DNA from: Octopus vulgaris
Lineage: Eukaryota
Direction: 5' to 3'
Length of the DNA: 64,000 nucleotides
Assembly: GCA_951406725.2 (NCBI GenBank)
Contig: OX597831.1
Location: 2,728,001 to 2,792,000, forward strand
Position 1 is the first letter of the stretch. Every line of letters begins with the position of its first letter. Below the pieces are notes generated by a model. The model did not search any database. It was not told the DNA's origin and was given only the letters and a program-made list of their open reading frames with translations. A program made the position numbers and the translations under genes. Below are positions 1 through 64,000 of this stretch, one piece after another.

Positions 1-15549: not shown

Positions 15550-16239
15550 TGAATTTAATCATCAGTGCATACCAGCAAATGGTTGTTTCACTATTTAAAT
15601 ATAGTCATAGACTGGCAATTTGATTCATCCCTGGTTTGGTTGATGTAAGTGACGTTCATAAGTCACAAAAATGGTAGAATATCGGTGTCCATCACTCCTG
15701 AATGGGATTGGAGGCAAGTTGTCTCACTTATCTATGTCCATGATGTTCGGGTGTTTTAACACCCAGTGCTATGAGGGAGTCGTCTCCAAAGTTCTAAAGT
15801 GCTATACCACAGCGTACCAGCAAACAAGTGAAACACATAGATTGAGTATGTGCAGTTGATAATACACACACATGCGTGTATGCACACACACATACATGCA
15901 TGCTTACACACACATGCATACACATGCACACACATGCATACACTCAGACACACACACATACATGCACAAATATACACTATTACCTGAAAAATAGTGTTTC
16001 TCCTTATTTATATAATACATTTATATAGTTATAGGAATATATATGTAACTATATATAATATAACTATACGTTACTACGTATAGGTATTTATATACTTGTA
16101 AATATATTTGTATAATATATTTATATGACCATGGTATGAATTTATATACTTGCAGTTGCATAATGCATTTTCTTTTACACATTATGTAAAGTATTTAAAT
16201 GCACTAAATTGTTCTAATTGCCATCCATCTAATGTGACA

Positions 16240-16860
16240 CTGACCAAAATGCTATCTGTAACGTGAATTTTGATAATGTGTTATAGCATTGATATCAAGA
16301 ATAAATTATGGAAACCACAGTTTGAATGTTTCAGAGGAGATCATTGGTTTTGTCCTCTGTATTAGCAAAAAAAAATTGCACAATCCTCTGTCATCATAAA
16401 ATCAGTAGTAAATCCCTTTCTATAGCCAAGCTATTAGCTTGTGCAGAGTTAAACACTTTCTTCATTATTACATCAACAACTATATTGCATAACAAAGGTT
16501 AGAGGACATAACATTAACTAACTCCTAGTCAGATTGGAAAATAGTATTATATTAGATCTTGGATCATATCTAGAGGAAAACGAAATTGTTGTGTAATTGG
16601 ATATCGAAAATAGAATTGCTTTAGCTTCTCCAGTCTTTGGTCTCTTTAATTGGTGCATTTGGAAACATCAGAACATCTCATTGCACAATGAAATCCACAT
16701 CTATATTGATCAGTTTGTATTGCTTGTATTGTTGTATGGTACTGTATAGACATAGGCATTATGCTGGAGTTATTTGACTATGTTTGTAGTCTTTCGAGCA
16801 GGATGAAGTCAGTGAATCATCTGAGTATTGTAAATTAGTAAATTAACTTCTGCAGAATGG
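16240..16860 (+). mobile_element. Old, highly decayed RTE-like RT C-terminal fragment
   Basis: Manual translation gives LGSYL, DIENRIALASPVFG, IWKHQNISL and VLLYG, with stops. Confidence 0.6.
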
Positions 16861-16900
16861 CTACGTTTGAGAAAAAATGTTTTTTATCAGACAACGATTT

Positions 16901-16936
<36 letters not shown>

Positions 16937-16972
16937 GTGTGTGTGTGGTGTGTGTGTGTGTATCCTCATCTT

Positions 16973-17011
<39 letters not shown>

Positions 17012-17199
17012 CTTAGAATAACTTAGAAAGGTTTTGGCCAGTATTGGCCCAGGCCATGTCTAACTTAATAGCACCACCTGGCTATTATATATATATATAT
17101 ATATATATAACGGGAAGGTTTACGAAAATAAACAAAAGATGAAGGCAGTACAAACAAACAAATGTATTAGTATGGCGCTCAGGAATAGAAATAGAACAA

Positions 17200-17240
17200 G
17201 TCTTTTACGTTTCGAGCCTACGCTCTTTGACAGAAAGATA
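17200..17240 (-). ncRNA. Non-canonical hammerhead-like motif in a Penelope-like fragment
   Basis: Minus strand reads TCTTT-CTGTCAAA-GAGC GTAG GCTC-GAAACGTA-AAAGA. Stems I and II pair, but the core deviates from CUGANGA. Confidence 0.45.
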
Positions 17241-17441
17241 CACAGAAAAAAACAAGGAGAGAAACAAGGAGAGGAAAAATATACATATATATATATACAT
17301 GCAATAGTGTGGTAAAACGTTTGCTTCCAACCACATGGTTCCATGTTTAGTCCCACTTCATGGCACCTTGGGCAACTGTCTCCTACATTAGCCACAGGCT
17401 GACCAAAGGCTTGTGAGTGGATTTGAAACAGAAAGAAGCCC

Positions 17442-17501
<60 letters not shown>

Positions 17502-17671
17502 GATCGAATGAAAAGACAACAAATGGAAAATATGACATACCTATATATGTAACTAAAAAAAAAAACTGTATTCTTTTATTCTTTTATTTGTTTCAGTCAA
17601 TGCTGGAGCACCACCTTTAGTCGAGCAAATGCATATGTGTGTGAGTATCTCTCAGAATTATGTATGTGTAC

Positions 17672-17718
<47 letters not shown>

Positions 17719-17825
17719 TAAGAGAGTGACCACCATGTGATCCGGGTTTTTATGCACTAAGCCACCTGGTGGTAAATGGATGTGCTATTAAATTAGTACC
17801 CAATTTTCTCACCCTTATCGGTTGA

Positions 17826-17877
17826 TTAAACCCACCTGAAGAATGTCAGAAGACAGGAAACAATTGTAGTGGTTAAT
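17826..17877 (+). ncRNA. Minimal type-I hammerhead ribozyme (Penelope-like element)
   Basis: CCAC(17832-35)-CTGAAGA-A TGTC AGAA GACA G-GAAAC-AATT-GTA(17868)-GTGG. The core is intact, with an A.G mismatch at the base of helix II. Confidence 0.75.
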
Positions 17878-17959
17878 TTATATTATAATTTATATTAAAA
17901 TTTTATGTATTGATTAATTCTTTCGTTGTTTGATTTGTAAAGTAGTGGTTTTGTCTCGA

Positions 17960-18020
<61 letters not shown>

Positions 18021-18265
18021 GTATAATATTTTATATAGATATATATTAATATATATAAATTTATATATGTATATGTGTAAGTGTTTGTATTTTGATGAGT
18101 GTGCATATATGTGTTTGTAAACGTTTGTTTTTTTTTGTATGTATATAATGTTTATATTTACATGTCACATGTTTGAGTGGAAACACCCGTGTCCATATAA
18201 ATACATTTCATTTTGTTGGACTTTCTTTTTCGGTTAGCATGTTTTTTTGATGAGCTTGTTATCAT

Positions 18266-18356
18266 AAATCTCCTGAAGAGATTGGTACACTGCTGACCAT
18301 TATGTATCCTGCCAGACATTTTGGAATGTCCCCGTTGAAACATATGTAGAAGACTT
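18266..18356 (+). ncRNA. Minimal type-I hammerhead ribozyme with extended helix II
   Basis: TCTC-CTGAAGA(18273-79)-GATTGG...CCGTT-GAAAC-ATAT-GTA(18348)-GAAGA. The core is intact and the stems are partly decayed. Confidence 0.65.
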
Positions 18357-18398
18357 CATGACATCAATGGATTAACATCTTAAGTGTTCGTACCTTTT

Positions 18399-18432
<34 letters not shown>

Positions 18433-18472
18433 CAAATGAAAGATAGAAGATGGAATATATGAGAATATATTG

Positions 18473-18580
18473 TTAACACAACAATTGTTTTGACACATTT
18501 TGCAGTGACTCCTCTTGTGGGACACACAAAAACTGGTTCAGGAGTATCCGGTGGTGCAGACATATCTCGTCGGGTGATAA
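18473..18580 (-). ncRNA. Inactivated hammerhead ribozyme with long helix II
   Basis: Minus strand reads TTATCAC-CCGACGA-GATATGT...ATGTGTC-AAAAC-AATT-GTT-GTGTTAA. Core changes are U4C and G12A, the latter compatible with CpG decay. Confidence 0.6.
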
Positions 18581-18982
18581 ATAATTAAAAAATCTCGTTA
18601 AAATGACTGTTCCATAATGCACCTTTCCATTTTGCAGGGAGAAAAACAGCCAGACGGAGGAAAATTCTTCATATATATGGAAGATCCAAAAATAAAATTG
18701 TAGAAGACAAAAAGAGAAACAAACACTTAATCCATCAAGAAAAAGTATTGAAAATAACCGTTAACCAATATGGATGTATAAACGCCCTGGGGCAAGTAGT
18801 ATGGCATGAGGTTCACAGTTATTCAACTATCTCTTTCACATTCATATATTAACAATTTGATTCTTAATTATAAAAAAAATATGAAACCATTATTCTATGC
18901 TAATTTAATTAATTTTGTCAAGCTCCCTTTTCTGTTTGTAATTGTTTTTTTTTATTTTTAGAGGTACTGTGAAGTGTGAGCC

Positions 18983-19347
18983 ATGGCAAACAATTTAAAT
19001 CAAGAGCAAAGAAAGTGGATACTAAAGCAGTACTGGAAGTCTGAAAATGCCGAGCAGGTGCACACAGCATGACAAGAAGCCTTTTGCAACTCCTCCACCT
19101 TCACACCAGACAATTTATCAGATAAGAAATAAATTTGATACCACAGGTTCAGTGAGTAATGTACCAAAATCTGGATGCTGTAAGACTTCTGGGACTGAAA
19201 AAAAAAATGAGATGTTAGTGGCTACATTTGTGAACAGTCCACAGAAGTCCACACTAGAACTATCCATACCAAGAACATCAATGTAATAAAATGTTTTAAA
19301 AGAAATTTAAAGTGCCTACATGATAACTGTAAATCTACTTTTGGGCC

Positions 19348-19352
<5 letters not shown>
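18983..19352 (+). mobile_element. Tc1/mariner-superfamily transposon remnant (DUF4817-type HTH N-terminus) with right TIR
   Basis: Translation reads MANNLNQEQRKWILKQYWKSENAEQV..*..FATPPPSHQTIYQIRNKFDTTGSV..PKSG..SPQKST. It ends CTTTTGGGCCACCC followed by (TA)n. Confidence 0.75.
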
Positions 19353-19384
<32 letters not shown>

Positions 19385-19608
19385 TCATTTAGCGTCCGCT
19401 TTCCATGCTAGCATGGGTTGGATGGTTCAACTGGGGTCTGTGAAGCCAGAAAGCTGCATCAGGCCCAGTCTGATCTGGCAGTGTTTCTACGGCTGGATAC
19501 CCTTCATATATATATATATATATACTCAAAATAAGCAACAAGAATGACTCCGGTAATTTGGTACGATCGTTTGATATGAAAATTTTTGTATTAATGGAAA
19601 ACCTGTAT

Positions 19609-19698
19609 AATTGGCTGATGAGTGCTCAGCATTTTAAAATTGTTGTAATACTTACAACATTTAATAAAATGATGTAGTACGAAACGATCGTACCAAAT
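19609..19698 (+). ncRNA. Canonical-core minimal type-I hammerhead ribozyme with a 59-nt helix II hairpin
   Basis: TTGG(19611-14)-CTGATGA(19615-21)-GTGCT...AGTAC(19622-80)-GAAAC-GATC-GTA(19692)-CCAA. All conserved core nucleotides and G10.1-C11.1 are present. Confidence 0.85.
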
Positions 19699-20074
19699 TC
19701 TTGTTGCTTATTTGGATTCTTGTTGCTTATTTGGATTATAATCATCCAACGGATTTTTATGGATAACACCATACAGAATTCTGGTGCATCTAAATTAAGT
19801 ACCATATTCATTTGAATCTAATTTTTTGCTGAACTTATATATATATATATAGGGAGAGAGAGAGAGAGAGAGAGGAATAAGAAAATGGAGGGGATCAATA
19901 GGTGATATTCATTAACTTTTAGACATTATATTATGTCAGTGTATTTATTTATTTACTAAAATGACAATTATAACAATATACATACATGTATAACATATTA
20001 TGCTTTACATATAAAATATATAAAGATACCAGTAATTATTAAAATATATAATATACAGGAATAGAAATTGGGAT

Positions 20075-20205
20075 AATATCTTACAGCTGTTTCAGCCAAG
20101 AGGTAAAAATACCTCATTCTGCCTTTATCCCTTCAGTAGACTGAAGTAATTAGTGAATGAAATTGAGATACTTGGGTGTTTCTCTAGGCTTCATCAGAGG
20201 TTTTA
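20075..20205 (-). ncRNA. Minimal type-I hammerhead ribozyme with a ~97-nt helix II domain
   Basis: Minus strand reads AAAACCT-CTGATGA-AGCCTAGAG...CTCTTGGCT-GAAAC-AGCT-GTA-AGATATT. The core is intact and stem I is imperfect. Confidence 0.75.
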
Positions 20206-20320
20206 GAAAGTACATAAGGTTATGTGTGTGTGTGTGTAAATATGATAATTAAGTAACCAGATGATGAATTTTTCTTTTTTTTTTTTTTGCTCAGTAAGTG
20301 TTATTTCCTATTTGCCTCTA

Positions 20321-20683
20321 TCTAGAAATCAAGAGGAAATTATTGCTATTCCCTTCCAACTTTGCTTTTGTGACCTGGACATCAATGTTTTGAAACTGAC
20401 CTATTTTCCATTACATTTCAGACAGACTCAGAGCTGAGTTGCTGAAGCAGAAATATTGTTATTGCAAATATTCTGCTCAATAACACAGATTTGCTTGTCA
20501 ATTGCTTGACCTTAACTACTTGAGCATGTCCCTTAGGGACTGACAATATGAGCGTTTCTGATCATGAGAAGAAATAGTGAGGGAGCATCATAGCAATGTG
20601 TTGAGAGGGATTCTACCAAGTTTGAACAAATCTAACAAAAGCAGAGTTTGAGGGAAATATTAGCCATATTTCATACTTTCTAG
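20321..20683. mobile_element. Degenerate element with long terminal inverted repeats (MITE-like)
   Basis: The left end CTAGAAA..GCTATTCCCTTCCAACTTTGCTTTTGT resembles the reverse complement of the right end, CTAGAAAG..GCTAATATTTCCCTCAAACTCTGCTTTTGT. Confidence 0.5.
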
Positions 20684-21389
20684 GGACAAGCAAATGGGAA
20701 ACAGCAGTTGCTACCCTAGGACAAAAATCATGATACCTAATGTAATCTGGACCTAGATTTGATAATGTGGTCCTAAATGCTATGCATGCCTGAAAAAATA
20801 ACAGAGACATGACTGGCATAACTGGAACTTGTTTAATTGTGTGTCTGCATGAATAATGGCTGAGATGAAGCTAAGTAACAACAACAACAACAACTGCAAT
20901 ATTTTTCTGTACATATAAACTCTACTAACCCATTTACGTGTGTTGTAGAGATCAAAGAAGCTTTATGAAAAAAAAATTATGTTTGTGTACCTGAAGGTAA
21001 AAATATTAAAAAACAGTGAATATTTAGAATGAGATTAATAGAAAAAAACAATAATGGATGAAATACAATGTCAAGGTTATGTGTTGTTTTTGAAAACAAA
21101 CAAAGTTGGCGGTGGCAGGGTTGGGGTGGGGGGGTGTGATGTAGGGAAATAAAAACAAAAGAGAAAAAAACGGAAAAAAAGAAATCTACATTTCCAAGAG
21201 AGAAAAAAAATGTACAAAAAAAAACAATGGAAAGCAAAGAACGGAATCGAATCATGCTTCCTTCCATTGTAAAGTAGTTTTAAGTAATTTGAAATAACCA
21301 AAACCAATTATTTGGATGATGTTATTAAAAGAAAAAAAAAGAATGAAGACTATATAATAAAAAAAATCTTGGTAATAATGATGATGATG

Positions 21390-21421
<32 letters not shown>

Positions 21422-21554
21422 AATGATAATAATCACAACTTATTGATTTTGTTTGTGGTGTGTTTTTCAGTTGTCTATTTGTGTGTGTGAATGTTACGTG
21501 TTATGTCCGTATGATGTGTGTGTGTATGTGTGTATGTATATGTGTGCATATTTG

Positions 21555-21586
<32 letters not shown>

Positions 21587-21591
21587 CATGC

Positions 21592-21631
<40 letters not shown>

Positions 21632-21697
21632 ATATATAAATGTATGTGTGCATATATGAGTTGTATGTATGTATGTATGTATATATGTATGTACAAG

Positions 21698-22300
21698 TGT
21701 GGCTGTGTGGAGGAGTAGGTGTAGCAATGTGGTAAGAAGCTTGCTTCCCGGGCCAAATGCTTAGTGGTATTTCATCTCCCATTACGTTCTGAGTTCAAAT
21801 TCCACCAAGGTCAACTTTGCCTTTCATCCTTTCGGGGTCGATAAATTAAGTACCAGTTACACACTGGGGTCGATGTAGTTGACTTAATCCCTTTGTCTGT
21901 GCTTGTTTGTTCCCTCTGTGTTTAGCCCCTTGTGGGCAATAAAGAAATAAGAAGCTTGCTTCCCTACCATATAGTTCTGGGTTCAGTTCCTACTGCATGG
22001 CACTTTCGGCAAATGTCTTCTACAAGAGCCTAATACTGTCCAAAGCCTTGTGAGTGGATTTGGTTGACAGAAACTGAAAGAAGCCCATTGTGTGTGTGTG
22101 CGTGTGTGTGCATGTGTGTGTCCCCATCACCACGTGATAACTGATGTTGGTGTGTTTACATCCCTGTAACTTAACAGTTCACCGAAAGAGACCAATAGAA
22201 TAAATATCACGCTAAAAGTTTGATTCATTCAACAAAAATTCTTCAAGGCAGTGCCCCAGCATGGCCACAGCCTACTGACTGAAACGAGTCAACGATAAAA
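21698..22300 (+). mobile_element. SINE family A with a nested family B SINE (21750-21947)
   Basis: The nested insertion is flanked by a 17-bp TSD TAAGAAGCTTGCTTCCC at 21733-21749 and 21948-21964. Confidence 0.88.
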
Positions 22301-22519
22301 GATATAGTTCCCTCTATTACTTGTGTCAGTAACTGGACTGCAGCCATGCTGGAGCACTCATTTGAAGGGATTTCAGTCAAACAAATTAAGCCCCATGCTT
22401 ATTTTATTCTGTCAGTCACTTTTGCCAAACTGCTAGATTATAGGGGACATAAACAAACCAACATTGATTGTCAAGTGGGGGTGGTGGTGACAAACACAGA
22501 CACAGAGACACACATATAT

Positions 22520-22581
22520 AGTAGTAACAGTAGTAGTAGTAATAACAGTAGCAGCAATAGCAACAGCAGTGGCAGTAGTGT

Positions 22582-22661
<80 letters not shown>

Positions 22662-22892
22662 CCACCACCACCACCACCACCACCACCACCACCACCACCA
22701 CCAACAGTTGTAGCAGCAGCAGTGGATGTGGTGGTGGTGGTGGTGGTGGTAGTAGTAGTAGTAATGGTGGTGGTTGTAGTAGAAATGGTGGTGGTGGTCA
22801 TGGTAGTTGTAGAAGCAGCATCCTCATCACCGCAAGTAACATCAATAGCGTCAGTAACCATAGTGGTGGTGGTGGTGGTGGTTGTAGCAGCA

Positions 22893-22985
<93 letters not shown>

Positions 22986-23040
22986 GGTGGTGGTAGTGGT
23001 AGTAGTAGTAGTAGTAGCAGTAGTAGTAGTAGTAGTCTGC
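22520..23040. repeat. Compound (AGT)n/(ACC)n/(GGT)n/(AGC)n microsatellite
   Basis: Directly visible. Confidence 0.95.
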
Positions 23041-23531
23041 TGCCGGTTATGGTTGCATTGTGTGCTGCTTAAAAAAAGAAAACAGTTGCTGGTTGTAATT
23101 GTTCTTTGTGACTGTTGTCTATGTTTTACAATTTCACTGTTAATTACCAGTTGCACTGTGAGGTGGCCACGCACAGCTTGGCTATGATTATTATCTATTA
23201 TTACTGCAATGGCTGTGGTTGTTGTCATCATTGTTGTCGCTATTGTTTAGCCCCAGGCCAGCTCTGGTCAGCTGTTTGATCAATAGTGTTTCAATTGTGA
23301 TCATCAGGTACAAAAATGGCTGTGTGGTTAAGAAGCTTGTTTTGCAACTAGATTGGGTTCTGGTTCAATTCTCCTCTGCAGTACTTTGGACAAGTGTCTT
23401 CTACTATAGCCCCAGGCTAGCCAGTTCCTTGTGAGTGAATTTGGTAGACAGAAAAAGTATGAAAGTGTGTAATATATGTATATATTCATGATGATCCATA
23501 CACACACACACACACATATATGTATGTATCT

Positions 23532-23857
23532 ACTGAAACCCCCTTCGGTCATGACTGACCATGGGATTGCACCCTCCCAGGCACAAGTCCAGGCAAGGTT
23601 GTTTATGGAAGACCAGCAATCGCCCATGCATACCGGCCTCCCCTCTCCACACCACCAGTGTTATCCAAGGGAAAGGCAAAGGCTGATACAGCTTGGCACC
23701 TGTGATGTCGCAACTCATTTCTACAGCTGAGTGAACTGGAGCAATGTGAAATGAAGTGTCTTGCTCAAGATCACAACACGCAGCCCGGTTCAGGAATAGA
23801 ACTCACAACCTCACAATCGTAAGCTTGACTCCCTAACCACTGAGCCATGCGCCTTCA
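23532..23857 (-). mobile_element. tRNA-derived SINE, family C
   Basis: The minus-strand head reads GAAGGCGCATGGCTCAGTGGTTAG...GAGTTCTATTCC, then CTTGAGCAAGACACTT..CCAGTTCACTCAGCTG. Related heads lie at 32520-32652 and 45260-45360. Confidence 0.8.
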
Positions 23858-23924
23858 CATGTATGTATATGTATATATAATATATATATACATATACAGG
23901 CATATTTATATATATATATATAGT

Positions 23925-24700
23925 AGTTAGCTTCCATTACCTAGTAGTTAGCTTCCAGTAGCGGAGGTGGATGCTCCAAGAGTGTAGCTGCTAGAAAAAG
24001 AATAGGCTGGGCAAAGTTCAGAGAGCTCCTACCTCTGTTGGTAACAAAGAGCCTCTCTCTCAGAGTCAAAGAGTGAAAGGTAGATTGTATGATGCCAATA
24101 TATGAACAACCATGCTACACGGCAGTGAAACATCAGGCATATGTAGGCACTGAGGACATGCGTAAGCTTGAAAGAAATTATGCTAGCATGCTTTGCTGGA
24201 TGTGCAATATCAGTGTGCATGCACAACAGAGTGTAAGCATCTTGAGAGAAAAGTTGGGCATAAGAGGCATCAGATGTGGTGTGCAAGAGAGAAGACTGCA
24301 CTGGTGTGGTCATGTGGTGCATATGGACAAGGACTGCTGTGTGAAGAAGTGCTGAACTCTAACAGTGGAGGGAACCTGTGGAAGAGGTAGACCCAGGAAG
24401 ACATGGGACGAGGTGGTGAAACATGATCTTGGAACGGCGGACTTCATGGAGGCAATGACAATATGCCATGCTTGAGAAGACCCGTCAAGCCAAGTGCAAT
24501 CGTCTTTACTGGCATGTAAAAAGCACCCTTGAATGCTGGGTGATATGCTACGCTTGAGAAAACCCATGAAGCCAAGTAAAATCCTTGTTGTGACTGGCAC
24601 CCATGTTGTGTGACTGGTACATAAAAAGCACTGTTTGAATGTTGGGTGTCATGGAGACAGTGACAAGTGATTGAGACCTTTGGCATTACATCATGCTTTA
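23925..24700 (+). mobile_element. RTE LINE 3' fragment, decayed
   Basis: EDMRKLERNYASMLCWMCNISV...RCGVQERRLHWCGHV is homologous to 13624-14157. Confidence 0.85.
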
Positions 24701-25303
24701 AGGTGGCACGCTGGCAGAAACGTTTGCATGCCGGGCAAAATGCTTAGTGGTATTTTGTCTGTCTTTACGTTCTGAGGTCAACTTTGCCTTTCATTCTTTC
24801 AGGATTGATAAATTAAGTACCAGTTGCATACTGGGGTTGATCTAATCGACTGGCCCCCTTCCCCAAAATTTTGGGCTCGCACACCTACCCTAGAATGTCA
24901 TTCTAAAAATAAGCAATCACATCATCAAAATCTCGAAGCTATGAGCTAATGCATGGTTTATTCAAAACAATGTGAATGAATAAGCATTAAAAGAGTAATC
25001 TGAATGCTAAAGAGTTAAACTAACAAAGAGCGGGCTACTCCACCGCTCAAACCCACATGGTGCATTCTCTTTTCCCTCTCTACTTTCACCTAAATTACCT
25101 CCCCTCATTTTCTGCTGAATCGTCAGATACATAGATAATTTATTATGGATTGTGAGTGAATAAAACCTACAATAAATCCGTACTCAATGTCTTTCTTAAT
25201 TCATTGAACTTGTATAAAAGCTGTTTCTAAAATATGCTCCAAATATTTTATTCTAACATATATGTATATATGGACACGTATGTGTATGTATGTATAAGAA
25301 TGC

Positions 25304-25345
<42 letters not shown>

Positions 25346-26022
25346 ATGTGTGTATGTGTGTGTGTGAGTGTGTGTTACTTTAAAGTATGTGTACAGTAAA
25401 ATCTCAACAATTTCGAGTTGGTTCATCTATCAATTTTATCAACTTCAAAAGAATCTTTAGATGTTCTCACAATATTTCTAAATTCCTCAACCACACCACC
25501 AGCATCACCAGCCTCCACTCCCACCACCATCACAAGCCCCAGCACACAAACCAGCCCACAACCACCAGCACCCACCGCCATCAGTATCCACCACCACCAC
25601 CAACAACCAACAACTACTACCACCACCACCATCCCCATGCTTTGCAGTTTGAAAATTCACACACACACATGCAAACATATTATGCATATACACCTAACTC
25701 ACAGACATAAACGCACACACGTACACACACACACACGTACACACACACAGACATAATCATGCACATATACAACACACATGTATATCCTTACAGTGATGCA
25801 TACTGACACAGACTTTTACATATATATATATTATTTACACAAATATATGCTATCATATACAATTTTGTTATTTTGAAGTTTGATGTATATTTTGGAATAA
25901 ACTTTTATTTAACTATATTCATGTAATATACCATATCGAACTAAAGATTTCTGTCTATTGATTTGTACTGATAGTCCTGCTCCTGCTTTCACTCTTGCTT
26001 ATTTCAAGTTGCTAAATTAAAG

Positions 26023-26410
26023 ATGGAAAAAATAAATCACAAAATTTGCGCAATCTTAAGTATTAGAATTCCATATGGAATGCAAAACAGTTTAAAACTA
26101 CTAGTAATAACTGCTTACAATGTCAACCAAGTGTTTGACCACAAGACCATCAATGAATGTATAGCTGTCTGTTGGTTCCAAAAATTTCCAAAAAGCAATA
26201 AGAATTGAAAGACAAGGCAAGTTCTCAAAAAGGAAAGTTCTCAACACTTCTTCCATCATCATTGCAGTGCTTGGATCCAATTGGTGAAGAGGCTTTTATC
26301 TTGTTGGTTAAAAATGTCATCAACAGCAGACACAACATCAACATCACTGCAATACTGGTTCCCAGCCAAGTGTTTTTTCATGTTGGAGAACAGACGATAG
26401 TCAGATGTGT
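26023..26410. mobile_element. Two mariner transposase remnants (N-terminus on +, C-terminus on -)
   Basis: Plus strand gives MEKINHKI...NQVFDHKTINECIAVCWFQKF. Minus strand gives SDYRLFSNMKKHLAGNQYCSDVDVVSAVDDIFNQQDKSLFTNWIQAL. Confidence 0.7.
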
Positions 26411-26705
26411 TGAAATATAAACATCATTTGGTGACATTCCAAATGGTCAGCCAAGGAACTTTTCAGCTGACCCTTGTATATGTAATGGGCTTCTACTCAC
26501 AAGTTTTGGTTGGCCCAAGGCTATAGTGGAAGATATTTGTCCAGTATGCTGTGTAGTGGGACTGAACCCAAGACCCTATGGTTAGGAAGCAAGCTTCATG
26601 ACCACACAGCCATGCTTGAAAAGAATGGTTAAATGGTTATTGTCACTGTTTTACATACATACATACATATATACATATTTACACACACACACACACGTAT
26701 ATACA

Positions 26706-26736
<31 letters not shown>

Positions 26737-27437
26737 CATCATCATCATCATCATTTAGCATCCGTTGTCCATGCTGGTGAAGGTTGGATGGTTTGACCAG
26801 GGCTGGCAAGCTGGAAGGCTGCACCAGACCCCAGTCTGATTTGAAAAGGTTTTCTACTGCTGGATGCCCTTCCTAACGCCAACCATTCTGAGAAGGTAAT
26901 GAGTGCTTTTATGTGCCATTGGCATGGGTGCCATTTGCATGACCCCGGTATCTGTCATGACTGTGATTTTACTTGGCTTCATGGATTTTTTTCTCAAGCA
27001 TGACATAATACCAAAGGTCCTGGTCATTGCCTCCATGAGGCCCAACATTCAAAAGGAGCTTTTCATGTGCCACTGGCATTGACCTGTTTGACTCCATGAA
27101 GCCCAATGCTTGAAAGGTGCTTTTTACTTGCTACAGGCACAGATGCCAGTTATGTGACACCAGCATCAGCCACGACTATAATTTCCCTTGGCTTGATGAG
27201 TTCTGAAGCACAGCATATCACCAAAGGTCTTGGTCACTTGTCATTGCTGCTGTGAGGCCCAAAGTTCGAAGATAATTCTTCACTAACTCATCCCATGTCT
27301 TCCTGGGTCTACCTCTACCACAGATTAACCTCTACCATAGGTTCCCTCCACAGTTAGAGATCAGCACTTCTTTACACAGCTGTCCTCATCCATATGCATC
27401 ACACATGACCATACCAGCACAATCGTCCCTCTTGCAC
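26737..27437 (-). mobile_element. RTE LINE 3' fragment with (GAT)n tail
   Basis: Has the same terminus and HMDEDSCVKKC coding remnant as other copies. Confidence 0.82.
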
Positions 27438-27541
27438 ACATAAATACATACATATACACACACACGCATACATACATACATACACACACATACATACATA
27501 CATACATACTTACATACACACATACATACATATATACACAC

Positions 27542-27572
<31 letters not shown>

Positions 27573-27705
27573 TACATACATACATACATGCATACACACA
27601 TACATACATACATACATACACACATGCATACATACATACACACACACACACATACATACATACATACATGCATACACAGATACATACATGCATACACACA
27701 TACAT

Positions 27706-27740
<35 letters not shown>

Positions 27741-27978
27741 TACATACATACATACATACACACATACATACATACATACATACATACACACATACATACA
27801 TACATACAGGCGCATGAGTAGCTATGTCGTAAGTAGCTTGCTTATGAACAACATTGTTCCGGATTCATTCCCCCCACTGCGTAGCACCTTGGGCAAGTGT
27901 CTTCTACTATAGCCTTGGGCAGACCAAAGCCTTGTGAGTGGATTTGGCTGACGGAAACTGAAAGAAGCCAGTCGTATA

Positions 27979-28042
<64 letters not shown>

Positions 28043-28650
28043 TGTGTATCCGTGTTTGTTCCCCCAACATCACTTGACAACCGGTGGTGGTGTGTTAATG
28101 GTTCGGCAAAAGAGATCAATAGCATAAGTACTAGGCTTCTAAAGAATAAGTCCTGGGGTCAATTTGCTCGACTAAAAGCAGTGCTCCAGCATGGCTGCAG
28201 TCAAATGACTGAAACGAGTAAAAGAGTAAAAAGAGTAAAGAGTATACATACATATATACACACATACATAAATACATACATACATACATTCAGAGATACA
28301 CACATACATACATTCATAGATACACACATACATACATACATTCATAAATACATGCACATATACATTCATAAATACATACATACATAAATACAGACATACA
28401 TGCATACATTCATACATTCATACATACATAAATGCATACATACATTCATAATTACATAAATACATACATAAGCATACCCATACACACACACACACACATA
28501 CATACATACACACATACATACATACATACACACATACACACATACATTCATAAACACATACATACATACATTCATAAACACATACATACATACATACATA
28601 CATACAAACATACATACATACATACATACATACATACATACATACATACA

Positions 28651-28714
<64 letters not shown>

Positions 28715-28752
28715 CATACATACATACATACATACATACATACATACATACA

Positions 28753-28818
<66 letters not shown>

Positions 28819-29030
28819 CATACATACATACATGCATGCATGCATGCATACATACATACATACATATATACATTCATACATACATTCATACATACATACA
28901 TACATAAACACATACATATATACATACATACATACATACATACACACATACATACCATTCATAAACACATGCATACATACATATACGTATATACATGTAC
29001 AAAGCAAACACACAGACAGACATAGGTAGA
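27438..29030. repeat. (CATA)n/(CA)n field containing a family A SINE (+, 27808-28243)
   Basis: Directly visible. The SINE head AGGCGCATGAGTAGCTATGTCGT starts at ~27808. Confidence 0.9.
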
Positions 29031-29599
29031 CAAACAATAGTACATGCTTGAACGTATGCATCTGTGTATGTTACTAGTGTGTGTGTGTGTGTCTGAGTGC
29101 GTGTGTGCGCGCGCGCGTGCATGTGTGACCTCCTACTCCCTCCCTCCACCACCACCACCGCTAAAGATATTTCTCATTCAATTAAATCGCAATTAGTTTA
29201 ATCGCATCAAAAGATTAATAATAAAGCGATAAACAATACATTTATTGACCCTCACCTTACCACCACGCCAACCTCCTACTTTTACCCCACACCACCCACA
29301 TACACACACACACTACACACACAAAGTCTCGAACCGACCCTCCCTTCACACACTAACTACTCATACCATCTCCAGCCACCACCACCACCACCACCGCCAC
29401 TACCACCATTGCTGCAATAATCTCATTTAACAGTTATAAAGTAAGGTTTCAGATCTTAAGCAATATTTTCACCAACAGAAACCTCACTCGTGCACTTTTG
29501 TTGTTTCACAGAGACAGTTGTGTTTTTCAGATTTTTTCTCTCAGCACTGGCTCTTGCCAATCAGTCATGTGCTGCGTAGAGTGGAAGGTAAGAAGTGTG

Positions 29600-29669
29600 G
29601 AAAATATAGAATGGAATAGAACAGAATAGAATAGAACAGAATAGAATAGAATAGAACAGATAGACAGGC

Positions 29670-29706
<37 letters not shown>

Positions 29707-30174
29707 CACAGAGACAGATAGTCAAACAGACAGATAGATAGACAGACAGCCAAGTAGACAGAGACAGACAGACAAACAGAAACACAGCAGACAGAGAATC
29801 AGAGAGATAGACAGTCAGATAGATAGATAGGCAGATAGACAGAGAGAGAGAGAGAGAGAGAGAGAAACAGACAGACGGATAGAATAATGAATGATGGAAT
29901 GAAAAATAGATAGATAGATACACAGAGGCAGATAGTTAGACAGATAGATAGACAGGCAGACAGATAGATAGACAGACAGACAGATAGATAGACAGACAGG
30001 TAGACAGACAGACAAACAGAAATACAGCAGACAGAGAGTCAGAGAGATAGACAGTCAGACAGATAGATAGGCAGATAGTCAGATAAACAGACAGAGACAA
30101 ACAGAGAGAGAGAGAGAGAGAGAGAGAAACAGACAGACGGATGGATGATGAATGATGGAATGAAAAATAGATAG

Positions 30175-30233
<59 letters not shown>

Positions 30234-30335
30234 CAGATAGATAGACAGATAGATAGATAGATAGATAGAGATAGATAAATAGATAAACTGATAGATAGGT
30301 AGATAGATAGATAGATAGACAAATAGATAGATAGG

Positions 30336-30415
<80 letters not shown>

Positions 30416-30530
30416 CAGATGAATAAATGAATGAATAGATGGATGGATGGATGGGTGGATGGATGGGTGGATGTATGGATATATGGATAGAGGGCGAGAT
30501 ACATACATACATACATACATACATACATAA
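29600..30530. repeat. (GATA)n/(GACA)n compound microsatellite with an internal ~0.25-kb duplication
   Basis: The unit ACAGCAGACAGAGA.TCAGAGAGATAG...GAATGATGGAATGAAAAATAGA occurs at ~29780 and ~30020. Confidence 0.9.
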
Positions 30531-31146
30531 CTCCACCTCAACCAAGGTTTTACCAGTAGAGTTTCGTTCCAGAATATTTTTGTTTACAAAATTAACTGAC
30601 CATGACATATTCTTCCCTCCAGGTTATGGCCATTTGAGCTTGGTAAGTCGTCCATACAGCCAAGTGCTTTATAGGTGCAAAACTATTGGTCATTCTCTGA
30701 CCAACCATAACAAACCACTTTCTAAATATATTCTTTTATTCTTTTACTCATTTCAATCATTTGGCTGTGGCCATGCTGGGGCACCACCTTGAAGGGTTTT
30801 AGTCACACAAATCAACCTCAGAACTTATTTTTTTTAAGTCTGGTACTTGTTCTATCGGTCTCTTTTGCCAAAGTGCTAAGTTATGGAGATGTAAACACGC
30901 CAACATTGGTTGCCAAGTGGTGGTGGTGGTGGTGAGGGCAAAACACACATACACACACACACACACACGCACATTCTGTCTACCAAATTCATTCACAAGT
31001 CTATAGTAGAAGACACTTGCCCAAGGTGCCATGCAATGGGACTGGACCCAGAACCATGTGGTTGGGAAGCAAGCTTCTTGACCACACGGCCATATTTGCA
31101 ACTCCACTTCTCAGCCATAATCATCATCATTATCATCATCATTTAA

Positions 31147-31367
31147 CCCTTTAGCATTTAAACCGGCCATATCCGGCCAAAAGTATTCTGCCTGTTTTAT
31201 GTTCAAACTGGCCAGATCTGGTCTCTCGTACCAACCCTACAATATCATTTTAAAAATTAACAGCTACCTCATCAAAATCTCATAGCTACAAGATAATGCA
31301 TGATTAGTTCAAAACAATGTGGATAAAAAAGGATTAATTTTGGCAGAATAATGTGAACACTAAAGGG
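31147..31367. mobile_element. piggyBac-type MITE inserted into an RTE 3' tail
   Basis: Reads TTAA-CCCTTTAG...CTAAAGGG-TTAA. A partial second copy lies at ~24875-25017. Confidence 0.85.
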
Positions 31368-32039
31368 TTAATGTCTGTTGTCCATGCTGGCATGAGTTGG
31401 ACAGTTTGACCAGAGCTGGCCAGCAGGAGAGCTGCACCAGGCTCCAGTCTGCTTTGGCATGGTTTCTACAGCTGGTTACCCTTCCTAATGCCAACCACTT
31501 TACAGAGTGTGCTCAGCGCTTCTATGTGGCACTGCACAAGCGTCTCTACATCGCATGGGCACAAGTGCTCTTTACATGTGCTGGACTTTTGCAGGTTAAT
31601 CCTCTTTGCCAAGATGGCAGCATTGACTACTGACAGCCTGGCAGAACAGTCATTATTACAGATTTTGACTAAGTCCATCTTTACCTGCTGCAATGTTATC
31701 ATTACTGGAATCTACAAACATAAAAAAAAAACTAACTTTTTAAATCAAAGCTGGACCTCTTCCTGTCGAGAGTCCCAGATGAACCTACCTCATGGCAAGA
31801 GGTGCAAATGAGGGTAGCCATATCAAACTCCATTCTTCACCAAGTTATTAGAGGAAGATCTCAGTAATAACAGTGTAGCAAAACGGTGGTGCATCAGCAT
31901 GGCCACAGCTCTGAGCTGAAACTAGAGAGAAAAAAGAAAAAAAAAACTGGACAGTTGAAGTTCTGTAACATTTTCAGAGTGCATCACTGCATCTCAGATG
32001 ATAAATCACTGCATATTAATGTGCAAAGTGTATTTCTCA

Positions 32040-32735
32040 ATAAGGAAAAGACAAAGTTTGGTTATCAGATAAATTCATTCATTTTTGGACTAAGTTTTTG
32101 GACCTTATTCATCAGGTGATATGTGACAGTATGATGAGAGCATCCCATCTGTTGAGCTGATATCCTAGAGAATTGGTGCAGATCCTTGTGGATGAGCTGA
32201 TACAATTGATCCTCACTGAATAGAACAGACTGGCCAGAATGCAGAATGCCTGTGAAGTTAAATTTCCTTTCCTTAGTTCATGAAAACCATTCCTGTACAA
32301 GTCTTTCAGTAACTGGTACTCTTCGGTTTATGATGACAATGGTTCCAGTTGATCTGACCAACGGAACAGCCTGCTTATGAAATTAATATGCAAGTGGCTG
32401 AGTACTCCACAAACATGCATATCCTTTATGACCCTTAATGTAGTTCACAGGGAGAGTCAGTGTGACACAGAATGTGACGTGGCCAGCTTTTTGAAATACA
32501 GGTACCACTCATTTTTGCCAGCTGAGTGAACTGGAGCAATGTGAAATAAAGTGTCTTCTTCAAGGACACAATGTGCGACTGCAGCTGGGAATTGAACTCT
32601 TGACCTTACAATCACGAGCTGAGTAACCTAACCACTAAGCCACATGCCTTCATTCTTTCAGTAATAGTGTCTTCTCCATACACAGCACAAATGTCTTGAG
32701 TCACTTTTGGCAGCTTTGGAACCTTGAGTGAAAGC
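32040..32735 (-). mobile_element. Mariner transposase remnant split by a family C-headed SINE (32313-32653)
   Basis: Minus strand gives AKVTQDICAVYGEDTITER, continuing as WFS..NFTGILHSGQ across frameshifts. TCTTTCAGTAA is duplicated on both sides of the SINE. Confidence 0.75.
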
Positions 32736-32849
32736 AAAGAGATGCAGATGTCAAAAGTGGTGCCCCAGCATGGCCACAATTCAATGACTGAAGCAATGAA
32801 AAGATAACAGATAAAGACATTGCATCATGTGACTCAAACTAATGGTCCT

Positions 32850-33262
32850 GCTGTTCTTGAGGAGACCTATTGAGTCAAGTACGTCAACACCGACATCAAA
32901 ATAAAAGTCAAATGGAAATTGTAGTTAAGATGCCCGTGCCGGTGACACGTAAAAAGCACCATCCGAACGTGGCAAATGCCAGCGCCGCCTGACTGGCATC
33001 CGTGTCGGTGACACGTAAAAGCACCAACCGATCATGGCCGTTTGCCAGCCTCCCTCGGGACCCTATGCCGGTGACACGTAAAAATCACCCACTACACTCA
33101 CAGAGTGGTTGGCATTAGGAAGGGCATCCAGCTGTAGAAACACTGCCATATCAGACTGGAGCCTGGTGCAGCCTCCTGGCCTCCCAGACCCCAGTCGAAC
33201 CGTCCAACTCATGCTAGCATGGAAAACAGATGTTAAACGATGATGATGATGATGATGATGAT
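32850..33262 (+). mobile_element. RTE 3'UTR with internal ~65-bp repeats and (GAT)n tail
   Basis: Repeated GCCGGTGACACGTAAAA(A)GCACC and the shared terminus. Similar copies lie at 34190-34530 (+), 48495-49040 (+) and 54857-55340 (-). Confidence 0.85.
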
Positions 33263-33639
33263 CAGTATGATGTAAAAAGATAAAATTTAGTTGAATAAAT
33301 CTTCTTAGAAGTGAAGCAACTCTTGTGTCTACAGTTTTATGTACATATATGTTTTACTTTGAAATATGATTGAGCTGTTTTTTAAATGTTTACAAAGCAA
33401 TTAATGTTGGCCTGCTCGCTTAACCAGCTAAAACAATGCAAAAGTGCATTGTGACCAGCAATGTGTAACAACAGCTGATAGTCAGTCTGGTCGGTCATGT
33501 GGTCATGTGATATAGCTTATCTATTAAAAAAATTTAGATAATTTAATGACATATAGACAGTTAAGCCTGGTGCAGTCTTCTGCCTAGCCAGCTCCTGTCA
33601 AACCATCCAACCCATGCCAGCATGGAAAGTGTACATTAA

Positions 33640-33671
<32 letters not shown>

Positions 33672-34019
33672 ATGAATGTATATGATATATATATGATACA
33701 AAACCACATTCAAATACAAATCTAAAACAGAAAAAATACACGAGCGAAGAAAGGAAAAAACATCAATTCAACACTAAGTACCCCAATTGATCGCACACCA
33801 CAAGGTTCAGTGGAACCTGCTGAAGCCAGCCAACACATTCATGGCATTAATATGAGTGAAGGTGAGGCTAAAGCGTAGGAGCAGCCAAACACCCTCATGG
33901 GCATCGCCTGCCATCTCAGTAAGGCAAGCTGTCAATGATGAAATATCTTACTTGACTCATTATAAAGTAGATGAAGACAAGGTACCACAGCAATGAATGT
34001 CACATCTTCACCAAGGAAA

Positions 34020-34165
34020 ATGATCCATGCTTACAGGAATAAGCTCAATAAACTGGAAGTGGAATTTGAGACTGCTGCAACAGAGGACAACAGAAAAGAA
34101 GCAATCTTGCTGTTTATTGCAGGTTAAGATCTTTGTTGAATTTATCATACACTAAATGACAACAA
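34020..34165 (+). mobile_element. Possible Gypsy gag N-terminal remnant
   Basis: RKEAILLFIAG*DLC*IYHTL resembles the K.ALLL..G....I..TL motif of Gypsy gag. It is short and contains stops. Confidence 0.3.
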
Positions 34166-34681
34166 ACTAATATTACACATATTATACATATTGTCGCTGT
34201 GATATCAGTGCTGGTGGCACATAAGAGAACCATCCGAACGTGGCCGTTGCCAGTGCCGCCCTGACTGGCTTCCGTGCCGGTGGCACGTAAAAAGCACCAT
34301 CCGACCGTGGCCGTTTGCCAGACTTGTCTGGCACCTGTGCAAGTGGCACGTAAAAAGCACCCACTACACTCATGGAGTGGTTGGCGTTAGGAAGGGCATC
34401 CAGCCGTAGAAACATTGCCAGATCAGACTGGGCCTGGTGCAGCCTTCTGGCTTCCCAGACCCCAGTTGCACCGTCCAACCCATGCCAGCATGGAAAGCGG
34501 ACACTAAACGATGATGATGATGATGATGTGATACTTGGGGATGTCAGTTAAACACTCACTATATATTTGGTCCTCACTTCAGCTTTATTATTATTATGAT
34601 TTTAGTGCCTTTGTCATTACACATCTCGCAACCTCTTCGGCAACTCTTTATCCCATGTATCTCTTGTTCTGCTTATTCTAT

Positions 34682-34728
34682 TTTGTCTGAAGAGGTCATT
34701 GGATGTGTGACAAAAGATCTTTGACAAA
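34682..34728 (+). ncRNA. Degenerate hammerhead motif inside a fold-back Penelope-like fragment (34555-34780)
   Basis: TTTGT-CTGAAGA-GGTCA..TGAC-AAAA-GATC-TTTG-ACAAA. The flanks CACTATATATTTGGTC and GACCAAATATATAGTG are inverted repeats. Confidence 0.45.
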
Positions 34729-35239
34729 GAGACTAAAACAATAATAGTAAAGCTAAAGTAAAGACCAAATATATAGTGTATGTGTTTAATAAGCAATAAA
34801 TGACAATATTTGTTTCAACAGACAATTTCATATCAAGAATCTGGCAAAACCAGTACATAAATGTAATAATATTATACAGTTTGTGTCAAATAACAGACAG
34901 GTCTGACCTAACATATGTGGATGTTTATCAATGGCTGGATGCCAAATGGTCCCCTTAAGACATACTTTACTGTTTATGACAGTTGTAAATCTTATATTAT
35001 AAAAGAGCTGATCTTCTTTATGTGTGTAACAACATCTGTGTAGAGAGAAGGAAGAAGGGGAGAAGAAACAATTGTTGTTGCAAGAGAAATCCAATTAGAG
35101 AGAATGAGAGAAAGTGTGAGAGATAGATAAATAGGTAGTGTTGTCACCTTAGTAATAAGTTTTGATTTAAAATGCGAGAATTTTAAGTGCAAGTCTGTCA
35201 ACACAATGCAACAAAGACTTCAAATAAAGACTATATGTA

Positions 35240-35451
35240 TCTATATAATACATATAATTGGGGGAGTTGTTTGTTTGCTTGTGTGTGTGTGTGTTTGTGT
35301 GTGTTTGTTTGTGTTTCTACATGTACTTCAACATATAGACAATGTAACACAGACTTTAAGAAAAGACTTTCACTTAGAAAAATTTATGGAGGTATGTGCA
35401 TGATTAACAAATATTTTTTCCAGAGCAGCGTAGCAACGGGTAACGACCTAG
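35240..35451 (+). mobile_element. Non-autonomous Helitron
   Basis: A|TCTATATAATA 5' end, internal (GTTT/GT)n, a degenerate subterminal hairpin (GCAGCGTAGCAACGGG) and a CTAG|T 3' end. Confidence 0.6.
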
Positions 35452-35749
35452 TAAAGAATGAAAGTGAAATATTTGCTTATCTTTGACTCCTCATGAAACT
35501 CCAGGAATTCAATGATCTTCCTCTATCTCACCTGATTTCTATATCAGCAGTTCTTTCTGTTTTTATGTTTGTGTGTATCTGAAGAGGAGGATGACAATGA
35601 TGATGACAATGATGATGATGATTATAGTATCACTTAGAAAGCTGAGAATTATGATGGTGACTATGAAGTCATAAAATTAAGAAGAAAAAAAAAAGGACAT
35701 ACATGAGCAGCAGTGGGGATTTCACACATGCACACACACACACACATAC

Positions 35750-35810
<61 letters not shown>

Positions 35811-36123
35811 CAACCAAACACACGTATATATAGCAGGAGGAGGAGGATAAGAAGGCATACAATAATGAGGAACATGATTATAGTGTTATGTATAACATGC
35901 ATAATATATGTGTGTGTGTGTGTGTGTGTGCACGCGTGTGTATGTATGTTTATATGCATGTAAATATATATATACATATACATATGCACATATATGTGTA
36001 TATAATGACATATATCAATGCGTGTGTGTATGCTTGTGTAAACATATACACGTGTATGTATATATGGGGATGTAGTAGATATGTATACATATAAACATAC
36101 ATATATACATGCATAGGTGTGTG

Positions 36124-36169
<46 letters not shown>

Positions 36170-36539
36170 TGTGTGTGTTTGGATGCATATATGTGAATGT
36201 GTAGATACTTATGTGTATGAGTGTGAGTCTGTGTATATAAACATGTATAATGATATTGCGGTTTCGTTTCTTTCAATAAAGAAACTTGTGATGTAATTAG
36301 GATTGGTTTTCTGCCAAAGAAAACCATTCCGACTTATATCTCCTCCCACTCTTCTCCCCCCCCCCCCAGTATCCCTTCTGCCATCTTTTCTCATGTCTCT
36401 CCCTTTCTTCCTCTTGCTACTACTACCACCACCACCACCTCCACTCTCATTCTTATCCAACTCCTATCTATCCTATCTATCTATCTATCTATCTATCTAT
36501 CTCTCTATCTATCTATCTATCTGTCTGTCTATCTATCTG

Positions 36540-36570
<31 letters not shown>

Positions 36571-36652
36571 ATCTATCTATTTGTCTGTCAGTCTATATGT
36601 CTATCTGTCAGTCTGTTTATCTGTTTGTCTGTCTGTTCGTCTATCTATCTAG

Positions 36653-36687
<35 letters not shown>

Positions 36688-36757
36688 GTCTATCTATCTA
36701 TCTACCCACCCTTCCTCTGTCTGTCTATCAGTCTATCCTTCTATCCATCCATCCATC

Positions 36758-37108
36758 CTGCTGCAACTGATGGTCTTGCACCTTCTTAAGAGGATTTACT
36801 CATGGTTGCAGTCTAAGACACACTCAAGTTGATTGCCGGAATCTTACCAATTCCATATTCTGGCAGCAACAACAACAGCAGCAGTAACAGTTAAGAATCT
36901 ATCATGTCAAAGCAATAATTTTTAACTCCAGTATTGAATCACTTCTCGTCAATAATGGCAGCAAAGATTAAAATTTTGGTAGCATGCCCCATCTCATCTT
37001 CCAATCTAATAAGGAAGGCAGCAGAGGAATTAATTCTTCAATGGTAAAATGGTGGAAAGGTAAACTCTTAGAGGATGACGTTATGTAAAATTGGATGATT
37101 TCTAACAC
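36758..37108. repeat. Triplicated non-coding module, block C copy 1
   Basis: Aligns by eye with 39671-40045 and 41741-42110 (TCTTAAGAGGATTTA, GAATCTTACCAATTC, GTCAAAGCAA, AGTATTGA, TCTCGTCA). Confidence 0.88.
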
Positions 37109-37277
37109 TGTTACCTTTTGGTACAATTCTTTCCATTTAGATTTGAGAACAATGCCATACTGCACTGAAATTCAATGAAGTAGCAACTTGATCATTTCAC
37201 ATGCTAAAAATAATAGCCAAACCTCAATCTACCTCTGTTATGATGTGGTGTTTTCCACAGTTATAATGTGTGGCCAC

Positions 37278-37913
37278 TGTTGTGACTGTGGCTGCTGTAT
37301 CTTCTCTAGAAGCCACAGTATTTTCTTGGCATCGAATACAACGTATCTCTTCTTTTCTGGTGTCATCATTGTTCGACCGTGTTCGAGACAATGGAATTTA
37401 CCATGCTATGCCAGACTTCACGGTCCATCATGGCATTATGGAGGTCCTGTTGCTGGATGCCTGTATCCCTGGAGATTACATCAGGGTAGGAGAATGTGCG
37501 CCCTCTGGTATTGCGAGTAGATGGCTTCCAGAGGAGAAGAGTAGAAATTACCTCTTTTTCAGCTCTACAACAATGTCCAGCAAACTGGACTCTTCTACCT
37601 TTCACAAGAGATGACACAGGTGGTAGTTTCCCATATGTTTGCATATTCTGGTATGGTAATACACTGCTTTATCTATCGTGCTATGCTATTGCTGATAGCT
37701 CTGCAAGACACCAAATTTGAACCGTCTACCTTGACTATGACTCGAACTCGACTCTAACATGAAACTGACACTTAACTCCAACTGAGATCTTGTACAGCGA
37801 CTCTACAATGACTGACACACGACTCCCTGTACTGGTTGATGTCGTCTCATTTTACATTGGCTGGCTCATACTACTAGTCTTGTGGGAGGGAGTGTACCAG
37901 TTCCACTACAACA
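37278..37913. mobile_element. Putative solo LTR carrying an inserted LINE 3' end (37362-37645, -)
   Basis: Termini are TGTTGT...ACAACA, with no TSD seen. The inner piece is a close copy of ~2310-2595 and is flanked by a TTCTGGT TSD at 37355-61 and 37646-52. Confidence 0.55.
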
Positions 37914-38216
37914 CTTTGTGTCTTTTTTTAAGATCTGAAAGCAGCTGCAGAAATGAGAAAGTGAAAAAAAAGAGATTTCTAGATTTCAAAACTTTTTTTT
38001 AGTCTTTGACTTCTGTCAGAACTCCTGGAATTTAATGACACGACTAAATGTGATTTCATTACCATTACCAGAATTGTCTCTATTTATTGTATGTTAATGC
38101 TTTTCTTATGATGATGATGATGATGATGAAGATGATGAGTAAGAGGGGTGGGGAGGACAATAACGATGATGACAATGCTGCACTCATGCACAAATACACA
38201 CACTCACAGACACATA

Positions 38217-38590
38217 CAGGGTGCGGTGAATGAATGGTTATCTAAATTACACAAAAATGAAAATAACACTGGCATCTCATTTTAACAGATATATTTACCA
38301 AAATTACATGAAAATATCTTGAAATACTAAGGAGTAAATTTATCCAATAAAAGCGCCATTGGCTTCAACCATGACATCCAGACGACTTCGGAATCTCCTG
38401 CAGCTCTTCTGGACACTCTGTTTGTTTAAGTTGGTGAATGCTACCATAATCCTTGCCTTCAGTTCATCTTTGGTGTTACAAGGAGTTTTGTTGGCCTCTC
38501 TCTCAACTGTGCCCCACACATAATAATCAAGAGGTTGTAATGTGGGGTGTTAGGTGGTCAGATGTTAGGGGTGATATGGCAGCAGAAATT
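38217..38590 (-). mobile_element. Tc1/mariner (DD37D/maT-like) transposase C-terminus and TIR
   Basis: Minus strand gives ITPNI*PPNTP..PLDYYVWGTVEREANKTPCNTKDELKARIMVAF...RRFRSRLDVMVEANGAFI. The end reads TA-CAGGGTGCGG. Confidence 0.8.
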
Positions 38591-38677
38591 GCTGAACACA
38601 CCAACACCGGTTGTCAAGCGATGGTGGGGGGGACAAACACAGACACACAAACATACACACACACACACACATATATG

Positions 38678-38750
<73 letters not shown>

Positions 38751-38912
38751 GACGGGCTTCTTTCAGTTTCCATCTAACAAATCCACTCACAAGGCTTTGG
38801 TCAGCCTGAGGCTATAGTAGAAGACACTTGCCCAAGGTGCCACACAGTGGGATTGAACACAGAACCATGTGGTTGGTAAGCAAGCTACTTACAACACAGC
38901 CACTCCTGCGGC

Positions 38913-38948
<36 letters not shown>

Positions 38949-39360
38949 TCCTCGTCATCATCCTGATATATTTGTTTTCATGCCAGCATGCGTTGTACAG
39001 TTAGACAGGATCTGTACAGCGAGTGGCAAAGTTAGCTTTCGCATGATTTCTATGGCTGGATGCTCTTCCTAACATGTCCAGTGTGCCACATAATGGAATT
39101 GAACCTGAAACCACGTGGCTGTGGTGTGTGATGTGTGCTTGTGCTAGTCTCTCGTGGGTGCTGGTTTGTTTGCATCCCCACAACAGCAATTTGGTAGAAG
39201 GAGACTCATCAAATATGGAAAAGACTTCAAAAATATGTATTAGGGTCGTTTTATTGACTAAACCTTTTTAAAATGGTCCCTCAGCCATCCGAAGATTGAA
39301 ACAACTAAAAGAATACAGAATAAAGAAAATATGTTTGTAGACATACATATACACATATAT

Positions 39361-39399
<39 letters not shown>

Positions 39400-39670
39400 C
39401 ACATGTGTGTGTGTATGTGTGTTTGTATTTATCTATAACTTTACACTTTCCAGTGAGTCTTGTGAAGTAATTGGAATCAGTATATTCTGTCAAAGAAAGT
39501 CGTTCTAACTCTAACTCTTCCTCTTCTACTTCCCCTACTCCTCTTACTCCCCTTCTTCTTCTCTCCTCCACCCCTTTCTTCCTCTGTCTCCTGCTATTCT
39601 TTTTTTTTTTGTCTCCTTCTCCTTCTACCTCCTCCTCACTCATCCTTCTCTTTCTCCTATCTGTCTGTCT

Positions 39671-40045
39671 TGCTGCGACTCACGGTCTTGCACCCACCTC
39701 TTAAGAGGATTTACTGATGATTGCAAGATTGCAATCTAAGACACACTCTAGCTGATTGCCAGAATCTTACCAATTCCACATGACAACAACAACAACAACA
39801 CCAACAACAATGGCGTTTTGGAATCGATCACGTCAAAGCAATAATTTTTAACTCCAGTATTGAATCACATCTCGTCAATAATGGTAGCAGAGATTAAATT
39901 TCAAGAGTCTGCCCCATCTCTTCTTCCAATCAACTGTAGAAAGCAGCAGAGAAATTAATTCCTCAATGGTACTTGATAGTAGAATGGTAAACTCTTAGAG
40001 AGTGATAGGTGGGCGGTGTTATATAAAGTTGGGTACCTTCTGACA
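39671..40045. repeat. Triplicated non-coding module, block C copy 2
   Basis: Aligns with copy 1 at 36758-37108. Confidence 0.88.
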
Positions 40046-40459
40046 TCGCAACAGTTTAATAGTGCTATGTAGTAAACATTTAATTAACAAATTAATTAAT
40101 GTATGAATTAATTAATTAATTACTTCAGGTTGCCAGCTTATGCAGCATCCTCATCATCATTTGATGTCTGCTTTCCGTGCTGGCATGGAGTGGATTGTTT
40201 GACTGGAGCTGGCAATGCCAGGAACCACACCAGACTCCATTGGTTTCTATGACTGGATGCCTTTCCTAATGCCAACCACTCCATAGAGTGTACTGGGTGC
40301 TTTTAATGTGGCACCAGTACTGTTATGCAAATTATATAAATTTAGTTCTGTCTGTGTCTCTGTGTGTAAATAGCTTTAAGCTACTATTCTCTGTTGGAAG
40401 AGTATTTTTCTTTTACCTCTTAGGGAAGGAGTGGTATTGGCCATGACCTTTAATTTTCT

Positions 40460-40711
40460 CAGGGTCTCTGAGACTGGTGGAAAGAAGGACAGATGTTATC
40501 CGCAATTGATGACCTGATCTAAATTCTTTTAGTAGAATAAATTCCAGCAAAGACTCTCAGGGACCAGGGTGGAGTGATAATAAACCAAATGACAGTCTGA
40601 GTCTATCATCCAAGAACTCAGAACACACAAAAAAAAGGACCAAATACCACAAGGTATTTTGCTCATTGTTTTAACAATACTGCCATTCCATTTCTGGAAT
40701 TTTATCAATCC
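40460..40711. repeat. Left arm of a ~250-bp inverted duplication (partner 43599-43851)
   Basis: Reverse-complement match with few substitutions. The ORF track shows the same peptide on opposite strands (40529-40792 and 43602-43904). Confidence 0.92.
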
Positions 40712-41397
40712 CAGAAGGATGAAAGACAAAATTGATCTTGGTGAGATTTTAAACTCAGAACACAAGGAGCTGGAACAAATAAAATACCACAAGGTATCAT
40801 CTTTGACACTCCAACAAGTTCACCAGTCTGTTACCCTAGGCCGGTCCTTTATTTTATTGACCCTGAGAGGCTGCATGTTAAAGTTTCCTGACACCCAGCT
40901 TGTGGGGAAACGGAAATGAGTGGGCAGGGAAATGAATGACACCACACACACACAGGCTTTTTCTTAGTTTCTATCTATTGAATCCACCCACACAGGCTCT
41001 GGTTAGCCTGGGGACAATAGTATAAGACTCAGTAGGATTGAACCTGAAACCATGTGGTTGAAAAACAAATTTCTTAACCATGCAGTCATACCTGTGTGTG
41101 TGTGTGTCTTGTGTGTGCACGTGTGTGTGTGTGCATGTGTGTGTGTATTGTGTGCATGTGTGTGTGCATGCGTGTGTATATTGTGTGCATGTGCATGTGT
41201 GTGTGCATGTGTGTGTATTGTGTGTATTGTGTGTGAAGACATATGGTTAAATGGTTAGGTTAGTGGAGTATGTATGCATGTACATGTATGTGTGTGTGCA
41301 CGTGTGTATGCATGTATGTGTGTGTGTGCACGTTTGTGTGTGCATGTATGTGTGTGCATGTATGTGTGTGCATGTATGTGTGTGCATGCATTCGTTT

Positions 41398-41435
<38 letters not shown>

Positions 41436-41740
41436 TGTGTGTGTGAAGACGTATGGTTAAATGGTTAGATTAGAGGAGTGGAGTATGTATGCTTGTATGT
41501 GTGTGTGCATCTATGTGTGTGCATGCATTCATTTTAGTTTGTGTGTGTGTATCTATATGCATCTATAATGAAGTTAGGATTTCTCTTCTTTCGATAAGAC
41601 ACTTGTGAAATAGTTGGAACCAGAATATTCTGCCAAAGAATGCCATTCTAACATTTTCCACCTCCCCCTTCCCCTCCTCCTCCTCCTTTCGTCTACTTCT
41701 TCTACCTCCTCGTTCTCTTCTCTCCCTCGTATCTTCCCAT

Positions 41741-41875
41741 CCTGCCGTGGCTCATGGTCTTCTTGCACCTTCTTAAGAGGATTTATTCATGATTGCAATC
41801 TAAGAGACACTCTAGCTGATTGCCAGAATCTTACCAATTCTGCACTCTAGACAACAACAACAACAACATCATCAT

Positions 41876-41926
<51 letters not shown>

Positions 41927-42110
41927 CAGTTTTGGAATCTTCCACGTCAAAGCAAAGATACTGACTGTAGTATTGATCCACATCTCGTCATTAGTGGCAA
42001 CCAAGATTAACTTTTGATAGTCTTCTCTTCTCAATGGTGAAACGCCTTAATGGTAAAATGGTAAGATCTTTTCCAGTGATGGTGTATAAAATTGGAGGAT
42101 TTCTAGCATT
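41741..42110. repeat. Triplicated non-coding module, block C copy 3
   Basis: Aligns with copy 1 and has an expanded (CAA)(CAT)(CAG) tract. Confidence 0.85.
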
Positions 42111-42553
42111 AGCTTTTTGGCATCAGTTAAATAAATATATGGAACTGTTCTTAAAGTATCATGTGAATGTGAACTCCATATGAAGACTGGTTTAGTTCTA
42201 ATAATGATCTCTTGCCATTCTGCCAACCAACTGTCCCTTGCTATTCTGCCAACCAATTGCTACACTAATAACCAATTGTCTTCTACAATATTAGTTTCAA
42301 TTTTTGGCACAAGACCAGCAATTTTGGGGGAGGGTAAGTTTATTACATTGATTCCAGTATTTAACTGGTGTTTATTTTATCAACACCGAAAGGATGAAAG
42401 GCAAAGTCGACCTCAGTAGAATTTGAAATGCTACTAAGCATTCTGTACAGTGTGGTAAAGAATCTGCCAGCTTCCTGCTATCCAATGAAGCTAATAGTGG
42501 TTTCATATTTTGACACAGGGCCAGCAATTTTGGGGGAAGGGATAAGCCATTTA

Positions 42554-43083
42554 TTGGGTTGTCAAGAAAGTTCATGCCGATTTATAGTAGCTTACCTTTC
42601 AACTTATTTTAGAACATGGTTGAGTCCATAAAATAGGATTTGACTACACCTCCATTTAGAGCACAGTTTAAGCTATCTTTTCATGGAAGAAGGTTTTATG
42701 TCCCTATAACCTGTGTTAATTATGTAACCCTTTAAAATGGAAGATAAGAAAGTTCATTTTCGGCACTTGATGCTTTGGGAACCAGACAAAAATTGCTGCA
42801 GCTCCATATTCACCAGATATTGGTTCTTTGGATTTCCACTTATTCAGGTCTCTTAATGGTAAAAATTTCAATTTCTTGGATGACGTAAAAAGATACCTTG
42901 ATGAATTCTTTGCCATGAAATGACCTCAATTCTGGGAAGGGAGTATTTTCAAGTTAAAGGAAAGATGGAGACGCATTTTGCAACAAAATGGTTCATATTT
43001 GGTTGATTAAAAATGTAATGGCAAGTGTTTATTGATCTTTTTCTTTCCTTTAAAAATTGGCACAAACTTTCTGGACAATCCAA
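42554..43083 (+). mobile_element. Internally deleted mariner element with TIRs and TA TSD
   Basis: TIRs are TTGGGTTGTCAAGAAAGTTCATGCCGATTT and AAATTGGCACAAACTTTCTGGACAATCCAA. MEDKKVHFRHLMLWE is joined to PYSPDIGSLDFHLFRSL...KLKERWRRILQQNGSYLVD*. Confidence 0.92.
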
Positions 43084-43598
43084 TACATCAACTCAAATGC
43101 TTAGCTGGTACTTATTTTATTGATACTGAATGGATGAAAGGCAAAGTCGACCTCAGCAGCATTTGAACTCAGAATGTAAAGATGAATGAAATGCAATTAA
43201 GCATTTTGCCTGGTGTGCTAATGATTCTGCCAGCTCAGCGCCTTATGTCTTTTGCAATATTAACAACTAATGCAAGGCAGTGAGCTGGGAGAATTGTTAG
43301 CATGCCAGGCAAAATGCTTAGTGGTATTCTGTCTGCCATTATGTTCTGAGTTCAAATTCCACCAAGGTCAACTTTGCCTTTCATCCTTTTGGGGTCGATA
43401 AATAAAGTACCAGTTACACACTAGGATCTATATAATTGACTTAATCCGTTTGTCTGTCCTTGTTTATCCCCTCTGTGTTTGGCCCCTTGTGGGTAGTAAA
43501 GAAATAGGTATTCAGTCTGTCTTTACGTTCTGAGTTCAAGTTCCACTTTGCCTTTCACCCCTTCAGGGTAGATAAATTAAGTAGCTTTCATCCTTCAA

Positions 43599-43851
43599 GG
43601 ATTGATAAAATTCCAGAAGCGGAATGGCAGCATTGTTAAAACAATGAGCAAAATACCTTGTGGTATTTGGTCCTGTTTTTTTGTGTGTTCTGAGTTCTTG
43701 GATGATAGACTCAGACTGTCATTTGGTTTATTATCACTCCACCCTGGTCCCGGGGAGTCTTTGCTGGAGTTTATTCTACTAAAAGATTTTGGACCAGGTC
43801 ATCAGTTGAGGATAACATCTGTCCTTCTTTCCACAATTCTCAGAGACCCTG
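43599..43851. repeat. Right arm of the inverted duplication, embedded in a family B SINE
   Basis: Reverse complement of 40460-40711. Confidence 0.92.
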
Positions 43852-44431
43852 GGTCGAACTATGACAGCCCCCCCCTCCTCAAAAATTTTGGGCCTTGTGC
43901 CTAGAGTAGAAAAAAAATATTAACAACTTATTGTCTTTTGCTAGACTGCCAACCAATGAGATTGTTTGTACGTGGTTATTTGAACTGCTAAAAATAGCAG
44001 CTAATTCTTTCTTTGTATCACACTAACCGGTCAACAACATTTAGATTTGGTAAATTAATACACAAAAGTTACAAGAAAAGGAAAACAAGGAAGGAGATGT
44101 AAATTGACTTTTGCCTTTGATCTTTTGTCTTTGATCTTTTACTTGCATCAGTCATTGGAATGTGGCCATACTGGAGTATCACTTTGATGGGTTTAGCTGA
44201 ACAAATTGACCATAGGACTTATTTTTTAAGCCTGGTACTTAATCTATCAATCTGTGTGTATGTGTGTGGGTGCATGTGTCTGTGTGTGCATGTACATGTG
44301 TGTATGTGTGTGTCTGTGCATGCGTGTGTGTGCATGTGCATGTGTGTGTGTACATGTGTGTGTGTGTATGTACATGTGTGTCTATGAGTGTGTCTGAGTG
44401 TGTGTATGTGTGTGGGTTCATGTGTGTGTGT

Positions 44432-44476
<45 letters not shown>

Positions 44477-45538
44477 CATGCGTGCATATATGTATATGTG
44501 TGGATGTGTGCGCCTGCAACTATATTTGTGTTTTCCTGTGTAAACCAGTGTAGTGAATTATGTCTCTTAATTAAACATGTAACTTAGCAATTCGATAAAT
44601 AGAGATCAATAAAATAATTACCAGATAACTGGAGTTGACAGAATCAGTGACATAATCAGCTAAAACCTTTTGAAACCAATAAAAGACTATGAAAGCAATA
44701 TATTTAAAACTGTCTCGCTATTGAATGAATCTCAGAGAACAACGACCTAGGAACAATTTTTTGTAATGCAGTCAGTCGTTTCTACTTTCACTTTTGCTAG
44801 TAATTTGTTAATGGTTGTCAAACTAATATGTCCATTATATCATTTTTTTTTTGTATAAACTATAAGTATTCTCTGTATGGCTGTCAGTTTGTCACAGTTG
44901 TTCTAGTGGCACAGGTACTCTGCCAGTTACAATGACAAAGGTTCTAGTTGATCTGAAATTAATGTGCTAGTGGCACATTAATTGAGAGAGAGAGAGTTCA
45001 AATTCCACCAAGGTCGACTTTGCCTTTCATCCTTCCGGGGTCGATAAATCTAGTACCAGTTATGCACTGGGGTCGATGTAATTGACTTAATCCCTTTGTC
45101 TGTCCTTGTTTGTCCCCTCTATGTTTAGCCCCTTGTGAGCAATAAAGACATAAGCCTGCTTGTGAAATTAATGTGCTAGTGGTTGAGCACTCCACAGGCA
45201 CATGTACCCTTAATGTAGTCCTCAAGGATATTCAGTGTGACATAGAAAATAACTAGCTGAGGGGACTGGAGCAATGTGAAATAAAGTGTCTTACTCAAGG
45301 ATTCAGCGCACTGCCAGGAATTGAACTCACAACCTTAAGATTACAAAGCTATGCACCTTCACCGTTCTGGTAACAGCAAAGTTAAATAAGGGCTGAACAA
45401 CGTCTGAATAATGCTTACAGTCAGATCAATATTTGCATTGTGAAAGGCGTCAATCTGGCAGAATCGTTAGGATACCAGGCAAAATGCTTAGTGGCATTGT
45501 ATACAGTGTACTACAATTCAGCACTATATACAATAAGT

Positions 45539-45930
45539 AGGGAGTGGCTGTGTGGTAAGTAGCTTGCTTACCAACCACATGGTTCTGGGTTCAGTCCCAC
45601 TGCGTGGCACCTTGGGCAAGTGTCTTCAACTATAGCCTCGGGCTGATCAAAGCCTTGTGAGTGGATTTGGTAGACGGAAACTGAAAGAAGTCCGTGGTAT
45701 ATATATATTTGTGTGTGTTTGTGTGTCTGTGTTTGTCCCCCCCAACATCGCTTGACAACCGATGCTGGTGTGTTTACGCCCCCGTAACTTAGCATTTCGG
45801 CAAAAGAGTCCAATAGAATAAGTACTAGGCTTACAAAAAATAAGTCCAGGGGTCGATTTCATCGACTAAAGGCAGTGCTCCAGCATGGCCACAGTCAAGT
45901 GACTGAAACAAGTAAAAGAGTAAAAGAGTA
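45539..45930 (+). mobile_element. SINE family A, near full length
   Basis: Head, core, internal microsatellite and (GTAAAAGA)n tail are present. Further copies lie at ~30730-31095, 38595-38910, 48025-48250, 49085-49245 and 55660-56085 (all -). Confidence 0.9.
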
Positions 45931-46914
45931 TACCCACTAAAATTGCTGGCCTTGCACCAACATTTGAAATTATTATTGTCGTTTTATCATTATTATCATC
46001 TACTTTATCCAATATGTCCTTCTTTTCTAAGACAGTAGAATGTGATTAGAGGTGAATGCAGATTAACTGTTATTTCTAACAAGTCAAACAACTGTGCAGA
46101 GGCTCTTCTTCGTCAATGCTGCTAAATTCTAAACAGAATATACAAACCTTATTTGGTTCATTACCCAGAAGTTTCATTCTGTAAGTGATTAATCTTCCAG
46201 TCTTAATTTTTATCACCTTTAATTAACTTCACACCTGTCAAAGCCATTTTTCTTCTCATTTAATTTAACCCAACTGCTTTCATGCATGTCAATGAGTACA
46301 TAATTATTCTTCATGTCAATAATGGTATTTTCCCTTAATTCCTCACTACTTTCTTACCTACCCATTGACTCTTAGCTCACCTGTCACTGTCTCTCAACGC
46401 ACCTGTCTTCTGATTTCTGATTCTCAGTTCTACTCATTACTAACATGCTCAACTCACCAGTTACCAACTAAATGACTTTTTTCTTATGTATTCACCTCAA
46501 TACCACATAGCTTTGTCTCACTTGTCAATAATGAATTTTCCTGTTCAACTATTCAACTGTGAATTCTTAGTTTCTCACCTGTCTACTGTTATTTCTCACC
46601 TTCACAAAATAGCATCTCAATACTAGACATCTCTTTCACCTGTTTTGCCAGTAATTGCTCCTCTTCAACAATTCCCTAGCATATTTCATCAATGACTATA
46701 TTTTACCCATCTTTACTTTGATCTTTCCAACATCATTTGTGTTTTCCTCTCTTCACAAAATTTAGGAACCCCACTACACACATTACTTGTATATTTAGTG
46801 GTGGGAGTAGGGAGTACTCGACCCCATTTCTTGTAAGAACTCAATACTGTTACATGTTATCACTTTCCACATAGATTTACTTTTTGCCTTTCTCTCTCTC
46901 TCTCAATTTCTCCA

Positions 46915-47150
46915 TCTTATTTCTTTATTGTCCACAAGGGGTTAAACATAGAGGGGACAAACAAGGACAGACAAAGGGATTAAGTCGATTACATCGACTC
47001 CAGTGCGTAACTGGTACTTAATTTATCGACCCTGGAAGGATGAAAGGCAAAGTCGACCTCAGCAGAATTTGAACTCAGAACGAAACAGCAGACGAAATAC
47101 CACTAAGCATTTCGCCCAGCATGCTAACGTTTCTGCCAGCTCGCTGCCTT
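46915..47150 (-). mobile_element. SINE family B
   Basis: Full reverse-complement copy including the GAGCTGGCAGAAACGTTAGC head. Confidence 0.9.
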
Positions 47151-47491
47151 ACACCATCTTGCATCGTCATCATCGTGATTGTCACCATTGTCATCATCAT
47201 CATCATCGTCGTCGTCATCGTCATCATCATCACTACCTCCTAGAGACCAGTGTAATTCAGTGTGCTGAATGGCATCTCTTTTAGTTAAACCTGTAATGTA
47301 GCAATTTGACAAATAGAGATCAACAAAATAATTACCAGAACACAAAACATGTCTCTAGGAAAACGTTACTCTGATACAAAACCAGAACTGAAGATAATGG
47401 CATTTGACATTCTGGGGTCTTTTGTTTTCACTTGAGATCATGGCACTTCCACATACCTGAACCTATATCACATTTTGGCACTGGATATCTT

Positions 47492-47720
47492 ATTTCCTTA
47501 TTGCCACAAGGGGCTAAACACAGAGGGGACAAACAAGGACAGACAAAGGGATTAAGTCGATTACATCGACCCCAGTGTGTAACTGGTACTTAATTTATTG
47601 AACTCGAAAGGATGAAAGGCAAAGTTGCTCTCGGTGGAATTTGAAATCAGAACGTAAAGACAGACGAAATACCGCTAAGCATTTCGCCCGGCGTGCTAAT
47701 GTTTCTGCCAGCTCGCCACC
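47492..47720 (-). mobile_element. SINE family B with 17-bp TSD
   Basis: TTGGCACTGGATATCTT at 47475-47491 and 47721-47737. Other copies lie at 43275-43560, 44995-45152, 51475-51680 and 56414-56625 (+). Confidence 0.92.
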
Positions 47721-48354
47721 TTGGCACTGGATATCTTGCCTTGGCTTGTCTCTGGATCATGCCAATTGGATGGAGAGGGCCTTTGAGGTGCTGTGCAAGC
47801 CTTATTGAACCAAAAATTCAAGATTGTATGATCACTGGTGAGACAACTTTCCAATTCCCACTTGAGTAGGAGGGTGCCGCAGCAAGCATGGAAGCCACAA
47901 GCACCTGCCTGAGTTAAGCCAGCTTCAGGTGCAATAACCTCATGCATAGGCATTGCTGTCATTTTGCGTGAGCAATGGTCAGTGATGGTCATCTTTGGTC
48001 AGGAGTGAACGGCTATCATATGTATATTCTTTTATTCTTTTACTCGTTTCAGTCATTTGACTGTGCCCATACTGGAGCACCACCTTAAAGGGTTTTAGTC
48101 CGAAGAAATTGACCCCAGAACTTATTCTTTGTAAGCCTAGTACTTATTCTATCAGTCTCTTTTGCTGAACTGCGAAGTTACAGGGGCATAAGCACACCAA
48201 CATCGATTGTCAAGTGGTGGCAGGGGTGGGGAACAAACACAGACACACACACACACATACACACATAAATACACACACACACACACACATATACATGTAT
48301 TGTTGGCGATTTTCTTCCTCCGTCTTCTCTTCCTTGGACCTTTCCTTTTTCTAT

Positions 48355-48392
48355 GTTTCTGACGAAGAGCTCCGCTCGAAATGTTGAATCCT
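48355..48392 (+). ncRNA. Degenerate hammerhead-like motif in a Penelope-like fragment (~48300-48495)
   Basis: GTTT-CTGACGA-A-GAGC TCC GCTC-GAAATGTT-GAAT. The layout resembles 17200-17240 and helix III is decayed. Confidence 0.45.
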
Positions 48393-49039
48393 CTTTCTTT
48401 TCTTTCCTTTCCTGAGTGTCCAATAACACTATACTTGTTCCACATCTTCGTGTTGTGTTTTCTCTTTGTGTTTTCATGTTTGGATTAACTACATACAAAA
48501 CAAATCAAAATAGATGAACATCAATGGAATTTGTATCTTTGTGGCACACAAGAAAACCATCCGAGCGTGACCATAGCCAGTACCGCATCGACTGGCCTCC
48601 GTGCTGTGGGCACGTAACAAACACCATCCGATCGTGGCCGTTCACCAGCCTCATCTGGCACCTGTGTCGGTGGCACATAAAAAACACCATCCGAGCGTGG
48701 CTGTCTGCCAGCCTCGTCTGGCACCTGTGTCGGTGGCACATAAAAAACACCATCCGAGCGTGGCCGTCTGCCAGCCTCGTCTGGCACCTGTGTCGGTGGC
48801 ACAAAAAACACCATCCAAGCATGGCCGTTCGCCAGCCTCGTCTGGCACCTGTGTCGGTGGCACATAAAATCACCCACTACATTCTCGGAGTGGTTGGCGT
48901 TAGGAAGGGTATCCAGCTGTAGAAACACTGCCAGATCTGACTGGATGGTGCAGCCTTCGGGCTCCCCAGACCCCAGTTGAACCGTCCAACCCATTCTAGC
49001 ATGGAAAGCGGACGTTAAATGATGATGATGATGATGATG

Positions 49040-49090
<51 letters not shown>

Positions 49091-49687
49091 GTTTCTCTCA
49101 GTTTCCATCTACCAGATCCACTCACAAGGCTTTAGTCGGCCTGAGGCTATAGTAGTAGAAGACACTTTCCCAAGATGCCATGCAGTGGGACTGAACTCAG
49201 AACCATGTGGTTCTGAGTTCTTACCACACAGTCACACTTGTGCCTATATATATATGTGTGTACTCATTTCTTGGCCTGCTTGCTCAGCCAGTGGGGTAAC
49301 ATCATTTGAAAGCCACAACAATGCTATGAAGCATATTGTAACCAGCATTTAATAACAACATCTCACAGTCTGGTTTATATGTCAATTCAGTGATATTCAT
49401 TTTCACTTGGCGTCTGCCATAATTCTTAGTTATTATTATTTTTTGTCCTTCATCACTAAACGGTAGGTATCACCTTAGATGTCAGATTCTCTTCTTTGTC
49501 TTCCTTTGGTGTATCGAGCTTCATTGTACACATCTTTGGTTAAATTTTTGCTTTATATTTCTACGCTTTTCAGGAACGTATTTTTTTGTTTGTCCAACTC
49601 AGTATAGTATTTTTTTCTGTTTTTTCTTTCACTCAAATTTTATTCATGTTTTTTGATTGACCATAACAACTGCATACACACCACATG

Positions 49688-49718
<31 letters not shown>

Positions 49719-49943
49719 AAAGCAGAAGAGACAGGACTCAATACAGATATCTCTGACAATATACAGAGCAATATATTGCAATATATAAAAATGTTTTCTA
49801 TATTGCAATGAAATCTTTTTCATCTTACTGATGACATTGTTAATTCAATAGGAACTTGCTGAGATCTGATAACCGGTTATTTGTGTATATGTATGTATGT
49901 ATGTATGTATGTACGTATGTATGTATGTATGTATGTATGTATG

Positions 49944-49976
<33 letters not shown>

Positions 49977-50111
49977 GTGTGTGTGTGCATGAGTATGTGT
50001 GTGAATGAGTATGAATGTATGTATATATTTGTACACATACATGTGTGTATGTATGTTTGTGTCTATATATACATATGTGCATATATATATATTTTATATA
50101 TATATATATAC

Positions 50112-50257
<146 letters not shown>

Positions 50258-50689
50258 GTATTTATGTGCATATATATGTGTGTGTGTATACGTAAGTGTG
50301 TGTGTGTATGTTTAATTTAAATGTAATATATACCTTTATATATAGATGTAATTATTGTTTTCTTTGTTTTATCATAGCTAACATCATAGCCTTCATATAC
50401 TCAATAAACGCAGTTTTATACAACCCCACTCTTCCTCTCTCTCTTAATCTGTGTATCTATCTGTTTATTTCATCCTTTCTCTCCTCCTCCTCTTTCTCTC
50501 TAAATGTACTGGATATCAAACTAAATTCACCCCCCACCCCCACTTTCATTACAGACCTTCCACCATTATTGTTCCTTGTCTTGCCCCACTGCTCCTTTGC
50601 ACCTGTTCTACCTTCACTATTACATGTGCAATATTGCAATAAATTTGCCACGTGCAATATTATCTCGGCACATGAAGTACACATTCTCT

Positions 50690-52190
50690 CCAATCACTGC
50701 TGAACATCTACATTCACAGCCCAATATTTCACAACCATGTGGTTTCACATTTCTAACATATCCAATAGATACTTGCTCACTGCTTCATGTTTCATCGTCA
50801 TGCAGTTTTGAATCTCTGACACATTCATCGTACAGCTTCTCCAATGACAGCGGAATCTCTTCATTCACTGCTACATGTTTCACTGTCATGTGGTATCACA
50901 TTTTTGATATATACATCATTGTAGTCCCTTTAATCACTGCTAAACCTCTACATTCATTTATCCATGTTTCATGACAGCGGAATCTCTTCATTCACTGCTA
51001 CATGTTTCACTGTCATGTGGTATCACATTTTTGACATATACATCATTGTAGTCCCTCTAGTCACTGCTAAACCTCTACATTCATTTATCCATGTTTCATG
51101 ACAGCGGAATCTCTTCATTCACTGCTACATGTTTCACTGTCATGTGGTATCACATTTTTGACATATACATCATTGTAGTCCCTCTAATCACTGCTAAACC
51201 TCTACATTCATTGATCCATGTTTCATGGCCATACAGTATCAAATTTGTGACTTTACACATATATCGTACAAACTCTCCTATATTTTCAGAATTTCACTGC
51301 TACATGTTTTACCATCACATAGTATTACATTTTTTATACATACCTCTACATTCACTGCTTTATGCTTCATGACCATACAGTATCAAATTTGTGACTTTTA
51401 AACAGAGTATGATATATAAACACACAATCCCTCCTATAACTCTGGAATCTCTACATTCACTGCTACATGTTTAACACGCCGGGCAAAATGCATAGCCATA
51501 TTTCGTCTGCCGTTACGTTCTGAGTTCAAATTCCACCGAGGTCGACTTTGCCTTTCATCCTTTCGGGGTCGATTAAATAAGTACCAGTTACACACTGGGG
51601 TCGATATAATCGACTTGATCCCTTTGTCTGTCCTTGTTTGTCCTCTCTGTGTTTAGCCCCTTGTGGGTAGTAAAGAAATAGATATTTTTGACACATGCCT
51701 CTACATTTACTGCTCCATGTTTCATGAACATACAGTATCAAATTTTTGACATCATACGGTCTCTCTAATCACCGTAGGATTTTTTTCATTCACTGCTACA
51801 TGTTTCACTGTCATGTAGCATCACCTTTTCAACACATCTTTATACTTCCTCCAATCGCTTCCAACCCTATGCTCACTGCTCCACTTCACATGGTTATAAG
51901 ATCTCTACACATATATCATGCAGTCTCTCCAATCACTGTCAAAAAACCCACTACATTCACAAATACATGTTTTACTATGAAGTAGTATCACATTTCTGAT
52001 GTACATTAAACAGCCTCTCCAATGACCGCAGAATCTCTACACCCATTGCTACATGTTTCACTGTTATGTAATGCAGCGTTTTTGACACAAACATCTTTAT
52101 AGTCCCTCAAATCACTGCCAAACTTCTACATTCATTGCTCCACGTTTCACAGCCATAACGTGACGAATTTGTGACATATACGCATACATC
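50690..52190. repeat. Minisatellite: three near-identical 127-bp units inside a degenerate ~60-70-bp array, interrupted by a SINE
   Basis: ATGACAGCGGAATCTCTTCATTCACTGCTACATGTTTCACTG recurs at ~50844, 50971 and 51098. CATTCACTGCTACATGTTT variants extend on both sides. Confidence 0.9.
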
Positions 52191-52597
52191 ATACATCGTA
52201 AAATAAGCTTCCTAGCTTGCATATCCCTCATCATTCAAAAAGAAACCAGACTGATACGCAATCCTAACCACAAGAAATGCTTTATGAATGGCAAGGAAAT
52301 AACATTGAAATTGTTATTGTGAAATGGAATTTATATCCATTCTTCCAAATACCGAACGTTGTTTGGACATTCCAATATTCAGAAGCAAACACACACACAT
52401 GTGTACATCTGCTCCTCAGTGCAAACACAACTGAGCGCTGATATTGTTGGAGACAATAGCACCATACACACACACACCATGTATGGGTAAAATAAGAACA
52501 TCTATAAGAAGATAATTTAGAAACCTGCTGGTCCTGAAGTTAAACTATAGATTCACACTTACACACATATGTGTATTACCACCGCCATCACCATTGC

Positions 52598-53180
<583 letters not shown>

Positions 53181-53189
53181 TGTCTCTAT

Positions 53190-53760
53190 TGTATCAACAT
53201 CTACACACTGCTATCTCTCAACATTTACACTCTACTATCTCTCAACATCTACACTCTACTATCTCTGTCAATGTCTACACACTGTCAATATCTACACATA
53301 GTCAATATCTACACACTATCTGTCAACATCTACACACTTTCTTTCTCCACATCTACAAACTATCTCTGTCAACATCTACACACTGTCAATATCTACACAC
53401 TATCTCTGTCAACATCTACACACCATCTCTGTCAACATCTACACACTGTCAATATCTACACACTATCTCTGTCATCATCTACACACTGTCAATATCTACA
53501 CACTACCTCTGTCAATTCCTACACACTGTCAATATCTGTGCACTATCTCTGTCAACATCTACACACTATCTTTATCAACATCTGCACATTACTATTTCTG
53601 TCAATACCTACACACTGTCAATATCTATGCACTATCTCTGTCAACATCGACGCACTACTTTATCTGTCAACATCTACACATTGTTTCTAATAACATCTAC
53701 TGTCTAACCTGTCAACATTTACACACGTTGTCTAACTTGTCAACATCTAAATATACTGTA
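53190..53760. repeat. Minisatellite of alternating 17-bp and 23-bp units
   Basis: Units are ATCTACACACTGTCAAT and ATCTACACACTATCTCTGTCAAC. Confidence 0.9.
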
Positions 53761-54172
53761 TCTATTTAGCCCATTCTGTAGCCACCAGCCACTCACTGTC
53801 CAAGTTTAGTTGATATATTCACAACATATGTCTGCAGAATTAAAAAAACTCCATTTACTGAGGCATGCTTTGTTCTCATATTAAAATAAAGATATTTCCG
53901 ATCCCAATAAATTCAGAGCAGTATTAGCTGACATTGCTCTCAGGCTAATATTCAAGTCTTCATCACAGAAAGTCTGTCTATATACTACCGATAACGGTAA
54001 TTCCTTTTCAAATATGGACAAATTAATAATGAAAGAACATCTGAGACAGCTTAGCATCCTTTCTTCCATCCTCCTTGTTTCTGTCTTGGAGACAGAAATA
54101 AAACTGAATGGAAAAATAGTTTGGAATTTTCAACTGTCCGTGTCTGTATGTGTGAGAATGTGAGTGTGTGTT

Positions 54173-54204
<32 letters not shown>

Positions 54205-56661
54205 AGTGCATATGTGTGCATGTGATTGTGTGTGTGTCTGTGTGAGTATGTGAGTGTGTGTCTGGATGCAAGTGTGTTTGTGTGCCTATGTGCAAGTATG
54301 TGTGTATGCAAGTGTGTCTGTGTTTGTGTGTATTTTTATGTATGTGTAAGCACACATATTCACACACGTGCATGCACACACACACGCTAGAGATGTGCCA
54401 ATTTTGTCTTAACAATAAGAAAGCACAAATGCTACTCATTTCATGAAAATGTCATCACACCATACACCTAACCCCACCCTCCTTTTCACACACCTAATTA
54501 TGACCGACACTCATCTTCGCAACCACTCACCCCACTTGCTGGGTTTTACTGTCACCAAAGATCTCTATCCTCGTAAAAGCAGATCCTCAAAATCACCACA
54601 TTCCAAGAACTGACCCTTTTCCTCAGAGCTTGAAGATACTTTGTTCCCCCCTCCCATCACCACTACCACCACCACCACCAAAAACAACAACAACAACAAC
54701 ATTTAGGAACAAGGACACTCTACAAAGCTTCAGGTGAAAACTACAGTGGAATATTATTTAAGTATGAGCTGGCAGAGTTGTTATGGTGGAATTTTGTTCA
54801 TCCTTACATTCTAAGTTCAAATTCTGCTGAAGCCAGCTTTGCCTTCCATCATTTCTCATCATCATCATCATCATCATCATTTAACGTCCACTTACCATGC
54901 TAGCATGGGTTGGACGATTTGACTGAGGGCTGGCGAACCAGATGGCTGCATCAGGCTCCAAACTTGATCTGGCAGAGTTTCTACAGCTGGATGCCCTTCC
55001 TAACGCCAACCACTCCGAAAGTGTAGTGGGTGCTTTACCGTGCCACCAGCACGAGGGCCAGTCAGGCAGTACTGGCAATGGCCACGCTCAAATGGTGTTT
55101 CTTACGTGTCACCTGCACAGGAGCCAGTCCAGTGGCACTGGCAACGACCTCGCTCGAATGTTTTTTCACATGCCACCGGCACAAGTGCCAGTAAGGCAAC
55201 GCTGGTAATGATCATGCTTGAATGGTGCTTTTTACATGCTCCTGGCACAGAAGCCAGTCAGCTGCTCTAGCAACGATAACGCTCGGATGGTGCTCTTAGC
55301 ACTCCACTAGCACGGATGCCAGTCATCGAATTTGATTTCGTTTTCCGAGTTGATAAAATAAGTACCAGTTGAACACTGGGGTTGATGTAGTCAATTTTCC
55401 CTCCCCTGAGGGAAAATTTGAAACCATTATCTAAATACACAAAAATAACAAAAAAAGAGAGATAAGAAAGGAAAAGAAAGAAAAGAAAAAAGGAGGGTAA
55501 AGCAGCAGAAGATAGAGAGGGTGATGGGCCACACACCTTGGAACAAAAGGTATACTCAGCCATGCCCCATGGTAATGACTGTGATGGCATTTCTGCAGAG
55601 AATGGCCAGTGACACTCGCTGCAGCTGCTCTTATCCTGATTTTGTGCAGGAAATTGGCACTCTTTTACTCTTTTACTCTTTTATTTGTTTCGGTCATTTG
55701 ACTATGGCCATGCTGGAGCACCACGTTTAGTTGAGCAAATCGACCCCAGGACTTATTCTTTGTAAGCCTAGTACTTATTCTATCGGCCTCTTTTTATCGA
55801 ACCACTAAGTTATGGGGACATAAGCACACCAGCATCGGTTATCAAGCGATGTTGAGGGGACAAGCACAGACACACAAACATATACACACACATACATATA
55901 TATATATATATACATATGTACGATGGGCTTCTTTCAGTTTCTGTCTACCAAATCCACTCACAAGGCTTTGGTCAGCCCGAGGCTATAGTAGAAGGCACTT
56001 GTCCAAGGTGCCACGAAGTGGGAATGAACCCAGAACTATGTGGTTGGTAAGCAAGCTACTTACCACACAGCCACTCCTGCACCTATGCACACAGCCACTC
56101 CTAGCACAGGATTTGAGAACACTTCATGCCTCAATGATGACCAGCATAAACTGGTTGTGGCCAGTCAGGCGCCTGTATTGATTTTTCTCTCCTCTGCTTA
56201 ATGGGTAGCAACACCCAAGTTTGCAGCGAACCCTGCAAGACTGGAGTTGAAGAACATGTTGCTGCATGTCGCAGCCCAATGAAATATTGCTTTTATATCT
56301 GAGCTGGTGCTGTTGCTGTACATACAGACGTCTTGGAATTCAACCAGAACAGGACCAACTGGGTGATTGGTATAAAGTTACTCAAAGACACTTCTGGCCT
56401 GCTATAAGCACTGAAGGCGGCGAGCTGGCAGAACCGTTATTTCATCAGCTGTTACGTTCTGAGTTCAAATTCCGCCATAGTCCACTTTGCCTTTCATCCT
56501 TTCGGGGTCGATAAATTAAGTACCAGTTATGCACTGGGGTCGATGTAATCGACTTAATCCATTTGTCTGTCCTTGTTTGTCCCCTCTATGTTTAGCCCCT
56601 TGTGGGCAATAAAGAAATAAGAAATAAACACTGTCTCCTCACCATGCTTTTTTCTACCATA

Positions 56662-58020
56662 TACACAAAATAATGTCAAAAGGTTTCTGAACTAATTATG
56701 TTATTAAAAAAAGTGAAACAGTCACCTTGCTCAGCAATACACCAGACCCAGTGTTTCTGCCACTTTTGGAATCCAACCTGGAAGTTATTTTCCATAATCG
56801 AGTCAAGGCCCTTCTGTGAGTTGCTCTGGATTTTGACAATGGTGTAAAGATGGTGGCCATTAACCTGCCTTTTTTATCTTGGGGAAGAGATGGAAGTCTG
56901 CTGGTGCTAAATCTGGTAAATGGGGCAGGTGCAGAAGCGATACCATGTTGTTTTTTGGCGAGAAACTCATGAGCAAGGAGAGCTTGGTAAAGAATCCAAT
57001 TCTTTGTGCTCTGCAGATCCGGTCGCTTTCACTGAATGTCCTCCATCAAACGCTTCAAAACGGTGCCATAGAACTCTTTATTAATGGTCTGGCCCTGGGG
57101 GACAAATTCTTGATGTGCAATACCACATTTCTGGGAGTGACACTCATGGTAGATCTTCCAGATCACTTGTCATCTTCCAAGGACATTCTTCCACTTTTGA
57201 AGTGCCTGTGTCATTCGAAACATTGCATACATCCCATTGCCTCTTCACCATAAATCTTGCTGAAGCATGTTCAATGTCTTTGTAGCAGATTTCTCAAGTT
57301 TAACACAAAATTTCAAAACTTACTATTTTTAAATCTCACAACATGTGATATTCAGTGACAGTACTTTTTAGTAAAGATTGTTTGCCAACATAACATGTCA
57401 GTCCTGGTCTAGGACGAATGTTGCTGTTATTTAGCTCCAGGAGACATCGTATCCAGCTGGCAATACAACACAATCTGTGTAAGTTTCTAATTTATAAATC
57501 AGTGACTAGTTGTCGCTTTAAAGACTACATGTTTCGAACAGGAATTTGGCAGCGTCACCTCAAGTCGATCAATTATTCTGTGCTGATGAAGAGAAATAAC
57601 CCAGAAATCGTGATACAAAAATATTGTTTTGAGCTGGATAGGAGTGCTAGGTTCCCTTGTTCAAAAGTATAAGGACACAGGTTGTGTCATATAGCCAGCT
57701 GGAGACGATGTCTCCTGGGGCTAAATTACAGCACCATTAGTCCTAAACCTGGACTGCCATGTTGGCAAACAGTCTTTACTACAAAATTTCAAGCTGGTTC
57801 TTTGTTCCAACTTTCTGTCCATGACAAAAATCACAGACTACAGTAATACATGTGATCACAAAAACACAAATTTCACAACTCACAAAGTAAACACAGCAGT
57901 GACATGTGGCACACTGCCACATGAAGGTCACTTCTAGATCTTACTGTGCACGCAACCGTATGCTGCCATCTGTTGGTGGGCTACAGAACCAGTCTGGGAA
58001 CTTTTTGATACCACCTCACA
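56662..58020 (-). mobile_element. Decayed mariner element interrupted by a fold-back insertion
   Basis: Minus strand gives MDRKLEQRTSLKFC|VKLEKSATKTLNMLQQ..GEEAMG...HFKSGRMSLEDD*SGRS and a C-terminal FQVGFQKWQKHWVWCIAEQGD. A TIR-like GAGGTGGTATCAAAAAGTTCCCAGACT lies near 58000. Confidence 0.85.
57317..57780. mobile_element. Fold-back insertion (110-bp inverted arms, 12-bp TSD), probably Penelope-like
   Basis: Arms are 57370-57480 and 57675-57780. The TSD ACAAAATTTCAA lies at 57305-57316 and 57781-57792. The spacer has hammerhead-like remnants. Confidence 0.7.
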
Positions 58021-58189
58021 TAACAGCCTCTGTCTCAGGCATTGTCTCTCCTTTTCCAATCATTCCTGTTGTGTCCAAACCCTAAACCTCACTCCACCAC
58101 ACCCCACCTTGGCCCAGGGCTAATTTCCATGTTCAGTCCTTCTTTCCTTACTAGAATGTTGGCCCTCTGGTGTGATGATGCTGGTGTTT

Positions 58190-58192
58190 GTG

Positions 58193-58258
<66 letters not shown>

Positions 58259-60159
58259 ATAGTAGTAGTAGTAGTAGTGGCAGCAGCAGCAGTGGTGGTG
58301 GTGATGGTGGTGATGGTGGTGATGGTGGTAGTGGTAGTGGTAGTAGTAGTAGTAGTAGTAGTTGTAGTAGTAGTAGTTGTTAATTCAAATGAGCAGCGGC
58401 AGCTGTGAAGATGATGGTGGTGAAGATGATGGTGGCGATGATGATGGTGGTGAAGATGACGGTGGTGATGATGATGGTGGCGATGATGATGGTGGTGGTG
58501 GTGGCGATGATGATGATGATGGTGGTGGTGGTGGTGGTGGTGGTGATGGTTATAGTGCTGTTGGTGGGTGATGACGGTGATGACAATGATGATAATGACG
58601 ATGATGATAGTGGAGGTGGTGGTGTTGGTGATTTTGCTGCTGCTGTTGTTGATGGTGGATGTCGCAGTATTCACTGAATCGGTGGTGTTGGGTGGAGGAA
58701 AGGGTCAACGAAAAGTGATGATGACAGCAGCTGCGGTGTTGCTGGTGGTGGTGGTGGTGGTGGTGGTGGTGGTGGTGGTGGTGGTGGTGGTGGTGGTAGT
58801 GGTGGAAGAAAGAGTCATTAGTGGTTTGTCATCCAAACTATAATAGTTCTAAATCTAACTTGAAAATATTTGATGCCAAAATATTGTTTCCCTGATTCAT
58901 GTTGACATCTTTATTTCACATACACACATGTGTGTGTGTGTGTGTGTGCATGCATGTGTGTGTGTGCGTGTGTGCGTGCGTGCGTGTGTTAATGCGAGTG
59001 GAGTGTGTGTGTGTGTGTGCATGTGTGTGTGTGCGTGCGCACGTGTATGTGATCTTTTGTATATGTGTGTGTGTGTGTGTGTGTCTGTGTGTGTGATCCT
59101 GTGTGTGTGTGTGTGTTTATGTATGTGTACGTGTATATGTGTGATCATATGTGAGTTTGTGTGTGTATGTAGGTGCAGGTGTGATTGTGTGTATGTGTTT
59201 GTGTGTGTATGTGTATTTATAAGAGTGTGTGTATGTGATAGTGTGTATGAGTGTTTCTATGTGCGGATGTGTGTGTGGATGTGATCATGTATATGTGTGT
59301 TTATGTGTGTATGTGTGTATATGTTCATGTATATGTATGTATGCATCTGTATGTGTGTGTGTGTGTTTGTGATTCTGTCTCAAACCACCCCCTACACCTT
59401 AAACACCTACCCATCCCAACCCACCCATCCAGTCCCCTTCTTCTCACCACCCTTTCCTCTTTCTCTTATCTCTGTCTTGCCACCACCACCCCCCACTAAC
59501 TTCTCTCTCTTCTCTCATCACATATGACTAGAAAATGTCTCTTCTACTTTCACTTTCACATTCTTCTCTTTCTATCACAATTCTCTTTTTCATTTCCACC
59601 CCTCCTGTACACACACACACACACATCACCACACCCACCCTGGTCAGCCACCACCAAAACCACCATCACCACCACCACCACCACCACCACCTCCATCACC
59701 ACCACCATCCCCATGATTACCACCTCCACCACCATGATCACCACCACCATACCACTCCCTCACCACCACCACTACCACCCCATCCATCCCCATACAACCC
59801 CTCGCCACCCCCACCCATCCTCATTCCTTGCATTGTTTTTTGTTAATAGTGTTGTTGTTTATATTTTTATGTTGTTATTCCTGTTTATTTGTTTTATAGA
59901 TTTTATTTATTTTATTTTTAGATAGTTTATTATAGTTTGTTTTGTTGTGTTATTTTTTGCTTGTTTTTTGTCTTTGCTAAAGCTCACCCCCAACTTTTTC
60001 CCTGCTCTACCCCCAAACACACACATTCACGTGCACACACACATCCACAGACATGCACAGATATTTGCATGTATGTGCATGCACGCACACATATATACAC
60101 ACACACATGCACACACATTTGCTCACAAAGACACACATATCTGCACACAGCCATGCATT

Positions 60160-60190
<31 letters not shown>

Positions 60191-60385
60191 ACACACACAC
60201 TCACAAACACATACACTCACACACACACACACACTCACACACACATACACACACATGCACACACATTTGCTCACAAAGACACACATATCTGCACACAGCC
60301 ATGCATTCACACACACACACACATACACACACACTCACACACACACACGCACACACACACACACTCATACACACATACACGCGTC
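58190..60385. repeat. Compound microsatellite field (AGT/GGT/GAT, TG, ACC, CA)
   Basis: Directly visible. Confidence 0.95.
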
Positions 60386-61262
60386 TCTTCCAATCTTCAG
60401 ACTCACTTATTAACACTCCTCTTCCACTCCCTTCACCTCATCCTTTTTTTTTTTTCACACTGTATTTTATTTTGTTTTATTTTTATCTTTTAATATTTTT
60501 TTTTCTCAATTTTACTATTTAATTTATTTTCTTTTCTTCATTTCATTTGTCATTTAGCTAATTGCGACAAAGAAGAGAAAAAAAAAAAAACGAAAACGTA
60601 AAAGAAAATGGCATTGGAACGAGGGTGGCAAAGGAGGAAGTTACTTCAATATTTTTCAGAAAAAAATTTATGATGGCGATGGGTTTATACTTTCTAAATT
60701 ATTTAAAATTATTTATTTTAGTTGCTGCCGAAACTCTTGCTGTCTGCTGCAATAAAATAAACTTTGCCATTATTGTACTAAACAGTTCAAGATTTGAAAG
60801 GTGTGTGCCGTAATGTATTATCAGTTTGCAACAAATATTGGCTGGTTAAGAAGATTGCAGAGAGCCAGGGGTGGATTAAGATTTAAATTGTTGGCCATAA
60901 GGTCAAAGGTTTTATGTCGTGTCACTGGCCATGTACCGAGAGAGAGGTCACAGTAGTAATGTACTGAGTTGATGTCCATGGCACTTAAAGTTCTCTGCTT
61001 CGGTTAAACTAACTATAAATTGCCACAAATTAATAATGAAAACATCTGAAGTAATGTATTATTTATGAAACAGTGGTGCTAAAATTCAGTTTTTGTTGTG
61101 GCTAAAGTGTGGCAATGGATGTGCTCTGTGTGGTTTGTTTATGCTTAATTCAATGGTTGAAGGCAAAGTTTTCATCAGTACTTAAATAACCTTCCAACTG
61201 GTTTGTTTTTGGTGCTTGATTTTTAAAATTTTTATTTGCTGGGTCAAAGTGGAATGAGACAA

Positions 61263-61404
61263 CTAGGCACGGCTGTTTGGATGCTGGCCGTTGGGCACAG
61301 CTGACTGAACTTTCAGCCTGTTTTGGCGACTGTACTTCTTGGCGTTGGTGGGAAGCACACTCTCACATGGACGGACACACACACACGCACACGCACACAC
61401 ACAT

Positions 61405-61467
<63 letters not shown>

Positions 61468-61476
61468 CGCACACAC

Positions 61477-61513
<37 letters not shown>

Positions 61514-61850
61514 AGTGCAGAAAGTCATACATGCAGGTAGAGAAAGTGAGAGAGAGAGAGAGGGGAACATTACACTTTATTAATTAAACGCAATTAATAT
61601 AAACACTTTCCTTCTCCCCAGACACATAAAGAGAAAGGTTCTCACAGATGCATAAACAGAGAGGAGAGTGAGAGAGAGAGAGAGAGAGAGAGGTGGAGGG
61701 GAGAAATTGGGAGAAATACTGAAACATGAGAAATGTTAAGATGTCTGATGTCAAATAAGTCAGCATCAAATCAATGATTCCAAATAGGCAGTGCCAAAAT
61801 TGCTTTGCCAAAATAGCTATGCCGAAATGGCTGTGCCAAAACAGTTCTTA
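61263..61850. mobile_element. Possible decayed Mutator-like non-autonomous element
   Basis: Short subterminal repeats (GGCTGTTTGG, GGCCGTTGGGCAC, GCCTGTTTTGGC) on the left are mirrored by GCCAAAATAGC, GCCGAAATGGC and GCCAAAACAG on the right. Confidence 0.4.
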
Positions 61851-62803
61851 GTCATCTACAGAAAGTGTGGTACTCATGGCCTTTGTAGACCCTCCAAGAC
61901 AGCTGTTCCATTTTAAACTATTGCCAGTCAACGTCTGCATGGAAGATATGAAGTGAGAATTCCAGGTGTGGTGCAGGTTGGGTTGAGGTGCAATGTTCTT
62001 GGGAAGAAGGTCTGAATGTAGATGTAGTTAGTGCAAAATCTAAGGGCAGATGGTCGACACAATATGGGTGATGAGAGAATGAAAGATGAAAGGTGTAGTC
62101 AATTTTGTCATTTGCCCTTTTAGAGGTCAATTAAATGAAGTACCAGTCATATATTGGGCTTGATGTAATTGTCTGAGCCTCTCAGAAAATTAAGTGTTTG
62201 TTTTAAAATTTGAGTTTACATAGATAGTATTTTACATAGGATATGGGCAGTTCTCATAAGCACTATCTTTTGAATTTCTGCCATTTTGGGGTTTCCTGGT
62301 ATCTGAGCTAGGTAGCAATCAGCCCCTTTTGCTATCATTCCTAGGATGTTGTTGTTGTTGTTATTATTTTACCGGGTATGATGGAAAGTGTCATCTGTCC
62401 ACAGCCAGCAGACTAAGGTGACACTTGTTTACTGGTCTTGCATCAAGAACCCTGCAAAGAATTCTTGCAGTTCCAAGCAATGCTGATTTTTGTAGGTGTC
62501 CTACCTTCACACTTGCACCAATCTAGTGATATTATTATTATCATCATCATCATCATCATCATCATTATTTTTAAGGGAATAAGATGGTAGAATTTTTAGT
62601 ACACTAGACAAGATGCCTAACAGCATTTCTTTCAGGTTTATGCTGTTTTCAAATGCCATCACGGCTGACTTTGCCTTTCATCAGCTGTCCTTAGTATAAT
62701 TGACTGTTCCCTTTTCCTCATAAATGTACAGCCTTGTACCTTTATAAGACACATCTACCACCATCTTTATTATACAAGACCAGACACTGTAACAGCTTAG
62801 GTT

Positions 62804-62878
62804 TCAAGGACCCACAGCTCTTCAAGGACCCACAGCTCTTCAAGGACCCACAGCTCTTCATGGACCCACAGCTCTTCA
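62804..62878. repeat. 4 x 18-bp tandem repeat
   Basis: CAAGGACCCACAGCTCTT occurs four times, with one substitution. Confidence 0.95.
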
Positions 62879-63529
62879 GAGACCTGTAGTGGGTGGAAGT
62901 AGGTGTCTTCAAACCAAAACTGGATCTTCTCCAGTCAAGAGTTCCAGACGAGCCTATATCACACGACAGGACACACAGACGAGAGCAGCAGCATCAAACT
63001 CCCTCATTCACCAAATGCCACATATATCAAAGGAGATTTCAAGTAGTGGAAAGCATAGCAAAAGCTGATGGCAGTGCCCCAGCATGGCCACAACTCTCGA
63101 ACTAAAACTAGTTAAAGAGTCAAAGAGAATCATGTCAGAAATACATTAAGCAATTCCTTTCTTACATAAAACAATAAAAAAAAAAAGAAAATGGCTACAT
63201 GTTGCAAACATGTTTAATAATTGTCCAAGGTCAACAAATATTTGGTAAGAATGCATTACGTCTCTCTCTCTCTTCTCTCATAATATTTACACATTACGAT
63301 ATTGCTGCTTTCTGAATCATACCTCCAGGTAATCTGTCAATGTCTTTATATCAATGTTTGTGTATCACTGCCAGTTGTTCTAATTACAATCATTTGATAA
63401 ACACTGTTTATATGGGGTTTTTTTTTAGCTCAACAACAACAACAATTTAAGTCAGTGTAATTCCTTTGCTTTTCAGCTCTGCTTTTCTATGCAAACAGTC
63501 GCTCAATAATAATGCTATGCTGATTATTA

Positions 63530-63726
63530 ACGATGATGATAATAATAATAATAATAATAATAATAGTAATAGTAATAACAGTAATGGTGGTGATGATGGT
63601 GGTGGTGGTGATGATGATGATGGTGGTGATGATGATGATCATGATGATGGTGAGATTGTTGTCATTTCTGCCATGGAAAGTGATGTCAGGCTTGTGTTGT
63701 CAGTTTGATGGTGGTTTGTCTGTATG

Positions 63727-63773
<47 letters not shown>

Positions 63774-63778
63774 CATCA

Positions 63779-63838
<60 letters not shown>

Positions 63839-63968
63839 CAACACCACTACTACCACCACCACCACCACTACTACTACTACTACTGCTGCTGCTACTGCTG
63901 CTACTGCTACTACTACTATTGCTGCTACTACCACCACTACCACCACCACAACCACCACTGCTACTGTA
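63530..63968. repeat. Trinucleotide microsatellites (AAT/GAT/GGT then CTA/CCA/CTG)
   Basis: Directly visible. Confidence 0.95.
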
Positions 63969-64000
63969 GTCAACATTGTCTTCCACTTTTATCTGTCTGG

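Follow-up and report, generated by a model that had tools for sequence, protein, structure and literature searches.

Why should six different hammerhead-shaped ribozyme motifs lie within 3 kb of octopus DNA, and would an RNA that crosses them be cut? The locus belongs to the window, by which we mean the whole stretch of 64,000 nucleotides of Octopus vulgaris DNA (contig OX597831.1) that was analyzed. A preliminary description had placed six type-I hammerheads between 17200 and 20205, on both strands, and a descriptor search together with direct reading confirms a motif of that shape at each of the six places. The features of the locus are listed below; F1-F6 are numbered in window order, hammerhead coordinates run from the core to the cleavage triplet, and the clade labels are putative.

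16904..19851, no strand: eleven (TA)6+ tracts between the islands, likely insertion targets
17110..17280, minus strand: F1, 3' end of a Neptune-like Penelope-like element, with a minimal hammerhead at 17233-17206
17300..17630, no strand: very abundant non-hammerhead repeats between TA tracts, presumably SINE-like, with one more at 19385-19505 (135 and 61 loci match)
17826..17965, plus strand: F2, 3' end, Hydra-type, young, hammerhead at 17836-17868
17980..18400, plus strand: F3, 3' UTR and end, Hydra-type, hammerhead at 18273-18348
18430..18810, minus strand: F4, 3' UTR and end, Hydra-type, hammerhead at 18573-18480
18800..19350, plus strand: broken transposase-like stub with a helix-turn-helix start and without a hammerhead (DUF4817, E 0.003-0.005, under the curated cut-off), which we take to be Tc1/mariner
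19525..19835, plus strand: F5, Hydra-type, a short inverted 3'-end copy (19525-19572) followed by the direct copy, which holds the hammerhead (19615-19692) and the tail
19855..20222, minus strand: F6, 3' end, Hydra-type, hammerhead at 20197-20082
20525..20632, plus strand: remnant of a seventh hammerhead-bearing family, a candidate Penelope-like element, with G8 lost and the 3' half of the core absent

An intact CUGANGA...GAAAC...GUA core had been credited to four of the six, and these are F2, F3, F5 and F6. The type-I descriptor returns four intact cores, at 17836-17868(+), 18273-18348(+), 19615-19692(+) and 20082-20197(-), all of which satisfy C3 U4 G5 A6 N7 G8 A9 / G12 A13 A14 / A15.1-U16.1 / H17. 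The F4 motif, 18480-18573(-), is found by the descriptor once mismatches are permitted, and the F1 motif, 17206-17233(-), was read directly; it departs from the descriptor in three ways, through U6, A8 and one additional A ahead of helix II. The window copies of both fail the core consensus, F1 through U6 and A8 and F4 through C4 and A12. F5 is the best preserved of the six, and F2 combines a 4-bp helix I and an AAUU palindrome with its intact core; helix I is mismatched in the window copy of F3, and its third pair is broken in that of F6. In relatives of all six families, helices I and II close on the core and the open end lies in helix I. The term 'minimal', which had been applied to the whole set, suits F1, where alone helix III is a palindrome without a loop. 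It does not suit F2-F6, which have an 8-nt palindromic helix III with a 4-nt palindromic loop, nor the 57-97 nt that separate the core halves in F3-F6.

Chance matches in AT-rich sequence would be the simplest account, and we regard it as hardly credible. Across the 3 kb a palindromic descriptor matches 4 times, whereas 5,000 dinucleotide shuffles of that region contain 0 matches, so the shuffled control that had been proposed as a check comes out in favor of the motifs; the count is at most 1 match in 5,000 shuffles when the TA tracts are taken out, and shuffling the whole window 200 times likewise gives 0. As a background sample we used 80 blind 10-kb stretches (800 kb), in which a canonical descriptor finds 22 matches as opposed to 0.3 in shuffles, and a wider one 41 as opposed to 2.3. 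The same helices are, moreover, common to family copies. Two results speak for chance. The other proposed check, a search with hammerhead models, went against the motifs: Rfam, run on 17100-20300 at E up to 10, gave 21 matches with no hammerhead family among them. Folded as single strands, five of the six motifs show no advantage over shuffles at the 5% level, F5 being the exception (z -2.1). Over the whole window, 150 of the 239 Rfam matches were listed, and these are all microsatellite-driven matches of microRNA type.

The islands are members of dispersed families. Genome searches (2.8 Gb, 227 contigs) produced 2294 first-look candidates for F1, 997 for F2, 101 for F3, 2224 for F4, 1991 for F5 and 1978 for F6, of which 40 were scored per family. 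Relatives have a common 3' end, 50-215 bases beyond the motif, and variable 5' stopping points, and inverted pairs are frequent among those of F2, F3 and F5. In the window, F5 itself bears its own 3' end inverted at its start (19525-19572), with both 5' truncation and tail present, a layout that has been described for Penelope-like elements (PMC8557442). Although short fuzzy motifs let in false matches in this test, (TA)4 follows the 3'-end motif in 46/61 cases for F1, 17/32 for F2 and 29/55 for F5, against 4.6% of background positions, and more weakly in F4 (19/59) and F6 (13/54, often with (CT)n); for F3 (2/32) the test failed. Seven core-bearing stretches compared with one another gave no blastn matches, in agreement with the earlier observation that the motifs share nothing visible outside the core.

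Several independent Penelope-like families, reduced to their ribozyme-bearing 3' ends beside (TA)n, had been proposed as the source of the islands, with linkage to the GIY-YIG endonuclease of such elements as the check. Endonuclease links were found for all six families through other copies, which shows at the sequence level that each is tied to a predicted endonuclease of the Penelope type. Since most fragments of Hydra-type endonucleases and RTs escaped Pfam, proteins read off the fetched loci served as tblastn queries to establish the links. In the case of F1, the island lies downstream on the same strand in 28/30 endonuclease loci, and in the case of F4 in 25/30, the seed locus being counted in each. 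Walking upstream from F5 reaches an endonuclease in 14/30 loci, with the island also present in 12; for F6 the corresponding figures are 5/30 and 2. An endonuclease lies upstream of F3 in locus L210, and its end, with the stretch up to the hammerhead, is common to L206, L208, L056 and L209 (4/12 other loci examined). The F2 link is a chain rather than one contiguous copy, with endonuclease and UTR in L366 and UTR and motif in L050. A 671-aa RT frame upstream of another F2 UTR match in L367, tied to F2 by position only, has DKT and RIKWK motifs, the latter RWK-like, and no Pfam match. For F6, the endonuclease of L260 was considered and rejected, because it belongs to a different element, which carries a U4C hammerhead itself.

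Three frames linked to F1, 820-853 aa long, match RVT_1 (E 1e-7 to 3e-6) and, weakly, GIY-YIG. The F4 RT gives a weak match (E 0.02), and for F3, F5 and F6 the walks did not extend to an RT. The F1 protein comprises an RT, a CX4CxxC linker and, at the C terminus, a GIY-YIG of the CCHH type; F3, F4, F5 and F6 have a CxCX5C linker and no CCHH, and the F2 copy also lacks CCHH, but its sequence ends inside the linker. The six endonucleases are 29-39% identical across aligned parts, and a tree of 11 rows separates F2-F6 from F1 at 99/99 support, the remaining forks being open. In the long F1 copies (n=3) the motif occurs downstream only, within 9.9 kb, and none of the copies examined is a full-length element flanked by two repeats.

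These links bear on whether the islands could instead be non-autonomous retrozymes or SINE-like repeats with no relation to Penelope proteins. Most copies are indeed short and without a reading frame, and many F2 copies start at one common point, ~30 bases ahead of the motif, as such repeats might. Non-LTR retrozymes (bioRxiv 10.64898/2026.07.22.740005) likewise consist of short non-coding repeats that carry type-I hammerheads and are related to Penelope-like ends. Against this, longer copies in each of the six families continue co-linearly into GIY-YIG frames. Tandem units, moreover, define retrozymes, and these are units of one family, whereas here a tandem-repeat scan found no array across any of the six motifs, which form a six-family mosaic on both strands. 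We therefore consider this origin very unlikely. The output of a repeat finder was dominated by the TA tracts.

From their protein motifs, rather than from a tree with reference elements, F2-F6 appear to be Hydra-type and F1 Neptune-like. F1 resembles the Neptune clade in its RT, CX4CxxC linker and CCHH-type GIY-YIG; the Nematis linker is similar, and a CX2-5CxxC linker is therefore not decisive for Neptune. The Hydra clade and its octopus member Hydra-1_Obim (Craig et al. 2021, PMC8557442) share with the present families a C-terminal GIY-YIG without CCHH, the CxCX5C linker (F3-F6), CxxC and CxH toward the end, a preference for (TA)n, and a hammerhead near the 3' end with a palindromic helix III; the DKT and RWK-like motifs of the RT tied by position to F2 may be a further common point. 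There are also differences. The listing in the part of that paper used here has one octopus Hydra family, while at least five, 29-39% identical, occur here; its Hydra motifs have core halves much closer together than the 57-97 nt of F3-F6, and none of those listed has a CCGA core. By eye, the hammerhead given there for Hydra-1_Obim does not match F2-F6. F1 resembles the minimal metazoan Penelope hammerheads (Cervera and de la Pena 2014, PMC4209133): its helix III is without a loop, A9 is followed by an additional nucleotide, G10.1 pairs with C11.1, and 15.2-16.2 is palindromic. The elements of that study, like ours, are mostly solo copies, present in thousands per genome, with inverted pairs nearby; the core variant described in the portion consulted is U3-A8, unlike the family-wide U6 of F1.

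Taken together, it is highly probable that the six motifs mark the 3' ends of six abundant Penelope-like families, whose truncated copies were likely gathered by repeated insertion into (TA)n and of which most are predicted not to cut. On what is known of how such elements work, the endonuclease would nick (TA)n, and reverse transcription would begin at the 3' end of the RNA and usually end early, so that the last 140-420 bases, with the hammerhead, would remain. TA would be left on either side of every insertion; the target would therefore persist and take more insertions, SINE-like repeats and the DNA-transposon stub among them. Where parent elements are active, tandem precursor RNA is probably trimmed by the hammerhead acting as a homodimer that forms through the palindromic helix III; none of the motifs in the cluster finds such a partner within its strand. 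For Hydra elements, (TA)n insertion and hammerheads have both been recorded, in an octopus among others (PMC8557442).

Separate islands between (TA)n tracts had been described, and TA tracts do separate them; nevertheless, the 5' side of F4 abuts the transposase-like stub directly, a (CT)n run closes F6 ahead of its TA tract, and the F2 island also holds another repeat. The cluster has 11 (TA)6+ tracts against a background mean of 3.0 per 3.4 kb, 10 or more being found in 4.4% of tiles, although the figure of 11 arises partly because each insertion would split a tract. Further hammerhead remnants in the window lie at 2902-2971(-), 20525-20632(+) and 48344-48400(+). No RNA data set is listed as containing 20262-20870. 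Assembled RNA contigs from four runs are mostly repeat copies; none of those listed spans the cluster, and they are uninformative on transcription and conservation.

How unusual, then, is the density? With a homology library of 22 multi-member clusters out of 49, which is biased toward the families of the window because their loci were fetched on purpose, 72 remnants are counted in the blind stretches, one per 11 kb. By extrapolation there would be ~250,000 remnants genome-wide and ~77,000 canonical descriptor matches, compared with up to ~9,000 motifs per genome in the data consulted from PMC4209133. Six families lie within 3 kb in the window, and seven within 3.45 kb at the cluster, whereas the maximum in the blind stretches is three (in 1/80). 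The hot-spot of the preliminary description is thus upheld as an excess over every sample, yet it also fits the upper tail of the genome-wide scatter. Remnants per 3.3-kb tile go from 0.03 without a TA tract to 0.43-0.50 with three or more; more TA tracts go with higher counts (rho 0.24, p 0.03), and the counts are overdispersed. Across the genome a Poisson model predicts 0.4-4 tiles with six or more and a negative binomial ~340, the latter figure also taking in inverted pairs of one family.

With expectations that run from 0.4-4 to ~340, a special local bias is therefore conceivable: open chromatin, a fragile TA array or a preference for earlier copies might make this an insertion hot-spot for Penelope-like elements in particular. 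The number of families and the Poisson expectation would favor it, as would the tendency of these elements to insert in or beside earlier copies (PMC6765202). Even so, it is unlikely. In addition to the overdispersion and its increase with TA tracts, the 20 neighboring stretches (200 kb) are not enriched, with 11 remnants (1 per 18 kb) and at most 2 families; the same tracts house non-Penelope repeats; and the window was chosen for standing out. The excess is best read as real and rare, the upper tail of (TA)n insertion, with no new mechanism needed. For an octopus, 31 recently active Penelope-like families and transposon hot-spots have been described (PMC13282606), in a report whose main text, in the part consulted, makes no mention of ribozymes.

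It had also been claimed that any transcript crossing the cluster would carry several self-cleavage sites, and this claim fares poorly. The catalytic guanines are G8 and G12 (PMC6155905); the F1 window copy has A at 8 and the F4 window copy A at 12. With the helix I mismatches, four of the six window copies (F1, F3, F4, F6) are damaged in ways that most of their family relatives are not, leaving F2 and F5, both on the plus strand, as structurally intact in appearance. Hammerheads with a short helix III need a dimer and even so cut poorly in vitro (PMC4209133). There are three motifs per strand, with palindromes AAUU, AUAU and GAUC on the plus strand and none, AAUU and AGCU on the minus strand. 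None matches another within either strand, and F2 and F4 match but on opposite strands. The most stable heteroduplex is at -2.2 kcal/mol, whereas the 8-nt homoduplexes lie between -6.4 and -11.1. We infer little cleavage unless a second RNA of the same family is present. A self-cleavage cassette kept by host selection to regulate a crossing transcript could appeal to F2 and F5, and to the folding of F5. The damage, the lack of same-strand helix-III partners and the poor cutting of dimers reported in vitro (PMC4209133) all count against it, as does the lack of a host protein domain: at E 0.001, among the 126 of 183 listed frames scanned, Pfam finds a single domain, an RT remnant at 801-2160. 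Such a cassette is accordingly most improbable, and the cluster is mostly ordinary transposon debris.

The cluster as such adds little, since hammerheads in Penelope-like ends and (TA)n targeting have been published, an octopus Hydra family included. The density, on the other hand, would put the hammerhead-shaped motifs of the genome, from at least 22 sequence clusters, at a number of the order of 100,000, and Rfam saw 0/6 of those here. One point that may be new is the core of F1, whose family has CUGUNGA (A6U), with U6 in 78/82 distinct copies and in 14/15 copies from 1 Mb that was not fetched for similarity; the rate in that 1 Mb extrapolates to ~40,000 copies. Shared variants at N7 (C 34, U 31, G 9, A 8) and H17 (A 58, U 24, G none) fall at the two free positions of the hammerhead consensus. 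Subfamily changes affect 1/31 constrained positions (the outer helix I pair) as opposed to 31/124 free ones (Fisher p 0.004). This test used related copies and left CpG transitions out; indels in the flanks raise the free count, and the labels were set by the authors. The F4 family has a core CCGACGA (U4C), with C4 in 34/36 copies. C4 also occurs in families F7 and F8 and two more clusters, and U3-A8 in four clusters.

Published variants suggest what such changes may cost. In a type III hammerhead subjected to a full mutational scan, CUGA-turn changes gave low activity (PMC9901934). Natural A6C, from phage Bcep176, cuts slowly and prefers Mn2+ (PMC3088659), and U4C leaves a viroid infectious (PMC7151607); as here, each is one change in the CUGA turn, and for those two the reported activity was low but measurable. 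Those are single isolates, whereas A6U here is fixed in a family of ~40,000 extrapolated copies and U4C occurs in several families. No natural A6U was found in the published literature and supplements searched, whose coverage of Penelope hammerhead variants and supplementary figures is incomplete. It is tempting, if doubtful, to see in the commonest hammerhead of the genome a natural A6U variant that CUGANGA descriptors and Rfam miss, that would still cut, weakly or as a dimer only, with the aid of a protein or with another metal ion, and that selection would have maintained while the Neptune-like element spread to ~40,000 copies. If true, this would mean, with the recurrent U4C and U3-A8, that Penelope elements tune their ribozymes down and do not lose them; the ribozymes of Penelope elements may, by another suggestion, be dispensable (PMC8557442). 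F7, the sister family, agrees with F1 in helix II but has A6, with or without C4, and one helix-I pair is altered on both sides between the two (8 hand-picked rows). F1 and F7 thereby offer a natural series on the role of the ribozyme in Penelope elements.

F2, a Hydra-type family of Penelope-like elements with a hammerhead-bearing 3' end in the window, appears young, with 90-98% identity among the scored matches to its UTR, one short piece excepted. Internal repeats, several hundred bases in length, make up that UTR. The frame and UTR were read at two loci elsewhere in the genome (locus positions):

L367:3-2015 (-), reverse-transcriptase (RT) frame, associated with F2 by position, open over 671 aa or more and containing an asparagine-rich insert
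L366:648-1052 (+), at the locus that carries the F2-linked endonuclease and UTR

F2 stubs also form near-perfect palindromes (L038, L039, L043, L048 and L049, about 1400-1730), each carrying two hammerheads back to back on opposite strands with 35-80 bases between them.

F8, an additional Hydra-type family (L260; L330:3029-3079; L103:8039-8089), has a near-palindromic helix III of 9 nt and comprises both C4 and U4 subfamilies. Cores with U3-A8, a variant already published (PMC4209133), fall into at least four sequence clusters in the genome, with examples at L135, L330, L339 and L354. A further small cluster, at L092, lies next to an F6 copy and holds four descriptor matches within 2.1 kb, which apparently represent three families.

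Further motifs occur in the window outside the hammerhead cluster:

2902-2971 (-), hammerhead-shaped motif, helices good, G12 replaced by U; no relatives found in 400 kb of background
48344-48400 (+), copy of F7, the sister family of F1; core CUGACGA canonical, helix III decayed

The window also holds other transposon remnants and tandem arrays:

801-2160 (+), frameshifted RT remnant (RVT_1, E 1e-14 and 6e-10), likely from a LINE
18800-19350 (+), transposase-like stub
13182-13382, tandem array, 63 bases
14641-15547, tandem array, 184 bases
48609-48869, tandem array, 63 bases
50844-51227, tandem array, 127 bases

About 340 bases inside the transposase-like stub (18941-19280) are absent from the contigs of other copies, and this internal skip suggests a deleted, non-autonomous form. 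The two 63-base arrays look like one unit, mutually reverse-complemented.
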